64,000 nt of DNA, taken from positions 13,244 to 77,243 of the forward strand of contig JBLIRO010000007.1 in NCBI GenBank assembly GCA_049472335.1, written 5' to 3'. Source of the DNA: a bacterium. Lineage in GTDB: Bacteria > SZUA-182 > DTGQ01 > JAFGSM01. Of the stretch, positions 1-64,000 are shown piece by piece. Below the pieces are notes generated by a model. The model had not been told where the DNA came from, did no database searches, and saw only the letters and a program-made list of their open reading frames with translations. A program made the translations under genes and the position numbers. Positions within the stretch are counted from its first letter, which is position 1. Each line of letters opens with the position of its first letter.

Positions 1-1390
1 ATTGCTCCTCTTTTATGGGCAAGGGATACTCACCGGTAAAACAGGCACAGCAGATCCTGTCTTTCATATGTCCGACGGATTTTTTCATGCCTTCTACACT
101 CAGATACTCTAAGCTGTCTGCCGCGATAAAATTGCTGATCTCTTTATTTGTATGAGAAGATGCTATTAACTCCTGGCTGGTAGGAGTATCGATTCCATAA
201 AAACATGAATAACATACGGGTGGAGAAGAGATTCTCATATGAATCTCACGTGCCCCTGCCGAACGGATCAAGGAAACGATCTTTTTGCCTGTTGTGGCCC
301 TGACTATGGAATCATCGATCACAATAATCCTCTTCCCTCTGATTAACTCCTTTACCGGGTTCAGCTTCAATTTGACCCCAAAGTGACGGATCGATTGTTT
401 TGGCTCAATGAAGGTCCTTCCCACATAACGGTTTCGGATCATACCAATATCATAGGGGATTCCCGATTCCTCCGCATATCCCAAAGCTGCGCTGTTTCCT
501 GAATCAGGTATAGGTATGACAATATCGGCATCTGTCCCGGATTCTCTCGCCAGTTGCCTTCCAAACTCCTTTCTGGTCAAATGGACATTCAGGCCGTTAA
601 TCATGCTATCAGGCCTTGCAAAATATATATATTCAAATACACAAAAACTTGTCTTTTCAGGAGAAAAAGGCTTAAAACTTCTTACGCCGGCATCAGAGAT
701 AATTACCATTTCACCCGGCTCGATCTCCCTTATCAGCTCGGCACCGATAAGATCCAATGCACAGGTCTCAGAGACGAGGCAGAAGCCTTCTCCGATCTTT
801 CCAAGCGCTAAGGGGCGGAAGCCGCGGGGATCGCGTATCCCGATCATCCGGCCTTCGCTTAAAAAAAGAAGCGAATAAGCCCCTTCGATCTTAGAAAGGG
901 ATTCAATAATCCTTTGCGGAAATCCTATTGCCTTAGACCGGGCAATCAGGTGGACAATGACCTCACTGTCTGTTGTGGATTGAAATATGGACCCGTCCTC
1001 CACCAAACGATTACGGATCTGATCGGCATTGACAAGATTCCCGTTATGGGCTATGCCCATTGTACCATGTGCATATTTGACTACAATGGGCTGAGATTCT
1101 GCTATTGAACTTTCACCTGCCGTTGAATAGCGTACATGACCGATTGCCATATTGCCAGGCAGTTGCGCCAGCCTGGACCGGCTAAATACATCCGCTACCT
1201 TACCCATGGCCTTTTCGATATACATTTTGCCTTCATCCGAAGACAAAATACCCGCGCTTTCCTGCCCACGGTGTTGCAAGGCAAAAAGCCCAAGATAAAC
1301 CAAATTGGCCGCTTCAGGATGGTTATAAACACCTACCACACCGCAGTGTTCATTCCATCTCCGGCCTGTTTTCTCTTTTTCTGTAAACAT
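1..1390 (-). CDS. purF: amidophosphoribosyltransferase PurF; the 3' end runs off the window
   Basis: My own reverse-strand translation from the ATG at 1390 gives MFTEKEKTGRRWNEHCGVVGVYNH...GIAHNGNLVNA...IVIDDSIVRATT...CCACFTGEYPLP, showing the Ntn-amidotransferase Cys and the PRTase motif. It is absent from the ORF track because it is open at the window edge. Confidence 0.93.
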   Translation of the reverse strand, partial: MFTEKEKTGRRWNEHCGVVGVYNHPEAANLVYLGLFALQHRGQESAGILSSDEGKMYIEKAMGKVADVFSRSRLAQLPGNMAIGHVRYSTAGESSIAESQPIVVKYAHGTMGIAHNGNLVNADQIRNRLVEDGSIFQSTTDSEVIVHLIARSKAIGFPQRIIESLSKIEGAYSLLFLSEGRMIGIRDPRGFRPLALGKIGEGFCLVSETCALDLIGAELIREIEPGEMVIISDAGVRSFKPFSPEKTSFCVFEYIYFARPDSMINGLNVHLTRKEFGRQLARESGTDADIVIPIPDSGNSAALGYAEESGIPYDIGMIRNRYVGRTFIEPKQSIRHFGVKLKLNPVKELIRGKRIIVIDDSIVRATTGKKIVSLIRSAGAREIHMRISSPPVCYSCFYGIDTPTSQELIASSHTNKEISNFIAADSLEYLSVEGMKKSVGHMKDRICCACFTGEYPLPIKEEQ

Positions 1391-1396
1391 CTTGTT

Positions 1397-3610
1397 CTAT
1401 GTCAGCTTTTCCGGAAGGCTTTTCTCCCATAGAAAGCTCAGCCTCCTTATAGGACTCTTAATCCATGGGCCGATCTTCAGGTCATCACCCCCAACACGGC
1501 CGATAACCTGCCATGGGATTGCAATCCTGGTTGCCAGTCTCTCCCACTCCGGGATACTTTTTTCGTCAATACTGACAATAATTCTGGAAGGGGCCTCTCC
1601 AAAAAGCATGGAATCTATTCTATCACCTTTATTCAATCTGATTTCAGCCCCCACAAGTCCTGAAGGGGAAAAACATGATTCAGCAAGTGCTACGGCAATT
1701 CCTCCCTCTGAGCAATCGTGCGCGGATTTGATTATTCCAAGCTCGATTCCGCGCAGGCAAGCGCTTTGAACCTTGACTTCAAAAGAAAGATCCACCTGTG
1801 GAGGTTCTCCTGTTATAAGACCGTGTTCCGCTTTCAAATATTCACTTCCACCGAGATGATCCCCTATTTCACCTACAAGACAAATCAGGTCCCCTTCCTT
1901 CTTGAACCATGGCGTGACAAGTGCACATGTATCCTTCAAAAGGCCCACCATACCAATGACAGGTGTGGGGAAAATAGGCTCTCCAAGCGTCTGATTATAA
2001 AAGCTGACATTTCCCCCTGTCACAGGTGTTGAAAAAAATTCGCACGCTTCGGCAATACCTTCGACTGCTTCATCAAACTGCCACATGACTTCAGGATTTT
2101 CGGGATCTCCAAAATTGAGGCAATTTGTTATGGCTAAAGGTCTTGTACCCGTGCATACCAAATTCCGCGCCGCCTCAGCCACGGCGAGTCTGCCTCCCAT
2201 ACGTGGGTCCAGGTAACAATAACGGCCATTGCCATCCAGTGTCATACCTATAGCCTTAGATGTACCCATTACCCTCAAAACCGCAGCATCCCCGCCAGGC
2301 AGAAGTATGGTATTTATACGTACCATATGGTCATACTGCTCGTAAACCCATCCCTTGGAACCAAGCTCAGGTGAACCCATCAGTCTTTCAAGAACGGCCG
2401 TATAATCATCGGGCTCCGGAAGGTTATCAGATACCCACGCACGATTTTCCTCTATATATGCAGGTCTTTTTTTAGGATTGTTATATACAGGCGCGTCTTC
2501 ACTCAATGCCCGGGCAGGAATATCAGCTACCTGGCGTCCGTCTTTTTTCACACGCATTCGCCCGTCCCCTGTAACCCGTCCAATGGTTAATCCATGTAAA
2601 TCCCATTTGGAAAAAATCTCCTCAATTTCCCTCTCCCTTCCCTTTTTGGCGACAAGAAGCATCCTCTCCTGGGATTCTGAAAGCATGATCTCATAAGGGG
2701 TCATACCCTCTTCCCTTACAGGCACCAGATCCAGGTCTATATCCACCCCTGCCCCTCCTCTTCCCGCCATCTCACAATTGGAACAGGTAAGACCCGCGGC
2801 GCCCATATCCTGGATTCCGACAATGTAATCCGTCTTCATTAATTCCAGGCAAGCTTCGAGGAGAAGCTTCTCTGTAAAAGGATCACCCACCTGTACAGTT
2901 GGCCTTCGTTGCTCCGATTGCTCATTGAATTCCTCAGAGGCCATGGTCGCGCCATGTATTCCATCTCTTCCTGTGCTTGATCCGACATATATAACTGGAT
3001 TACCCTCTCCGCATGCCCGCGCATAAAAGATCCTTTCCCTGTGTGCAATTCCCAGGCAAAAGGCATTAACAATCGGATTTTGAGAATAACACTCCTCGAA
3101 GCAGACCTCTCCACCCACCGTTGGAATGCCCATGCAATTACCATATCCGGCTATCCCCGCAACTACCCGTGTCATGAGATACCTGTTTTTAGGATGATTC
3201 AGGGGACCAAAACGCAGGGAATTAAGACACGCTATGGGCCGCGCTCCCATTGTGAAGATGTCCCTGATGATTCCCCCCACTCCGGTAGCAGCACCCTGAT
3301 ATGGCTCAATATAGGAGGGATGGTTATGACTTTCTATCTTGAAGATCATAGCCAGATCATCATTAATTGCCACAACTCCGGCATTTTCGCCGGGCCCTTG
3401 AATGATCTGTTCCCCTTCGGTCGGAAATTTTTTTAATATGGCCTTTGAGCTCTTATAGCTGCAATGTTCCGACCACATCACAGAGAAAATACCAAGCTCT
3501 GTGTAATTTAGCTCCCGGCCAAGCAAGCGCTTGGCCCGTTCATATTCCTGTGGTCTCAGACCATGCTGTTCAATGATCTCTGGTGTGATTTTAATCTCAT
3601 AAGGATTCAT
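1397..3610 (-). CDS. purL: phosphoribosylformylglycinamidine synthase subunit PurL (FGAM synthase II)
   Basis: 737-aa ORF containing [18 protein letters not shown] and the tandem AIR-synthase-like halves typical of small PurL. It sits in a purS-purQ-purL-purF run. Confidence 0.95.
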
Positions 3611-4308
3611 CCTGCAACTCCCATAGTCTCTTTAATAAGGGATGAAAAGATTACCCTGCCATCCTCCGAACCCAACAGGGTTTCGGCGCATCTTTCCGGG
3701 TGTGGCATCATACCTAACACATTTCCATCCTTATTACAGATCCCCGCTATATTCCCAACAGAGCCATTGGGATTAAATTCATCCTCTACCCTTCCATCAT
3801 CTCCGCAATAACGAAATACCACCTGTCCCTTTTTTTCCATCTCTGCAATATTATCAATATCATTATAATAACATCCCTCCTGGTGGGCTATGGGCATTCT
3901 GAGTATCTGCCCCACATTGCCTGCGCAGGTAAAAGGCAAGGATGCGTTTTCCACCCTTATATAAACATATTTACAAATGAAACAGAGCCCCTTGTTAGTC
4001 AACATTGCACCGGGAAGCAATCCCGACTCGAGGAGGACCTGGAAACCGTTGCAAATTCCCATAACAAGCCCTCCTTTCTGGGCAAATCCCTTTATCTCAT
4101 TCATAATGGGGGAAAATCTCGCTATGGCGCCCGCCCTAAGATAATCCCCATATGAGAATCCTCCGGGCAGAAGGATAAAATCATATCCCTTCAGGTCCTT
4201 TTGCTTATGCCATATATAATCCGTTCCTAAACCCATGACATGCTTCAAAACATGGTAACAGTCATGGTCGCAATTTGAGCCAGGAAAGGCAATTACCCCG
4301 CAACGCAT
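3607..4308 (-). CDS. purQ: FGAM synthase glutamine amidotransferase subunit PurQ
   Basis: 233 aa with a class I GATase pattern (GICNGFQ nucleophile elbow, HPE near the C-terminus). It overlaps the purL start by 4 bp. Confidence 0.95.
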
Positions 4309-4563
4309 TTAAACACCCCCCTGTATTTCAAATCTGTATTCCTCAATAACAGGATTGGCCAGAAGCTTCCGGCACATCTCATCTATCCTGCCCTTAGCTT
4401 CCTCGGGGTCTCCATCCTTGAGGTGAATTAAAACATATTTACCAAGTCTCACACCTTCCACCTCATTATAACCCAGGGAATCAAGCGCATGATGAATTGT
4501 CTTTCCCTGTGGATCTAAAACACCGGACTTCAGAGTTATGTAAATCTTGGCTACCATGATCAC
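4309..4563 (-). CDS. purS: FGAM synthase subunit PurS
   Basis: 84-aa ORF directly abutting the purQ start, with a typical PurS sequence (VLDPQG...LGY). Confidence 0.9.
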   Translation of the reverse strand: MIMVAKIYITLKSGVLDPQGKTIHHALDSLGYNEVEGVRLGKYVLIHLKDGDPEEAKGRIDEMCRKLLANPVIEEYRFEIQGGV

Positions 4564-4630
4564 CCTTTCTTAAAGTAATTAATATATTTATGAAATAAAG
4601 GCAAAAAAAGGATTAATTCTTCACATCGAA

Positions 4631-4659
4631 ATTATACGTTAATTTATGTATATTCACAA
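4631..4659 (-). promoter_or_regulatory. candidate sigma-70 promoter for purSQLF
   Basis: The minus strand reads TTGTGA, 17 nt, TATAAT, about 65 nt upstream of the purS ATG. Confidence 0.35.
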
Positions 4660-4804
4660 TAGAAAATATTCTTGTTCTTATATTTCTTTTAAATCATAAA
4701 AACCCATTTTACAATATAATACTGTTATTTTTCTAAATATCTTGATTTAGAAAGCCGATAACATATAATAGTGAAATAATATTCAGACTATTTGGAAAAA
4801 AATT

Positions 4805-5653
4805 ATGACTTCGGTGATGAAAATAAAATTCTGGGGAGTCCGGGGCTCGATCCCGAGCCCCGGCAAGTCTACCGTCAGATATGGTGGTAACACTTCCTGC
4901 GTCAGTATCCACACCGGCTCAAATAAAATCCTGGTCTTAGACGCAGGCACAGGTATACGTGAGCTGGGTAATTCAATAAAAGGGGGCCATGAAGAAATTT
5001 TTATCCTTTTATCCCATCGCCACTGGGACCACATTCAGGGCTTTCCATTCTTCTGGCCCATCTATGAATCGCACAGAAAGGTTAATATCCTTTCTAATGA
5101 ACAGGGGAAAAGCATGATATTATCCCTCCTCAATCAGATGGACGGCGCCCATTTCCCCATTGAACCACAAAATCTACCTTCCCTTCATCAATGCATAAAT
5201 GAAGATGTCTCGTCTTTCCTCAGCCATTATGGCTTTACTGTCTCCAGGATAGCCACGAACCATCCGGGCAATGGTTATGGTTATCGCGTTCAGAAAAATA
5301 GTCATTCCGTGATATATCTCACTGATAATGAGCTTGAACCTCCATATAAAAAAGAAACAGAATTTTATGAATTTGTCCAATTCTGCAGGGATACGGATTT
5401 GCTGATACACGATGCTCAATATCTGGAAAAGGATATGCCTCAGAAGCATGGTTGGGGCCATAGCCTGATAATCCAGGTATGCAAGTTAGCCGCGGAGGCA
5501 AAAGTAAAACACTTGATATTGACACACCACGATCCTGAGCGCACTGATAAAGAGATAGATGCCATCCAAAACAGTGCGCGCACCTGGTTCAAGGATAAAG
5601 GCCTTGATATCCAATGCACCGCTGCCTATGAAGGGCTCACAATTTATATCTAA
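4805..5653 (+). CDS. MBL-fold metallo-hydrolase
   Basis: 282 aa with the HxHxDH motif (SHRHWDHIQG) and an N-terminal KFWGVRGSIPSPG...YGGNTSCV pattern. Confidence 0.8.
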   Translation: MTSVMKIKFWGVRGSIPSPGKSTVRYGGNTSCVSIHTGSNKILVLDAGTGIRELGNSIKGGHEEIFILLSHRHWDHIQGFPFFWPIYESHRKVNILSNEQGKSMILSLLNQMDGAHFPIEPQNLPSLHQCINEDVSSFLSHYGFTVSRIATNHPGNGYGYRVQKNSHSVIYLTDNELEPPYKKETEFYEFVQFCRDTDLLIHDAQYLEKDMPQKHGWGHSLIIQVCKLAAEAKVKHLILTHHDPERTDKEIDAIQNSARTWFKDKGLDIQCTAAYEGLTIYI

Positions 5654-6414
5654 AAACAAGGAAAGCATGCTACCCGGATACTACCCACCACACAGTTTCC
5701 TGCTGGGTCACAGCAGCTACAGATGTCTTTTAGCGTGACATTAATATCTGGTCTAGAGATTGTCACACTAGTGTTTGTATCCGCCAGGGACTCGTCGATA
5801 GTAGGGGGCCCGGACAAAGCATCAACAAAATGATGATTCATACTGGATGCGCTCTCTGCTTTTGCAATCGTCGCATACAATGATATCATATCTGGTATAT
5901 TATTATAGAAAGAATATGGGCTAAGATCGAGTACCGCATTGTAGCCATCACTGACAACCGCTACATCCCCTTTGAAGAAAGGATACTGTGGCTGGTAAGT
6001 GATGCCCCTCGTCCAATCCGATAGGGATGGTGTCGTCCATGTCCAAACATATTCCAGGAATGCCGGCAGAACGTCAAGAAAACCCATGTACCAGCGAGCG
6101 TTAAAGTACGGGTCGATGTCAATTCTTGATGTCTGAATGTAACCAGGATATTTAGTATATTCAGTCAATGGGTTAATGGTAGTACTAATGGGGTAATCGC
6201 TTGCGTTGTAGCGCCCATTAGTTGTGCTTGTGATCCAGCTAGTGAAGGGCCATTCTCCGAGGGATGGCTTATATAAAAAAGGACTAAAGCCCGGATCAAT
6301 CACACCATCTAACCAGTAGTGATCAGGCGGCGAGTCAATCTGTGTGTATGCAGATGCACATACTAAAATAACAAAAATGAAACTTCCAATTAAAATAAAC
6401 AATACCTTTTTCAT
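5650..6414 (-). CDS. secreted hypothetical protein with a C-terminal Cys cluster
   Basis: I placed the start at the internal ATG at 6414, preceded by GAAGGGA. It has a signal peptide (MKKVLFILIGSFIFVILVCASAYTQ), an aromatic-rich body and a C-terminus CSCCDPAGNCVVGSIRVACFPCF. I recognise no family. Confidence 0.55.
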   Translation of the reverse strand: MKKVLFILIGSFIFVILVCASAYTQIDSPPDHYWLDGVIDPGFSPFLYKPSLGEWPFTSWITSTTNGRYNASDYPISTTINPLTEYTKYPGYIQTSRIDIDPYFNARWYMGFLDVLPAFLEYVWTWTTPSLSDWTRGITYQPQYPFFKGDVAVVSDGYNAVLDLSPYSFYNNIPDMISLYATIAKAESASSMNHHFVDALSGPPTIDESLADTNTSVTISRPDINVTLKDICSCCDPAGNCVVGSIRVACFPCF

Positions 6415-6702
6415 ATCTATCCCTTCTTTCAATAAGTTGTTAAAAACATTCAAACCTGCTACATCCTTATTATTCATAGTACTACCTCCTTTTTAGAAAA
6501 ATTAATACTGACAAGATTACACCGCATCGCAGAGGATTTGTAACTCTTACGTTTTTAATAGACGTAAAAAAAAATATAAATTTCCTTGTGAATTTTTTGC
6601 GACCGGCGGATTTGCCAAATCACAAGTTATTAGCCCAAAATTAAAATTTCTGGTCAAAACCGGTTCGACCCGAATCTCTTACTTTGATATAATCATTTCA
6701 TT

Positions 6703-7827
6703 ATGAATATGAAAAAGCAGGAATGGATCATTATTCAGGAGGAACTAGAGAACCGGATCCTATACGGACTTAGCTGTGAATGGAAACTGGCTCTTTCGAT
6801 AGCAAATCTCCCCAAAAGAGACCTTATGCAAATGCCCTTATTCAGCATCAAGGATATGAAAGGAAAATGGGGATATTGGTGCAAAGAAAGGCGTGAAATC
6901 TCATTAAGCCGGAACCTTATTTTGAATCATTCATGGGATTCCGTCAGGGAGATACTGATTCATGAAATGGCCCATCAATATACGGATATGATCCTATTCG
7001 CCCGGGATGAGCCTCCACATGGGCCCAGTTTCCACAATGCATGCCATATTCTCAGGGCTAATCCAAAGGCATCGGGTTCTTATCCACCCCTTGATGAAAG
7101 GGTTTCAAATAAAACACTCAATCTTGAAGACAAGATTCTGATAAAAGTAAAAAAGCTTTTGGCCCTTGCGAAAAGTCATAACAAAAACGAGGCGGAAGCA
7201 GCAATGACCAAAGCTCATGAGTTCATGGCAAGATACAACCTAGACCCTTTTGCACCCGGAAAAAGCCGTAATTTTGGTAGTATTTTCCTAGGCAAGCCTG
7301 CTCTTCGACATAGCAGGGCAGATTATCTCCTTGCAAATATTCTGAATGATTTTTATTTCGTGCAAGGGATTTGGGTTTCTGCTTATGTTCTGGTAAAAGG
7401 CAAAATGGGAAGGGTTTTGGAAATAAACGGAACTATTCGGAATATCCAGATAGCATTTTATATATATGATTACATCCAAAATTTCATTAAGAGCCAATGG
7501 TCATATTATATTAAAGATAAGGAATTAAACCATCACGGAAAGACCGATTTTGCTGTGGGCATTCTGGAAGGCTTTCGATCTAAAATAACTTCTCAGGAAA
7601 AGGAGGAAAAAGGTCCCGTGATGAGCCGTTCACTTATAGAAACTGAAGACCCTCTATTTGTAAATTATTTACATTATAGATATCCTCGCATCTCAACATT
7701 TAACAAAAGTATCTATACCCGGGATGAAAAACTGGTGAATGATGGAAAAAGGATCGGCAAAGGGCTTATTATTTCTGAAGGGGTTACGGAAAAAAAAGAA
7801 AGTCAAAGATTTCTGCCAGGGAATTAA
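6703..7827 (+). CDS. SprT-like zinc metallopeptidase domain protein with a DUF2786-like helix
   Basis: It contains an HEMAHQ (HExxH) motif and then KVKKLLALAKSHNKNEAEAAMTKAHEFMARYNL, which resembles DUF2786. Confidence 0.6.
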   Translation: MNMKKQEWIIIQEELENRILYGLSCEWKLALSIANLPKRDLMQMPLFSIKDMKGKWGYWCKERREISLSRNLILNHSWDSVREILIHEMAHQYTDMILFARDEPPHGPSFHNACHILRANPKASGSYPPLDERVSNKTLNLEDKILIKVKKLLALAKSHNKNEAEAAMTKAHEFMARYNLDPFAPGKSRNFGSIFLGKPALRHSRADYLLANILNDFYFVQGIWVSAYVLVKGKMGRVLEINGTIRNIQIAFYIYDYIQNFIKSQWSYYIKDKELNHHGKTDFAVGILEGFRSKITSQEKEEKGPVMSRSLIETEDPLFVNYLHYRYPRISTFNKSIYTRDEKLVNDGKRIGKGLIISEGVTEKKESQRFLPGN

Positions 7828-7842
7828 ATTTTTTGAAATGGT

Positions 7843-7967
7843 TCACCACTGAGACACAGAGGCACTGAGAAATAATTTTGGAAGTAACACTTACAGAGCA
7901 GATAATGGTGAGGTAATAAAATTTTTATCTTTTGATTTTTCTCTGTGTCTCTGAGCCTCCGTGGTGA
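7843..7967. repeat. REP/MITE-like imperfect palindromic element (ACACAGAG core)
   Basis: The left arm is TCACCACTGAGACACAGAGGCACTGAGAA (7843-7871). The right arm is TTTCTCTGTGTCTCTGAGCCTCCGTGGTGA (7938-7967). The arms are approximately reverse-complementary, and a related element lies at 32130-32188. Confidence 0.6.
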
Positions 7968-7983
7968 GATGAAGGAGTAAGTT

Positions 7984-8306
7984 ATGGACCAGTTAAACAA
8001 AATGTATTCAGAATTCGATGATATGTATAAAAAACTAAAGGGATGAAAGAACGCTTCGAAGATATAAAACAATTTTATGAAGAGGCGGATAAACAGGTTG
8101 AAGAGATGAGGCACCACCATGAAGAGGAAGCCAGAAAGATCTTTGAGGCATTGGAAAAACGGGATGAGGAGATCAGAAAATATTTAGAGACCAAAGAACA
8201 GGACAGAATAAGTCATTTACTCGCTGATATGGGGAATTTAATAGATGAGATGTTTGATATAAGGCTCAAACTTCTCGATAGCAGATATGATAAGGAGAAT
8301 GCATGA
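7984..8306 (+). CDS. small coiled-coil protein, either frameshifted or a 20-codon leader ORF coupled to an 87-codon ORF
   Basis: A strong SD (GAAGGAG, 6-nt spacer) precedes the ATG at 7984, and that ORF stops at 8044-8046. The stop overlaps the ATG of ORF 8043-8306 (ATGA), which has no good SD of its own. Both parts are charged and helical. Confidence 0.45.
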
Positions 8307-8602
8307 TTCAAAAAAAGATAAGATTGACACGGAAAGAAGCAGAGAGTTATGTGATTCCCTTTGGCAAATTTAATATGGTGGCTGTTGTTACAGATATCGG
8401 AATGATCGGATGCGGGATGTTTGATGTGTTAGCATTGGATAAATTCGATTACCCCGCAGCAAGGCTAAAATCAGATACTGGAGGTCTCATTGACAACGTT
8501 GATGACCTCTTGAGGGGAATTGTTAAGGATGCAAACAAAGCTGCCCAAAACAGGGGTATAGAGATTGGCATGACAGGCGCACAAGCCCTTGATTTATTGT
8601 AA
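8303..8602 (+). CDS. DUF1805 (YunC-like) domain protein
   Basis: 99 aa with the pattern IPFGKFNMVAVVTDIGMIGCGMFDV...ARLKSD...A, typical of YunC-family proteins. It overlaps the upstream ORF by 4 bp. Confidence 0.65.
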   Translation: MIQKKIRLTRKEAESYVIPFGKFNMVAVVTDIGMIGCGMFDVLALDKFDYPAARLKSDTGGLIDNVDDLLRGIVKDANKAAQNRGIEIGMTGAQALDLL

Positions 8603-8859
8603 CAGTTTAACATTTTGTAACTTTAGGGACTTGACAGTTTAGGAACTTTAGCGCACTTTCTAATCAGCTTTATCTTATATTCTTTTCCAAACTTTTATCT
8701 CTTAAGGCTTGCATTTAAAGACAAAATTCTACCTGCCGGCTGATATTTGACATATCATATTTACTATGTCATATTATTTGGCAATCTTGATATTTGGAAT
8801 CTCTTTAAAAATTTTCAGATTTATTAGCTAAGATCCCAATCCCTTTATCATTTTAGAAT

Positions 8860-10374
8860 ATGGGCATTAAAGAATCTATATTTAACAGTTTAAATGGAGC
8901 GTTTGTGGGAGAGGCAATTTCCGAATATGCCACAACTGTTCTATTGATAGATGACTCACGTACAGTTTGTGAGGCTATGAATGAAATCTTTAAGGATGAA
9001 GAGGATATAAAATTTTATTATTGCACTGATCCGGCACAAGAGGAAAAAATGGCCGAGGAAGTTAAACCTACTGTCATCCTTCAGGACCTTGTTATGCCAG
9101 GGATAGATGGATTAACCATGGTTAGCAAGCTCAGAGAAAATAAAATAACCCGCGATGTTCCCATGATTGTTCTTTCCGCCGAAGAAGATCCTAAGATCAA
9201 GGCCGAGGCCTTCGCGCTTGGTGCCAATGATTTTATGGTAAAATTTCCGAACAAAATCGAACTCGTAGCCCGGATTCGTTATCATTCAAAAAGTTATATC
9301 AATTTGTTGCAACGCAATGAAGCTTATCAGGCCCTGATTGAAAGTCAAAGAAGGCTTGAACTACGTAACCGTTTTATCCGTGAAACCTTTGGTCGTTACC
9401 TGTCTGACGATGTAGTAAACAAACTTCTGGAATCTCCCGAAGGGCTTAATCTGGGCGGAGAAAAGCGTAAGTTGACCATCATGATGTCCGATTTAAGGGG
9501 TTTTACATCTCTGGGAGAGAAATTGACACCTGAGCAAGTGGTTAATGTTATCAATAACTATCTAGAGACTATGACGAACATCATTTTTAACTACAATGGA
9601 ACTATTGTGGAGTTTATTGGAGATGCCATTCTCTCTATTTTCGGAGCGCCAAACCAAATGGAGGATGATGCAGCTAAGGCAGTTGCATGTGGGATTGAAA
9701 TGCAATTAGCCATGGATTCCGTCAACGAAAGGAATAAAAAAGAGGGCATGCCGGAATTAAAAATGGGTATAGGTATTAATACCGGTGAGGTCGTTGTAGG
9801 AAATATCGGCTCACAAAAACGCACCAAGTACGGCGTTGTTGGAAATAATGTAAATCTTGCTTCCAGGATAGAATCGTTTACCGTCGGCGGCCAAATACTC
9901 GTTTCTGAAAATACCAAGAAGGATGTGGGTGACATATTGAAGGTGAGTAAAGAGATGGAAGTAGAAACAAAGGGTATAGATGAACCGATTACAATATATG
10001 AAGTGGTTGGAATCAGCGGCGAATATGACCTTTATATGCCCGAAATATTTAGAGATGAACTTCTCTGTCTGCCAAAGGAGATACCAATAAAGTTTGTTTT
10101 AGTTAAAGATAAAAGCGCAAGCGGCACACTTCATCTGGGAAGTATCATCAAACTGTCATCTTTAGAGGCGGAAATAAAATCCCAGACAAAGGTCCGAGAA
10201 CTCTGTGATTTAAAATTTCTGTTGGTGGGACAAAATGACGAAGATATTCCCATTGAGCTTTACGCAAAAGTGATTGACCGGAAAACCGACGATGCCTCCA
10301 CGTTCTTAGTCCATTTCACATCCATGCCTAAAGTCACGGAAAATTATTTAAAAGGGCTTTTGGAAACCTGTTAA
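8860..10374 (+). CDS. response-regulator receiver fused to a class III adenylate/guanylate cyclase, with a C-terminal PilZ-like region
   Basis: REC domain: LLIDDSRT...ILQDLVMPGIDGL...DFMVKF. Cyclase domain: IMMSDLRGFT, FIGDAILSIFGAP, GINTGEVVVGNIG, YGVVGNNVNLASRIE. The last ~120 aa contain DKSASG, resembling the PilZ DxSxxG motif, but I see no clear RxxxR. Confidence 0.9.
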   Translation: MGIKESIFNSLNGAFVGEAISEYATTVLLIDDSRTVCEAMNEIFKDEEDIKFYYCTDPAQEEKMAEEVKPTVILQDLVMPGIDGLTMVSKLRENKITRDVPMIVLSAEEDPKIKAEAFALGANDFMVKFPNKIELVARIRYHSKSYINLLQRNEAYQALIESQRRLELRNRFIRETFGRYLSDDVVNKLLESPEGLNLGGEKRKLTIMMSDLRGFTSLGEKLTPEQVVNVINNYLETMTNIIFNYNGTIVEFIGDAILSIFGAPNQMEDDAAKAVACGIEMQLAMDSVNERNKKEGMPELKMGIGINTGEVVVGNIGSQKRTKYGVVGNNVNLASRIESFTVGGQILVSENTKKDVGDILKVSKEMEVETKGIDEPITIYEVVGISGEYDLYMPEIFRDELLCLPKEIPIKFVLVKDKSASGTLHLGSIIKLSSLEAEIKSQTKVRELCDLKFLLVGQNDEDIPIELYAKVIDRKTDDASTFLVHFTSMPKVTENYLKGLLETC

Positions 10375-10420
10375 TAAATAATAATTCCCTTCATTATTGA
10401 TAAGTGATTCAGGCCGGTAC

Positions 10421-10448
10421 TTGACCTATGAAATGTTGGTGTTATATA
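10421..10448 (+). promoter_or_regulatory. candidate sigma-70 promoter for the giant ORF
   Basis: TTGACC, 16 nt, TATATA, about 85 nt upstream of the ATG at 10534. The ATG itself is preceded by GGGGGAG. Confidence 0.35.
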
Positions 10449-10533
10449 AAAAAGACACAATCAAGATTTTTTGATTTATGAGAATGCCAATTTGACCAGG
10501 GTTTACAGTAACTAAAGCGGGGGAGCAATAAAT

Positions 10534-13500
10534 ATGACTTCGATAACGTGGCTTCATATATCAGACTTGCATGTTTGTCATCCAAAATACGGACACAGCT
10601 ATGAGGAAGTTGCGAAGAAGTTAGTGGACGATTTGAACCGTCTCAAGGATGAACACAACCTGATTCCAGACATGATCTTTTTTACAGGTGATATTGTATT
10701 CGGCCAGAAAAGCGCGGGTGAAGGGAAATCGATACCAGAACAGTATAAGGAAGCAAATATATTCCTTGAAAGCATTAGGACCACTTTTGACGAAGGCTTT
10801 CCCAAAAAAAATATTTTTCTTGTCCCTGGCAATCACGATATAAACCTTACGGTTGACAATAAGTCTCTTATACTATGGCTTCGGGAAAAAGCGGATCTCC
10901 TGAAGTTAACGGAGGTGATCCACGAACCTGCCAGTCTATGGCAGTCTTATATAACTAAATTTAAAGAATATGAAGAGTTTTTAAAAACTTACGGATACGA
11001 GCATCTAATAGGTGATCCGTCAAAAGCTATTTATTCCGATATACGGGAATTCAAAGGGATCAAGGTCGCTATTGCAGGTTTCAATTCTGCATGGTCATCT
11101 TCCGGGAAAGGGAAAAAGGAAAAGGGAAAGCTTTGGCTGGATGGAGAACGGCAATTGTCATCCTTTCGGGCAATCCTCAATAAGGCTAATTTCTCCATAG
11201 CCTTGATGCACCACCCTCTTAGCTGGTTTACAAAAAAAGAATTCCCTTTTTTTCAACGCAAACTGGAACCTGAATTCAAATTTCTGCTTCATGGTCATTA
11301 TCATACAAGCTGGATAACTCAGATTAATGAACATAATCGGATTGCCGCAGGACCTTGCTACTATAATACGGAGAAAGAACCAGGATATAATTTCGTTCGT
11401 TTGAACCTTGAAGAGGGAAAAGGTGAAGTATGGCTCAGGGAATATAATCCATCTGGACCCGGTGAATGGGTTCCATGTCAAACAGACGATGGACAAACGG
11501 ATCAATATGGAAGATATTATTTGATGAATGTCGCCTGGTTGAAGGATATGAAGGATACTCTGAGCATAGGCGCAGGAATAGAAAACGGAGAAACATCTCC
11601 ATCAAGGGTGTATGAAATTCCCAGCATTCATGAAAAAACAGGCATCGAAACATTTCATTCAGATGTTTTTTTACCCGCCCGACTGATTTGTAAGTTTTAT
11701 GAAACTATACATAGTATGGATAAGAGAGAGCTACACGAAGAGGTTTTTCAGGGTGGTCCTACACGAATCAAAGACATGTTCTTACCAAAAGAGGATATAG
11801 ACTTCCAAATGGTGGACCTGAAAAAAGATATTGAGATCCCATTTGAAAAAAAAGGGCCATGGCTCCAAGAATTAAGAACGGAAGAGCAAATCCGAAATCA
11901 CTTCATCCCTTTATGTAAGATATTTAAACATATAGATGAATGGATTTCCAAGGACAGGGATATACTTCTGTATGGCCCCCCATTCTGCGGCAAGACAAGC
12001 CTCCTGACATTTCTGTCGTTGGAAGCCAAGAGGCGATATGGAGACCAGTTGCCCATTGTGCGGCTTAAACCAACCAAGGATCTAAAAAGTGAAGAGATAG
12101 AGGGGGCAGTGACAAGACTGCTTCAACACCTTGAGCATATGGATATCTTTGGCAAAAAAAACCAGGCAATTCTGGTGGTTGACAATATTCATAAGCCCGG
12201 GATATTTGCCATAACCAGAGAATTATTAAAATCACCCCATCATTGCAGGGTCTGGGGCGCCGCCCGTTGCTCCCGATTCGATGAAATCCTGAGCAAGGAC
12301 GAGGAAAATCCATGGAATAAAAAAGGGATTATAAAATATGATTGTGGATTGATTGAAGAAAAAGACGTTGATTATTTCACCGATCATGTTCTAAAGCCCC
12401 TGTTAATTGCCAATGGAGAAGAAAATCAGATTGATGATGTAAAAGCCACTATAAAGTCTATGGACCGAACACCGATCAGGTTCCTTTGTCAAGTGTGGAA
12501 ATTGATTAAAGACAAAAGACTCGATGAAGGCCTTGGATATGCTTCATTGATAAGAAAAGAACCTACAGGTGTGGACGAGATTGTAAGGTCGATTTTACCT
12601 CACAATATCGCCGGTTTAAAGGCAATTGCCATCGCTGCCTTTCTTCAGGGGCCGTCTTGGGAGCTATTAACATATGTTCTTTCAAAAACCGAGAGTTTCG
12701 GAGATGATCTGGCAGCAGAAACCATAACGGATTTGCGCCAATCTCTTGCATTATCTAATGATCCGGAAGAACCAAACAAGGTCTTCATGTATGCCCAGAT
12801 ACAGGAAGAGATTTGCAGACCGGGGAATCTCTCGGATTTCTTTAAGAATGAGATCTGGGGAGGGATCCAAGGATTTCTTAAAGACTGGAAGCATCTAAAA
12901 GAACAGGGTTCCCATGAAAAACTATGCACATTCTGGCTATCCCTATCGGACCTGGCAAAGGAAAATGATCAGAAAGAGATCGCCGTAAATAGTGCTGAAA
13001 GAGCCCTGGAATATGCCTCCGGAGAACAGGAAATAAAGGCCCTGTTTGAAATAGCATTGGCAACAAATCGCCTTAAGGGGAAATGGTGTGAAGACACCAT
13101 CAATCTACTTTGGCGTGCGGTTGAAAAATCCGGGCAAATGGAAAAAGTAACATTAGACGCTGCTTATGCAAAGGCAATTCTTGGAAACCTTTTTCTCAAT
13201 ATCGACCCGCCAAATATTGAAAGGGCCATATCTTTCTTGCACGAAGCCAAAAATGCCTGCGAATTCCTCGGGGCAGACTCAGACGTAGGGCATCTGAATA
13301 AAATGCTTGCACTTGCGAAGATAAATCAAGGGGACAATAAGATCATGCAGGCTGTCCATCATGCGCGACAGGCACTGGAAACATATCGTAAAATCAAGGA
13401 TATTACCAAGGAGATAGAAAGCCTTTATTTGCTTGCTTACTGCCTGCGGATGCAATCAAAACCGGATTGGCCTCAGGCAATCACTTGTTATGGGGAAGCT

Positions 13501-16500
13501 TTGGATCTTTTGAAAGAGCCGGAGCAGCAAGCTGAGCGTGCACAGGCTCTTTATCAGATGGCATTTTGTCTTTATAATCAGGTTAATCCTGATTGGTCTT
13601 CAGCAATCAGGGCATCCGATGAATCTGTCAAGATTCTTAGAGGACTTAAAGACACGCAAGGTTTGATCGATCATTTATTACAGTTTGCATGGTTGTGCCA
13701 TAATCAGGCTAAACCGAACTGGGAAGAGGCAATCTCAAGTTACCGGGAAACACTTGAACTTCCAAAGGCCCCCGAACAAAATGCCGACCGGGCCCTGATT
13801 TTTTATCTGCTGGGATATTGCCTATATAATCAACCTGATCCGGATTGGTCCGGGGCTATCATGTATTTTCAGGATGCGTTGAAACTACAACAGAACCAGG
13901 GACAAGATATAGATAAAGGACTGACACTCTATCAGTTGGCCTTTTGTCTCCATAATAAACCTGAGCCGGATTGGGAAGAAGCTATCAGATCTTATCAGGA
14001 TGCATTAAGGTTCCTGACAGGACCAACTCAACAGACAGAACGGGCGGAGGCATTATTTTATCTGGCATACTGCCTGTATAATCAACCGAAACCTGACTGG
14101 GCCTCAACGATCGCTTGTTACCAAGGTGCACTGGAGCTTCTTACGGACCCGGGAAAAAAAGAAGAACGGTCGGAATCATTTTATCAACTGGCCTTTTGTC
14201 TCCATAACCAATCGGACCCGGACTGGGCAGAGGCCATAGCTTGTTACAAGGAAGCTTTAGAGCTGCTTACCGATACAGGGGAACAATCAGACAGAGCAAT
14301 GGTCCTTTATCAACTGGCCTTTTGCCTTCATAACCAGCCGGACCCGGACTGGGCAGAGGCCATAACACATTACAGGGAAGCCCTGGAACTATTTATTGAT
14401 CCAGAGCACTGGGCTGACAGGGCAATGACATTGCATCAGTTGGCCTTTTGCCTTCATAGCCAGCCGGATCCGGATTGGGCGGAATCTATCGTCCGGTACA
14501 GGGAAGCCTTAGACCTGCTTACTGATCCGGAATACGAATCTGAAAGAGCAATGACACTTTATCAACTGGCCTTTTGCCTCCATTATCAGCCGGATCCGGA
14601 TTGGGCACAGGCGATAACTTACTATAGTAAGGCCTTGGAGCTACTTACCGGTTCAGAACAACAATCAGACAGGGGAATGACTTTATATCAGACTGCCCTT
14701 TGCCATCAATATCAGCCGGATCCGGATTGGGCACAGGCTATAATACACTACCAGGAAGCATCGGAACTACTTACTGATACGGAACATGAAGCTGAGCGGA
14801 TACAATCACTTTACTGGTTGGCATTTTGTTTCCATAATCAACCTGAGCCAGACTGGGCACAGGCTATACAATATTACCGGAAGGTATTGGAACTTCTTTC
14901 GGGACCGGAACATCAATACGAAAGGGCACTATCACTCTACCAGTTGGCTTTTTGCCTTTACAACCAGCCTGAACCTGATTGGCCGGAAGCAATCAAAGCC
15001 TCCATAGAATCTGTCGAGATTTTCGAAAGCCTGGATGATAAGCAAGGCTTGCTGGATTCTCTGCTTCAGTTTGCCTGGTTGTGCCATAATCAGTGCTATC
15101 CTGATTGGTTCAGAGCGATCAGCAGTTACCAGGAAGCCTTAGAACTGCTTACAGGGCCGGAACATAGAACCGAACGTGCTCGAACTCTGTATCATTTAGG
15201 ATTTTGCCTTCAAAACCTTATGGAACCTAAATGGTCTGAAGCTATTACATGTTATATGCAAGCTTTAGAAATACAAACAGATGAAAAGCAACAGACTGAT
15301 AGGGCAAAAACCCTTTATCAATTGGCATTTTGTTTTCAACATCAGGGGGAACCAAACTGGTCAAGGGCGATTACCTGTTACCGCAAAGCATTAGAGCTCC
15401 AGACAGACCCGGAGCAGAAAACTGAGAGGGGACAAACTTTATATCAATTGGCATTTTGTCTCCACAATAGGCAGAAACCAAATTGGTCAGTGGCAATCAA
15501 ATATTATCAAGAGGCATTGGAACTTCAGACGGATACGGAAGAAGATCGCAAAGAAAGAGCAAAGACCCTTTATCAACTGGCATCCTGCTTTCACAAAAGG
15601 CCGACCCCTAATTTTTCAAAAGCAATCCTCTATTATAACGAAGCTTTAGAAATTCAAACGGACCCGGATCAAAGAATCGATCGGGCACGAACGCTCTATC
15701 ATTTGGCATCTTGCCTCCGTAATCAGCCGGAACCGGATTTGTTCCAGGCAGCCGCCTATTACAGAGAGGCACTGAGACTTCAATCAGATCCCGATCAAAG
15801 ATATGACCGGGCAATGACTCTGTATTGGTTAGCGTATTGCGTTTATAAACAACCGGATCCGGATTGGTCCGAGGCAATCAATGTATCGCGTGAATCAGTA
15901 AAAATCTTTAAGGATCTGGAAAAAAATGATGAACTATTGGATTCCTTGATACAGCATGCCTGGTTATGTTACAACCAACCGAAGCCGGACTGGTCTGAGG
16001 CAATAACCCATTACCGGGAGCTAATAGAACTCCAATCGGATCCGGATCAGCAGGCAAACAAGGCAAGATCCCTTTATCTGCTGGCTTATTGTCTCCATAA
16101 TCAGCCTGATCCTGACTGGTCAGAAGCGATAATGTATTACCAGGAAGCTCTAGAATTTCAGACATCTTCAGAACAACAACTCGACAGGGCATGGACACTT
16201 TATCAATTGGCATATTGTCTTCATAATCAATCCGAACCCAACTGGTCTGAAGCCATTAAATATTACCAGGAGGCACTAAGATTACAGATTAATCCTGAAC
16301 AAAGGGCTAACCGTGCACTGACTCTATACTGGATTGCTTCTTGCCTTCATAATCAGCCGGAGCCGGATTGGTCTATGGCCATCAAAACGTCGAAAGAATC
16401 TGTAGAAATCTTTAAGGACCTGAATAAAAAGCAGGATCTTTTGGATTCTTTAATACAGTTTGCCTGGTTGTGTCATAACAAACCGGAGCCGGATTGGGAC

Positions 16501-17475
16501 AATGCAATCAAGTATTATCTTGAGGCTTTGGAATTACAAACAGAGCCGGAACAGCAAGACGACAGGGCATTGAACCTTTTTCAACTGGCAGCCTGTTACC
16601 ATCAAAAACTGGAGCCGGATTGGGACAACGCGATCAAATGTTACAATGAAGCATTGGATTTGCAAACGGATAAGGATCAGCTGGACAACAGGCCACGCAT
16701 GCTTTGTCGTCTGGCTTTTTGCTACCATAATAAGCCTGAGCCGGACTGGGCCCAGGCAATAGATTGTTATCGAAAGGCGCTGGATTTACTAACCTCTCCG
16801 GAGCAAAGATCCGAACGGGCACGGACCCTTTATCAGTTGTCGTATTGTCTTTATAAACAGCCGGAACCGGATTGGGATAACGCAGGCAGGTTTGCAAAAG
16901 AAGGGCTTGAGCTTTCCCGGCTTCTTGGAGAAAGGAGACAACCGCCGTTGCCTCCTTCTCAACTGGCAAGTATATTCGAGGAAATGTCGAGTCCGGATCT
17001 GGAGGCAGCTACCGATTTCCGGCGAGAGTCGGTTGAAACCTTAAAAAACGTGAATAGCATCTTTGATCTCATTGTCACAGTCGACAGAAAAAGCGAATTC
17101 AACGAAGGCGACTATTGGGCAAAGAAGCTCGAGAATACAAGGCTTATCGACATTGATGAATCTGATAATATCGCTTTGGAGGATCAAAGGATGGCCTTTT
17201 TGGATCTCCGCCGAAATGACCTAGACGGGGTTTTCAGTATTGCCAAAAAACTCCATAACGGTCCTCAGCATTCCCGGGCGCTCGGGCTGGCAGCCATTGC
17301 CCACTTCGCAAAGGATGAAAGCGATGCCGCTCTTGAGGATTTGATAAACGCAAAAGCAGGTCGTGAAGACCTTACCTGGCTGAAAAAAATAGCCGAAGGA
17401 TACTTTAAAAGATATAACAGGGATAAGCTGGAAGGCTTCTTAACACTGGTTGATGAGGCAACACAAACTGGATGA
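10534..17475 (+). CDS. giant multidomain protein: metallophosphoesterase, P-loop NTPase, 28 x 42-aa TPR-like repeats and a unique C-terminal domain
   Basis: 2313-aa uninterrupted ORF. The five calcineurin-like phosphoesterase motifs occur in order (HISDLH, FTGDIVF, VPGNHD, LMHHP, LHGHYH). Walker A is LLYGPPFCGKTSLL (nt 11974-11997) and Walker B is AILVVDNIH (~12169-12192). The 126-bp repeat array spans 13414-16945. Confidence 0.9.
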   Translation: MTSITWLHISDLHVCHPKYGHSYEEVAKKLVDDLNRLKDEHNLIPDMIFFTGDIVFGQKSAGEGKSIPEQYKEANIFLESIRTTFDEGFPKKNIFLVPGNHDINLTVDNKSLILWLREKADLLKLTEVIHEPASLWQSYITKFKEYEEFLKTYGYEHLIGDPSKAIYSDIREFKGIKVAIAGFNSAWSSSGKGKKEKGKLWLDGERQLSSFRAILNKANFSIALMHHPLSWFTKKEFPFFQRKLEPEFKFLLHGHYHTSWITQINEHNRIAAGPCYYNTEKEPGYNFVRLNLEEGKGEVWLREYNPSGPGEWVPCQTDDGQTDQYGRYYLMNVAWLKDMKDTLSIGAGIENGETSPSRVYEIPSIHEKTGIETFHSDVFLPARLICKFYETIHSMDKRELHEEVFQGGPTRIKDMFLPKEDIDFQMVDLKKDIEIPFEKKGPWLQELRTEEQIRNHFIPLCKIFKHIDEWISKDRDILLYGPPFCGKTSLLTFLSLEAKRRYGDQLPIVRLKPTKDLKSEEIEGAVTRLLQHLEHMDIFGKKNQAILVVDNIHKPGIFAITRELLKSPHHCRVWGAARCSRFDEILSKDEENPWNKKGIIKYDCGLIEEKDVDYFTDHVLKPLLIANGEENQIDDVKATIKSMDRTPIRFLCQVWKLIKDKRLDEGLGYASLIRKEPTGVDEIVRSILPHNIAGLKAIAIAAFLQGPSWELLTYVLSKTESFGDDLAAETITDLRQSLALSNDPEEPNKVFMYAQIQEEICRPGNLSDFFKNEIWGGIQGFLKDWKHLKEQGSHEKLCTFWLSLSDLAKENDQKEIAVNSAERALEYASGEQEIKALFEIALATNRLKGKWCEDTINLLWRAVEKSGQMEKVTLDAAYAKAILGNLFLNIDPPNIERAISFLHEAKNACEFLGADSDVGHLNKMLALAKINQGDNKIMQAVHHARQALETYRKIKDITKEIESLYLLAYCLRMQSKPDWPQAITCYGEALDLLKEPEQQAERAQALYQMAFCLYNQVNPDWSSAIRASDESVKILRGLKDTQGLIDHLLQFAWLCHNQAKPNWEEAISSYRETLELPKAPEQNADRALIFYLLGYCLYNQPDPDWSGAIMYFQDALKLQQNQGQDIDKGLTLYQLAFCLHNKPEPDWEEAIRSYQDALRFLTGPTQQTERAEALFYLAYCLYNQPKPDWASTIACYQGALELLTDPGKKEERSESFYQLAFCLHNQSDPDWAEAIACYKEALELLTDTGEQSDRAMVLYQLAFCLHNQPDPDWAEAITHYREALELFIDPEHWADRAMTLHQLAFCLHSQPDPDWAESIVRYREALDLLTDPEYESERAMTLYQLAFCLHYQPDPDWAQAITYYSKALELLTGSEQQSDRGMTLYQTALCHQYQPDPDWAQAIIHYQEASELLTDTEHEAERIQSLYWLAFCFHNQPEPDWAQAIQYYRKVLELLSGPEHQYERALSLYQLAFCLYNQPEPDWPEAIKASIESVEIFESLDDKQGLLDSLLQFAWLCHNQCYPDWFRAISSYQEALELLTGPEHRTERARTLYHLGFCLQNLMEPKWSEAITCYMQALEIQTDEKQQTDRAKTLYQLAFCFQHQGEPNWSRAITCYRKALELQTDPEQKTERGQTLYQLAFCLHNRQKPNWSVAIKYYQEALELQTDTEEDRKERAKTLYQLASCFHKRPTPNFSKAILYYNEALEIQTDPDQRIDRARTLYHLASCLRNQPEPDLFQAAAYYREALRLQSDPDQRYDRAMTLYWLAYCVYKQPDPDWSEAINVSRESVKIFKDLEKNDELLDSLIQHAWLCYNQPKPDWSEAITHYRELIELQSDPDQQANKARSLYLLAYCLHNQPDPDWSEAIMYYQEALEFQTSSEQQLDRAWTLYQLAYCLHNQSEPNWSEAIKYYQEALRLQINPEQRANRALTLYWIASCLHNQPEPDWSMAIKTSKESVEIFKDLNKKQDLLDSLIQFAWLCHNKPEPDWDNAIKYYLEALELQTEPEQQDDRALNLFQLAACYHQKLEPDWDNAIKCYNEALDLQTDKDQLDNRPRMLCRLAFCYHNKPEPDWAQAIDCYRKALDLLTSPEQRSERARTLYQLSYCLYKQPEPDWDNAGRFAKEGLELSRLLGERRQPPLPPSQLASIFEEMSSPDLEAATDFRRESVETLKNVNSIFDLIVTVDRKSEFNEGDYWAKKLENTRLIDIDESDNIALEDQRMAFLDLRRNDLDGVFSIAKKLHNGPQHSRALGLAAIAHFAKDESDAALEDLINAKAGREDLTWLKKIAEGYFKRYNRDKLEGFLTLVDEATQTG
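13414..16945 (+). repeat. in-frame tandem array of 28 x 126 bp (42 aa) inside the giant ORF
   Basis: The repeat consensus is RAxTLYQLAFCLHNQPDPDWxEAIxYYxEALELxTDPEQxxD. I counted the units by hand. One unit has an extra codon. Confidence 0.9.
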
Positions 17476-17631
17476 AGCCTTTAAACCGGCAGCATAGATT
17501 ATTATCTTGTTTTGGCTTCCTTTTTTGCCCACTTTGTGTCCTCTAAGATAAATCTGTCCATCAGTTTGATCCTGTTCCTTCGAACAACTTCAAAAATTGC
17601 TGCCAAGAAAAATTCAGACTTTACACATTAA

Positions 17632-18048
17632 TTATAGGGATTGTATAAAACCTTCCCTAATTAAATAGCTTGTTATAGCACTCGTTATCTTTTCTGCAAT
17701 CTTAAGGTCCTCTTTGGCTTCCTCCTTACCAATACTCAAATCAAACTCATAATCTCCAATTTGCCTTTCACGAAAAAGACGGGTAAGCAATTTACTAAAC
17801 TCTTTTGAAAAAATAGAAGTTTTAATGAAATACTGATTAAAAGCACTAATCACGGCAGAATGTTTGGAAAAAACAAGTTGTCTCGTCAGTAGAATAGCTT
17901 CCATTGCATAGAAAGCTGCATAGTAAGCCCTGGATGAGGCAAAGTCATAGTCACCTTCATCAATCTGCCGTTTTGCAGATGCAACAGATCTGTTAGCCTT
18001 TTCTATCATCGTTTTTAATTGATCTCTGAGTAATTTATCATTGTTCAT
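17632..18048 (-). CDS. HEPN domain protein (toxin of a MNT-HEPN pair)
   Basis: 138 aa with the PF05168-like pattern GDYDFASSRAYYAAFYAMEAILL...SKHSAV...RERQIGDYE. It overlaps the upstream nucleotidyltransferase gene by 4 bp. Confidence 0.8.
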   Translation of the reverse strand: MNNDKLLRDQLKTMIEKANRSVASAKRQIDEGDYDFASSRAYYAAFYAMEAILLTRQLVFSKHSAVISAFNQYFIKTSIFSKEFSKLLTRLFRERQIGDYEFDLSIGKEEAKEDLKIAEKITSAITSYLIREGFIQSL

Positions 18049-18365
18049 AAGACTATCCCTTCTTTTGTAACATTCATCAAAAGGGGACTATAGATCTGCC
18101 TTTGATATCTTTCTTCTGAGATAGCAAATGCAGAAATAACCGCATTATATTGATAAAGGGCCTCACCTGTTATTTCATCGATGATCTGGTTGACGTTCCG
18201 CGATACCTTGTCAACAACTACTAAACAATCATAATCGGAGCCTTGAACATCATCTCCTCGCGCCCTTGATCCAAATAAAATAACCTGTTTAAGGTGACTG
18301 CCTATTTTTTTTCGAATTTGAGACACAAGGTATTCCAATACTTCATCTTTTCTGACATGCTTCAT
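18045..18365 (-). CDS. minimal nucleotidyltransferase (MNT antitoxin)
   Basis: 106 aa with the LFGSRARGDDVQGSDYDCLVVVD pol-beta-type NTase motif. Confidence 0.9.
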   Translation of the reverse strand: MKHVRKDEVLEYLVSQIRKKIGSHLKQVILFGSRARGDDVQGSDYDCLVVVDKVSRNVNQIIDEITGEALYQYNAVISAFAISEERYQRQIYSPLLMNVTKEGIVL

Positions 18366-18636
18366 TATTTCCCCCTGAATGATAGAAAGAAGAGCGCCAT
18401 TCTTCGTTTATGTAAAATGTACTTTTATTCATTGACATTTTACCAACCCTTTTATAACATTTCAATTGATTTAAATTAATATATTAACAATACGTTAAGT
18501 TTCATTTTTTCTCCAAAAATCAAATTTAAATCATTACATATAGGAGAAATTATTTATGAGACCAATTACTAGTCGAGATAGAGTAAGAGATATTTTTAAT
18601 CTTTTTTCAAGTAGAATTAGAGAAAATAGTAATAAT

Positions 18637-18912
18637 TTAATAAACCTGATCATGTGGTCCAATATTGACAGGAACAATGGTTTTTTCTGAAATGAAAAAT
18701 TCCATGGTAATGCGATAGGAGATATTGATTGATACCGAGTAGAGATCCTTTAGATTACCAGATAACATATGCAGCCTTAATGAAGGGTGATAAGGATTTA
18801 ATTCTAGAAGTTTTAATACCTTTTCATAATGGCCAAGTAATTCCGGGTGTTTCCTGGCAAATTTTTTTGCCCGCTTGATATAGCTCTTAGTGTAGATGAG
18901 AGCGTAACTCAT
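18637..18912 (-). CDS. RelE/StbE (YafQ-like) family type II toxin
   Basis: 91 aa ending in ...HMLSGNLKDLYSVSINISYRITMEF...VNIGPHDQVY. It overlaps the upstream antitoxin by 4 bp. Confidence 0.7.
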   Translation of the reverse strand: MSYALIYTKSYIKRAKKFARKHPELLGHYEKVLKLLELNPYHPSLRLHMLSGNLKDLYSVSINISYRITMEFFISEKTIVPVNIGPHDQVY

Positions 18913-19163
18913 CCCTTAGTAATGCGCTTGATGTGATCTTCCACATCTTCTTTTATATAATTACCAGTTTCTAATTCCCTGCGGGCATCTGCAAGGGCTG
19001 CTTCCAGCTCATATTCCCGAAAACGGTTGTAGGTTTCCATATCGACCACCACATATTTACCTTTTCCCCTGACTGTTATGATTACTTCTTCCTGATCTTT
19101 TATTAAATCATCTATCACAGATACCCCTTTTTTCTTCAACTCATTTGCAGATATATATGTCAT
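18909..19163 (-). CDS. Phd/YefM-type antitoxin
   Basis: 84 aa; the sequence ISANELKKKGVSVIDDL...VIITVRGKGKYVVVDMETYNRFREYE is typical of prevent-host-death antitoxins. Confidence 0.65.
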   Translation of the reverse strand: MTYISANELKKKGVSVIDDLIKDQEEVIITVRGKGKYVVVDMETYNRFREYELEAALADARRELETGNYIKEDVEDHIKRITKG

Positions 19164-19328
19164 AGAGTACCCCCAATCTTTAAATTTATAATCTACTTTT
19201 ATACACCATAATAAATACTATTAATAGTTTTGTCAATAGCTCATTTAGATTAAATAATTAAAGTACATTTAAATATACTCCCAGCAATCAAAATATATTT
19301 TAAAAATCCTGAATAGATATTGAGCAAT
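18952..19328. repeat. direct repeat copy 1 (antitoxin gene plus its upstream region)
   Basis: It aligns by eye with 19471-19850 at an offset of ~520 bp, with only scattered mismatches across the antitoxin ORF and ~80 bp upstream. Confidence 0.8.
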
Positions 19329-19460
19329 ATCATTATATTCTCTTACAATAAACATACTGAAGGCAATGTCATTGAGTTAAGCATTTACCGTTAAAATATC
19401 CTCTTTTTAAAGGAGCAATTAAGTATTGTGTCCCCTTAATTTCCCCTCCTTAATTTCCCC

Positions 19461-19682
19461 TTAATTTCCCTTTATATAATCACCATTTTCTAATTCCCTG
19501 CGGGCATCTGCAAGGGCTGCTTCCAGCTCATATTCCCGAAAACGGTTGTAAGTTTCCATATCGAGCACCACATATTTACCTTTCCCCCTGACTGTTATTA
19601 TTACTTCTTCCTGATCTTTTATAACATCATCTATCACAGATACCCCTTTTTTCTTCAACTCATTTGCAGATATATACGTCAT
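19461..19682 (-). CDS. orphan paralog of the Phd/YefM-type antitoxin (no cognate toxin downstream)
   Basis: 73 aa, nearly identical to the 18909-19163 product through residue ~65, with a divergent truncated C-terminus (GDYIKGN). Confidence 0.6.
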   Translation of the reverse strand: MTYISANELKKKGVSVIDDVIKDQEEVIITVRGKGKYVVLDMETYNRFREYELEAALADARRELENGDYIKGN

Positions 19683-19850
19683 AGAGTACCCCCAATCGTT
19701 AAATTTATAATCTACTTTTATATACTATAATAAATACTATTAATAGTTTTGTCAATAATACTTTTGGATTTAATGATTAAAGTATATTTCTATTATGCGC
19801 TATCAGCAATAAAGACGTGTCTTGTGAAAATCCAGAATAGATTGTGCGAA
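19471..19850. repeat. direct repeat copy 2 (orphan antitoxin plus upstream region)
   Basis: See copy 1. This copy ends within a few bp of the purC stop codon. Confidence 0.8.
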
Positions 19851-19855
19851 GGTTT

Positions 19856-20578
19856 CTATTGGATATCTGCCTCTTTGCAGACCCTCTTAAAGACCTCCTG
19901 GTAGGCATCCTCCACCTCTCCCAGGTCCCTTCGGAAGCGGTCCTTGTCCAGCTTCTTCAGGGTATTTTTGTCCCATAGACGGCAGCCATCCGGGGTAATC
20001 TCATCCGCAAGGCAAATGGACCCGGAGGGGGTTTTTCCGAACTCCAGTTTAAAATCAACAAGTATGATATCCAGCTCTTCAAAAAAATTCTTCAGTATCC
20101 TGTTCACCTTGAGGCTGATGTCCTTGATATACGCCAGATCATCATCACTTGCAAAGCCGAATACCCGGATATGGTTCTCGTTGATCATGGGATCATGGAG
20201 GGCATCATCCTTATAGAAAAATTCCAATATGGGCGCTTGAAGCTCCCCACCCTCTTCCATTCCGAATCTCTTGGCAAGGCTCCCTGCGATCCTGTTTCTT
20301 ACGACCACCTCGATGGGAAAGATGGTGAGTTTCTTGACAAGCATTTCCCTGTCATCTATCCGCCGTACGAAATGGGTCGGGATTCCCTCTTTTTCCAGCA
20401 GCTTAAAGATGGCCGTTGATATCTTGTTATTATATATCCCCTTATCAATGATGGTCCCTCTCTTTGTGGCATCAAAGGCAGTAGCATCATCCTTAAAGTA
20501 CTGGATCACCAAAGATGGATCTGATGTGCTATATATAATCTTGGCCTTTCCTTCGTAAAGTTTATTTTCTTTTTCCAT
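19856..20578 (-). CDS. purC: SAICAR synthetase
   Basis: 240 aa; LYEGKAKIIYST...DDATAFD...NRIAGS is typical PurC. Confidence 0.95.
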   Translation of the reverse strand: MEKENKLYEGKAKIIYSTSDPSLVIQYFKDDATAFDATKRGTIIDKGIYNNKISTAIFKLLEKEGIPTHFVRRIDDREMLVKKLTIFPIEVVVRNRIAGSLAKRFGMEEGGELQAPILEFFYKDDALHDPMINENHIRVFGFASDDDLAYIKDISLKVNRILKNFFEELDIILVDFKLEFGKTPSGSICLADEITPDGCRLWDKNTLKKLDKDRFRRDLGEVEDAYQEVFKRVCKEADIQ

Positions 20579-20600
20579 GATAGTTCCTTCCTTTTTTCAC

Positions 20601-20650
20601 TTTGCATTTTGCATTTTGCACTTTTCATTTTGCATTTTTGTTTTTGCATT
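20601..20650. repeat. imperfect tandem octamer repeat (TTTTGCAT-like, about 6 units)
   Basis: The sequence is tttgcattttgcattttgcacttttcattttgcatttttgtttttgcatt. It spans the purB stop codon and the purB-purC spacer. Confidence 0.7.
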
Positions 20651-21959
20651 CCCCCTCAAAAATCCCCTCCCCAAATACCCTCCTGAATATGGTATCTACA
20701 TGCTTAAGGTGATATTCGGGAGAAAAGGCATCCTCCAGGTCTCCCTCGTCCATAACCTTTTCCAACTCAGGGTCCTTTTGCAGGAGGTCTTTGAAATCCC
20801 CTTTTTTGTCCCATGCCTCCATGGCGTTTCTTTGGACAATATGATATGCATCCTCCCTGCTGATCCCTCTTTTTACAAGCTCTAGAAGTACCCTTTGCGA
20901 GTATATAAGCCCGCCTGTAAGCTCCAGGTTTTGTTTCATACGCTCCGGATAAACGATCAGGCTGTCTATCAGCCTGGCAAAACGATTGAGCATATGGTCA
21001 AGCAGTATGGTGGTGTCAGGGCATATGATCCTCTCGACAGAGGAATGGCTGATGTCCCTTTCATGCCATAATGCCACATTTTCGAGGGCTGCCTGGGCAT
21101 TGGATCTTACCAGTCTTGCAAGCCCGCACATCTGCTCGGACACGATGGGATTCCTTTTATGCGGCATGGCAGAAGAGCCTTTCTGTCCCGCTGTAAAGCA
21201 CTCTTCTGCCTCCAGCACCTCCGTCCTCTGGAGATGCCGGATTTCCAGGGCAAACTTGTCTATGGAGGAAGCGATTACCGCAAGCGTTGTAAAAAACTCC
21301 GCCAGCCTGTCCCTCTGGATGATCTGTGTGGAGATAGGCGCGGGTTTGAGGCCCAGTTTTTTACAGACATATGCCTCTATTTCCGGAGGGCAATTGGCAA
21401 AGGTCCCTACCGCACCGGAGATCTTTCCTACACTGACAGTCTCCCTGGCCCTCTCCAACCTGACAAGATTCCTCTCCATCTCCGCATACCAAAGGGCCAT
21501 CTTCAGACCAAAGGTGACAGGCTCGGCATGTACTCCATGCGACCGGCCTATCATAACATCGGAATGGTACTGAAAAGCCTTTTTCTTGAGAGCATCAATC
21601 AATACCTTACAATCCTGGATCAGGATATCCGATGCCTGGGTTAATTGCACCCCCAGACAGGTATCGAGAATATCGGATGAGGTCATACCTAAGTGGATAA
21701 AGCGAGCATCTTCTCCCACGTGCTCTGAAACGGAGGTTAAGAATGCTATGACATCATGCTTGACCTTCTTTTCGATCTCGTCTATTCGCTTTATGTCGAA
21801 TCCGGCCTTTTCCTTTATAACCTTTAAGGCATCCTTTGAAATGGCTCCCTTTTCTGCCCAAGCTTCACAGGCAAGGATCTCGATTTGAAGCCATATACTG
21901 AACTTGTTCTCCGGCTCCCAGATCCTTCCCATTTCCGGCCTTGTATATCTTGATATCAT
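20625..21959 (-). CDS. purB: adenylosuccinate lyase
   Basis: 444 aa with MISRYTRPEMGRIWEPENKF... and the fumarate-lyase signature region GSSAMPHKRNP. Confidence 0.95.
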   Translation of the reverse strand: MISRYTRPEMGRIWEPENKFSIWLQIEILACEAWAEKGAISKDALKVIKEKAGFDIKRIDEIEKKVKHDVIAFLTSVSEHVGEDARFIHLGMTSSDILDTCLGVQLTQASDILIQDCKVLIDALKKKAFQYHSDVMIGRSHGVHAEPVTFGLKMALWYAEMERNLVRLERARETVSVGKISGAVGTFANCPPEIEAYVCKKLGLKPAPISTQIIQRDRLAEFFTTLAVIASSIDKFALEIRHLQRTEVLEAEECFTAGQKGSSAMPHKRNPIVSEQMCGLARLVRSNAQAALENVALWHERDISHSSVERIICPDTTILLDHMLNRFARLIDSLIVYPERMKQNLELTGGLIYSQRVLLELVKRGISREDAYHIVQRNAMEAWDKKGDFKDLLQKDPELEKVMDEGDLEDAFSPEYHLKHVDTIFRRVFGEGIFEGECKNKNAK

Positions 21960-22004
21960 AGTACTTCCTACGTCTTTATTTTTATTTATTTTTATTGCTT
22001 AATT

Positions 22005-22769
22005 CTAACTAAGTTCAATAGGTCTTATGGATCTGTCCTGCAAAGCCACCTGAAGCTCAATATGTTTGCAATCAAGCTTTTGTAAGACCTTCATGGCATT
22101 TAACTGTACCATATCGTTCATATTGTTCGTCTGACTTATATGCGCCAATACCACATGTTTCAAATCCGTGTGAATAAGGTCCGTCAACAGGGATGCTGAG
22201 TCCTCATTGGAGAGGTGTCCGAACATACCTTTGATTCTTTGTTTAAGCCACCAGGGATATGGCCCCCGGAAAAGCATGCCCGGGTCGTGATTCGACTCCA
22301 GGATTAGACACTGAGACCCTTTGAGGGACTCTCTTACAAGGTGAGTGGGCTTTCCCAGATCGGTTGCCAGACCTATTTTTGATCCTTCACCATAAAAGCA
22401 AAAACCGACAGGATCGGCCGCGTCATGTAAAACTGAGAAGGATTCAAATCCGATGTCTCCTATTTCAAAACCATTGCCTGCTGAAAAGACATGAAGATTC
22501 TTAATAGGATTGTTCATATTATTTTTAAGATTTTCCCAGGTGCCACGGCTCAGATATACAGGGATGTCGAGTCTTTTAACTAAAACCTCCAAGCCCCTTA
22601 CATGATCCGAATGCTCATGGGTAATCACCACGCCATCCAGTTCATCCGGTTTAATCCCAATCTGGTCCAGTCGCCGCAAAATCTCTTTACAGCTAAATCC
22701 TGCATCAATCAGAACACGGGTCTTAGATGAAGTTACAAATGAGGCATTACCCGAGCTTCCGCTTCCCAA
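22005..22769 (-). CDS. MBL-fold metallo-hydrolase (YycJ-like)
   Basis: It has the motif VITHEHSDHVRG. The true start may be a few codons upstream (KISLKICVLGSGSSGNA reads through behind a G-rich SD up to ~22793). Confidence 0.8.
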   Translation of the reverse strand: MGSGSSGNASFVTSSKTRVLIDAGFSCKEILRRLDQIGIKPDELDGVVITHEHSDHVRGLEVLVKRLDIPVYLSRGTWENLKNNMNNPIKNLHVFSAGNGFEIGDIGFESFSVLHDAADPVGFCFYGEGSKIGLATDLGKPTHLVRESLKGSQCLILESNHDPGMLFRGPYPWWLKQRIKGMFGHLSNEDSASLLTDLIHTDLKHVVLAHISQTNNMNDMVQLNAMKVLQKLDCKHIELQVALQDRSIRPIELS

Positions 22770-22815
22770 AACACAGATCTTAAGGCTAATTTTCCCCCCC
22801 CTCTACATGTCTAAA

Positions 22816-23280
22816 TCACATGCCGGTATGTCCGAAGCCCCCGTCCATTCTATCTGAATCAGGGAGTTCTGCCACTTCTTCCCAGCATGCTGTAATGACA
22901 GGCTGAATCACCATTTGTGCAATTCTGTCCCCACGTTTTATTTCAAAAGGGTCTTTACCAAAATTGACAAGTATTATCTTTATCTCTCCTCTATAGTCTG
23001 CATCGATGGTTCCGGGTGTATTTAAAAGACTGATGCCGTGTCTTATGGCAAGTCCGCTTCTTGGCCTTATCTGGGCCTCGTACCCCTTGGGTACCGCAAT
23101 GGCCAAACCGGTAGGTATCATTTCCCTCCCTCCCGGAGAAATAACAACAGGTTCGCTGACAGCAGCACATATATCCATACCTGATGCGTGATTGGTCATG
23201 TATGCGGGATAAGGAATATCATCAGTTCCGGTTAGTCTTTTGATTGGGATACTGATCCTGTTCATAATATCTATCAACAA
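22816..23280 (-). CDS. dut: dUTP diphosphatase
   Basis: 154 aa with the motifs RPRSGLA, GTIDADYRGE and GGFGHTG. Confidence 0.95.
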   Translation of the reverse strand: MLIDIMNRISIPIKRLTGTDDIPYPAYMTNHASGMDICAAVSEPVVISPGGREMIPTGLAIAVPKGYEAQIRPRSGLAIRHGISLLNTPGTIDADYRGEIKIILVNFGKDPFEIKRGDRIAQMVIQPVITACWEEVAELPDSDRMDGGFGHTGM

Positions 23281-24557
23281 GTCAATTGTTTTTTTTCAAG
23301 GGATATCCCATCCAGCGGTCCGATAGAAGCCAAATTCAGATAACGGGTATCCATGATCCGGTTAGCCAGGTTTTGTATATCTTTCTGTGTGACCCTGTCG
23401 ATGGCCTCCAGGGTCTCGCTCAAAGTGTAATGCCGGCCAAAATACATCTCCTGTTTGGCAAGCCTGCTCATCCTGTTTACCGTGCTTTCAAGGCCCAGCA
23501 TCATATTCCCTTTTAGCTGGTTTTTCGCTTTCTCCAATTCTTCTTCGGGAACAGGGTCCGTCTTTAATTTCTGAAACTCTTTCAACACCAGATCGATTAC
23601 CTCCTCCGCGCTTTCCTTTTTGGTTCCGGCATATACAACAAACATCCCTGTATCCTTGTAAGATGAGGAATAAGAAAAAACAGAATAGGCAAGTCCCCTT
23701 TCTTCCCTGATGGTTTGAAAAAGCCGGGAGCTTAATCCACTTCCCAATATAGTATTAAGGATATATCCGGCATGCCTTGCGTCGTCGGCATGTGTCAGGC
23801 CGGCTGTTCCCAGGCAAATGTGAACTTGCTCCAGTTCCTTTTTTTTCAAGGATATATTATGTTCAATCATCGGTAAAGACTGCTCTGGAAATGTATGCGG
23901 TTCCTCAGGACTGGGTATTATATCTTTTACCATATCCAGGATCTCTTCATGTTTCAGGTTTCCCGCGGCAGCCAATATTATTCTCTGGGATTGATACGCC
24001 TTATGGTAATAATTCTTGAGACTCTCTCCGGTCACAGAGTCAACAGTGGATTTTATTCCTATAATCGGCCTGCCGAGCGGATGATCCTTCCAGAATCTCT
24101 GTATCAAAATGTCATGAATATAATCATCAGGGGTGTCTTCGATTGAACGAATCTCTTCCAGAATAACGGCTCTTTCCCGCTCAATCTCATCTTCAGGGAA
24201 AACAGGATTCAAAAGGATATCTACCATGAGATCCATGGTTAAAGAAAGGTTTTCATCCAGACAATTGGCCAGAAAACAGGTAAACTCTCTCGATGTAAAA
24301 GCGTCGAGGTGGCCTCCGATAGAATCGATCTCTATTGCTATTTCCCTGGCAGAACGCTCTTTTGTACCCTTAAAGAGCATATGCTCAATAAAATGGGTCA
24401 CTCCGCTTAAAGGATCCGGTTCGATCCTTGATCCGCCAATTATCCAAAAGCCAAACGCCACAGACCGCACATAAGGGATGTATTCTGTGACAACCCGCAT
24501 CCCGTTATTCAGGGTTGATTCCTTATACTGCCCGGGTTGAAATTCTTCAGGGCTCAA
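23274..24557 (-). CDS. M16 family (pitrilysin-like) zinc peptidase
   Basis: 427 aa with an inverted zinc motif (HFIEHMLFKGT). The TTG start overlaps the pnp stop. Confidence 0.9.
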   Translation of the reverse strand: MSPEEFQPGQYKESTLNNGMRVVTEYIPYVRSVAFGFWIIGGSRIEPDPLSGVTHFIEHMLFKGTKERSAREIAIEIDSIGGHLDAFTSREFTCFLANCLDENLSLTMDLMVDILLNPVFPEDEIERERAVILEEIRSIEDTPDDYIHDILIQRFWKDHPLGRPIIGIKSTVDSVTGESLKNYYHKAYQSQRIILAAAGNLKHEEILDMVKDIIPSPEEPHTFPEQSLPMIEHNISLKKKELEQVHICLGTAGLTHADDARHAGYILNTILGSGLSSRLFQTIREERGLAYSVFSYSSSYKDTGMFVVYAGTKKESAEEVIDLVLKEFQKLKTDPVPEEELEKAKNQLKGNMMLGLESTVNRMSRLAKQEMYFGRHYTLSETLEAIDRVTQKDIQNLANRIMDTRYLNLASIGPLDGISLEKKQLTC

Positions 24558-26797
24558 TAGCGCCCACCTCCACGGCGAGAATCCCGGTCACCCCTATATT
24601 TCCCATCCCTTTGCTGATGGTTAGAGTGCCTGCGGTTATCTCCGTGTCTATCGAACCTGCGCTCTCCTCTATCCTCATGCCGAGGCGGGCGATAATCCGG
24701 ATCAGACGGGTCCGGTTTCGGAAGGAGCTCCTTTCTGCCCAGTTTAACCTTACCATCCGGATCTATGCCGATAACCTTAACCTGGATCTTTTCTCCCTCT
24801 TTTATTTCATCTTCTATGCGTCGAAAATATTTATGGCTGATCTCTGTTTTATGAAGAAGCCCGTCAGTGCCGGGAAGGATTTCGATGAAGGCCCCAAAAT
24901 CGCAGATTTTCTTAACTGTGCCTTCATAAATTTTTCCCACTTCAGGCTCTTCCGTCATGGCCAGGATCCTTTTCCTGGCTTCCTGATTTTTTTCAGCATC
25001 AGTGGAAGAAATAGTCACCCTGCCTTCGTCGTCGATATCAATCTTTACCCCTGTCTGTTCAATTAATCCACGGATAGTCTTTCCACCAGGGCCTATAACG
25101 ATGCCTATTTTCTCCTTCGGTATCTGAACAAACATGATCTTAGGGGCATATTGAGAGATCTCCGGTCTTGGACTGGCAAGCGCCTCCATCATTCTATCCA
25201 GGATCTTCATTCTTCCCTCACGGGCCTGCTGTAAAGCCTGAACCATAATATCTTTGGTCACACCTGCAATCTTTACATCCATCTGGAAGGCGGTTATCCC
25301 TTCCCTCGTGCCTGCCACCTTGAAATCCATATCCCCTAAATGGTCTTCCATGCCCATAATATCGCTCAAGATTGCAAAGTCTTCTCCCTCCTTAACTAGC
25401 CCCATAGCAATCCCCGCCACAGGCGCCGTTGTTGGCACCCCCGCATCCATAAGGGATAGCGTTCCCCCGCATACAGATGCCATGGATGAAGATCCGTTTG
25501 ATTCCAATACATCAGACACAATCCTGATGGTGTAAGGGAAGATATCCTGGGACGGTATAACAGCCTGAATAGCCCGTTCAGCCAATACGCCATGTCCGAT
25601 TTCTCTTCTTCCCGGCGAACCTAAGAATTTGACTTCACCTACACTGAAAGGAGGAAAATTGTAATGAAGCATAAAACTCTTATACCGTTCACCTAAAAGA
25701 TCATCGATTTTCTTCTCATCCTCAGGGGTCCCGAGGGTGGCGATGGCCAATGCCTGGGTCTCTCCTCTGGTAAATAACGCGGACCCGTGAGTTCGGGGGA
25801 GAATACCCACCTGACAATCAATCGGTCTTATCTCATCCCATTTTCTACCGTCAGGCCTTATTTTTTTTCCAAGTATCAAATCCCTGGCAAGCTCTTTTGT
25901 CAGATCTTCGAGAATAGTTTTTATCTTCCATGTCTTCTCCTGATCTTCCTCGTCAGAAACAAACTTGGCCAGAGCTTCTTCGCTGATCTGAGCAAGCCTG
26001 CGGCTTCGCTCCAATTTCCCCGGGATAACCAGGCCCTCATTAGTCAAAGGGAGCGCAAAATTTCGAACCTGCTCAATAAGCTCGGACTCAATCTGAACTT
26101 CTTCCACCTCTTCTTTAGGAAGACCGACCTTTTCTCTTAATTGTTCCTGCAATGATATAATGGGCTGAAACTGCTCATGGCCGAAAAATATCGCGTCCAA
26201 CATCAATTCCTCTGAAACCTCGTTGGCCATACCCTCAACCATGGTCACTGCGTTCCTGGTCCCAGCTACGATAATATTTATTTTGCTTTGATCAAGCTGT
26301 GAATAAGTAGGATTTACGACAAATTTATCGTCGATCAATCCGATTCGGACTGCCCCTACAGGCTCGTTAAAAGGAACTTGAGAAATGTTCAGCGCGCATG
26401 AGGCACCAATTAAAGAGAGTATATCAGGGTCATTCTCCTGGTCCGCAGACAAGACCATAGCAATGACCTGGGTCTCTTTAGTGAATCCTTTTGGAAAAAG
26501 GGGACGGATAGGACGGTCTATCAACCTTGCAGTCAGGGTCTCCTTCTCTCCCGGTCTTCCTTCACGTTTAAAAAAGCCCCCGGGAATCTTACCGGCCGCA
26601 TAGGACTTTTCCATATAATTAACCGTTAAAGGGAAAAAGTCTATTCCCTCTTTGCCTTCTTTAGCGCTCACAGCGCTAACCAAAACGACCGTATCCCCAT
26701 ACCTAACGGTAACAGCCCCGTCTGCCTGTTTTGCCATCAGCCCTGTTGTAACGGTTAATGTCCTTTGGCCGATCTCCGCTTCCAGAATCTCTATCAT
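24554..26797 (-). CDS. pnp: polynucleotide phosphorylase
   Basis: 747 aa with two RNase PH-like halves plus KH and S1 regions, and an Arg/Asp/Gly-rich C-terminal tail. Confidence 0.97.
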   Translation of the reverse strand: MIEILEAEIGQRTLTVTTGLMAKQADGAVTVRYGDTVVLVSAVSAKEGKEGIDFFPLTVNYMEKSYAAGKIPGGFFKREGRPGEKETLTARLIDRPIRPLFPKGFTKETQVIAMVLSADQENDPDILSLIGASCALNISQVPFNEPVGAVRIGLIDDKFVVNPTYSQLDQSKINIIVAGTRNAVTMVEGMANEVSEELMLDAIFFGHEQFQPIISLQEQLREKVGLPKEEVEEVQIESELIEQVRNFALPLTNEGLVIPGKLERSRRLAQISEEALAKFVSDEEDQEKTWKIKTILEDLTKELARDLILGKKIRPDGRKWDEIRPIDCQVGILPRTHGSALFTRGETQALAIATLGTPEDEKKIDDLLGERYKSFMLHYNFPPFSVGEVKFLGSPGRREIGHGVLAERAIQAVIPSQDIFPYTIRIVSDVLESNGSSSMASVCGGTLSLMDAGVPTTAPVAGIAMGLVKEGEDFAILSDIMGMEDHLGDMDFKVAGTREGITAFQMDVKIAGVTKDIMVQALQQAREGRMKILDRMMEALASPRPEISQYAPKIMFVQIPKEKIGIVIGPGGKTIRGLIEQTGVKIDIDDEGRVTISSTDAEKNQEARKRILAMTEEPEVGKIYEGTVKKICDFGAFIEILPGTDGLLHKTEISHKYFRRIEDEIKEGEKIQVKVIGIDPDGKVKLGRKELLPKPDPSDPDYRPPRHEDRGERRFDRHGDNRRHSNHQQRDGKYRGDRDSRRGGGRY

Positions 26798-26872
26798 GTA
26801 TACATACCTCCGCGCCCCCCATTCTCTAGCTTTTATGTGAAAATATTATCGTTAATCAAGTAGAGAAAAAAA

Positions 26873-27142
26873 CTATTTTCTTATACCCAATTTATCAATA
26901 ATCGCCTTATATCTCTCAATATCTTTTGTCTTAAGATAATTTAGCAGTCTGCGACGCTGACCAACCAGCTTAAGCAGCCCTCTGCGAGAATGGTGATCCT
27001 TCTTATGGATCTTAAAATGCTCGGTCAGATATGATATCCTTCCGCTCAACAGAGCTATTTGGACCTCAGGAGAGCCTGTGTCTGTCTCATGAAGTTTGTA
27101 TGTGTCAATAAGCTCTTTTTTTTGCACTCTAGCCAGTGTCAT
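26873..27142 (-). CDS. rpsO: 30S ribosomal protein S15
   Basis: I placed the start at the internal Met ([32 protein letters not shown]...), which lies behind GGAGG. The 44-codon N-terminal extension in the ORF track is rejected. Confidence 0.95.
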
Positions 27143-27597
27143 ATGCTGATACCTCCTTCCTGACTTAATATAAGATATTAGAATACCATAGTAGGACTTT
27201 AAAGTAAAGCAAATACAATTCACAACAGCTCTGACGCATAAAATATTTTTAACAGTTTTCTTTTGATTACTCAATCCAATTTTTATAAAAATTTTATTCT
27301 TTAACCTAATTTTCTACAGAAATAGCCGGGAAAAAGGCTCTAATTTTTTTCAAAAAAAGAGAAAAAAGCCATACAAACATACCACAAGCCATTGATTCTT
27401 CTAAAACCAGCATCAACTGTTAAATTTCGGGTTTAGACATACCTGACCTAATAATTTTCCGCAAGACAGTTTCTTCTCCACTCCAAATTAAGTCTGAATA
27501 ATCTGGACGTTTCATCCATAAAATTTTATAAATGCCTTCATGCCCTTTTTTATACAAAGGGATCTCAAAAGATTTGAGTGTTGTGCCAATATATTAA

Positions 27598-28387
27598 TTA
27601 AGATGTTCTATGCACATCAAGACTTTGATAAAACCTGATTAGAAGACCAGGAAGCCCCCTTTGTAATATCTTCAAATAATTTTTGGCCGCCTCCTGGCGC
27701 GCAGCTATTTCTTCCGAATATGTCATATATTCGGATTTTGCATTATCCACCACGATACGCCTTGTCCTGAAGAGCCCTTCTATAGATTGTTTTCTTCTTA
27801 GTCCTGCCTGCACTTTGTGTCGGGCCTTCTTTTGTTCCTTCCTCTCTGCCACCTGCATCCTGTGTCTTTCCATCCTCGTTATCGGGCCAACTCCTCTCGA
27901 AAGTTGGCATCCAAGATATACACATAAATATCCTCAATCGTGAACAGCCCCTTTGAATGTCTGTCCTGCCTCCCACGACCCTTGGTTTTTCCTATTTTGT
28001 CCCTGTATTCTGAGGCCCAGGTAGAGGCTGTGTAAAGTATACATCCTAAAATCCTTTCTCCCGATACTATTAAATATCTCAGATGTAGCCCAAAGGGGGT
28101 TTTATATTCTAAATAATGATATCTTTGCACATATTCGTTCCATAACCCAACTGCTCCCTTGAAACCTTTTTTATTGTGACCTCCCCCAACTGGTTCATCC
28201 TTCCCTGTACCAGTCCACCAGCATCGGTGCATGGTGTTATGTTTACCTTCACATTCCTTATCCCTTTTTTCAAACGTAATGGCGACAGCTTGATATGCCC
28301 CTGGGCTTCCAGTTTCTCCAATGTCCGCAGACAACTATTATGCTTGTTCGTATCATTGGGCGCCTGCCAGGATAAAGGATATTGCAT
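27598..28387 (-). pseudogene. decayed DUF4338-like gene (frameshifts plus an internal deletion) with a trailing ORF fragment
   Basis: The pieces lie in at least 3 frames. They include WNEYVQRYHYLEYKTPFGLHLRYLIVSGERILGCILYTASTWASEYRDKIG, joined directly to KTKGRGRQDRHSK...IEDIYVYIL. As I recall the DUF4338 family consensus, these are the RYHYLGY...LRY...RD..IGW block and the GRGR.DR C-terminal block, with the middle missing. Confidence 0.5.
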
Positions 28388-28810
28388 TTTTAAAAGAATC
28401 GAAGTATAAAGGTAATATAACTTAGTTTAAAAGAAGTACATTTACAGGTAAGATCTATCTCGATACATATAAATATAATCGCTATTATTTATAGATGGCC
28501 GATGTGAGATAATATGGTCTAGGTAATTGATGTACGTGAAGAGATGGCAGTATTTTATACTTCATCCTATATTTCCGTCTGGTTCCGGAATCCCCTTTAG
28601 AGAGTGCAAAGTAAGGCGGATGTATCGATGTGGATCAATTTTTGCGACTACCAAGTCATGGTGGGAATATAACTACAGCACAAAAAGATACAAGCAGGAA
28701 TAAGATAAGAAAAACCCCTTAAATATAGTTAAAGGGTATCTTGTATGAATTTATCATTTTTTAGTTTTAAAGATATAGGGTGAGCAGGCTTTCTTTGAAA
28801 GGAATAAATC

Positions 28811-29923
28811 ATGTTTGGAAAGTGTTCCCCTAAAACAGGTTTGCAAATAATTACTGCAGTTGTTTTTGCCGTCTCCTTCCTTGCGGTCGGTTGTGATAGT
28901 GAGAATGCAGTAAAAAAACATCATAAGGCCATGAGCACCTTTACCGAAAGTGAGTACCAAATCCCGAAGGTGCCTGTTGACCGTCATTACATCGGCTATG
29001 CCTGGTCCAAACAATTCGGACCGGTAAAAGACCCTTTGACAAATGAGATTAAGATCAAGAAGGAAAGATCCTTCAACAAGGTACAACAGGATTTTGCCTA
29101 CAATGTCGGTATTGGTCTCGGGGCTCAGAGTATTACCGGCCCCGGAGGCGAAACCGAGTTCCAGCGCGCCGCGACAGACAGATCGAAACTGGAAGGGGTG
29201 GAGGTCATCAAGCCCGTTTCGCTGCCAGATATCCCCTTCGAACCCGAAGTGCCATATATAATAGAGGCTTTACGCCTGAAGGGTTTTACGATCAAGTCTG
29301 ATACGGCCACCGATTTAGGGCTCAATATTTCTGCAAGTAAACCTCTAATGGGTAAGGGAAGAGGCTCGGCAGGAGTTGGAGCTGAAAGTCATACGGAAAC
29401 CGAGGGCGAGGGGCTTGTCGTTGCTTACAAACTTAGTAAAATCGATATGTTATCATACGATAAGAAAGAATCTGACATCTTGCCTCTCGAAATTGAAAAA
29501 CCTCTGGATTTCCACGAAGCCGGAGTAGTTGTTAGAGCGAGTCTCAGTATCATAGAGCCCGGCTCCAATGAGACCCATCCAACTGATATCCTGTGGCCTT
29601 GTGAACGGGCCCAAGCGAATAATTTCGACATAGTGGCTGTTTGGATTGTTGATGTAGTACCAATTGATCTGAGGAAGAAACGTCTTTCTATAGGATTCCC
29701 CGCCTATCCCGAGATTGAGGATTGCAACTATTTTAGCGGCTTGATATTCTCCAGGATAGATCCTGTCACCGATAAGATACACCGTCAGAAGATCACCATC
29801 ACTGTCGAAGATGCTGAGGTTTCTGACACCTTGCAGCCTAAAACCTGGAACGCCAGGGTCTCTCTTATAAGTGAGTCATTCAACATCAGTTTGGTTTTGG
29901 CTAAGGAGATGGAGGAGGACTAA
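28811..29923 (+). CDS. lipoprotein of unknown function
   Basis: 370 aa with a lipobox (FLAVGC at residues ~23-28). I recognise no family. Confidence 0.7.
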   Translation: MFGKCSPKTGLQIITAVVFAVSFLAVGCDSENAVKKHHKAMSTFTESEYQIPKVPVDRHYIGYAWSKQFGPVKDPLTNEIKIKKERSFNKVQQDFAYNVGIGLGAQSITGPGGETEFQRAATDRSKLEGVEVIKPVSLPDIPFEPEVPYIIEALRLKGFTIKSDTATDLGLNISASKPLMGKGRGSAGVGAESHTETEGEGLVVAYKLSKIDMLSYDKKESDILPLEIEKPLDFHEAGVVVRASLSIIEPGSNETHPTDILWPCERAQANNFDIVAVWIVDVVPIDLRKKRLSIGFPAYPEIEDCNYFSGLIFSRIDPVTDKIHRQKITITVEDAEVSDTLQPKTWNARVSLISESFNISLVLAKEMEED

Positions 29924-29993
29924 TGTTACAGACAGTCTGTAAACCCAAAAACTCGATCGGGGATTTCCCCAAAGAGATTAGTATGAAGCCGAA

Positions 29994-30956
29994 ATGTACA
30001 GAAAAGTTATCATGAGGCACACAAAAATTATCCTAAGACACATGCAAATCTCTACATCATTCATAATGATATGTGTTTTCTTGATATTCTCAATCCTCCC
30101 TCTGCGGGTCCATGCAGAGGATAGCACAAAAGTTGACTGGGTGAACGGCTACATCCTTGCCACAGGATATGGGACAGCAAAACAGGGAACAAACAAAGCT
30201 TATGCAGTAATATCCTCAAAAGAGGCTGGGAAGTATCTTGCCATGAGAAGTCTACTGGAAGCTATCAAGGGTGTGTACATCGATTCACAGGTTTTGGTGC
30301 GAGACTATATAATTGAAGAGGATATTACCCGCATTAAGGTGGAGGGGCTGCTCAAAGGAGCAGAGGTTATTGACACAAAAACAACATGGGAAGAGGGGCT
30401 GCCAATAACAGCTGTTACCATGAGGATCTGCATGAGCGCGCAAGGTACTGGCTGCGAACCAGGAAATACACTCATTGACACCCTACAGTTAAACAAGTTT
30501 GCGGATTCACCGCTAATTCCTAAAAAGAGATATTCCCAGGATACTGCCCTGCGGAAGCCCTCACAGGGCACATCCGATGATGACGGTTTAAGTAAAAAAT
30601 CACTTAATCAGGTAACAGGCGTCATTTTCAGCCTGCAAGGGCATCCATTCCGCAGGGTACTTCTGCCTGTGGTTGTTACTTTAAGCAAGGATGGCAGTAT
30701 GTCCACAGTATACTCAGTGAAACGCGTCGATCCCGAGATAGTTATAAAATACGGAATCATCCGCTATGCTAACACGCTGGAGCAGGCTGGAAGAATCGAA
30801 AAATTAGGGGACGAGCCTTTAATAATTCCCATTGAAAAGGTCACTGATGACAACATATTGGCAATCAGTACCAACAGTGCGCAAAAGATCTACGAGACCA
30901 CAATGCATGGCAATGATTACCTGCGGAAGGCAAATGTGGCTATCAGTTCCGAATAG
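29994..30956 (+). CDS. secreted LPP20/FlgP-like domain protein
   Basis: It has a signal peptide ending RVHA-ED. It then reads GYILATGYGTAK...AYAVISSKEAGKYLAMRSLLEAIKGVYIDSQVLVRDY...VEGLLKGAEV, the LPP20-family pattern. The start is uncertain; an alternative Met lies at 30042. Confidence 0.55.
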   Translation: MYRKVIMRHTKIILRHMQISTSFIMICVFLIFSILPLRVHAEDSTKVDWVNGYILATGYGTAKQGTNKAYAVISSKEAGKYLAMRSLLEAIKGVYIDSQVLVRDYIIEEDITRIKVEGLLKGAEVIDTKTTWEEGLPITAVTMRICMSAQGTGCEPGNTLIDTLQLNKFADSPLIPKKRYSQDTALRKPSQGTSDDDGLSKKSLNQVTGVIFSLQGHPFRRVLLPVVVTLSKDGSMSTVYSVKRVDPEIVIKYGIIRYANTLEQAGRIEKLGDEPLIIPIEKVTDDNILAISTNSAQKIYETTMHGNDYLRKANVAISSE

Positions 30957-31241
30957 GAGTTAAGAATCAATAAGAGGGCTTGAAGGTTCTATATTCCTGG
31001 CTTTTGACTCCTTGCTTCTGAATTTTGACTAAATGCTTCTGGCACCTGATCTCCTGCTCCCAATTACCCCATTATGATCAAAATTTTTTTATAAGAGAGG
31101 GGGGGATAAGCATTTAAACAAATTTGGGAAGTAAATGCCTAAAGAGAAAGGAGGGATTATATAGAGGGATAAAATATAAGGATTAATATCCGAAAAAATA
31201 GTAAAATAAAAATTCTTCTTTAAAAATCAAGGAGGCTTAGA

Positions 31242-31976
31242 ATGGAAAGAAGAAATGAAATGATCATCATAATGTGTTCAATTGTATTCATAACTATTTT
31301 TATTGCCTTTAAAGCTTCGGCTCAATCAAAATTTAAATGGGATATAACCCCCCGGCTGTGGTATGTTGATTGGGATGCGGGTGAGAATTTGAGTGACTCA
31401 ACATTGATGTATGGATTAGGTGGCTCCATTTCTTATAACAAGTTCGCTTTTGGATTATCTTTTCTCACCGGAGAATTTGAGTCTGAAATTTCTGGTTCTG
31501 GATATGATTCTTATCATGGTTATTATGACTATAAAATAAATATATCCGCTGATCGTTCGGATATTGATGTTTATGCCAGCTATAGAATAATTGATCCCTA
31601 CCTGAGTTTGTCTCTTGGTTATAAAATTATCGAATATGATATAAAGGCTACTGAGTCTCTCTATAATGAGCAAGTAAATGCTGATGGAGAAATGACAGGT
31701 TTTGGCTTAGGTGCATCTGGGGCTTTCCCTATTCGGGATAAATTTTACGGGTATTATATAGCTTCTTATTTACCCTCAATGAAATCTAAATATGAAGATG
31801 AGGAAGGTTCAGATGAGGGACATGTGAATACATTTAATTTAGAATTAGGTGTTGGATATATGATTAATGAAAAAATAACAGCGGGCTTGGGGTGGAAATA
31901 TCAGAATCTTGATTGGGAAGAAGGAGAAGATGAAAAATTAAATGGTATCATCCTTATGGCTAACTTTGGATTTTGA
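31242..31976 (+). CDS. small outer-membrane beta-barrel protein
   Basis: It has a signal peptide (AFKASA-QS), alternating aromatic/Gly-rich strands and a C-terminal ...ILMANFGF ending in Phe. Confidence 0.6.
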   Translation: MERRNEMIIIMCSIVFITIFIAFKASAQSKFKWDITPRLWYVDWDAGENLSDSTLMYGLGGSISYNKFAFGLSFLTGEFESEISGSGYDSYHGYYDYKINISADRSDIDVYASYRIIDPYLSLSLGYKIIEYDIKATESLYNEQVNADGEMTGFGLGASGAFPIRDKFYGYYIASYLPSMKSKYEDEEGSDEGHVNTFNLELGVGYMINEKITAGLGWKYQNLDWEEGEDEKLNGIILMANFGF

Positions 31977-32129
31977 CAAAGCTCTCAAATGATAGAATAT
32001 AAATCATTAGAATTCTCTCTATATATATTATTTAATATCATCCTGAGGTATCCAACTGATAAATAATCAAACAGATTTCAAATGGAGAATAGCCGATTCA
32101 GACTAAAAATCCAATTCTCAAAAATACTC

Positions 32130-32188
32130 GGTGTTCTCTGTGTACTTTGTGGTAATATTTTAAACCACTCAAGAACACAGAGAACACA
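32130..32188. repeat. REP-like imperfect palindrome (ACACAGAGAAC core)
   Basis: GGTGTTCTCTGTGTACTTTGTGG, ~12 nt, CCACTCAAGAACACAGAGAACACA. It shares the CTCTGTGT/ACACAGAG core with the 7843-7967 element. Confidence 0.5.
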
Positions 32189-32397
32189 GGGTTAATCAAA
32201 TTATTCCGAAACAATTTGATATTCCTTCAGGCGTAAAACTAACCAACTGAATTAAACGCCCTATTCGGAAAAAAGGAGTCAGAATCCACACTTGTAAATT
32301 TCCTTCTGCCTCCTGAGATTTCTTAAGTCAAGTCAATACTACTGAGTTCTCAGCAACAAAGTGTGAACAAAATTTTCATTATATAGTCCGTAAGCGG

Positions 32398-33603
32398 CTA
32401 AAAAGTAAATGGGGTTTTGAATATTTTCTTTTCTTCTTTTAAGTTCTTTTCCTTGTTTTTTTCTAATAAATCACTCTTTTCATCTTTTTCTAAGGGTTTT
32501 TTTTGTGAATTTATTTCCTGTTTTTTTTGAATCTCAAAGAGTTCTTCCTCAACCGCCTTTATTTCTTCATTGATGTTCTGTTGCTCATTCATGAGAGTTT
32601 TCTTTTCCTGAAGTATTTTTTGCATTTCTTCAAGTTTCTTTTTTTGTTGCTGGAGTTCCTCCATATCTTTTTGTAGTTTCTGTCTCTCCAAATCAATTTC
32701 TTTGTCTTTTAGTAAAATATCTTTATGAACTTTAAGATCATCATTATAAAGAAAGTTAATAAAAATAAACTCTCCACCTTCATCCATGGTTCCTTCTAAT
32801 GGTCTACAAATAGGAATTTGTTGGGCATTTCTGGAAATAAAAAGTTTGATTTTTTCGAAAATACTTAGTGGGGTAATATAAAGTTCCTCATTATCTTCTA
32901 ATATCTTTATAAAATAGTAAGCAAAAATAGAATGGTTTTCAAAACCGGTATCTGATACTGGTTGAATATGACCAGAGGTTAAGACCTGACGTGACTTTAG
33001 CTTTCCATAATTTTTTATATAATTATAGTCGATTTTTGCAGGAGGTTTAAAAACCGATCTTAGCAAAAGAGTGCCTGAAAAACATGAATCAGAGACTAAA
33101 TAAATATGCTTACATCCAGCGGCTTTAATTAAATCGTGAATTGTAGAATTTGGTATATAGGTGCTGTAATCACTAAATTTAGAATCAGAAGGTATCCAAT
33201 TTCCGGTATTGAGCTCAGTATCCAGATATCCATGACCTGCAAAATAGATAAACAAGTTATCATCTTGTTTAACCTTTCCTATCAGACTTCTAAATTCTTT
33301 TATTATCCTTCGTCTTGTTGCATCTTGATTAATAAGAAGTACAATATTTTCCTCAGGAAAACCATATTTATGTATTAAAAGCTCATATATTTTTTTAACA
33401 TCATTCACAGCGGTTTGTAAAGGGTCCCATTCATCATATTTATTGATCCCGATTAGAAAACCCCAGAATTCACCTTTTGAAGGGAGATTATTTATATCCT
33501 TTGAGGACACAAAGATACCACGATCCTCACAAAAACTTATTTTAGGACAAAAAAAATATCCTAATATTAATATAATGAAAATACAGCAAATTATTTTTTT
33601 CAT
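32398..33603 (-). CDS. caspase-family (peptidase C14) protein with a signal peptide and a C-terminal coiled coil
   Basis: The catalytic dyad contexts are IYFAGHGY and IYLVSDSCFSG. There is an N-terminal hydrophobic signal (MKKIICCIFIILILGYFF). The last ~110 aa are a K/E/Q-rich heptad-like coiled coil. Confidence 0.85.
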   Translation of the reverse strand: MKKIICCIFIILILGYFFCPKISFCEDRGIFVSSKDINNLPSKGEFWGFLIGINKYDEWDPLQTAVNDVKKIYELLIHKYGFPEENIVLLINQDATRRRIIKEFRSLIGKVKQDDNLFIYFAGHGYLDTELNTGNWIPSDSKFSDYSTYIPNSTIHDLIKAAGCKHIYLVSDSCFSGTLLLRSVFKPPAKIDYNYIKNYGKLKSRQVLTSGHIQPVSDTGFENHSIFAYYFIKILEDNEELYITPLSIFEKIKLFISRNAQQIPICRPLEGTMDEGGEFIFINFLYNDDLKVHKDILLKDKEIDLERQKLQKDMEELQQQKKKLEEMQKILQEKKTLMNEQQNINEEIKAVEEELFEIQKKQEINSQKKPLEKDEKSDLLEKNKEKNLKEEKKIFKTPFTF

Positions 33604-34075
33604 TAAACGGCGTCACAATATCTATTCACTGCAAAAAATGAAAAAAGTATGCTAAAGTATTTTTTATACACAATAAGATATCAAAAAATAATTTTTTGGA
33701 CGTTAAATTATAATATTTAAAAATAAACGTATAATATATAAAAAATCTCTTTCTATAGCTAAGATAGCTAAATTTTAACCTTTTGTCAAAACAAATAATC
33801 AGTAAGAGCTTTTTTGATCGAGTCATTAATCTGAAACAAATAACTTTTAAAAATCACAGACAATATGATAGTATACTATAACTCATTCAATATTTGCGAG
33901 TTTGATTTCAGTTGTTATTATTTGATATAGCTATTTTTACAAAGGAAATAAGTCAAGGGATTTTTATAATATTGATCCTGAATATTTATATATTACAATA
34001 TATCATAAATATCATAAAAAAGCAGAGATATCTTTTTAGCAAGACGGTTGTAGTAGAGAAAAAGGAGAATGTCTG

Positions 34076-34948
34076 ATGACATTATATAAATTTTTCACGC
34101 CTTCATGCATTTTGGTCCTTTTGTTTTTTTCTCTTCCCCAATATAGTTTTGCAAAGCAGTCACAGATTATAGAGGCAGATGGCTATTCATGCATGGGTGA
34201 TGAGAAATCGAGAAAGCAGACAAGAGATGATGCCCTGATAGATGCAAAGAAAAAAGCAGTTCAACATTGTGTGACTTATATTAAGAGTGAAACAAGGATC
34301 GAAAATGCTATCCTCACGCAAGATATTATTGATGCATATACTAATGCAGATATACATATTCTTAATGTGCAAGAATTGGGCTGGTCAAAAGACAAGGATT
34401 CTGGTGAATGCTTTTACGTCCACATAAAGGCAGAGGTCATTCCCCGTGAAGAAGTGATGGAAAAAATAATACAGGGGAAAGCTTTAGAAAAGAACCCTGA
34501 AGCCCCTCTCAATGTCTCTGTCTGGACTGATAAAAAAGAATATTCAAAAGGAGATAAAATAAAAATATATATAAGAGGGAACAAGCCCTTCTTTGGAATA
34601 GTTCTCTATAAGGAGGCTAATGGAAATTTAGTCCAGCTCCTACCTAATCCTTATAGACGAGATCAGTATTTCAATGGCGGTGTTGTCTATGAGATACCCT
34701 CAGGAAATGATAAATTTGAATTGGAGGTGAGACCTCCCTTTGGTGAAGAGATTGTCACCCTTTATGCAAGCACTGAGATGCTGGGTGAAATAGAACTCGA
34801 AAAAGCGAAGGGTGTATATTTGGTAAAGACAAAATATGATGAAGTGCCTTTTAAAACCCGTGGAATTGCTATCACAAGAAAAAAACAAAGGGAAAAAATT
34901 CCTGCCGAATTTTCAGAAGTAAACTATGCTGTTAAGATAGATGAATAA
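34076..34948 (+). CDS. secreted LPP20-like plus DUF4384 domain protein
   Basis: It has a signal peptide ending SFA-KQ, an N-terminal LPP20-like segment (ADGYSCMGDEKSRKQTRDDALIDAKKKAVQHCVTYIKSET) and a DUF4384 pattern (VSVWTDKKEYSKGDKIKIYIRGNKPFFGIVLYKEANGNLVQLLPNP...EIVTLYAS). Confidence 0.65.
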   Translation: MTLYKFFTPSCILVLLFFSLPQYSFAKQSQIIEADGYSCMGDEKSRKQTRDDALIDAKKKAVQHCVTYIKSETRIENAILTQDIIDAYTNADIHILNVQELGWSKDKDSGECFYVHIKAEVIPREEVMEKIIQGKALEKNPEAPLNVSVWTDKKEYSKGDKIKIYIRGNKPFFGIVLYKEANGNLVQLLPNPYRRDQYFNGGVVYEIPSGNDKFELEVRPPFGEEIVTLYASTEMLGEIELEKAKGVYLVKTKYDEVPFKTRGIAITRKKQREKIPAEFSEVNYAVKIDE

Positions 34949-34952
34949 ACCA

Positions 34953-35324
34953 TTATTCATGACTGTATTGCGCACATGCAGTATCGGATTCCCAAACCCT
35001 TACCCAATCCAATTGTAAGGTTTCTTTATCTGTCTTTTTCAGAAACTCCTCAAAAATAAAACACGCGAGATTCTCTGATGAAGGGTTTTTAGAATTAAAA
35101 GGGGTGATATCATTAAGAAAGGAATGGTCCAATTTAGAAAGGATCTCGTTTAGCATATTTTTCAATATCTTGAAATCAATGCCCAAGCCGATGGAGTTAA
35201 GCCTGTCGGTCTTGACCATCACCTGGACTCGCCAGTTATGTCCATGAAGGCTTTCGCATTTTCCCTCATATTCTTTTAATTGATGAGCGGCGGCAAAACC
35301 GGATTCCACCATTAGTCTGAACAT
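34953..35324 (-). CDS. queD: 6-carboxytetrahydropterin synthase
   Basis: 123 aa; the motifs CESLHGHNW and the C-terminal ESDT...Y are typical of the QueD/PTPS family. Confidence 0.85.
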   Translation of the reverse strand: MFRLMVESGFAAAHQLKEYEGKCESLHGHNWRVQVMVKTDRLNSIGLGIDFKILKNMLNEILSKLDHSFLNDITPFNSKNPSSENLACFIFEEFLKKTDKETLQLDWVRVWESDTACAQYSHE

Positions 35325-35327
35325 CTT

Positions 35328-36404
35328 TTACCCCTTTTTCCTTTGATGAACAATCTCTTTTATCTCAGCAAGTAATGCTTCCAACAAATCCTCTTCCTTT
35401 ACAGAACATATAATTCTGCCCTTTCGGAAGACCACACCCTTCCCATTACCTCCTGCAATCCCTACATCCGCATCGCTGGCCTCACCGGGGCCGTTTACTA
35501 CACAACCCATTACCGCGACCTTTAATGGAATCCTTATTTCCAAAACCTCCTGTTCGATCCGCTCAGCCAGTCTAAAAAGGTCGATTTTACAACGTGCGCA
35601 TGTGGGGCAGGATATAACGTCTACACCCACCTGTCTGAGATTGAGCGATCTCAAGATCTCATAACCCGCCCTGACTTCGAGTAATGGATCACCAGTTATG
35701 GATACACGTATAGTATCTCCTATCCCTTCAGATAATAATATACCTAAAGTTATTGCAGATTTAATGGGCGCAGTGAAGGGACCGCCTGCCTCCGTCAGGC
35801 CGAGATGAAGGGGATAATCCGTTTTTTGAGCTATAAGACGATACGCATCGATAGTCGCATTCACATCCGAGGATTTTAAAGAGACCTTTGTAAGTCCAAA
35901 TCCTTCGGATTCAAAAAAATCCAAATGCCTCATTGCGCTCTCTACCAGGGCCTCAGCACATGGTGAGCCGAATTTTTCATAAAGATCCCTTTCTAATGAA
36001 CCCGCATTCACTCCGATTCGAATAGGGACCTGCCTGGATTTTGCCTCCTTTAAAATCTTCACCACTCGATCTTTTGAACCTATATTTCCGGGATTTATCC
36101 TTATCCCGTCCACACCCTGCCTAAGGGACTCTAAAGCGAGCCGATAATCAAAATGGCAGTCTGCTATCACAGGAATCGGAGAGGCACTTACTATATTCCC
36201 AATAGCCTCAGCGGAATCCTGGTCTGGGACGGATACCCTGACTATCTCACATCCAGCCTCGGCAAGCAACCGTATTTGGGATAAAGTAGCGGAGACATCG
36301 CGGGTATCGGTCTTGGTCATAGACTGAACCGAGATAGGCGCATCACCGCCTATCAAGGTATTCCGCAGTTGAATCTGCCGTGTCTTTCTACGCTCAATCT
36401 TCAC
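35328..36404 (-). CDS. ispG: HMBPP synthase (flavodoxin-type) IspG
   Basis: 358 aa with RRKTRQI...IGGDAPISVQSMT and the CPTCARC...GCVVNGPGE Fe-S motif. Confidence 0.95.
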   Translation of the reverse strand: MKIERRKTRQIQLRNTLIGGDAPISVQSMTKTDTRDVSATLSQIRLLAEAGCEIVRVSVPDQDSAEAIGNIVSASPIPVIADCHFDYRLALESLRQGVDGIRINPGNIGSKDRVVKILKEAKSRQVPIRIGVNAGSLERDLYEKFGSPCAEALVESAMRHLDFFESEGFGLTKVSLKSSDVNATIDAYRLIAQKTDYPLHLGLTEAGGPFTAPIKSAITLGILLSEGIGDTIRVSITGDPLLEVRAGYEILRSLNLRQVGVDVISCPTCARCKIDLFRLAERIEQEVLEIRIPLKVAVMGCVVNGPGEASDADVGIAGGNGKGVVFRKGRIICSVKEEDLLEALLAEIKEIVHQRKKG

Positions 36405-36636
36405 CGTTTTTGTCGTCCTTACCCTTCGTTAATTTACCTTTGACTTTATCAGCCTTTGCCTTGATCCTTTCTTCACCTTCCTGGCAGAAACCTTTGAGAC
36501 TTTTCTTCATGGAAAGCTCCCATTTTTCCATTCTCTCGCCTACCTTTATGAGTGTGCCTCCCCCTCCAAAAAAAACAAAGGCTAAAATCGAAAGTAATAG
36601 AAAAAAGATATAAATCAGCCTTCTTATAATCTTCAT
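36394..36636 (-). CDS. small membrane-anchored hypothetical protein
   Basis: The ORF has one TM helix (IYIFFLLLSILAFVFF) and a Lys-rich tail, and overlaps the ispG start. The start is taken at MKIIRR. Confidence 0.4.
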   Translation of the reverse strand: MKIIRRLIYIFFLLLSILAFVFFGGGGTLIKVGERMEKWELSMKKSLKGFCQEGEERIKAKADKVKGKLTKGKDDKNGED

Positions 36637-36774
36637 GCTGTCCCCCAAACCAAATTTAATTCCAATAAAAAAGGTTATCTAAAAAATTCTCTGTTCCTTT
36701 TATAGGCTTCTGCTTTATATTTAGAAAGCTCTTCTTTTCTCTTCATTCCAATAAAAAAGGTTAACTAATAGATT

Positions 36775-37254
36775 CTATATTTCTTTATATATCGAATGCA
36801 ACTTTGAAAGACGCTTTTGTTGCTCGCTTCCATAAGCAACAATCTCAATTTTTCGTTCCGTCGGAGAAATATGATGCATATTAATCTTAAAATAATCATC
36901 AGGGAGAAGGTTTTCGGCCCGATCAGCCCATTCGATCAAACATATCCCTTTGCCGAAAAAAAACTCTTCATATCCCAGATCAATAACTTCATCAAGGCAC
37001 GAGAGTCTATAAAAATCAAAATGATATATGGGCAAGCGCCCTCTATACCTGTTTATTATAACAAAAGTGGGACTGGTTATATACACATTCTCCGGGACAC
37101 CTAATCCTTCACATATCCCCTTGATAAAACATGTTTTTCCAGCTCCCAGCTCCCCGAAAAAAGCCAGTATGTCACCGGCTAAAAGCTGTCTGGCAAGGAG
37201 ACGTCCCAAATTCATTGTCTGTTCCGCGGATCGACTCAATAAGACAAAAGTCAT
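36775..37254 (-). CDS. tsaE: tRNA t6A biosynthesis ATPase TsaE
   Basis: 159 aa with the GELGAGKT P-loop and the YHFDFYRL motif. Confidence 0.85.
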   Translation of the reverse strand: MTFVLLSRSAEQTMNLGRLLARQLLAGDILAFFGELGAGKTCFIKGICEGLGVPENVYITSPTFVIINRYRGRLPIYHFDFYRLSCLDEVIDLGYEEFFFGKGICLIEWADRAENLLPDDYFKINMHHISPTERKIEIVAYGSEQQKRLSKLHSIYKEI

Positions 37255-37279
37255 AGTATTTGCAACAAAAAACTATCCT

Positions 37280-38089
37280 TTAGTTTTGACCCAGTTTGAA
37301 ATTGATTCGAATAATCCCCTCTTGAAGGGGGACATTCACAGATGGTTCAAACCGCCAGGAAAATATATAAGCTAATGCCTTTTCTTCCAATTCCACAGAA
37401 AGCTTCTGTACAGGTATCGCATTAACTACCTGGCCTTTTTCATCTACCCAGAATCTCAACTTTACGAGGCCCTCTTCATCACCCTGATAAGTGGGAGGTT
37501 TTTCCGGCTTGGTGATCCATGTTCGGGGAGTTCCCTTCCATGTAATATCAGGGATTTGTTGTGACGGCTTTTCTTCTGGAAACTCATCAGGAAAGAACGA
37601 GTCTGATATGTCCGAATCGTTCAACTCTGTCAGTGTTTCTTTGTGTCTTGTTTCGCCCTGAGGATTTAGAAATGTTTGTTCGTCTATTTGGGTTGATTCA
37701 GTAAATTCTTCCGGCCATACCATAGCATATTCATCCTCGCGAGGCATTATGGTATGCTTTGGAAGCAGGATCTCAGGAACTATGTTATCTTGTTCAGGCA
37801 TACCTTCCCACCTCTTATGTTCAAAGTCCCTTAGAATTCGCTCAGTTATCATTTTACCAGTACCCTGAATCCCGTTTGGCCCCTCTCCGATTTCAGGAGG
37901 ATTAGAATCAGTTTTTCCTGTATCGGTTCTTGTGGCAAAATCGAAAGACGAAAGATATTCGATAGGGATAACTCCTTCTATACGGCCGGATTCCCTAGTG
38001 TGCGGCTCCGGTATCCTCGGCCATACAAAAATAACGATCCCATGTATAAGGAAAGAGGCCAGGATGGCATAAACGAACTTCTTGTCCAT
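37280..38089 (-). CDS. TonB-like energy transducer
   Basis: It has an N-terminal TM anchor, an acidic/Pro-containing linker and a C-terminal TonB-type domain (GLVKLRFWVDEKGQVVNAIPV...). It lies downstream of exbB/exbD. Confidence 0.65.
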   Translation of the reverse strand: MDKKFVYAILASFLIHGIVIFVWPRIPEPHTRESGRIEGVIPIEYLSSFDFATRTDTGKTDSNPPEIGEGPNGIQGTGKMITERILRDFEHKRWEGMPEQDNIVPEILLPKHTIMPREDEYAMVWPEEFTESTQIDEQTFLNPQGETRHKETLTELNDSDISDSFFPDEFPEEKPSQQIPDITWKGTPRTWITKPEKPPTYQGDEEGLVKLRFWVDEKGQVVNAIPVQKLSVELEEKALAYIFSWRFEPSVNVPLQEGIIRINFKLGQN

Positions 38090-38095
38090 TTCTCC

Positions 38096-38515
38096 TCAAT
38101 CAACCTCTTGTCCCGATTCAGGGCTGGTGGCGATGGCCATATCTTCGAGTCCCGACTTCTTGGCCATGTCCATAACCTTTACTACCATGCCATGCCTGGC
38201 CATTTCATCAGCATGGATTATCAGAACCTGATCCTTTGATTCCCTGGTTTTGGCCTCCAATGCCGATTTAAGCTCAGAAAGGCTCATCCTGTTATTATTG
38301 AGGTAAAACTTCCCTTCTTTTGTAATATGTACTTCCAGTCTTTCGCGAGATTTAATGACCTGCGAAGATGCCTTAGGAAGTTTGATCTGCAGCCCCGGTG
38401 TTGCCACAAAGCTTGTTGTAAGCATGAAAAAAATCAGCATAAGGAGCACAACATCAATAAGGCTTACGATATTGATCTCCGGAAGGATTTGATGATTGTT
38501 TTCTGAAAAATTCAT
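38096..38515 (-). CDS. exbD: ExbD/TolR family biopolymer transport protein
   Basis: 139 aa; INIVSLIDVVLLMLIFFM is typical. Confidence 0.85.
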   Translation of the reverse strand: MNFSENNHQILPEINIVSLIDVVLLMLIFFMLTTSFVATPGLQIKLPKASSQVIKSRERLEVHITKEGKFYLNNNRMSLSELKSALEAKTRESKDQVLIIHADEMARHGMVVKVMDMAKKSGLEDMAIATSPESGQEVD

Positions 38516-39162
38516 CTCTTCCCCCTTACCGGCTCATGATGAAGGCCTATCCTTTCTTCCAGTATATCCAAAAGTTCCATGGATGTACTCTCCATTTCCA
38601 GGATATAGGCATTGGCCTTTTTAAGAAAGTAGTTGTGAACCACCAGAGTCGGTATGGCTACAACCAAGCCTGCTGCCGTAGTAATCAATGCCTCTGAGAT
38701 TCCTGCCGCCAAAGCTGTCGGATGCCCGACACCCTGAATGGATATGACCTGGAAAACCTTTATCATACCCGTGACTGTACCCAAAAGTCCTAATAATGGG
38801 GAGATAATGGCAATAGTGGACAAAACAGCCAGATAACGGTATAGTTTGTCAGATTCCTTTTTACCCGCATGTTCAATAGCCTCTTTGATCTGTTCTCTTG
38901 GTTGTTCCCTTTTTAAAATCCCCGCTTCCATGATCTTCGCTATAGGCCAGATATTATGAGAACAGATGGCAATCGCCTCTTGCACCTTACCTTCATTCAA
39001 GACTTTTTTCATCTTTCCGACAAACTCCGGAGGGTGAATTCTGCTCCCCCTCAAGAAATAAAATCTTTCCAGAGTAATAGCCAATGCGATCACGGAGCAG
39101 AATAAAATGGGTATCATTATTATCCCGCCCTTGATAATATAATCTATCATGTTTTCCCCCAA
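38512..39162 (-). CDS. exbB: MotA/TolQ/ExbB proton channel protein
   Basis: 216 aa; LGLLGTVTGMI...ALITTAAGL is typical. Confidence 0.85.
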   Translation of the reverse strand: MGENMIDYIIKGGIIMIPILFCSVIALAITLERFYFLRGSRIHPPEFVGKMKKVLNEGKVQEAIAICSHNIWPIAKIMEAGILKREQPREQIKEAIEHAGKKESDKLYRYLAVLSTIAIISPLLGLLGTVTGMIKVFQVISIQGVGHPTALAAGISEALITTAAGLVVAIPTLVVHNYFLKKANAYILEMESTSMELLDILEERIGLHHEPVRGKR

Positions 39163-39292
39163 TCCTTATTTAATTTTAATATGTTTCTGTTTCATTAAAA
39201 TATATTTCATCATATCACGCATTCTAAGCTTCAAAATTTAATTTTAATATGTTTTCCCATCCATCAGACTTATCATTACTTCATTAATCTAA

Positions 39293-42200
39293 TCACTTCT
39301 TTAATCCCTCGACTCTCTTTCCTGCCTGTCTTGCCCAGGTCCCGTCTTCCGTATCAAATTTGATTGCCTGATTATATGCAGTAAGGGCATCTTGATTCTT
39401 TTTCTGCATTTCATAGACCTGGCCTATACGATAATAAACCTTAGCCTTCCACTCATCCTTTTCCTGGTAAAGATATATTATCTTCATCAACTCAAGGATA
39501 GCATTATCATAATCTTCAAGGTGGATATATGTCTCGGCCAGATCATAAATGGACTTGAGCCGCAGGTCTTTATCCTCGGCCCGCATAGATGATTCAAAAT
39601 GATCCTTGCTTTTTTTATAATCCCCCGACTCATAGTAAATTCTGCCAAGGGCATAATTTGCCTTTTCCGAAAGGTGGCTTTCCGGAAACTGAGCAAGTAC
39701 TTGTTCATATATCTCTTTTGCCTTCCTGTACTCTCCTGTTTCATTGTAGATATTACCCTTTGCAAACAATGCCTCAGATGTCTTTCCATTATCATCTGTC
39801 AGGGTTAGAACCTGATCAAGGTACTCAAGTGCCTTTTCATTTTCTCCGTGTGACGCGTATAAACTCCCCAGGTTTAGACACGCATCGGCCTTCAGTTCGG
39901 TATCGGAATATCTAAAAAGGATGGTCTTCAGGGTCCCAACCGCCATCTTATAATCTCCTATTTCACTGTAAATCTGAGCCATTTTCTTAAGGGATCTTGC
40001 TGACCATTTGCCTTCAGGGAAGTAATCTACCAGGCGCTGATACACTAGAATCGCTTTTGGCCAATCCCGACGGGCCTGATAGGTGGATCCCAAACGAAAT
40101 TGGATTGTCTCCGAAAGAGGGTCCTGTCGATATCTTTCCCAGAATTCTTCCGCGTTTTTTATATAACCGTCCATATCACCTGTTTGATCAAGGCTCAAAA
40201 TGATACCGTATTTTGCTTCTTTTACCAAATCGGACCCGGGATATTTATCTATTAGTCTCTGGTAGTTCTGAATCGCCCTTTTATACGTTCCCATATTATA
40301 AAAACAATCTCCGATCTTAAGCATTGCCTGGGGGACAAATGTGGTATCCTGGTAAATACGGATTATATTACTAAATTCATTGAGCGCTTCTTCATATTTA
40401 CCCATCATAAAATAAATCCAGCCCGCCCTGTATCTGGCCTCGGCCCCTAAGGGGCTATCCGGATATTCGGATACGAGTCTTCTAATATATGCTAAAGCCT
40501 TGTCTCGATCATTTAGCCTTAACATTACAAGGGCCTGTCTGTAGTAAATCTTATCCTTAAATTCAATATTTGGATATTCTTTTATTATCCTCTGCAGAGT
40601 CTTTTGCGAAGCCTTATAAGATCCAAGATTATAAAAACATTCAGCCAATCGAAACATGCCTTCCGGCCTCTTCTCCCCCTTTGGATAATCTCTTATAAGT
40701 CTTTGAAACTCATCTTTTGCCCTGGGCCAATCTTCCTGTGTATAGTATGACCAGGCTATACCAAATCTGGCAAGTTCCGCCAGTTCGCTCTCCGGGAACT
40801 TAAAAACTTTATTGTAATATTCTATGGCCCCTGAAAAATCCTTTTCTTCAAAACGGGTATTTCCAAGCCAATAGTAAATCTGATCTTGAATCTCTGAATT
40901 TGGGAATAACTCCAGATGGGTTGTAAATGCCTTACCGGCAGGACCATACTCTTTCTGCAAATAATATGATTGTCCAAGCCTGAAAAGCGCCAACTGTGAA
41001 AGCTCAGGCATCTCAACATACTCAGCTACATCTCTGTAATATGAGACAGCATCAGCAAAAATCTTCAGATTATAAAGTCCTTCCCCAATCATAAATATAC
41101 CTGCTTCTTTCATCTCCCCTTCCGGATATTTTTGTGTCATTTCAAGCCAAATGCGTATAGCCTGTTTATATTCCGAACTATGGAAATAGGACCAGCCTAA
41201 CCTGAAAATTGCCTTTTCCGCTAAGGGATGCCCAGGGAAACGATCTGCTATTCTCATAAACATATCGGATGCCCCTATATAGTCCTTAAGAGAAAATAAA
41301 CTCTTTCCCTCTAGATAATATACATTTGCTATTAAGGGACTTTCGGGGAAACGTTTATCGAAATCGGATAATAGATCTAATACATCCTCATATGATCCCT
41401 GAATATAATGAATCCAGGACAAACCATAAATGGCTGAAGGCTCCCTGGGATGCTCAGGGAATTTTTTTAAAAACCACTCGTAGGCCGATCTTGCCTCTTT
41501 TATCTCCTCAGCCTGAAAAAGGGCTTCGGCCTTCCAAAACCCTGCCTCAGAAACGAGAGCGCTCATGGGATAATTATGGAGGAAAAGATCATATTCATCA
41601 GCAGCCTCTTTGAACCGGCTGACTTTGTAAAGAGAGTTTCCTAATAAATATTGGGTTTTTTCCCGGAGAGGGCTTTTATAATAACTGGAAAGAAGGGTCC
41701 TAAAAAGTTGTATTGCCTCTTCTTCTTCACCCCTCTGATCCATTATCCATCCAAGAGAATAAAATGCATAATCCGCGAACCTCGATCTCGGTGAATGTTC
41801 AATTATATAACGGTAATAGAATGCCCCTATATCCAGATCACCCGCCTGGAATGCAGATTCTGCCGCCCAGTAATATGCCTGCCCAAGATAAGACGAATCC
41901 GGATATCGGCTACCTAGTTCGAGAAAAAGATTGAATGCCTCTTTGTATTGTCCCTGTTGATATTTAAACCTGCCAAGATCGTAATAGCCCTTGTCTCCAA
42001 GTATGGTCTTAGAAAACAGCTTTTCTATGGGAGAACCAAAAATGCAGCATGAGGAAGGTGAGTCATACGGAGCGACCTTGCTTCCTTCCAGGCCGGAGGG
42101 CAATTCATCCTGTTTTACCAAATCCTCTGGTATGTCCTTTATCCCTGTTACTCTCTCGGGGGGAAGGGCCTCCTTTCGTTCCTCCTTCAACTTCAGGGCT

Positions 42201-42346
42201 GACCGGCCCACAGCGATTATTTCCGGTAATTGGAGTATCTCTGCTGCCAGGGCATTTTTATAGGCCGAACAAAAGGGAAAAAGGGATATGGAGATAAATA
42301 AAACAGCAAATACCATTTTAAAAAAACGGATGAGGCATCTACTCAT
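39293..42346 (-). CDS. large secreted TPR-repeat protein (YbgF-like repeats)
   Basis: 1017 aa with a signal peptide and many degenerate 34-38-aa A..Y..G..y...g.y..A repeats. Confidence 0.8.
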   Translation of the reverse strand: MSRCLIRFFKMVFAVLFISISLFPFCSAYKNALAAEILQLPEIIAVGRSALKLKEERKEALPPERVTGIKDIPEDLVKQDELPSGLEGSKVAPYDSPSSCCIFGSPIEKLFSKTILGDKGYYDLGRFKYQQGQYKEAFNLFLELGSRYPDSSYLGQAYYWAAESAFQAGDLDIGAFYYRYIIEHSPRSRFADYAFYSLGWIMDQRGEEEEAIQLFRTLLSSYYKSPLREKTQYLLGNSLYKVSRFKEAADEYDLFLHNYPMSALVSEAGFWKAEALFQAEEIKEARSAYEWFLKKFPEHPREPSAIYGLSWIHYIQGSYEDVLDLLSDFDKRFPESPLIANVYYLEGKSLFSLKDYIGASDMFMRIADRFPGHPLAEKAIFRLGWSYFHSSEYKQAIRIWLEMTQKYPEGEMKEAGIFMIGEGLYNLKIFADAVSYYRDVAEYVEMPELSQLALFRLGQSYYLQKEYGPAGKAFTTHLELFPNSEIQDQIYYWLGNTRFEEKDFSGAIEYYNKVFKFPESELAELARFGIAWSYYTQEDWPRAKDEFQRLIRDYPKGEKRPEGMFRLAECFYNLGSYKASQKTLQRIIKEYPNIEFKDKIYYRQALVMLRLNDRDKALAYIRRLVSEYPDSPLGAEARYRAGWIYFMMGKYEEALNEFSNIIRIYQDTTFVPQAMLKIGDCFYNMGTYKRAIQNYQRLIDKYPGSDLVKEAKYGIILSLDQTGDMDGYIKNAEEFWERYRQDPLSETIQFRLGSTYQARRDWPKAILVYQRLVDYFPEGKWSARSLKKMAQIYSEIGDYKMAVGTLKTILFRYSDTELKADACLNLGSLYASHGENEKALEYLDQVLTLTDDNGKTSEALFAKGNIYNETGEYRKAKEIYEQVLAQFPESHLSEKANYALGRIYYESGDYKKSKDHFESSMRAEDKDLRLKSIYDLAETYIHLEDYDNAILELMKIIYLYQEKDEWKAKVYYRIGQVYEMQKKNQDALTAYNQAIKFDTEDGTWARQAGKRVEGLKK

Positions 42347-43949
42347 TTATTTTCTCCTTGTCTTTAATTCTTCCCATTTCATTAATTCTCTCCCCCTTTT
42401 TTCTTACATCTTTTATATTCCTAATGGCCATTATGCGCTCCTGAGCCGCCTGTGACAAATCCTTTGTCCCGCCTTTCATTTCTGTTACTTGATTATAAAA
42501 ACGAAGCGCGAGATCCTCCTCTCCTTTCTGCTCATATATATTTCCAAGGCGAAACCTGGCCATTTGTATCCATAATAACTGATCAGGAGCGGAAAATACG
42601 AGCGAATTATATTCATGAAGTGCCTTTTCATGTTCACCTGACGAAAAAAGAGACTCAGCCAGCCTATATGATGCTTCAGCAGCAAGAGATGAATTTTTTG
42701 TTTTTCTCGCCTTTGAGTAGAACTCAATTGCTTCTTTTAATTGCCCTTCCTGATAATAAATATTTCCAAGATAAAAAGATGCCATTGATAACTTTTCAAG
42801 GTCTGAAAAAAGTTTAATACCTTTTTGTAGATATTGCTTAGCCGGCTCCGTCTTGTTCATTTTGGAATAACCAAGACCTATCTGGAGAACAACTTCAGGG
42901 ATTAAGGATTGATCAGGATATCTCTTTTCAATGATCGTGAAAGTATCAACACCCTCCTTATATCTCTTCTGTTTAAAAAAGATTTGGCCGAGTTGAAAAA
43001 GGACCTGTGGGATTTTGGAATCGTTTTTTGGGGCTTTATTGAGAAACGCCTGAAAGATTCCGATAGCGTCTCTATCCCTTCCTAAATAAGATAAAGCCAG
43101 TCCCTTTTTTAATACTATCTTATCCTGATCTTCGGGGTTATCCCTGACATAGGCTGAGTAATGCGTGAGCGCGCCCTTATAATCTTTCTGCTCAAAAAGG
43201 GCATCTCCTAAACCAAGATGAATCTGAGAAATAAGTCCTTCGGATAAATTCTTATTCAAAAGCTCTTCGAACTGCTTTACTGCTTCATCATAACGGCCAA
43301 GCTCTATTAGGCACCATCCCGCACCATAAAGGGCCTGAGGAATGTATTTATCCCTGTTTGAATCTCCGGCATAGGTGTTATAAGCGGTTAGAGCCTCGGA
43401 ATATCTCTTCAGATGATAGAGGGATTCGGCTATCCAAAATCTGGCCTCAGGGGCAAAATCCGATGAAGGCGCCTCCTCAATCAACCTTCTGTAACCTGAA
43501 ATAGCGGAAGAAAAATCCTGTTGTCTGAACATCACCCCGGAAAGCCGAAAGAGTGTTATATGGGTCAATTTATGACCGGGAAACAGATCCAGAACCTTTT
43601 TATATGCTTTTTCCGCCAGGGAGTTCTTGTTCTGGATACGGCAAGCCTCCCCTATCCGAAACCAAGCGAAGGGCACTTTTTTACTATCGGGATAAAGCTC
43701 TAAGAATTTTTGAAATTGATCTACAGCAAGGTCCAGGAATCCATTATTGTATGCTCCGAGAGCTACCGTATAAAGACTGTCTTCAGAAGTAATTTCAGCG
43801 AAAGATATATCAGGCCAAAACAGGTTGAACTCAAAGATCAGACTGCTAGAGACCAGTACTATAAAAAACAGAAAGATGTGCCTCTCCGGTTTCGGGGAAA
43901 AAGGACAAAATCCTCTTTTAAGATTATGTATACAAACCCTGTTTTCCAT
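42339..43949 (-). CDS. TPR-repeat protein
   Basis: 536 aa with a TM/signal segment and repeated TPR hairpins. It overlaps the downstream TPR gene by 8 bp. Confidence 0.8.
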   Translation of the reverse strand: MENRVCIHNLKRGFCPFSPKPERHIFLFFIVLVSSSLIFEFNLFWPDISFAEITSEDSLYTVALGAYNNGFLDLAVDQFQKFLELYPDSKKVPFAWFRIGEACRIQNKNSLAEKAYKKVLDLFPGHKLTHITLFRLSGVMFRQQDFSSAISGYRRLIEEAPSSDFAPEARFWIAESLYHLKRYSEALTAYNTYAGDSNRDKYIPQALYGAGWCLIELGRYDEAVKQFEELLNKNLSEGLISQIHLGLGDALFEQKDYKGALTHYSAYVRDNPEDQDKIVLKKGLALSYLGRDRDAIGIFQAFLNKAPKNDSKIPQVLFQLGQIFFKQKRYKEGVDTFTIIEKRYPDQSLIPEVVLQIGLGYSKMNKTEPAKQYLQKGIKLFSDLEKLSMASFYLGNIYYQEGQLKEAIEFYSKARKTKNSSLAAEASYRLAESLFSSGEHEKALHEYNSLVFSAPDQLLWIQMARFRLGNIYEQKGEEDLALRFYNQVTEMKGGTKDLSQAAQERIMAIRNIKDVRKKGERINEMGRIKDKEKINE

Positions 43950-44294
43950 AAACTGATTTTATCTCCGACTTTCTTCTTTTGCAAGGAGTCCTTTATTTCA
44001 GGCTGTCTTTTTTCATACGCGAAAGCTTATATTTCTATTTCAGCAATCACCTTACCTTATATACTAAATACTCCTTCAACTATTTTTGTGTGCTAATTGC
44101 CGTATGTCCTTTCATTTCATTGACTTTTAATGATAAGTATGCTAAAAATATAGACAATCCTTTTTTCATTGCAGAATTCTTATCTCTGAAAATCATTAAT
44201 AAAGGGCTTATTGATTTACACAATTCAGTTAAAAAACCAAAATGGGTTTCCGGATTTCTGATGCACAATCATAAATATAATGAGGATTATTTAT

Positions 44295-44798
44295 ATGCCT
44301 ATTTATGAATTTCTTTGCCTTGATTGCAACCGAATTTTTAGTTTTCTTTCCAAATCATTCAATGAGGACCGAATACCCAATTGCCCTAAATGCAAAGGGA
44401 AGAAGATGACAAAACAGATATCCCTGGTATCACCCTTTATCAGCAAAAGCTCAAAGCAACATCCTTCATCTCAAAGCGGTGATGAATCAGAGAGGCCCTA
44501 TGATCCTGCAGAAGAGGCCAGGATGGAAAAAGCTATGAAAGTGCTTGAAAAGGAAATGGCCGGGATGGATGAACAAAATCCGGACCCGCGTCAATTAGGC
44601 CGTTTAATGAGAAGAATGTCGGAAATTACCGGAGAGCCAATGCCGGAAGAAATGACAGAGGCGGTAAAGAGGCTCGAGGCCGGTGAGGATCCGGAAAAAA
44701 TCGAAGAAGAAATGGGTGATTTATTCGGTGAAGGCGAATATGGAAATGATGCCGGCTATGGTGGCCCTGTTAGAGATCCAGGACTATATGACTTTTAA
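44295..44798 (+). CDS. FmdB-family zinc-ribbon protein with an acidic tail
   Basis: MPIYEFLCLDCNRIF...CPKCKG (CxxC...CxxC). The start is taken at the MPIYEF Met. Confidence 0.75.
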   Translation: MPIYEFLCLDCNRIFSFLSKSFNEDRIPNCPKCKGKKMTKQISLVSPFISKSSKQHPSSQSGDESERPYDPAEEARMEKAMKVLEKEMAGMDEQNPDPRQLGRLMRRMSEITGEPMPEEMTEAVKRLEAGEDPEKIEEEMGDLFGEGEYGNDAGYGGPVRDPGLYDF

Positions 44799-45087
44799 CC
44801 CAAATCTTGATGGATTCGTAAAAAAGTCGTTTCGTCGTCTCCGGGGGCCTTTTTTGAAAGCACAAAAGCTTGCTTCGCTGCGCTAAGGCCTTTAATAAAA
44901 TCAGTAAGGTCTTCTGATAACCGATAATCATGCTGATAAAAAAAGCCGCTACAAAACAATACGGTTATCCCTAATTATTAAGTAACGGCCTTTCTAATTC
45001 TGATTAATTATATAAATATTTCACCAGATAATTCTTATAGTGAAAATCTCTATTCCTTAAAATAGATAAATTCTTAAAAAATTAATA

Positions 45088-45525
45088 CTATTTTACGACG
45101 ATTCTATCGTTTTGACTTCCGAATGAATTTGGAACTCTTTCAGAACTCTTTGGATCATCCCTCCATTCTCCATCCACCAAAAACCTGTAATCATATACAC
45201 CCGGTTTAAGCTGAAGGGAAGTAGTCCATTCACCTGAGTTGGATCTGGTAAGGGAGCATGAATTCGTATTCCAGTCATTGAAATCACCGGCTAGATTAAC
45301 CTGATTCGCATCCGGTGCATAATAAGAAAACTGTATTGATTTTGTTGCCGGTTTTGAAGGCGAAGTTGATAGCGGCTTTGCTTTTGGTTCCGGCGCCGGC
45401 TTAGCCATCGATTTCATTTTAGATCCATTCCCGGAATTCTTACAGGCGGCTTTGTTAGTTGTCTTGTTTACTGTCTTTTTTTGGTTAATAGAGGCTTTAG
45501 TAGAGGTTTTTCTTTTTGTAGCCAT
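45088..45525 (-). CDS. CBM48/glycogen-binding-domain protein with a Lys-rich N-terminus
   Basis: The C-terminal ~85 aa read VNLAGDFNDWN...GEWTTSLQLKPGVYDYRFLVDGEWRDDP, an AMPK-beta/isoamylase N-domain-like pattern. Confidence 0.7.
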   Translation of the reverse strand: MATKRKTSTKASINQKKTVNKTTNKAACKNSGNGSKMKSMAKPAPEPKAKPLSTSPSKPATKSIQFSYYAPDANQVNLAGDFNDWNTNSCSLTRSNSGEWTTSLQLKPGVYDYRFLVDGEWRDDPKSSERVPNSFGSQNDRIVVK

Positions 45526-46387
45526 CTTACCCCCCTTTATATAAGGTTTATCTAATCCAATTTACCTAACTTAAACAAAATTACTTATACCTTATCATAA
45601 CTTTTAGATCAAATAAAGTCCTCCTATCTGGTAATAGTAATTCCTATTTCTTGCTTAAATCCTTTCAAGCCGGACCTAAGTCAAAATAGTTAAAATCTGA
45701 AGCACTAAACTTTGATCCTTCTTAAATATAATCCATCGATAATTTATAAATAGGTATAATATTTCTTTATAAGTAGGTATAACACCTAAACTTTAAGATC
45801 TTGGATTATTTTGTTTATTCCAAATCACCATGCAAAATTAAATCTTAGTGCCTGCAAATCAGAATTAATAATAAACATATATAAAAATCATATAAAAAGC
45901 AAGCCATTAAATTCAATTAAAATTTTGTCAGACCAAAAATTTAAACCCGCAACTTTTATCTTATTAAAGCATAACTAACAGGTAGTTAAGCCTTTAAATT
46001 CTATTTCCATCAATCTATTCTTTCTTATCGGCCAAAATAAGAGGATAGCCTTACCATCTTCTACCGTAACTTTTTATATACTTAATATACAATTATCATA
46101 TAATAAAAATCAAGGCGCGGTAAATGTGCCCCCCCCGCTCCTATTTTAAAGGTGAAAAATTTATTTTTAAACTGGAAGGATTTTGCCAGAAATTATAAAA
46201 CAATATACACTATTCTGGCCTTGACTTGACCTTTTTAGTATATCATTTATTATATATTCAAGATACATTAAGGCAAATGTAAAAGTTTCTCTGAAAGCCA
46301 TGATTAGCAATATATACGAATGATAAATTTGGGCAACGTTTTTCAATATATATAAACGCTAACCTGATTTGCCAAAGGAAGATAGGA

Positions 46388-46735
46388 ATGCCTATTGACC
46401 AAAGATTGAGCACAAAAAAGATAACACCCGAGTTAATAAATTATATTGTTAAAAAAATCGTTCGGGAAATTAAACCGGAAAAAATAATTCTGTTTGGTTC
46501 ATATGCCAGAGGTGATTTTAATCAGGCTAGTGACCTTGATCTATTTATTATCAAAGATGATGAAGCATCAAGTCGAGTGATAAGACGGAAAATAGAAGCT
46601 TTGTTGCGGGGGCGAAAGTTTGCCATTGATCTTTTGGTGCGGAAATCCGAAGAAGTAGAATGGAACTTCAAAGCCGAGAATCCATTCTATTTATATCATA
46701 TTTTTAAACATGGGAAAGTGCTTTATGAAAAATAA
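46388..46735 (+). CDS. minimal nucleotidyltransferase (MNT antitoxin), second pair
   Basis: It contains LFGSYARGDFNQASDLDLFII. Confidence 0.85.
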   Translation: MPIDQRLSTKKITPELINYIVKKIVREIKPEKIILFGSYARGDFNQASDLDLFIIKDDEASSRVIRRKIEALLRGRKFAIDLLVRKSEEVEWNFKAENPFYLYHIFKHGKVLYEK

Positions 46736-47141
46736 TCCTGAGAAGGTGAAACTAATAAAAAATTGGCTTTCCTTTGTCAGGGAAAATCTTCTATTTGCCA
46801 AAGCAGGCATGAAGGAAGATTTTTCACCCTATCATACTGTATGTTTCATGTGTCAGGGAAGTGCGGAAAAGTACTTGAAGACGTTTTTTCTTTGGATGGG
46901 CTGGGAATTGAAAGAAACCCATGACTTGTCAGAACTACTGGATTTATGTATTGAGTATGATGATTCTTTTGAACATTTGTTTCCGGAATGCGAGATACTA
47001 AACGAATATATTACTGAAGGACGTTATCCTGGAGATCTGCCTTTTGAAAATATTAGCAAAAATGAGGCAAAGGAGGCAATCGAGGCAGCAGAAAAAATAG
47101 CAAATCATGTATTGAACAATATACGTCTCCCATCTGATTAG
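46725..47141 (+). CDS. HEPN domain protein (toxin), second pair
   Basis: The start is taken at MKNNPEK, overlapping the MNT stop. It shows the HEPN pattern ...AEKYLK...THDLSELL...GRYPGD...EAIEAAEKI. Confidence 0.8.
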   Translation: MKNNPEKVKLIKNWLSFVRENLLFAKAGMKEDFSPYHTVCFMCQGSAEKYLKTFFLWMGWELKETHDLSELLDLCIEYDDSFEHLFPECEILNEYITEGRYPGDLPFENISKNEAKEAIEAAEKIANHVLNNIRLPSD

Positions 47142-47181
47142 TTTAATTACATAGCCAAAACTATTTCTTTCACCTTAACAT

Positions 47182-47376
47182 TTAGCTAAGATCTTTCAAT
47201 CTCCTCTGTAATTCCTCTGTAGACAGCTTTTCGAGCTCTTCTTTAGCTGATACCGGCATACCCCTTTTCAATTGGGCCATTCTGATATCACCTATTAATT
47301 CACCCTTTATTAGCCCTTCAGCTCTGCCCTCAACTCTACCTTCAGCTATCCCTTCGGCTATCTCTTTTTTTATTAA
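47182..47376 (-). pseudogene. 3' remnant resembling the C-terminal (DUF4351-like) end of an Rpn/YhgA-type PD-(D/E)XK putative transposase
   Basis: My own translation gives LIKKEIAEGIAEGRVEGRAEGLIKGELIGDIRMAQLKRGMPVSAKEELEKLSTEELQRRLKDLS*. The frame is closed by a TGA immediately upstream, so only ~64 codons remain. Confidence 0.35.
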
Positions 47377-47620
47377 TCACCGATTTTCGCGTCAACAAAA
47401 AAGCATCAAAAGCTTTTAGGTATTTTGAATAAATATCAAACAATATCAATATATTACAAAATTTCTATCTTATATACAATGACGTTTAAAATGTTTATTC
47501 AATAAGCAGTAAAACAGACAATAAATCTGGCTACTTAATTAAAGAGTAAAGAGCCTAGGTGAGGCTCTTCTTCAAAATTAAAATATGAAAATACATAAAG
47601 GCAAATATTGGGTTCTTTTT

Positions 47621-47636
47621 TGTGATAAATATCACA
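47621..47636. promoter_or_regulatory. perfect CRP/FNR-type palindrome TGTGA-N6-TCACA
   Basis: TGTGATAAATATCACA in an intergenic region, with a TATAAT hexamer about 10 nt downstream on the + strand. No obvious target gene. Confidence 0.3.
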
Positions 47637-47837
47637 TTATTAACCCATATAATGTGACATTTTACCATTTTAACAAACGTTAAAAAGACAAATTATTCTT
47701 ATAATTTGAATCCTGCATAATTTTTCACTTTAATTCACCTGGAAATTTATAAAGTTTGTGGGGACTGATTACTGATTTATGTTAGATTATATCAGGAAAT
47801 ATAGGAATCCTTAATTTATTGTTTTAATGAAGAAAAA

Positions 47838-47912
47838 TGGTGGAGGACAGGGGATTTGAACCCCTGACTTCTGCCTTGCGAAGGCAGCGCTCTCCCACTG
47901 AGCTAGTCCCCC
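47838..47912 (-). tRNA. tRNA-Ala (anticodon CGC), CCA encoded
   Basis: The reverse complement GGGGGACTAGCTCAGTGGGAGAGCGCTGCCTTCGCAAGGCAGAAGTCAGGGGTTCAAATCCCCTGTCCTCCACCA folds as a cloverleaf by hand. It has a 7-bp acceptor stem with the G3:U70 Ala identity pair, the anticodon loop TTCGCAA and a GGTTCAAAT T-loop. Confidence 0.9.
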
Positions 47913-48302
47913 TTTTAATCCTTTGTTTTTCAAAAATATTAAATGTGTTTGATGATAATTAATATCATGTATTTTTATATTCGTCAATGGATATTCAGAT
48001 AAAAACATATTAAAGTCAGGGGTATAAAAGGCTAAATAAAAATCTTAAGGCTTAATATATTTACAAGTATTTACAAGATCTATAGCTCATATCTATGACA
48101 AGTAATCATTTGGGAGCAATTGAACTGGATACAGCAACTGAATGCAGCTTTTAATAAATACCTTAATATGGTAGAATTCTATCAGAAATATGAATTTTAA
48201 TAGCTTTACAGTTGCCTGTAAGAGCTTAAGCAGGATAAAAGTTTTATCCACTTTTTGTATTTATTTTTAAGAAATTACAAATGCATAGGTATTGTAGATA
48301 GC

Positions 48303-49247
48303 ATGGAAAATAGTTCTGATTCCGAAAAAGAGATTGTTTGCCCTAAGTGCAGCAGAAGATTGCTTGAAAAGGACACAAACTTCTGTCCGTCGTGTGGAAC
48401 TCAGGTGTGCCGGATTCAAGATTTGGAAGATATGAATTCTCTAATGCCTCATGAACAGGAATGTTCATTTTCAGATAAAGACCGGGCAAAGGATTTCCAG
48501 GTTCAACCCTGGGCCGGTTTCTGGATCAGGTTGGGCTCATTCTGGATGGACGGCTTAATAATTTTGATGATAGCCATGTTTTTGGGAAGTCTCACCTATT
48601 CCACAGCTATAGGAGACTATCTGTTTCCAAATTCAGAAAAGATAATGCTGTTTCTGCTTATTTTATTTATCTTCTATCATGCCCTATTCCTTGGTAAATT
48701 TAAAACAACACCCGGCAAAAGGTTTTTCGGATTATCAATAATACCTTCAAAGACTTCCGCAAGCTTTGGTTATTCAGAGACGTTTTTGAGGACATTATCA
48801 TATTTCATTTCCGGATTTCCCTTTGGTACAGGATTTTTATGGATAGCCTTCGATGTGAACAAACAGGGTTGGCATGACAAGATAGCAAAAACATCTGTTA
48901 TTAAAAAAGCCAGGGTTCCAATCATAAATAGATTCGGGACTCTAACCATTTTGACCTTTTTAGTGATTTTAATGATTGCTCTCCAATTCAATTTGACTAT
49001 GGGATATAAATCGCTATTTAATTATACCGGTAAGCCTATGAGGGATCGGGGCAAAGAAATAGTGAGTCTTCTAGTCACTCAAAAGGAAATCAAAAAGGGG
49101 GTATTTAAGGAAATTATTACAAGGGCTGGGCCTCACACCATCAGGCTTCCTAAAACAGCCCGTGATGGTGAGATATTTAAAGTAAACCGGACTGAAGAAG
49201 AGGGAGGCGTCTTCTATATCAGGATTGTTATAGTTGAAAGGATCTAA
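48303..49247 (+). CDS. zinc-ribbon plus RDD-family membrane protein
   Basis: The start is taken at MENSSD. It has CPKCSRRL...CPSCG, then an RDD-like membrane domain (WIRLGSFWMDGLII...GWHDKIAKTSVI) and a ~90-aa C-terminal soluble region. Confidence 0.65.
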   Translation: MENSSDSEKEIVCPKCSRRLLEKDTNFCPSCGTQVCRIQDLEDMNSLMPHEQECSFSDKDRAKDFQVQPWAGFWIRLGSFWMDGLIILMIAMFLGSLTYSTAIGDYLFPNSEKIMLFLLILFIFYHALFLGKFKTTPGKRFFGLSIIPSKTSASFGYSETFLRTLSYFISGFPFGTGFLWIAFDVNKQGWHDKIAKTSVIKKARVPIINRFGTLTILTFLVILMIALQFNLTMGYKSLFNYTGKPMRDRGKEIVSLLVTQKEIKKGVFKEIITRAGPHTIRLPKTARDGEIFKVNRTEEEGGVFYIRIVIVERI

Positions 49248-49282
49248 AAAAAATGCCCCGCAAAGAGGGGGCATCTTTTTTT
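49246..49282. terminator. bidirectional rho-independent terminator
   Basis: An A-run is followed by the stem ATGCCCC (49253-49259), an 8-nt loop and GGGGCAT (49268-49274), then a T-run. It lies between convergent genes. Confidence 0.65.
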
Positions 49283-49306
49283 ATCTGATATAAATTAACA
49301 ATTAAA

Positions 49307-49681
49307 TTACAATGTCTGTAAAAAATCAGTCAAATTATCTATATCTTCATCTGTAGGATCTTCTTCAAACATAGATAACCTTGGTTCTTCGTATAGATGA
49401 TCCTTTAGCCATTTCTTCATTTCTTCCGGTTTCAGTCTTGTCGAAACACCTTCCAAGTCAGGAGCATCGTCAAGTCCGCCCCCTTCTCCATTTAATAGGT
49501 GGCACATCAGACAGTTCACTTCCTCAAAGATCTCGTTTCCGCTTTGTGCGGATTCCGAAAGGTTTTCATCCTCTGTTGCCCATGAAACCGGACCTTTGCT
49601 GGAGCATAAATAAAAGAAAACACCGAAAACAATAAAAATTACCAGAGAGATTTTTAGAAGATCATATTTCGAGATTTTCAT
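49307..49681 (-). CDS. membrane-anchored monoheme c-type cytochrome
   Basis: It has an N-terminal TM helix and a single CxxCH motif (CLMCH). Confidence 0.7.
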   Translation of the reverse strand: MKISKYDLLKISLVIFIVFGVFFYLCSSKGPVSWATEDENLSESAQSGNEIFEEVNCLMCHLLNGEGGGLDDAPDLEGVSTRLKPEEMKKWLKDHLYEEPRLSMFEEDPTDEDIDNLTDFLQTL

Positions 49682-50015
49682 AAATGCCCCCCTTTATTGA
49701 AATTTTTTGATCTACTATAATTTAAATTACTTAATCAAACACCCAATAATATGGAAAAGTATTTTGATTCTTATTAATTATCGGCCGTATAATAAAAAAC
49801 TTTCAATAATATCCAATATTAACTTACGTTTTGAGACATATTTTTTTCTTGATTTCAATATACGGGATCAAAAACCATTATCGGTGGCAGTTTCTCATAA
49901 AAATACCGTGCCAGGCAATTGGAAAGGAGTTCTTATGTAACCTATATAATGTGAGGTAGAAAAATTGATCGCGGATTTTGAATTGATTTGGAATTGACAG
50001 AATTTATCAGGAATC

Positions 50016-50045
50016 TTGACAAGGAATCCGGTGTTTGGATATACT
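50016..50045 (+). promoter_or_regulatory. candidate sigma-70 promoter for the inositol-3-phosphate synthase gene
   Basis: TTGACA, 18 nt, TATACT, about 180 nt upstream of the ATG at 50224. Confidence 0.4.
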
Positions 50046-50223
50046 TTTTTATCTCATCAGGGTAATATATTATTGCTTTAGAAAAAACATTTTACTTTGA
50101 ATTATTTATTAATTACTGTTTCTTTACCATTCCATTTAAATATCCTAAAGTTTATATACTGAATTTAATAGGGACTTGAGAAAATCCTGATTTCTAAAGT
50201 AATAAAAAAAGAGGTAATGATTT

Positions 50224-51333
50224 ATGGATAAAATTAAAATAGCTATTGTGGGGATTGGGAATTGTGCAAGCTCACTAATTCAGGGAATCGAATATTACAG
50301 GAATAAAAAAGAAAGCGATGTCATTGGTCTGATGCATTGGGATATAGGCGGATATAAGCCCCCAGACATAGAAGTTGTTGCGGCATTTGATATAGACAAA
50401 AGAAAGGTTGGTAAGGATTTGTCAGAGGCTATATTCGCTCCGCCTAACTGTACAACTATATTCTTTAAGGATATAGCCAAAAGTACAGGTGTTAAGGTAA
50501 GGATGGGAAACATATTGGATGGCCTTTCAGAACATATGAAGGAGTACGATGAAAAATATCGTTTTGTTTTGTCAGACGAAAAAGAACTATCCAAGGAAGA
50601 ATGTACAGAGATATTAAAAAAATCCGGGGCGGAAATAATGCTGAATTATCTTCCGGTCGGAAGTGAAAAAGCGACAAAGTTTTATGCTGAATGCGCCCTC
50701 GACTCAGAAACGGCTTTTATAAACAATATGCCCGTCTTTATTGTGAGTGATCCAGAATGGGCAAAAAGATTCACTGAAAAAAACATCCCTATAATTGGTG
50801 ACGATATCAAGTCTCAGCTTGGTGCAACGATTATTCATAGAACATTAGCCTCCCTTTTTAAAAAAAGGGGAGTAAAGTTAGAGAGGACATATCAGCTAAA
50901 TACCGGCGGGAATACAGACTTTTTAAACATGCTGAATAAGTCCAGGTTGAAAAGCAAGAAGGTATCGAAAACAGAATCTGTACAATCTGTTCTCAATGAA
51001 AAAAGACTGGATTCCGACAATATTCATATTGGCCCAAGCGATTATGTTTCATGGCAAAAGGATAATAAAATCGCTTTTATAAGGATGGAGGGAAAACTCT
51101 TCGGCGGCGTTCCTATGAATTTGGAATTAAGATTGTCTGTTGAGGATTCTCCAAATTCCGCGGGTATTGTCATAGATGCCATTCGATGTTGTAAGCTCGC
51201 GTTGAAAAGAGGAAAGGGCGGCGTTTTATATTCTCCTTCAGCATATTTTATGAAACATCCGCCAAAACAATTTACAGATGACGAAGCACATAGGATGACA
51301 GAAGAATTTATTAAGGGATTAAGAGATGAGTGA
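50224..51333 (+). CDS. myo-inositol-1-phosphate (inositol-3-phosphate) synthase
   Basis: 369 aa; KIAIVGIGNCASSLIQGIEYY, ...NYLPVGSE... and SQLGATIIHR are typical of the short archaeal/bacterial MIPS. Confidence 0.88.
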   Translation: MDKIKIAIVGIGNCASSLIQGIEYYRNKKESDVIGLMHWDIGGYKPPDIEVVAAFDIDKRKVGKDLSEAIFAPPNCTTIFFKDIAKSTGVKVRMGNILDGLSEHMKEYDEKYRFVLSDEKELSKEECTEILKKSGAEIMLNYLPVGSEKATKFYAECALDSETAFINNMPVFIVSDPEWAKRFTEKNIPIIGDDIKSQLGATIIHRTLASLFKKRGVKLERTYQLNTGGNTDFLNMLNKSRLKSKKVSKTESVQSVLNEKRLDSDNIHIGPSDYVSWQKDNKIAFIRMEGKLFGGVPMNLELRLSVEDSPNSAGIVIDAIRCCKLALKRGKGGVLYSPSAYFMKHPPKQFTDDEAHRMTEEFIKGLRDE

Positions 51334-51356
51334 TCCTTTTATAACCCGGATCTGGA

Positions 51357-51758
51357 TTAAAAACCATCCCAGTGGAGATGTACAACGCCATTTTGTTCTA
51401 ATTTTTTACCAATATACTTTTTAGCCAGTTTTTTAAGCGGCTCTCTGGTAAACGGGATAATACAGAAAAAACCTAATAAATCGGTTAAAAGACCCGGTGT
51501 AATTAAAAATATCGCACCTATCAATACAAAAAGACCGTTCCAAAGCGGCTCAGCAGGAAAAATTCCTTGCCCTAAATCGGATATTAGATGCTGAATAACT
51601 CTTAATCCCTGAGCCCGTGCAAAGATCCCTCCCATAATCCCGGTGACCAGCACAATTAAAATTGTTGCTCCGGCACCGATAATAGTCCCTATCTTAATAA
51701 GGATATAAAATTCAACTAAAGGAACAATTGTAAAAAGCAATATCAATTTCAAAAGCAT
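51357..51758 (-). CDS. fxsA: FxsA family membrane protein
   Basis: 133 aa; LLFTIVPLVEFYILIKIG...ITPGLLTDLLGF is typical of FxsA. Confidence 0.8.
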   Translation of the reverse strand: MLLKLILLFTIVPLVEFYILIKIGTIIGAGATILIVLVTGIMGGIFARAQGLRVIQHLISDLGQGIFPAEPLWNGLFVLIGAIFLITPGLLTDLLGFFCIIPFTREPLKKLAKKYIGKKLEQNGVVHLHWDGF

Positions 51759-52155
51759 AGTCTTTTATACAACAATCTTTCATAGATGGTCAAGGAATAA
51801 ACCCGGATCCGGGTTAAAAACTCTAACAGGCAACAAATTGGATGTATACCTGTTTTGTTAATGGTGTTGCCCATTGAAAAAAACCATGCCCAGCTTTATG
51901 AATTAAATTTCATAATAATTTTAAATGTGTAATAAAAATAATAATATGATTATTTTTGCACATATACCAATTTTATCAATTTATTCATATACTTAAATTA
52001 AGTATATGTCAAAGTACCGGGCCTGTTCCGCGTTTCCTCTTTTAAAAAGGTCTTAAATCAACGGTTTTGAAGCCCCAAAATTATTGTTTATTTATATATT
52101 TTATGTCAAAATTATTGTTTGGTAAAATTAAATCAATTTTAAAATATCTTTTGTT

Positions 52156-52170
52156 TGGCATATTTATTGC
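52156..52170 (+). promoter_or_regulatory. candidate sigma-54 (-24/-12) promoter
   Basis: TGGCATATTTATTGC has the GG and GC dinucleotides at the canonical 12-nt register (consensus TGGCAC-N5-TTGC). It lies ~170 nt upstream of the ATG at 52341. Confidence 0.45.
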
Positions 52171-52340
52171 TTCAATTTATGCCAGCACTCTTAAACACAG
52201 AGTAAATTTGGTAATCTATTAAAACTGGGGGGGATATGCCAATTGTTTAAGTCACCCGACAACCATCTCTTCATGGGTGACAGCCTAAAATGCGGCAAGA
52301 TAAATTCACATAAAGTAAAAAGTAGAAAGGATGATGTCTT

Positions 52341-53270
52341 ATGAGAACAAAATGTAGTTTATGGGTTCTGAGCCTTAGTATGATTTTGTTATTTATTAGT
52401 TTTTCAGTTACCTCATTTACTCTGTATGCCCAGATCACAACTTATAACCCTTACTCATATTATTCAGGATACAATCCATACAGTTACTATTCCGGATATA
52501 ATCCTTACAGCTACTATTCCGGATATAATCCTTACAGTTCCTATTCCGGATATAATCCTTACAGTTCCTATTCCGGATATAATCCTTACAGTTCCTATTC
52601 CGGATATAATTATGGCTATAGTCCATATGGCTATTCAAGTCCGTATTCTTCTTACTCCGGGGCCTATGGGAGCCCTTACGGTTACGGCTCGTATTACGGC
52701 AGCTCTTACGGAAGTCCTTATGGAAGTTACTATGGCGGCAGCCCCTACGGAAGCTATTATGGCAGCTCTTATGGCAGCCCCTATGGAAGTTACTACGGTA
52801 GCCCTTACGGAAGCTATAGCGGATTATATGGAACTTCTCCTTACAGCAGTCTTTATAGCGGTTTATATGCAGGTAGTGCATACGGTGCCGGGCTCTATGG
52901 CAGCGGCCTAGGACTCTTGGGAGGTCTCGGTGGATTGAGTCTTTATTCAGGGCTTAGTGGTTTGGGGGGTCTTGGCGGCCTCAGTGCTTATTATAGTGGG
53001 CTCGGCGGATTGGGTCTTTACTCAGGACTCAGTGGCTTGGGTAGTCTTGGTTCTTTATACGGACTTGGCGGCCTTGGCGCTTATAGTGGCCTCGGCGGAT
53101 ACTCTCCGTTCTCTTTGTCTAATCTTTATTACCCAATTCAAACCACTGCCGGATTGAGTTACCAGATTCCTTATCTCCAGCTTGCGCCGCTTTTAGGAGT
53201 TAGTGGTCTATATAACCAGCTTTTTCCTTATCTTTTTAATACGACTACCGGCACGGATACTACACAATAG
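52341..53270 (+). CDS. secreted Tyr/Gly/Ser-rich low-complexity repeat protein
   Basis: It has a signal peptide (...SFTLYA-QI) followed by three repeat blocks: (YNPYSYYSG / YNPYSSYSG)x6, then SPYGSYYGSSYG repeats, then GLGGLSxYSGLSGLG repeats. Confidence 0.7.
   Translation: MRTKCSLWVLSLSMILLFISFSVTSFTLYAQITTYNPYSYYSGYNPYSYYSGYNPYSYYSGYNPYSSYSGYNPYSSYSGYNPYSSYSGYNYGYSPYGYSSPYSSYSGAYGSPYGYGSYYGSSYGSPYGSYYGGSPYGSYYGSSYGSPYGSYYGSPYGSYSGLYGTSPYSSLYSGLYAGSAYGAGLYGSGLGLLGGLGGLSLYSGLSGLGGLGGLSAYYSGLGGLGLYSGLSGLGSLGSLYGLGGLGAYSGLGGYSPFSLSNLYYPIQTTAGLSYQIPYLQLAPLLGVSGLYNQLFPYLFNTTTGTDTTQ
52443..52610 (+). repeat. about 6.2 tandem copies of a 27-bp in-frame repeat
   Basis: The unit TATAATCCTTACAGTTCCTATTCCGGA is repeated with few substitutions, and the last three copies are identical. 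Confidence 0.9.
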
Positions 53271-53324
53271 ACTACTACAGAAAGGTAATATAAACCTAAG
53301 TTGATATCCCAGTATCTAAGGATT

Positions 53325-53354
53325 GGCCCATTCACCATGATTGGTGAATGGGCC
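53325..53354. terminator. perfect 13-bp hairpin between convergent genes (terminator or RNA-stability element, no U-tract)
   Basis: GGCCCATTCACCA, loop tgat, TGGTGAATGGGCC. Confidence 0.45.
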
Positions 53355-53469
53355 GTCCTGACTTTATCCGAACCCGACAAATTTATAAAAACCAATTGGC
53401 GATTGCCTGCGATTTTCATCAACTGCTCGAAAACCAAACATTTTTTTAAATAGTTTCGATTGTCTTGCC

Positions 53470-54246
53470 TTAAAATTTTTTTGATTCTTTGCTGGTATAG
53501 TTTATGTCTTTTATCATTCTCTGACGGAGCATCTCATACATCAAGATACCTCCGGCCACACTTACATTCAAGGAGTTAACTTTGCCCAGCATGGGAATAC
53601 GGACAATAAAGTCGCATTCCTCACGCAACAATCTACTCATCCCCTTTCCTTCGCTTCCCAGAACAAGGACAACAGGACATGTAAAGTCAACCTGGAACCA
53701 AAGTTCCTTGCCCGCCAGATCCGCACCAACAATCCAGAATCCTTTCTTTTTGAGGATAAGGCAGGCTTGAACAAGATTGGAAATACGGATAATCGGGGTG
53801 GAGGTTATTGCTCCCGCGGATGTTTTGGCCACAACGGGAGTTATTCCCGCCGACCTGTGCTTAGGGATTATAATCCCTTGCACGCCCACAGCATTCGCAG
53901 TCCTGACGAGGGCTCCCAGATTATGAGGATCTTCGATACTATCCAGAATCAGCAAAAATGGTGGATAAGGGAGTTTATCCATTTTCTCAAGACATTCTTC
54001 AAGGCTATATGTCGGCTCGGAGCGGGTAGAGATTTCTGCAACCACGCCCTGATGAACCTTCCCGGGAAATAAAGTCTCGATTTGGTGCCTAGGCACGCGC
54101 AAAACGGATACCCCTTTTTCTCCGGCACACTTAAAAATCCTGTCCAGCAGGTATCCGTGAGCGTTTTTTGCCACCAGGATCCTCTGAACAGGAGTTTTTC
54201 CTGAAAGGACTTCCAATACAGGACGACGGCCAAAGAGCATAGCCAT
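53470..54246 (-). CDS. rlmB: 23S rRNA (guanosine-2'-O)-methyltransferase, SpoU/TrmH family
   Basis: 258 aa with the SpoU motifs DSIEDPHNLGALVRTA, LVLGSEGKGM and IPMLGKVNSLNVSVA. Confidence 0.85.
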   Translation of the reverse strand: MAMLFGRRPVLEVLSGKTPVQRILVAKNAHGYLLDRIFKCAGEKGVSVLRVPRHQIETLFPGKVHQGVVAEISTRSEPTYSLEECLEKMDKLPYPPFLLILDSIEDPHNLGALVRTANAVGVQGIIIPKHRSAGITPVVAKTSAGAITSTPIIRISNLVQACLILKKKGFWIVGADLAGKELWFQVDFTCPVVLVLGSEGKGMSRLLREECDFIVRIPMLGKVNSLNVSVAGGILMYEMLRQRMIKDINYTSKESKKF

Positions 54247-54261
54247 GGGCCTAATACCTCT

Positions 54262-55692
54262 CTATTCTGTTATCTTCCATATGGTGGTACAGTCCGGTTT
54301 ATCCTCTAAATGTATATTGAGAGATGCAAGAGAATCTCTTATACGATCAGCCATGGACCAGTCTTTATTTTGACGACATAAGGCTCGAATATCAACCAGG
54401 ATTTTCAAAAGGTCTTCCGCAAGGTTATTTAATACCTTTCCCTGCCCTTTTTCCTGGAAAAGGCTCAATACTGCACCTAAATTCTGAACCGCCTTTTTAG
54501 ACGTCCTAAGATCCACAATACCCTGAGGATTTCCCTGATATTCCCTTAGGGCCAGATTAATATCTTTAATAAATTCAAAGATATGACCCAATGCTCCCGC
54601 AGTATTAAAATCGTCATCCATTGCTGCTTCAAAATCCTTTTTCAGATTCTGTATTCGGTTCACGCATTCATCTGAAGGCTGTATTTTTTCTTTCCCTGTC
54701 TCCTCCAAAAGGTCTATGTTTTGGAAAGCCGTATATACTCTTTCCAGGGCCTTTTTTGCCTCCTCGATTCTTTCTGTTGTGAAATCTATAGGGCTGCGAT
54801 AATGCGTTGAGACCAAGAAATATCTGACAGCATCGGCAGGAAACTTCGATAATATCTCACGAATTGTAAAAAAGTTCTTAAGGGATTTGGACATCTTTTC
54901 CTGGTTAATGCTTACAAATCCATTGTGAATCCAATATCTGGCAAAAGGTTTGCCTGTTGCCGCTTCTGATTGAGCGATCTCATTTTCATGATGAGGAAAA
55001 ATCAAATCCTTTCCACCACCATGTATATCAAAGGTGTCCCCCAGATACTTTTGAGACATCACAGAACACTCTATATGCCAGCCAGGCCTGCCCGGCCCCC
55101 AGGGGCTGTCCCATTTTGGCTCACCAGGTTTGGATCTTTTCCAAAGGGCAAAATCCAGGGGGTCCTCCTTGCGCTCATCTATCTCAACCCTCGCACCCGC
55201 TCTCATTTGATCCGGATCTCTTCCTGAGAGTTTTCCATAATCCGGTAATTGCCGGACACTGAAAAAGATGTCACCATCCCGCTCGTAAGCAAAACCCTTT
55301 TCTATCAGGGTACTTACCATTGCTATCATGTCTTGTATATGTTCTGTAGCCTTAGGCTCAATATCAGCAGGCCTCAAACCCAGTTTTTCAAAATCCTCCA
55401 TATATGCGTCGATATAGCGACAGGCAATTTCATTGGTGTCACAGCCCTCCTGCCTTGCGCAGTTTATTATCTTGTCATCCACATCCGTAAAATTCCGCAC
55501 ATAAGTCACCTGATACCCCTTATACTCGAGATAGCGCCGAATAATATCGAAAACCAGCGCCCCCCGCGCATGTCCCAAATGACAAAGATCATAGACAGTA
55601 ACCCCACACACATACATTCCTACTTTTCCGGGGGCCAAAGGGTGAAACTCCTCCTTTTTTCCAGTTAACGTGTTATATATCATTAAGCCCAT
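54262..55692 (-). CDS. cysS: cysteine--tRNA ligase
   Basis: It has the HIGH-type (CHLGHARG) and KMSKS motifs. The start is taken at MGLMIYNTLTGKKEEF, and the 21-codon upstream extension is rejected. Confidence 0.95.
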   Translation of the reverse strand: MGLMIYNTLTGKKEEFHPLAPGKVGMYVCGVTVYDLCHLGHARGALVFDIIRRYLEYKGYQVTYVRNFTDVDDKIINCARQEGCDTNEIACRYIDAYMEDFEKLGLRPADIEPKATEHIQDMIAMVSTLIEKGFAYERDGDIFFSVRQLPDYGKLSGRDPDQMRAGARVEIDERKEDPLDFALWKRSKPGEPKWDSPWGPGRPGWHIECSVMSQKYLGDTFDIHGGGKDLIFPHHENEIAQSEAATGKPFARYWIHNGFVSINQEKMSKSLKNFFTIREILSKFPADAVRYFLVSTHYRSPIDFTTERIEEAKKALERVYTAFQNIDLLEETGKEKIQPSDECVNRIQNLKKDFEAAMDDDFNTAGALGHIFEFIKDINLALREYQGNPQGIVDLRTSKKAVQNLGAVLSLFQEKGQGKVLNNLAEDLLKILVDIRALCRQNKDWSMADRIRDSLASLNIHLEDKPDCTTIWKITE

Positions 55693-55797
55693 AACATAAA
55701 ACCCCTTTATTGAAACAATTCTATTTTTGCCACAAAAATTCCTCCAAAAAAACAAAGAAAATGCCTAAAGTAATATAAGTGCCTAAAGTGTTTTCTT

Positions 55798-56268
55798 TCA
55801 ACACTCTTCAAGGCATACTATAGCATAAGCCGCAATGCCTTCTTTAGCAAAAAGGATTAGGCCATTTGTGGTAGTAGCCTTGATTGAGACCCTGTTTTCT
55901 TCTATTTTAAGGATTTTCGCAATTGTTTTTGTCATCTCGGCTTTGTAAGGAGAGATCTTGGGGTTGTCAGCCACAATGGTGGTGTCTACATTACTGACCC
56001 TATACCCGAAATTTTCAATCATCCCAATCACCTTCTCCAAGAAAAAGATACTTGAAATCTGGTAATACTTTTTATCAGTATCAGGAAAATGTTCTCCAAT
56101 ATCACCCTTTCCAATGGCCCCTAACAGGGCATCACAGATTGCATGGATCAGACAATCCGCATCCGAATGGCCGGCCAATCCCTTTAGACCGGGAATCCTG
56201 ACTCCGCCCAGGACAAGCGGTCTTCCTTCCACAAGCGGATGAAGATCATAACCAAAACCTATCCTCAT
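55798..56268 (-). CDS. ispF: 2-C-methyl-D-erythritol 2,4-cyclodiphosphate synthase
   Basis: 156 aa with MRIGFGYDLH...GHSDADCLIHAICDALLGA. Confidence 0.95.
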   Translation of the reverse strand: MRIGFGYDLHPLVEGRPLVLGGVRIPGLKGLAGHSDADCLIHAICDALLGAIGKGDIGEHFPDTDKKYYQISSIFFLEKVIGMIENFGYRVSNVDTTIVADNPKISPYKAEMTKTIAKILKIEENRVSIKATTTNGLILFAKEGIAAYAIVCLEEC

Positions 56269-56969
56269 TTAGATATACCCGTCTTTATAAACTGCTCAGC
56301 CAGTTGAAAATCTTCGGGATAAGTGATCTTTATATTCCAGAAGCTGCCTTCTATGACCTTAATGTCATGAGGTAACCGTTCCACCAGCGAGGCCTCATCA
56401 GTGCCATAGAATCCTTCCCTTTTAGCCAGGACATAAGCCTCTTTGATCAAAGAGAGCTTAAATACCTGAGGTGTTTGGGCTATCCAAAGGTCTTTGGAAG
56501 GCATTGTGCCTTGGATAATTCCACTTTTATCAACCCGCTTCAGGGTTTCCCTTATCCTAAGGCCTAAAATACAAGCGCCTCTTTTTTTTGATTCATTAAT
56601 GGATTCTTCAATCTTTTTTTGATCCACAAAAGGTCTGGCTCCATCGTGAACAATGACGATATCGTCTCCACTCGATGTATCATAAATCTCTTGCAGGCCA
56701 CAGGCAACGGAATCCTGTCTCTGGGCACCGCCGCCGACAACCTTAGCGACCTTTGTCAGATTGTTGTTTGCTAGTATGTTGTCCCGGACCCACCCAAGGT
56801 CATCCTTTCTAACTACTAATATAATCTCATCAACCAATGCCGATTTTTGAAATTTGAGAGCAGTATGCGCAAGGAGTGGCAACCCGGCAAGCAGCATATA
56901 CTGCTTCGGCATATCTCCTCTTATCCTCTTACCACTCCCGGCAGCAGGGATAATGACCTTGACGCTCAA
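56265..56969 (-). CDS. ispD: 2-C-methyl-D-erythritol 4-phosphate cytidylyltransferase
   Basis: 234 aa with VIIPAAGSGKR...PKQY. It overlaps ispF by 4 bp. Confidence 0.93.
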   Translation of the reverse strand: MSVKVIIPAAGSGKRIRGDMPKQYMLLAGLPLLAHTALKFQKSALVDEIILVVRKDDLGWVRDNILANNNLTKVAKVVGGGAQRQDSVACGLQEIYDTSSGDDIVIVHDGARPFVDQKKIEESINESKKRGACILGLRIRETLKRVDKSGIIQGTMPSKDLWIAQTPQVFKLSLIKEAYVLAKREGFYGTDEASLVERLPHDIKVIEGSFWNIKITYPEDFQLAEQFIKTGISK

Positions 56970-57063
56970 TTTTTAAGGCCTTTCCATAAAAGAAAGGCGA
57001 AGCATTGCTTCGCCAAATTTTAACTGAAAACTGACCAACGAGGGCAACAATAATCCTTAATAT

Positions 57064-57552
57064 TTATCCCTCTTCTACCTCAAAAATCCGATCGATGAGT
57101 TGCGTAGCCTCGAGAGATGTTATCTTTTTAGCATGTGAAAGTTCGACAACGATCAACTCTTTTGTATCTTCCAGCATCTTTTTCTCACCAAAGCTCAATT
57201 CTCGTTGTTGTTTCAATAGACTCAGATTTCGTAATACGGCTGCCATCTGGAATATTGATCCGCTTTTTAATCTGTCGAGGTTATCTTTATAACGCCTTGT
57301 CCAGTTAGCCGACATCTCTTCTATGTCACCCTTTAAAATCTCAAAGACCTTGCTTACCTCTTCCGGACCGATTAGTTGGCGAAGGCCTACTGTTTCCGCA
57401 TTATCCGTAGGAACCATGATCATGCTGTTGTCAGCCAGTATTCTCAAAATGTAAAATTGTTGTTTATTACCTTGAATTTCCCTTTCCTCAATAGCTTCAA
57501 CTCTACCTACACCTAAGGTAGGATAAACAATCTCTTCACCAACCTCAAACAT
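57064..57552 (-). CDS. carD: CarD family transcriptional regulator
   Basis: The start is taken at MFEVGEEIVYPTLGVGRVEAIEEREI, behind AGAGGGGG. It has a CarD_CdnL_TRCF RNAP-interacting domain pattern. Confidence 0.85.
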   Translation of the reverse strand: MFEVGEEIVYPTLGVGRVEAIEEREIQGNKQQFYILRILADNSMIMVPTDNAETVGLRQLIGPEEVSKVFEILKGDIEEMSANWTRRYKDNLDRLKSGSIFQMAAVLRNLSLLKQQRELSFGEKKMLEDTKELIVVELSHAKKITSLEATQLIDRIFEVEEG

Positions 57553-57669
57553 AGGCCCCCTCTCTTTATAATTGCCCAAATATTGGATCAAACCAACATT
57601 ATTTCTACTTTTTAGAGATCTCATTATAGCACAAATTATCCTTTATTAAAACCTTCTGGATTCAAAGAC

Positions 57670-57819
57670 CAGGGTATCGGCAAAGTCATTGTTAGGGCAA
57701 AGGGACACAAAACTTAATTAAATTAAAACAAGGATTGTCACATTAATTCCGATTAAATATAATTAAGTATTGTGTCCCGATTAATCTTTAAGCTTTTTGG
57801 TGACTTTGCCGATACCCTG
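57670..57819. mobile_element. 150-bp MITE with 19-bp perfect terminal inverted repeats and a 10-bp target-site duplication
   Basis: TIR-L is CAGGGTATCGGCAAAGTCA (57670-57688) and TIR-R is TGACTTTGCCGATACCCTG (57801-57819). They are flanked by direct ATTCAAAGAC copies (57660-57669 and 57820-57829). An inner second inverted repeat, GGGACACAAAACTTAATTA / TAATTAAGTATTGTGTCCC, matches at 18 of 19 positions. Confidence 0.65.
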
Positions 57820-59182
57820 ATTCAAAGACTAGTTCAATTGCTTCTTTAACAGTATCTGCATATATGACCTTCAGCCCTTTTTGTCCTCCTGTCCCATCTG
57901 ATTTATTGGCAGAAGGGAGAAGACAAACACGGAATCCTCTTTTACATGCCTCCTTCTCTCTCAAAGCAGATTGGTATATCGGCCTGATCTCTCCGGTAAG
58001 GCCAACCTCCCCGATAACTGTCAGGTCAGGGGGTAATGGATAATCCTTTAAACTGGAATAAATAGCCAATATTATCCCCAGATCCACGGCAGGTTCATCG
58101 AGCTTCAGTCCGCCAACCACATTCAGATAGATATCCTTGTCTTGCAGGTATAATCCCAGTCTCTTTTCAAGAACGGCGATCAAAAGGGCAGCCCTGTTCG
58201 GATCTAAACCATTACAAGTCCTCCGGGCCATACCAATAGTACCGGGTGAAACCAGGGCCTGCATTTCAACCAGGATTGGCCTTGTTCCTTCCAGACTGCA
58301 AACTATAACCGAGCCGGCATACGGCTCCTGATGGGTGTTGAGAAAAAGCTTGGAAGGCTCGGTCACCTCAATAAGACCCTGGCCGGTCATTTCGAAAAGA
58401 CCTATCTCATTTGTCGGCCCGAACCGGTTCTTGACACTTCTTAGTATACGAAAGGTATGGTGACGGTCACCCTCAAGCCCTAAAACCGTATCTACAATAT
58501 GTTCCAGGACCCTTGGCCCGGCAATAGATCCGGTTTTAGTTACATGTCCTACTAAAAAAGTGGCTATATTTTTCTGCTTGGACAGGTACATCCATTGAGT
58601 TGCCAGTTCCTTGATCTGGCTCAGGCTGCCCGGAGGGCTTTCAATACGGTCCGTATAGGTCGTCTGAATAGAGTCAAGGATTATTACCTGGGGTTTTAAG
58701 GTATCAATATAGTTCATCATTTGCTCGAGGCGGGTACCCGTATAGATATGCAGATTTGCTGAAGAAAGCCCCAATCTGTCTGAGCGGATCTTTATCTGCC
58801 TTGCAGATTCTTCACCTGAGATATACAGAACTGTTTTCTGTCTGGCTAATTTGTCGGATATTTGCAGAAGAAGCGTTGACTTACCTATACCCGGATCTCC
58901 GTATACCAGGACAACAGAACCCCTTACAAGGCCGCCGCCCAACACCCGATCCCATTCGGGTATCCCTATGCCGATCCGCTCCCCCTCTTCGTCCTCCAAC
59001 TGGGGCAGAGGAATAGGAGGAACATCGAAGGGGACATCTCCGACGGAAAAACCAGCAAGCACCCTGTTATTCTTAACAGAAGGAACCTCCAGTAATGAAT
59101 TCCACTCCCCGCATTCCGGACAGCGGCCCATCCATTTCAATGATCTGAATCCACATGTCTGACAAACAAAGGACTGAGCCAT
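57788..59182 (-). CDS. radA: DNA repair protein RadA
   Basis: 464 aa with an N-terminal zinc finger (CQTCGF...CPECGEW), Walker A (GDPGIGKST), a KNRFG motif and a Lon-like C-terminal domain. The last 10 codons lie inside the MITE. Confidence 0.95.
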   Translation of the reverse strand: MAQSFVCQTCGFRSLKWMGRCPECGEWNSLLEVPSVKNNRVLAGFSVGDVPFDVPPIPLPQLEDEEGERIGIGIPEWDRVLGGGLVRGSVVLVYGDPGIGKSTLLLQISDKLARQKTVLYISGEESARQIKIRSDRLGLSSANLHIYTGTRLEQMMNYIDTLKPQVIILDSIQTTYTDRIESPPGSLSQIKELATQWMYLSKQKNIATFLVGHVTKTGSIAGPRVLEHIVDTVLGLEGDRHHTFRILRSVKNRFGPTNEIGLFEMTGQGLIEVTEPSKLFLNTHQEPYAGSVIVCSLEGTRPILVEMQALVSPGTIGMARRTCNGLDPNRAALLIAVLEKRLGLYLQDKDIYLNVVGGLKLDEPAVDLGIILAIYSSLKDYPLPPDLTVIGEVGLTGEIRPIYQSALREKEACKRGFRVCLLPSANKSDGTGGQKGLKVIYADTVKEAIELVFESGYRQSHQKA

Positions 59183-59186
59183 AATA

Positions 59187-60698
59187 TCAAAGCCCTGGCA
59201 ATGGGAGCTTGCTCAATAGGTATTTCAGGTCCTTATCCTCAAAAGTGAATCCAGCACCCGCAAAGAAACTCTGGTTTTGTGAATTAACGGCATCATCCCA
59301 GCCTATATTAATGATAAAGTGCCTCTTTAATATAGCCCTGGCAAAAAGTTTAAGATGGGGCTTTGTCTCACCAAGGTCCCAGCCCTCAATCCCGAAAAGG
59401 AGGTTATCTTTGAAAGGATAATAGTCGATCCCAACACCCCCTGTTGATTCCATTAGTCCGCCCCGAAGAAAAAAAGGTCCAAATTGTTTAGCTATTAGAA
59501 GATTAAACAAAAGAGGATCTTCCTCGGTTTCTATTTCTACGGCCTTTTCTTCCCCCCCCTCTATAACCGTTCGTTTAGAAGTGACTTTCTCTTTGAAGTC
59601 ATCTATTACCTCAAGCAAATAGTATTTCCCTTCACGAGGCTGAAACTTCAGGGAAAAATAGGATTTGGATTTTTCAAACTCGGTCAGATATTCCGATCTA
59701 AATCCAAGATGCAGACTAAAGGCTTCCGCTTTACTTAACATAGAATTTATATTGTCTAAAGAACCGGAGAAATCCTCATACAGCTTATCCTCGGTAAGTA
59801 ATTTACCCATTGTGCCTTCTCCCCTGTTCAATCTTTCAGCAACTTCGCTCAACTGCTGAAGAGTAAAATCCAGTCTGCCGGAGGCATCGGCGAAGCCCTT
59901 CAGGGTCGCGCCTATTCCATAGCCATTGGGGTCCACCAAATCTCTTAAAGACTCCGTCGTTTTCGATATATCCTGCATCATATCCGGACCATATGTAGCA
60001 AGGTCCGAAGAAAATCTGCCAAAGTCATCTATAATGCCTGCCAATTGCTCCTTATTATCAAACATCAATTTGTTCAGCTCTTCAGAAAAATCAGCTAGAT
60101 TATTTACTAACCTGTTAAAATCCTTCTGGTTCTGAACAACCATACTATTTATACCGGTTGTCATTTGCTCCATATTTTCCATTATCTGATTCAATCTTGC
60201 CTGCCCTTCCTGAGTACCAAAAACTCCACTTAGAGACCGGGCAATGGATATAAGCTCCTCCGCCAAAGTCCCTAAATGTTGAGCCATGTCATCCACATCC
60301 TTCGTTTCAATGGCTTTAGTTATTCGATCCCCATTCTTTAAGAGAGAAAGGCTTTCGGATCCAGGTTCAATTTCTATATATTTTTCCCCCATTAGGCCCA
60401 GAGAACGTATCCATGCAATTGCATCTTCCCTTATCTCGATTCCATCTTTTATCCACAGGGTCAATTCCGGATATCCACGAATAAGAACTACATCTTTTAC
60501 ATAACCAGCATCCACACCACTGACTTTGACCCTTGCCTTCAAATCCAATCCTGCAATAGAGTTAAATTTAACCTTAAGTTGATATCCATCCTCTTTATTA
60601 AAAGAAAACTTTCCGACACGAAAAGTTAAAAAGGCAAGGATGAATATGGACAAAAGGACCAAAAGCCCTACCTTGGCCTCAGTGGATATCCCTTTCAC
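59187..60698 (-). CDS. MlaD/MCE-domain protein with a long helical and C-terminal extension
   Basis: It has an N-terminal TM anchor and an MCE domain (SIAGLDLKARVKVSGVDAGYV). It sits downstream of mlaE and mlaF. Confidence 0.8.
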   Translation of the reverse strand: MKGISTEAKVGLLVLLSIFILAFLTFRVGKFSFNKEDGYQLKVKFNSIAGLDLKARVKVSGVDAGYVKDVVLIRGYPELTLWIKDGIEIREDAIAWIRSLGLMGEKYIEIEPGSESLSLLKNGDRITKAIETKDVDDMAQHLGTLAEELISIARSLSGVFGTQEGQARLNQIMENMEQMTTGINSMVVQNQKDFNRLVNNLADFSEELNKLMFDNKEQLAGIIDDFGRFSSDLATYGPDMMQDISKTTESLRDLVDPNGYGIGATLKGFADASGRLDFTLQQLSEVAERLNRGEGTMGKLLTEDKLYEDFSGSLDNINSMLSKAEAFSLHLGFRSEYLTEFEKSKSYFSLKFQPREGKYYLLEVIDDFKEKVTSKRTVIEGGEEKAVEIETEEDPLLFNLLIAKQFGPFFLRGGLMESTGGVGIDYYPFKDNLLFGIEGWDLGETKPHLKLFARAILKRHFIINIGWDDAVNSQNQSFFAGAGFTFEDKDLKYLLSKLPLPGL

Positions 60699-60712
60699 AA
60701 AACCCTCCTTTT

Positions 60713-61474
60713 CTATCTATGACGATTCGTAATCGGTCCCTTGGCGCTTCCGGTAATAAATTGAAAAACAATTGGATTTTTGGTTTGTTGAATTTCATCC
60801 GGTGTTCCTACTTGTATAATCCTGCCTTCAAATAGCATTGCTATTCGATCGGCAATCTTATAAGCGCTTTTCATATCATGCGTAATAGCAAGAGATGTGA
60901 TATTGAGTCTCTCTCTCATACTTAAAATCAATTCATTGATTACATCTGCCATGATTGGGTCGAGCCCTGTAGTGGGTTCATCATAAAGCAGTATTTCAGG
61001 TTCCATGGCGATAGCCCTGGCAAGTGACACCCGCTTTTTCATACCTCCACTCAATTCCGATGGCCTCAAGTCTTCTATACCTTTCAGCCCAACCATTTGA
61101 AGCTTTTCTGCCACTTTCTCGCGAATCTTTTCCTTTGAGAGTTTGGTATGCTGAAGCAGACTAAAGCCGACGTTTTCCCATACATAGAGAGAATCAAAGA
61201 GGGCGCCGGCCTGAAATAGCATACCGAATTTCTTTCGAAAATCATTGAGTTCTCTTCCCCTCATATCACTTATGTACTTTCCTTCAATCCGAACCCTACC
61301 CTTATCGGGTTTTAGCAGCCCAATTACATGCTTCATCAACACGCTTTTCCCACTTCCGCTTCCACCAATAACAACCATGGACTCACCCTGAAAAATCTTT
61401 AGATTAACCCCTCTTAAAACATAGTTTGAGTTGAAGGATTTATGCACATCTATCAACTCGATAAAGGAATCCAT
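60713..61474 (-). CDS. mlaF: ABC transporter ATP-binding protein, MlaF-like
   Basis: Walker A is GGSGSGKS, the signature is LSGGMKKR and Walker B is LLYDEPT. Confidence 0.9.
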   Translation of the reverse strand: MDSFIELIDVHKSFNSNYVLRGVNLKIFQGESMVVIGGSGSGKSVLMKHVIGLLKPDKGRVRIEGKYISDMRGRELNDFRKKFGMLFQAGALFDSLYVWENVGFSLLQHTKLSKEKIREKVAEKLQMVGLKGIEDLRPSELSGGMKKRVSLARAIAMEPEILLYDEPTTGLDPIMADVINELILSMRERLNITSLAITHDMKSAYKIADRIAMLFEGRIIQVGTPDEIQQTKNPIVFQFITGSAKGPITNRHR

Positions 61475-61492
61475 AAAAACCCCGGTTTAAAA

Positions 61493-62278
61493 TTAAAAGA
61501 GCAATGCAGTCAATATATAGTCAGATATTAAAATCAACATAGAGGAAAGCACAACAGATCCTGTTGTTGCTTTCCCTACTCCCTCGGCGCCTCCCTCTGT
61601 AGATAATCCTTTATGACATCCGATAGTGGAAATGATCAAACCAAAGCAGCTCGATTTGAACAGGCCGATATATATGTCTTTCCATTCCATAAAATCAAAG
61701 GTGCGACGAATATAGATAATCGGGTTTGCATGCAACATCTTAACACCCACAAAATATCCCCCGGCAATACCAATAAAGTCTGCCAGCACCGTCAAAATTG
61801 GGAGCATAATAATCCCTGCTAAAATCCTGGGTACAATCAAATAGGGTATAGGATCTACAGCCAGAGTATATAATGCATCAACTTGTTCTGTGACCTTCAT
61901 AGTCCCTAATTCAGCAGCCATTTCCGATCCGGCTCTGCCAGCCACAATAAGACCTGTTAAAACCGGACCTAGTTCTCTTACCATGGATAAGGCCACCACT
62001 GTCCCTACCATAGTTTCAGCATTAAATCGTTTAAAACCTATATAGCTTTGAAGGGCCAGCACCATTCCAGTGAAAGTGGCTGTAATCAGAGTAACAGGAA
62101 CAGAATTAACACCGACCTCTTCCATTTGCTTTAAAGTTGCCTTCCATTTGAGGGGCGGGCGAAAAAGCCATATAATTGCTTGCACCATCAATAAAAGGAT
62201 CTTCCCGGCTTCTTCCAGATAGTAATAAAAGAATCTTCCCAGATTTTCAAATAATGATTCGTCTTTTTTTTTATTCAT
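61493..62278 (-). CDS. mlaE: ABC transporter permease, MlaE-like
   Basis: A multi-TM permease. The start is taken at MNKKKDES to avoid overlapping the alr 3' end. Confidence 0.85.
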   Translation of the reverse strand: MNKKKDESLFENLGRFFYYYLEEAGKILLLMVQAIIWLFRPPLKWKATLKQMEEVGVNSVPVTLITATFTGMVLALQSYIGFKRFNAETMVGTVVALSMVRELGPVLTGLIVAGRAGSEMAAELGTMKVTEQVDALYTLAVDPIPYLIVPRILAGIIMLPILTVLADFIGIAGGYFVGVKMLHANPIIYIRRTFDFMEWKDIYIGLFKSSCFGLIISTIGCHKGLSTEGGAEGVGKATTGSVVLSSMLILISDYILTALLF

Positions 62279-62295
62279 CCGAACGGATACACCTT

Positions 62296-63411
62296 TTACT
62301 GATAAATCCTGGGCACTCTTGGTCCGATAGCACAAAGAATTTCATATGGTATGGTGCCCTGCCAGGAAGCCCAATCATGAGCTGTAATACTTTCCTCTCC
62401 ATGTGAACCTATAAGCACCACTTCATCACCCACCCTGATCCCTTCAAGTCCGGTTATATCTATAAGCGCCATATCCATACATATGGTACCTACTACCGGA
62501 ACCTTCACGCCCCGGATCAGTACATGAATCCTGCCAGACATGCACCGGGCGAGTCCGTCACTATAGCCAATGGGAATAACTGCAATTGTTTTATCTGACT
62601 GACAGATGTATGAACGGCCATAACTGAGGCTGCTGCCCTTTGACGCATTCTTTATATGTATAATTCTTGTTTTAAGGCTTAATATGGGGCAAATAGGCAA
62701 TTTTTTTTGTAATTCCGGTACAGGAGCAAGGCCGTAAAGCATTATTCCAACCCTTACCATATCAAAATAGGTCTCCGGGTGTTGAATTACAGCAGCGCTA
62801 TTTCCCATATGAAGTATAGGCAAAGGGCTGAAATGGCTTGAGACAGATTCAACAAGTTGCCTGAACCGGCTTGTCTGATAATGCGTATAGCTATGGTCTG
62901 ATTCTTCAGATGTACTTAAATGTGTAAAAATCCCTTCGATGGTAACATTGGGTAAAGAGCAAATACTTACTATAGCCTCTACTGCGTTTTCAAACCGAAA
63001 GCCCAGACGTCCCATACCAGTATCTATCTTTATATGGATTTTTACATTACGCTTCATTCTGAAAGCCATATCGGAAAGGGCCCGTATCGTGTCCATATCC
63101 GATATGGCCAAGATGAGGTCTGATTCAATGGCTATCTCTATCTGTTCAGGCAATGTACCTGCCATAACTAAAATGGGAAGACTTATCCCAACCTTTCTTA
63201 AAGCCACCCCTTCTTCTGTGTATGCTACCCCAAGCATGTCAACCCCCATCTTTTGGAGATAATTAGACACTTTCAGGGCGCCATGCCCATAGGCATTAGC
63301 CTTAACCACAGCCAGCAAGCGTCTTCCTTGGCCTATCCTATCCCTGATTACTTTCAGATTATGACTTAAGGCTGCAATATCTATGACCGCTCTGGTGGGG
63401 TGATCTGTCAT
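62296..63411 (-). CDS. alr: alanine racemase
   Basis: 371 aa with the PLP-lysine motif (AVVKANAYGHG). Confidence 0.93.
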   Translation of the reverse strand: MTDHPTRAVIDIAALSHNLKVIRDRIGQGRRLLAVVKANAYGHGALKVSNYLQKMGVDMLGVAYTEEGVALRKVGISLPILVMAGTLPEQIEIAIESDLILAISDMDTIRALSDMAFRMKRNVKIHIKIDTGMGRLGFRFENAVEAIVSICSLPNVTIEGIFTHLSTSEESDHSYTHYQTSRFRQLVESVSSHFSPLPILHMGNSAAVIQHPETYFDMVRVGIMLYGLAPVPELQKKLPICPILSLKTRIIHIKNASKGSSLSYGRSYICQSDKTIAVIPIGYSDGLARCMSGRIHVLIRGVKVPVVGTICMDMALIDITGLEGIRVGDEVVLIGSHGEESITAHDWASWQGTIPYEILCAIGPRVPRIYQ

Positions 63412-63649
63412 CCTTTTCCCGTCAAATCAAGATCCAAACCCATTTTAGTATAGTTTAAAAATTATTAAATTTCAGTTTTTTAAAATGAAAATCATTATTT
63501 TTAAAATAGCCGATATCCATGAATTCTGATGAAATATAATAACCCTAAATCACTATATTATCAAATTAGCAACTATTCTGATTCAACTCTAGGGATTTGA
63601 AACTCCAGACACTTAATATAATAAACACTTTCTTGGTTTTGTCTTTGAT

Positions 63650-64000
63650 TTATTGGATATCTTCTTGAGAAAGGTTTTCAAAACGAGTATATTCCTTAAG
63701 AAACGCCAGCTTGATAGTGCCAATTGGTCCGTTCCTCTGTTTTCCGATAATGATCTCCGCAATGCCGGCATTTTCGCTATCAGGATTATAGACTTCGGGC
63801 CTGAATATAAAAGCGATCAGATCCCCATCCTGCTCAATTGCACCTGACTCTCTTAAGTCGGAAAGAATAGGACGTCGTTCGGTCCTTGACTCCACTGCCC
63901 TACTTAACTGAGAAAGCGCGATCAAGGGGCAATCCAATTCCTTGGCAAGGCCCTTGAGTGAACGTGATATTTCGGATATTTCCTGCTGGCGGTTCTCAAT
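63650..64000 (-). CDS. dnaB: replicative DNA helicase DnaB, C-terminal part; the 5' end lies beyond the window
   Basis: It reads [11 protein letters not shown]...[22 protein letters not shown]...Y...[11 protein letters not shown], and the frame stays open to the window edge. Confidence 0.9.

What the first reader, a model, noticed from the sequence alone, without database searches (positions are those of the whole stretch)
28811..34948. AT-rich envelope gene cluster built around a signal-peptide caspase-like protease
There are five genes, all with export signals. They encode a 370-aa lipoprotein with no recognisable family, an LPP20/FlgP-like secreted protein, a small beta-barrel OMP ending in Phe, a peptidase C14 (caspase-family) protein and a divergently transcribed LPP20-like plus DUF4384 protein. 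The caspase-family protein has an intact His/Cys dyad context (FAGHG, DSCFSG) and a ~110-aa K/E/Q coiled-coil tail. DUF4384 is known to be associated with bacterial caspase domains, which supports a functional link. By eye the cluster, especially 31.2-34 kb, is clearly more AT-rich than the flanking housekeeping genes. It is also bordered by a decayed mobile-element-like pseudogene (27.6-28.4 kb) and a REP-like palindrome (32130-32188). An extracytoplasmic caspase with dedicated OM and lipoprotein partners is not a described system. One possibility is regulated proteolysis of an envelope substrate, and the 370-aa lipoprotein is a candidate substrate. I looked for gasdermin-like features in that lipoprotein because bacterial gasdermins sit next to caspase-like proteases. 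I could not support that from sequence alone.
Basis: partly seen in the sequence, partly recalled or inferred. Interest (0 to 1): 0.65.

Follow-up and report, generated by a model that had tools for sequence, protein, structure and literature searches.

The report
Exported caspase with outer-membrane partners
An uncultured sediment bacterium encodes a caspase-type protease that is sent outside the cytoplasm together with its own small outer-membrane barrel and a DUF4384 partner; the same trio recurs in unrelated bacteria and no paper found here describes it.

Summary
The five genes exist as described and all five products have export signals. The caspase gene is a genuine Peptidase_C14. His124 and Cys174 are invariant in 58 homologues, and the AlphaFold model matches metacaspases.

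The cluster is two units rather than one.
- **Unit 1 (28811-30956, normal GC).** It encodes a 370-aa lipoprotein of an unannotated family and a secreted protein with a FlgP-like domain. This pair is a conserved operon in 64 species of Desulfobacterota and Nitrospirota.
- **Unit 2 (31242-34948).** It encodes a small beta-barrel, the caspase and a FlgP-like/DUF4384 protein. Only the caspase and the barrel are strongly AT-rich.

Caspase, barrel and DUF4384 genes are adjacent in several unrelated contigs. Barrel-linked caspases end in a conserved Pro-x-x-Leu/Phe C-terminal peptide. In lipo370 loci with at least 5 kb on both sides, a caspase is present in 6 of 22 and DUF4384 in 8 of 22, and the caspase subfamily differs between loci.

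The lipoprotein shows no gasdermin-like fold or any other known fold.

My reading is an outer-membrane-tethered periplasmic caspase module placed in a variable slot of a conserved envelope-scaffold locus.

The parts
27598..28387 (-). Decayed DruA/DUF4338-like gene, split over three reading frames. It is context at the left edge and not part of the system.
   Evidence: ORFs. Pfam DruA PF14236 E 1.7e-7 for 27879-28334. No PADLOC hit.
28811..29923 (+). 370-aa lipoprotein ('lipo370'). Lipobox LAVG-C28, beta-rich, in no Pfam or NCBIfam family. Normal GC (0.466).
   Evidence: 297 homologues, many near 50% identity. Cys28, Cys264 and Cys305 are invariant. AF2 pLDDT 78 with disordered loops at 110-127 and 164-199. 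No fold match.
29994..30956 (+). 320-aa secreted protein ('W320'). It has a signal peptide (...VHA|ED), a FlgP/LPP20-like domain at about residues 46-122, and a conserved C-terminal domain of unknown fold.
   Evidence: The family profile hits FlgP structures 9hmf, 9yfg, 9yec, 8z5n and 9yds (E 2.5e-10 to 3.5e-6). It accompanies lipo370 in 34 of 36 loci with at least 5 kb downstream.
31242..31976 (+). 244-aa small outer-membrane beta-barrel, the cognate partner of the caspase. Signal peptide ...ASA|QS, C-terminal ...MANFGF. AT-rich (GC 0.347).
   Evidence: Pfam OMP_b-brl 1.7e-10. 46% identical to the barrel next to the 56%-identical caspase in L002. The same family lies directly downstream of caspases in L096, L098, L103, L106, L152, L153 and L154.
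32126..32192 (.). Imperfect 22-nt inverted repeat forming a stable hairpin between the convergent barrel and caspase genes. It is probably a bidirectional terminator.
   Evidence: Fold -33.7 kcal/mol, z -6.07. Single copy in the window.
32398..33603 (-). 401-aa exported Peptidase_C14 (metacaspase/orthocaspase-like). Parts in order: signal peptide (residues 1-25), invariant Arg28, caspase domain (residues 45-285, nt 32749-33471), His124 (nt 33232-33234), Cys174 (nt 33082-33084), 77-residue K/E/Q helix (residues 291-367, nt 32503-32733), basic disordered tail ending ...FKTPFTF. Lowest GC in the window (0.298).
33604..34075 (.). 472-bp divergent intergenic region between the caspase and DUF4384 genes. 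Very AT-rich (GC 0.235). Presumed promoters.
   Evidence: Promoter-like hits are not above the shuffled expectation.
34076..34948 (+). 290-aa secreted partner. Signal peptide ...SFA|KQ, FlgP-like N-domain (residues ~26-125, nt 34151-34450), DUF4384 domain (residues 156-234, nt 34541-34777).
   Evidence: Pfam DUF4384 2.6e-21. The N-domain links to W320 by jackhmmer and weakly to the lipoprotein 9yec (E 0.009). 52-57% identical to orthologues that sit directly next to lipo370 in L034 and L053, with a third orthologue in the same locus in L067.

Best explanation
Genes 31242-34948 encode a Sec-exported, catalytically competent metacaspase-like protease. It works in the periplasm as a three-part module with a cognate small outer-membrane beta-barrel and a FlgP-like/DUF4384 partner.

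**Proposed mechanism (inferred)**
- After signal-peptide removal the protease is held under the outer membrane. A rigid 77-residue helical stalk and a conserved C-terminal Pro-x-x-Phe/Leu peptide, which resembles an OMP beta-signal, dock it on the barrel.
- The DUF4384 protein acts as an adaptor, regulator or first substrate. Its N-domain is of the ring-forming FlgP type.
- The output is limited proteolysis of envelope proteins, not bulk degradation.

**Genomic setting**
- The module occupies a variable 'caspase slot' in a conserved envelope-scaffold locus. That locus encodes the lipo370 lipoprotein and the FlgP-like W320 protein, and in relatives also CsgG-like and FlgT_N-like proteins.
- Here the caspase+barrel pair looks like a laterally acquired replacement. 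The DUF4384 gene looks resident.

**Shown:** export signals, intact dyad and fold, conserved gene neighbourhoods, composition.

**Inferred:** tethering through the C-terminus, the role of DUF4384, regulated proteolysis, and the biological role. For the role I favour envelope surveillance or signalling over housekeeping maturation.
For: - **Protease identity.** Peptidase_C14 scores 58.9 bits. His124 and Cys174 are invariant and align with the catalytic pair of AtMC4. The AF2 model (pLDDT 86) matches metacaspases, GSU0716 and MALT1 at E down to 6e-13, probability 1.00.
- **Export.** All five window proteins have signal-like N-termini. So do 103 of 116 caspase homologues.
- **Conserved trio.** Caspase, barrel and DUF4384 are adjacent in L002/L003, L103, L152 and L153. 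Caspase and barrel are adjacent in L098, L106, L096 and L154.
- **C-terminal peptide.** Barrel-linked caspases end in PLPTL, PIPTL, PLPTF, PFTF, SFNF or PVAPAF. Among 83 complete metagenomic caspase ORFs, all 3 with the strict motif have the barrel downstream, and none of the 79 that lack the barrel carries the strict motif.
- **Non-homologous barrel in the same position.** The closest relative has C14, a FadL-type OMP and DUF4384 in that order.
- **Link to the lipo370 locus.** Of 22 loci with at least 5 kb on both sides, 6 hold a caspase and 8 hold DUF4384, and every locus with a caspase also has DUF4384. L055 has c1-lipo370-W320-DUF4384-caspase as one tight same-strand operon.
- **Resident DUF4384 gene.** The window's copy is 52-57% identical to lipo370-adjacent orthologues. 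The window's caspase is only 21-30% identical to the caspases at those loci.
- **Fusion evidence.** P0105 joins a caspase domain to FlgO, LpoB and CsgG-like domains.
- **Composition.** The caspase and barrel are the AT-rich outliers.
- **Assembly.** Contigs from several independent runs cover the junctions without differences.
Against: - There is no experimental evidence for localisation, activity, tethering or substrate.
- The signal-peptide cleavage site of the window's caspase is atypical (ISFC|ED). No dedicated predictor such as SignalP was available.
- The helix may be a single ER/K-type helix rather than a coiled coil. Hydrophobic occupancy of heptad a/d positions is only 0.5.
- No integrase, tRNA or flanking direct repeats mark an insertion. 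Population evidence for presence/absence variants is inconclusive.
- lipo370 and W320 occur without a caspase in most loci, so their functional link to the protease is facultative at best.
- My DUF4384, FlgP-like and barrel profiles were built in-session from few sequences and probably undercount partners.
The binomial estimate rests on assumed copy numbers.
Confidence: 0.55

Rival explanations
1. There are two unrelated units that happen to be neighbours. The lipo370-W320 operon is an ordinary conserved envelope operon. The caspase+barrel (+DUF4384) is an independently acquired island with no functional tie to it.
For: - GC switches sharply at about 30957.
- lipo370-W320 lacks a caspase in 16 of 22 well-covered loci.
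- The caspase-barrel-DUF4384 trio occurs without lipo370 in L103, L152, L153 and L002.
- Variant contigs diverge exactly at the 3' end of W320.
Against: - A caspase in 27% and DUF4384 in 36% of well-covered lipo370 loci is far above what a rare gene family should give by chance.
- The arrangements are permuted but always adjacent, including one tight operon in L055.
- The closest relative carries all the components together.
- W320 and the DUF4384 protein share a homologous FlgP-like domain.
Confidence: 0.25
2. The caspase is a site-1-type signalling protease. It cleaves the periplasmic part of an anti-sigma-like membrane protein, or of the DUF4384 partner, to transmit an outer-membrane signal to transcription. 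This would parallel DegS-RseA or Csx29-Csx30-RpoE.
For: - In the short-caspase operons L103, L152 and L153, the gene immediately upstream of the caspase gives weak, repeated zf-HC2 anti-sigma zinc-finger hits (E 1.4e-4, 0.012, 0.0044). In L103 that gene overlaps the caspase gene.
- Some Csx30 proteins, the substrate of the caspase-like Csx29, have a DUF4384 C-terminal domain and bind RpoE.
- The caspase C-terminus resembles an OMP beta-signal.
Against: - No sigma or anti-sigma gene lies next to the module in this window.
- The zf-HC2 hits sit at or below the Pfam cut-off.
- The ~300-aa gene before it has no sigma-70 hit.
Confidence: 0.12
3. This is a gasdermin-like or abortive-infection death module. 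The caspase cleaves the 370-aa lipoprotein, or another neighbour, to release a membrane-damaging fragment.
For: - Bacterial gasdermins sit next to caspase-like proteases (established knowledge).
- lipo370 has two long disordered loops that could be cleaved.
- The caspase slot is variable and AT-rich, and it lies next to a decayed DruA-like gene.
- A PADLOC caspase model matches the domain.
Against: - The lipo370 model has no match to gasdermins or to anything else (best E 0.036, TM about 0.1).
- lipo370 is widespread without a protease.
- All components are exported, whereas known gasdermin systems act from the cytoplasm.
- PADLOC finds nothing for the other four proteins.
Confidence: 0.04
4. 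It is a secreted degradative protease for nutrition or for surface-protein turnover, comparable to clostripain- or gingipain-type clan CD enzymes. The neighbouring genes are incidental.
For: It is an exported clan CD peptidase. Many homologues carry adhesin-like or lectin-like C-terminal domains such as PEGA, DUF1566 and FGE-sulfatase.
Against: A dedicated barrel and a DUF4384 partner are conserved across phyla. The stalk plus docking-type C-terminus points to tethering, not release.
Confidence: 0.04

Closest known systems
Prokaryotic metacaspases/orthocaspases (MEROPS family C14, clan CD). Examples are the cyanobacterial orthocaspases and GSU0716 of Geobacter sulfurreducens (PDB 3BIJ).
   Same: - Peptidase_C14 domain above threshold.
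- Invariant His-Cys dyad with the D-x-C motif.
- Caspase-haemoglobinase fold.
- DUF4384 is a known accessory domain of orthocaspases.
   Different: - The described orthocaspases are treated as cytoplasmic enzymes involved in cell death or stress.
- This subfamily is exported. Its DUF4384 lies on a separate secreted FlgP-like protein. It has a cognate outer-membrane barrel and a conserved C-terminal docking-type peptide.
- None of these three features appears in the papers found.
Type III-E CRISPR 'Craspase': Cas7-11 with the caspase-like protease Csx29 and its substrate Csx30
   Same: A clan CD caspase-like protease is paired with a partner protein that can carry a DUF4384 domain. That partner is the regulated substrate (bioRxiv 10.1101/2022.08.17.504292).
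   Different: - This locus has no CRISPR or cas genes and no TPR-CHAT architecture.
- Everything here is exported.
- The protease belongs to C14, not to the CHAT family.
- This is an analogy, not membership.
FlgP / LPP20 lipoproteins (flagellar basal-disk and H-ring proteins; H. pylori Lpp20) and the CsgG/FlgO/LpoB-type outer-membrane scaffold lipoproteins
   Same: - The W320 N-domain matches solved FlgP chains by profile.
- The DUF4384 protein has the same domain.
- Related loci carry CsgG (E 2.8e-47) and FlgT_N-like genes.
   Different: - There are no flagellar genes nearby.
- W320 and the DUF4384 protein have ordinary signal peptides, not lipoboxes.
- Pfam LPP20 does not reach E 0.1 on the window proteins.
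- Both proteins carry extra C-terminal domains.
Bacterial gasdermin plus caspase-like protease operons
   Same: A caspase-family protease sits next to a candidate substrate gene.
   Different: There is no gasdermin fold in any neighbour. The components are exported rather than cytoplasmic.
DegS-RseA-sigmaE envelope-stress proteolysis
   Same: This is a conceptual parallel only. In both cases a periplasmic protease's activity is tied to OMP-type C-terminal peptides. In some relatives an anti-sigma-like gene also lies upstream.
   Different: The protease class differs (serine/PDZ versus cysteine C14). Here the OMP-like C-terminus is on the protease itself. No sigma or anti-sigma gene is present in this window.

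Membership tests
Peptidase C14 (caspase/metacaspase/orthocaspase) | Pfam PF00656 match above the gathering score | tested here: met
   58.9 bits against a cut-off of 21.4, residues 50-266.
Peptidase C14 (caspase/metacaspase/orthocaspase) | Catalytic His-Cys dyad in the conserved G-H-G and D-x-C-x-S-G contexts | tested here: met
   His124 and Cys174 are invariant in 58 sequences. They align with His86/Cys139 of AtMC4, and the C139A mutant chain confirms the register.
Peptidase C14 (caspase/metacaspase/orthocaspase) | Caspase-haemoglobinase fold | tested here: met
   AF2 pLDDT 86. Foldseek against PDB gives metacaspases at E 6e-13 with TM (target) 0.57-0.64, plus 3BIJ and MALT1. The His-Cys distance could not be measured because coordinates are not returned.
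Peptidase C14 (caspase/metacaspase/orthocaspase) | Proteolytic activity with Arg/Lys P1 specificity | not testable with these tools
   Only the conserved acidic residues (Asp68, Asp172, Asp218) are seen.
NCBIfam NF047832 'caspase, EACC1-associated type' | Score above the curated cut-off of 140 bits | tested here: not met
   61.8 bits. This is domain-level similarity only.
DUF4384 (PF14326) | Pfam match above the gathering score | tested here: met
   75.9 bits against a cut-off of 27, residues 156-234 of the 290-aa protein.
LPP20/FlgP family | Sequence membership (Pfam LPP20 PF02169, or similarity to solved FlgP) | tested here: inconclusive
   No Pfam LPP20 hit at E <= 0.1 on either window protein. 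The W320 family profile hits FlgP structures at 2.5e-10 to 3.5e-6. The DUF4384-protein family profile reaches only 0.009 but joins W320 by jackhmmer.
LPP20/FlgP family | Lipoprotein (lipobox Cys) | tested here: not met
   W320 and the DUF4384 protein have type-I-like signal peptides without a lipobox.
Small outer-membrane beta-barrel (OMP_b-brl PF13505) | Pfam match above the cut-off, a signal peptide and a C-terminal aromatic beta-signal | tested here: met
   41.8 bits against 28.7. Signal peptide ...ASA|QS and C-terminus ...MANFGF.
Bacterial gasdermin system | A neighbouring protein with a gasdermin fold | tested here: not met
   For the lipo370 model the best PDB hit has E 0.036 and TM about 0.1, and no gasdermin appears in the 50 PDB matches shown. 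BFVD likewise. The other neighbours are assigned to other families.
Genomic island / mobile element | Atypical composition | tested here: met
   Caspase GC 0.298 (z -3.0; GC3 z -2.6) and barrel 0.347 (z -1.8). Not met for lipo370 or W320.
Genomic island / mobile element | Integrase or transposase, a tRNA target, or flanking direct repeats | tested here: not met
   None in 27-35.5 kb. The only relic is a DruA/DUF4338-like pseudogene.
Known anti-phage defence systems (PADLOC-DB 2.0) | Hits to system-specific models for several genes | tested here: not met
   Only a generic caspase-domain model matches (E 1.2e-17, positions 4-137 of 453). There is nothing for the other proteins.

The most novel reading that the evidence does not exclude
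The exported caspase, its beta-barrel and the FlgP-like/DUF4384 protein form an outer-membrane-anchored surveillance protease.
- The barrel, or in relatives a WD40, TPR or retroelement-diversified lectin domain, senses an extracytoplasmic cue such as phage attachment, an outer-membrane lesion or a foreign ligand.
- The stalked caspase is held by its beta-signal-like C-terminal peptide and released or activated on that cue.
- It then cleaves the FlgP-like scaffold proteins (DUF4384 partner, W320, lipo370) to remodel or sacrifice the envelope.

This would be a periplasmic, NTPase-independent counterpart of cytoplasmic caspase-based immune systems. Caspases would be swapped in a variable slot beside a constant DUF4384 adaptor.
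Probability: 0.12. Interest if true: 0.85.

Novelty: new variant of a known kind. Interest (0 to 1): 0.55.

Why it matters
Bacterial caspase homologues are studied almost entirely as cytoplasmic enzymes of cell death, stress or immunity. This locus, together with the related loci found here, suggests something broader. A large subfamily appears to be exported (103 of 116 homologues have signal-like N-termini). These enzymes travel with dedicated envelope partners: a cognate beta-barrel, a DUF4384 protein and FlgP/CsgG-type scaffold proteins. No paper found here describes a function for this arrangement.

The analysis yields testable handles:
- a catalytic Cys (Cys174);
- a conserved C-terminal peptide that co-occurs with the barrel;
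- a constant DUF4384 partner beside a swappable caspase.

It also defines an unannotated lipoprotein family, conserved in 64 species, and its operon. If the tethering and regulated-proteolysis model holds, it would add a new class of envelope protease system. It would also give a first functional context for DUF4384.

Tried and rejected
1. **Whole-genome searches.** I could not measure genome-wide copy numbers of C14 or DUF4384, test the hairpin as a genome-wide repeat, or identify the organism from its genome.
2. **Gasdermin or any known fold for lipo370.** Foldseek against PDB and BFVD found nothing. A profile search of 1.84 billion representatives found only 63 clusters. The distant ones have no Pfam domain. 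One Calx-beta giant matched, probably through a Gly/Glu-rich stretch.
3. **Defence-system membership.** PADLOC matched only a generic caspase model.
4. **Mobile-element hallmarks and structured RNAs in 27-35.5 kb.** None were found. Promoter-like hits were no more frequent than in shuffled sequence.
5. **Presence/absence variants in public metagenome runs.** Coverage was only about 3-6x in short contigs. A 27211->34954 joint appeared in one run at 90% likeness with a 35-nt side, and it was not reproduced at 95%. Variant contigs diverge at 30941 in two runs, but I could not retrieve their continuation. This is inconclusive.
6. **Other conserved operon genes in the window.** The partners c1, c3, c4 and the CsgG-like c7 are absent from the window.
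7. **'REP-like' repeat.** The hairpin arm occurs only at its own two arms in the window.
8. **Solved structures for DUF4384.** A profile search by sequence found no significant match for the DUF4384 part.

Full report
**1. What is in the sequence**

Pfam gives these results:
- Peptidase_C14 for 32398-33603(-): 58.9 bits, cut-off 21.4.
- DUF4384 for 34076-34948(+): 75.9 bits, cut-off 27.
- OMP_b-brl for 31242-31976(+): 41.8 bits, cut-off 28.7.
- Nothing for 28811-29923(+), here 'lipo370', or for 29994-30956(+), here 'W320'.

NCBIfam adds only a sub-threshold 'caspase, EACC1-associated type' hit (61.8 bits against 140).

All five N-termini have a basic start, a strongly hydrophobic core and a small-residue -3/-1 site. 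lipo370 has a lipobox whose Cys28 is invariant in its family. The barrel ends in ...MANFGF.

**2. Composition**

Per-gene GC shows that the cluster is not uniform.

| Gene | GC | z against window genes |
|---|---|---|
| lipo370 | 0.466 | +1.1 |
| W320 | 0.447 | +0.6 |
| barrel | 0.347 | -1.8 |
| caspase | 0.298 | -3.0 (GC3 0.239; lowest in the window) |
| DUF4384 gene | 0.370 | -1.3 |

The switch falls at the 3' end of W320. No integrase, tRNA, Rfam family or flanking direct repeat marks an insertion.

The pseudogene at 27.6-28.4 kb matches DruA/DUF4338 (E 1.7e-7). The palindrome at 32126-32192 is a strong hairpin between convergent genes (-33.7 kcal/mol, z -6.1). It is single-copy in the window, so it looks like a terminator rather than a REP element.

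Short contigs from several sediment and mangrove metagenome runs cover three junctions without differences: W320/barrel, the caspase 3' end, and DUF4384/queD. The arrangement is therefore not an assembly artefact.

**3. The caspase**

280 homologues were found, and most of the best 120 carry Peptidase_C14.
- In a 58-sequence alignment His124, Cys174, Asp172 and Arg28 are invariant.
- phmmer aligns FAGHG and DSCFSG with His86 and Cys139 of Arabidopsis metacaspase-4. The C139A mutant chain fixes the register.
- The AlphaFold model (pLDDT 86) has a confident caspase domain (residues 45-285). It also has one uninterrupted helix (291-367) and a disordered basic tail ending ...KKIFKTPFTF.
- Foldseek places the model with metacaspases (E 6e-13, TM 0.57-0.64), Geobacter GSU0716 (3BIJ) and MALT1.

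The tail is 53% K+E+Q, and hydrophobic occupancy of heptad a/d positions is 0.5. It may be a coiled coil or a single ER/K-type spacer helix.

Of 116 homologues that start with Met, 103 have a hydrophobic N-terminus. Export is the rule in this subfamily. Relatives replace the tail with PEGA, DUF1566, FGE-sulfatase, WD40 or TPR domains.

**4. Caspase, barrel and DUF4384 form a conserved module**

- The closest caspase (56% identity, L002/L003) is followed by a barrel 46% identical to the window's. It is flanked by two DUF4384 genes.
- The next closest (54%, L001) sits beside a short OMP_b-brl gene and a 717-aa LPP20/FlgO/DUF4384 protein.
- In an unbiased sample of 80 metagenomic loci, the barrel family lies directly downstream of the caspase in L096, L098, L103 and L106. 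DUF4384 is present in 7 of the 22 loci longer than 10 kb.
- L103, L152 and L153 share a six-gene operon: TPR protein, ~300 aa, ~300 aa, caspase, barrel, DUF4384.
- L154 pairs a coiled-coil caspase with a barrel.
- Caspase and barrel identities to the window fall broadly together: 56/46, 37/31, 33/28 and 32/23%. This fits co-inheritance of the pair.

*New observation.* Every barrel-linked caspase ends in a short Pro-containing peptide with a C-terminal Leu or Phe: PLPTL, PIPTL, PLPTF, MPALRF, PVAPAF, APSFNF, and here TPFTF. Of 83 complete metagenomic caspase ORFs, the three with the strict motif all have the barrel downstream. None of the 79 that lack the barrel carries the strict motif. In the window and in L002 this peptide resembles the barrel's own beta-signal (PFTF against NFGF; SFNF against NFNF). 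I infer that the C-terminus docks on the barrel. This is not shown.

**5. The first two genes**

lipo370 belongs to a compact, unannotated family.
- It has 297 hits, many near 50% identity.
- It forms only 63 clusters among 1.84 billion representatives.
- Its model (pLDDT 78) is beta-rich with two disordered loops. It matches nothing in PDB or BFVD (best E about 0.03, TM about 0.1).

There is therefore no support for a gasdermin-like protein.

A profile of the W320 family hits solved FlgP lipoproteins at residues 46-122 (E 2.5e-10 to 3.5e-6). Iterated search shows that the N-domain of the window's DUF4384 protein is homologous to it.

I fetched 64 species-level loci around lipo370 homologues, from Syntrophaceae, Smithella, Geobacteraceae, Desulfuromonadales and Nitrospirae.
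- The conserved operon is lipo370, then c1 (a ~435-aa secreted, Pro-rich protein), then sometimes c3 (a ~118-aa secreted protein), then W320.
- W320 is present in 34 of 36 loci with at least 5 kb downstream.
- Recurrent extras are CsgG-like (E 2.8e-47), FlgT_N-like and TPR proteins.
- The window lacks c1, c3 and the CsgG-like gene.

**6. The link between the two halves**

- Among the 22 lipo370 loci with at least 5 kb on both sides, 6 carry a caspase and 8 carry a FlgP-like+DUF4384 gene. Every locus with a caspase also has DUF4384.
- The arrangements are permuted but adjacent. L055 is a tight same-strand operon: c1, lipo370, W320, DUF4384, WD40-caspase.
- The closest relative (lipo370 79% identical) has C14, a FadL-type OMP, DUF4384, lipo370, W320 and a second FadL-type OMP. 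A non-homologous barrel thus sits in the same position.
- The 72%-identical relative has no caspase. It has other FlgP-like genes instead.
- The window's DUF4384 protein is 52-57% identical to orthologues that sit directly next to lipo370 in L034 and L053, with a third orthologue in the same locus in L067. That is about the same divergence as lipo370 itself.
- The window's caspase is only 21-30% identical to the WD40-caspases at those loci.

My reading is that the DUF4384 gene is resident. The caspase position beside it is a variable slot. Here an AT-rich, laterally acquired caspase+barrel pair fills that slot.

P0105 fuses a caspase domain to FlgO/LpoB/CsgG-like domains. This independently ties exported caspases to this class of scaffold proteins.

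**7. Mechanism**

*Shown:* export signals, a competent active site and fold, and conserved partners.

*Inferred:*
- The protease is tethered under the outer membrane by the stalk and the C-terminal peptide.
- The DUF4384 protein acts as adaptor, regulator or first substrate. Its FlgP-type domain forms rings in the solved flagellar structures.
- Cleavage is limited and regulated.

The analogy for DUF4384 is Craspase. [quoted passage not shown]

In the gammaproteobacterial-type operons, the gene that abuts the caspase gives repeated weak zf-HC2 anti-sigma hits. This hints at signalling, but no such gene is present in this window.

The variable slot, the foreign composition and the sensor-type domains in relatives favour a surveillance or conflict role. 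PADLOC recognises no system.

**8. Comparison with what is known, and novelty**

The protease is a member of family C14, and DUF4384-caspase association is in the literature. Only seven papers in the library mention DUF4384. None describes an exported caspase with a barrel and a DUF4384 partner.

Earlier notes from this scan report similar exported caspase + LPP20/DUF4384 modules in at least 40 genomes. These are unchecked AI notes. My own neighbourhood analyses agree with their core claim. They add three things: the barrel partner, the C-terminal motif and the lipo370-W320 host locus.

I classify the finding as a new variant of a known kind, with moderate-to-high interest.

Noticed in passing
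L103:7091-8008, L152:5072-5992, L153:5153-5998: In the short-caspase operons, the gene immediately upstream of the caspase (overlapping it in L103) gives weak but repeated zf-HC2 anti-sigma zinc-finger hits: E 1.4e-4, 0.012 and 0.0044. The operon is TPR/M48-like (~640 aa), ~300 aa, zf-HC2-like (~300 aa), caspase, barrel, DUF4384. It may be a signalling version of the module.
   Followed up: partly
window 32401-32421 (caspase C-terminus) and the C-termini of P0002, P0006, P0078, P0086, P0099: Barrel-linked caspases end in a conserved Pro-x-(Pro)-x-Leu/Phe peptide. In the window and in L002 it mimics the beta-signal of the neighbouring barrel (PFTF/NFGF, SFNF/NFNF).
   Followed up: partly
P0105 (446 aa): A single protein joins a signal peptide, a caspase domain and a FlgO/LpoB/CsgG-like domain. 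This is Rosetta-stone evidence linking exported caspases to outer-membrane scaffold lipoproteins.
   Followed up: partly
Caspase homologues (for example P0008, P0043, P0050, P0058): Many exported caspases end in FGE-sulfatase (PF03781) domains. This is the fold typically diversified by diversity-generating retroelements. Others carry PEGA or DUF1566 domains.
   Followed up: no
window 27598-28387 (-): A DruA/DUF4338-like gene is broken over three frames between rpsO and lipo370 (Pfam DruA E 1.7e-7). No other Druantia component and no PADLOC hit were found.
   Followed up: partly
window 30941: Contigs from two different metagenome runs (X1, X5) match up to 30941, five codons before the W320 stop. 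They then continue with identical unrelated sequence (TTTACTCTAGGCGAACTG...). This suggests a strain variant with different DNA downstream of W320. A possible 27211->34954 joint in run X2 was not reproducible.
   Followed up: partly
L008-L071 (for example L019:1429-2733, L056:3823-4179): The conserved lipo370 operon contains two further unannotated secreted proteins. One is c1, ~435 aa with a long PPV-repeat linker and a weak FlgD_ig hit. The other is c3, ~118 aa. Both are absent from the window.
   Followed up: partly
window 29994-30956, residues 225-291: The C-terminal domain of the W320 family weakly matches Treponema pallidum Tp0624 (PDB 5JIR chain B, residues 175-244, E 8e-4).
   Followed up: no
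window 29994 vs ~30081: The public gene call for W320 is 291 aa (P0241). That call would start inside the hydrophobic core of the signal peptide. Homologues support the longer form with an intact signal peptide.
   Followed up: partly
window 32398-33603, Arg28: Arg28 lies three residues after the predicted signal-peptide cleavage site and is invariant in all 58 aligned homologues (motif [DENQ]-R-G). It could be an autoprocessing site or a site that blocks the active site in an Arg-specific protease.
   Followed up: no
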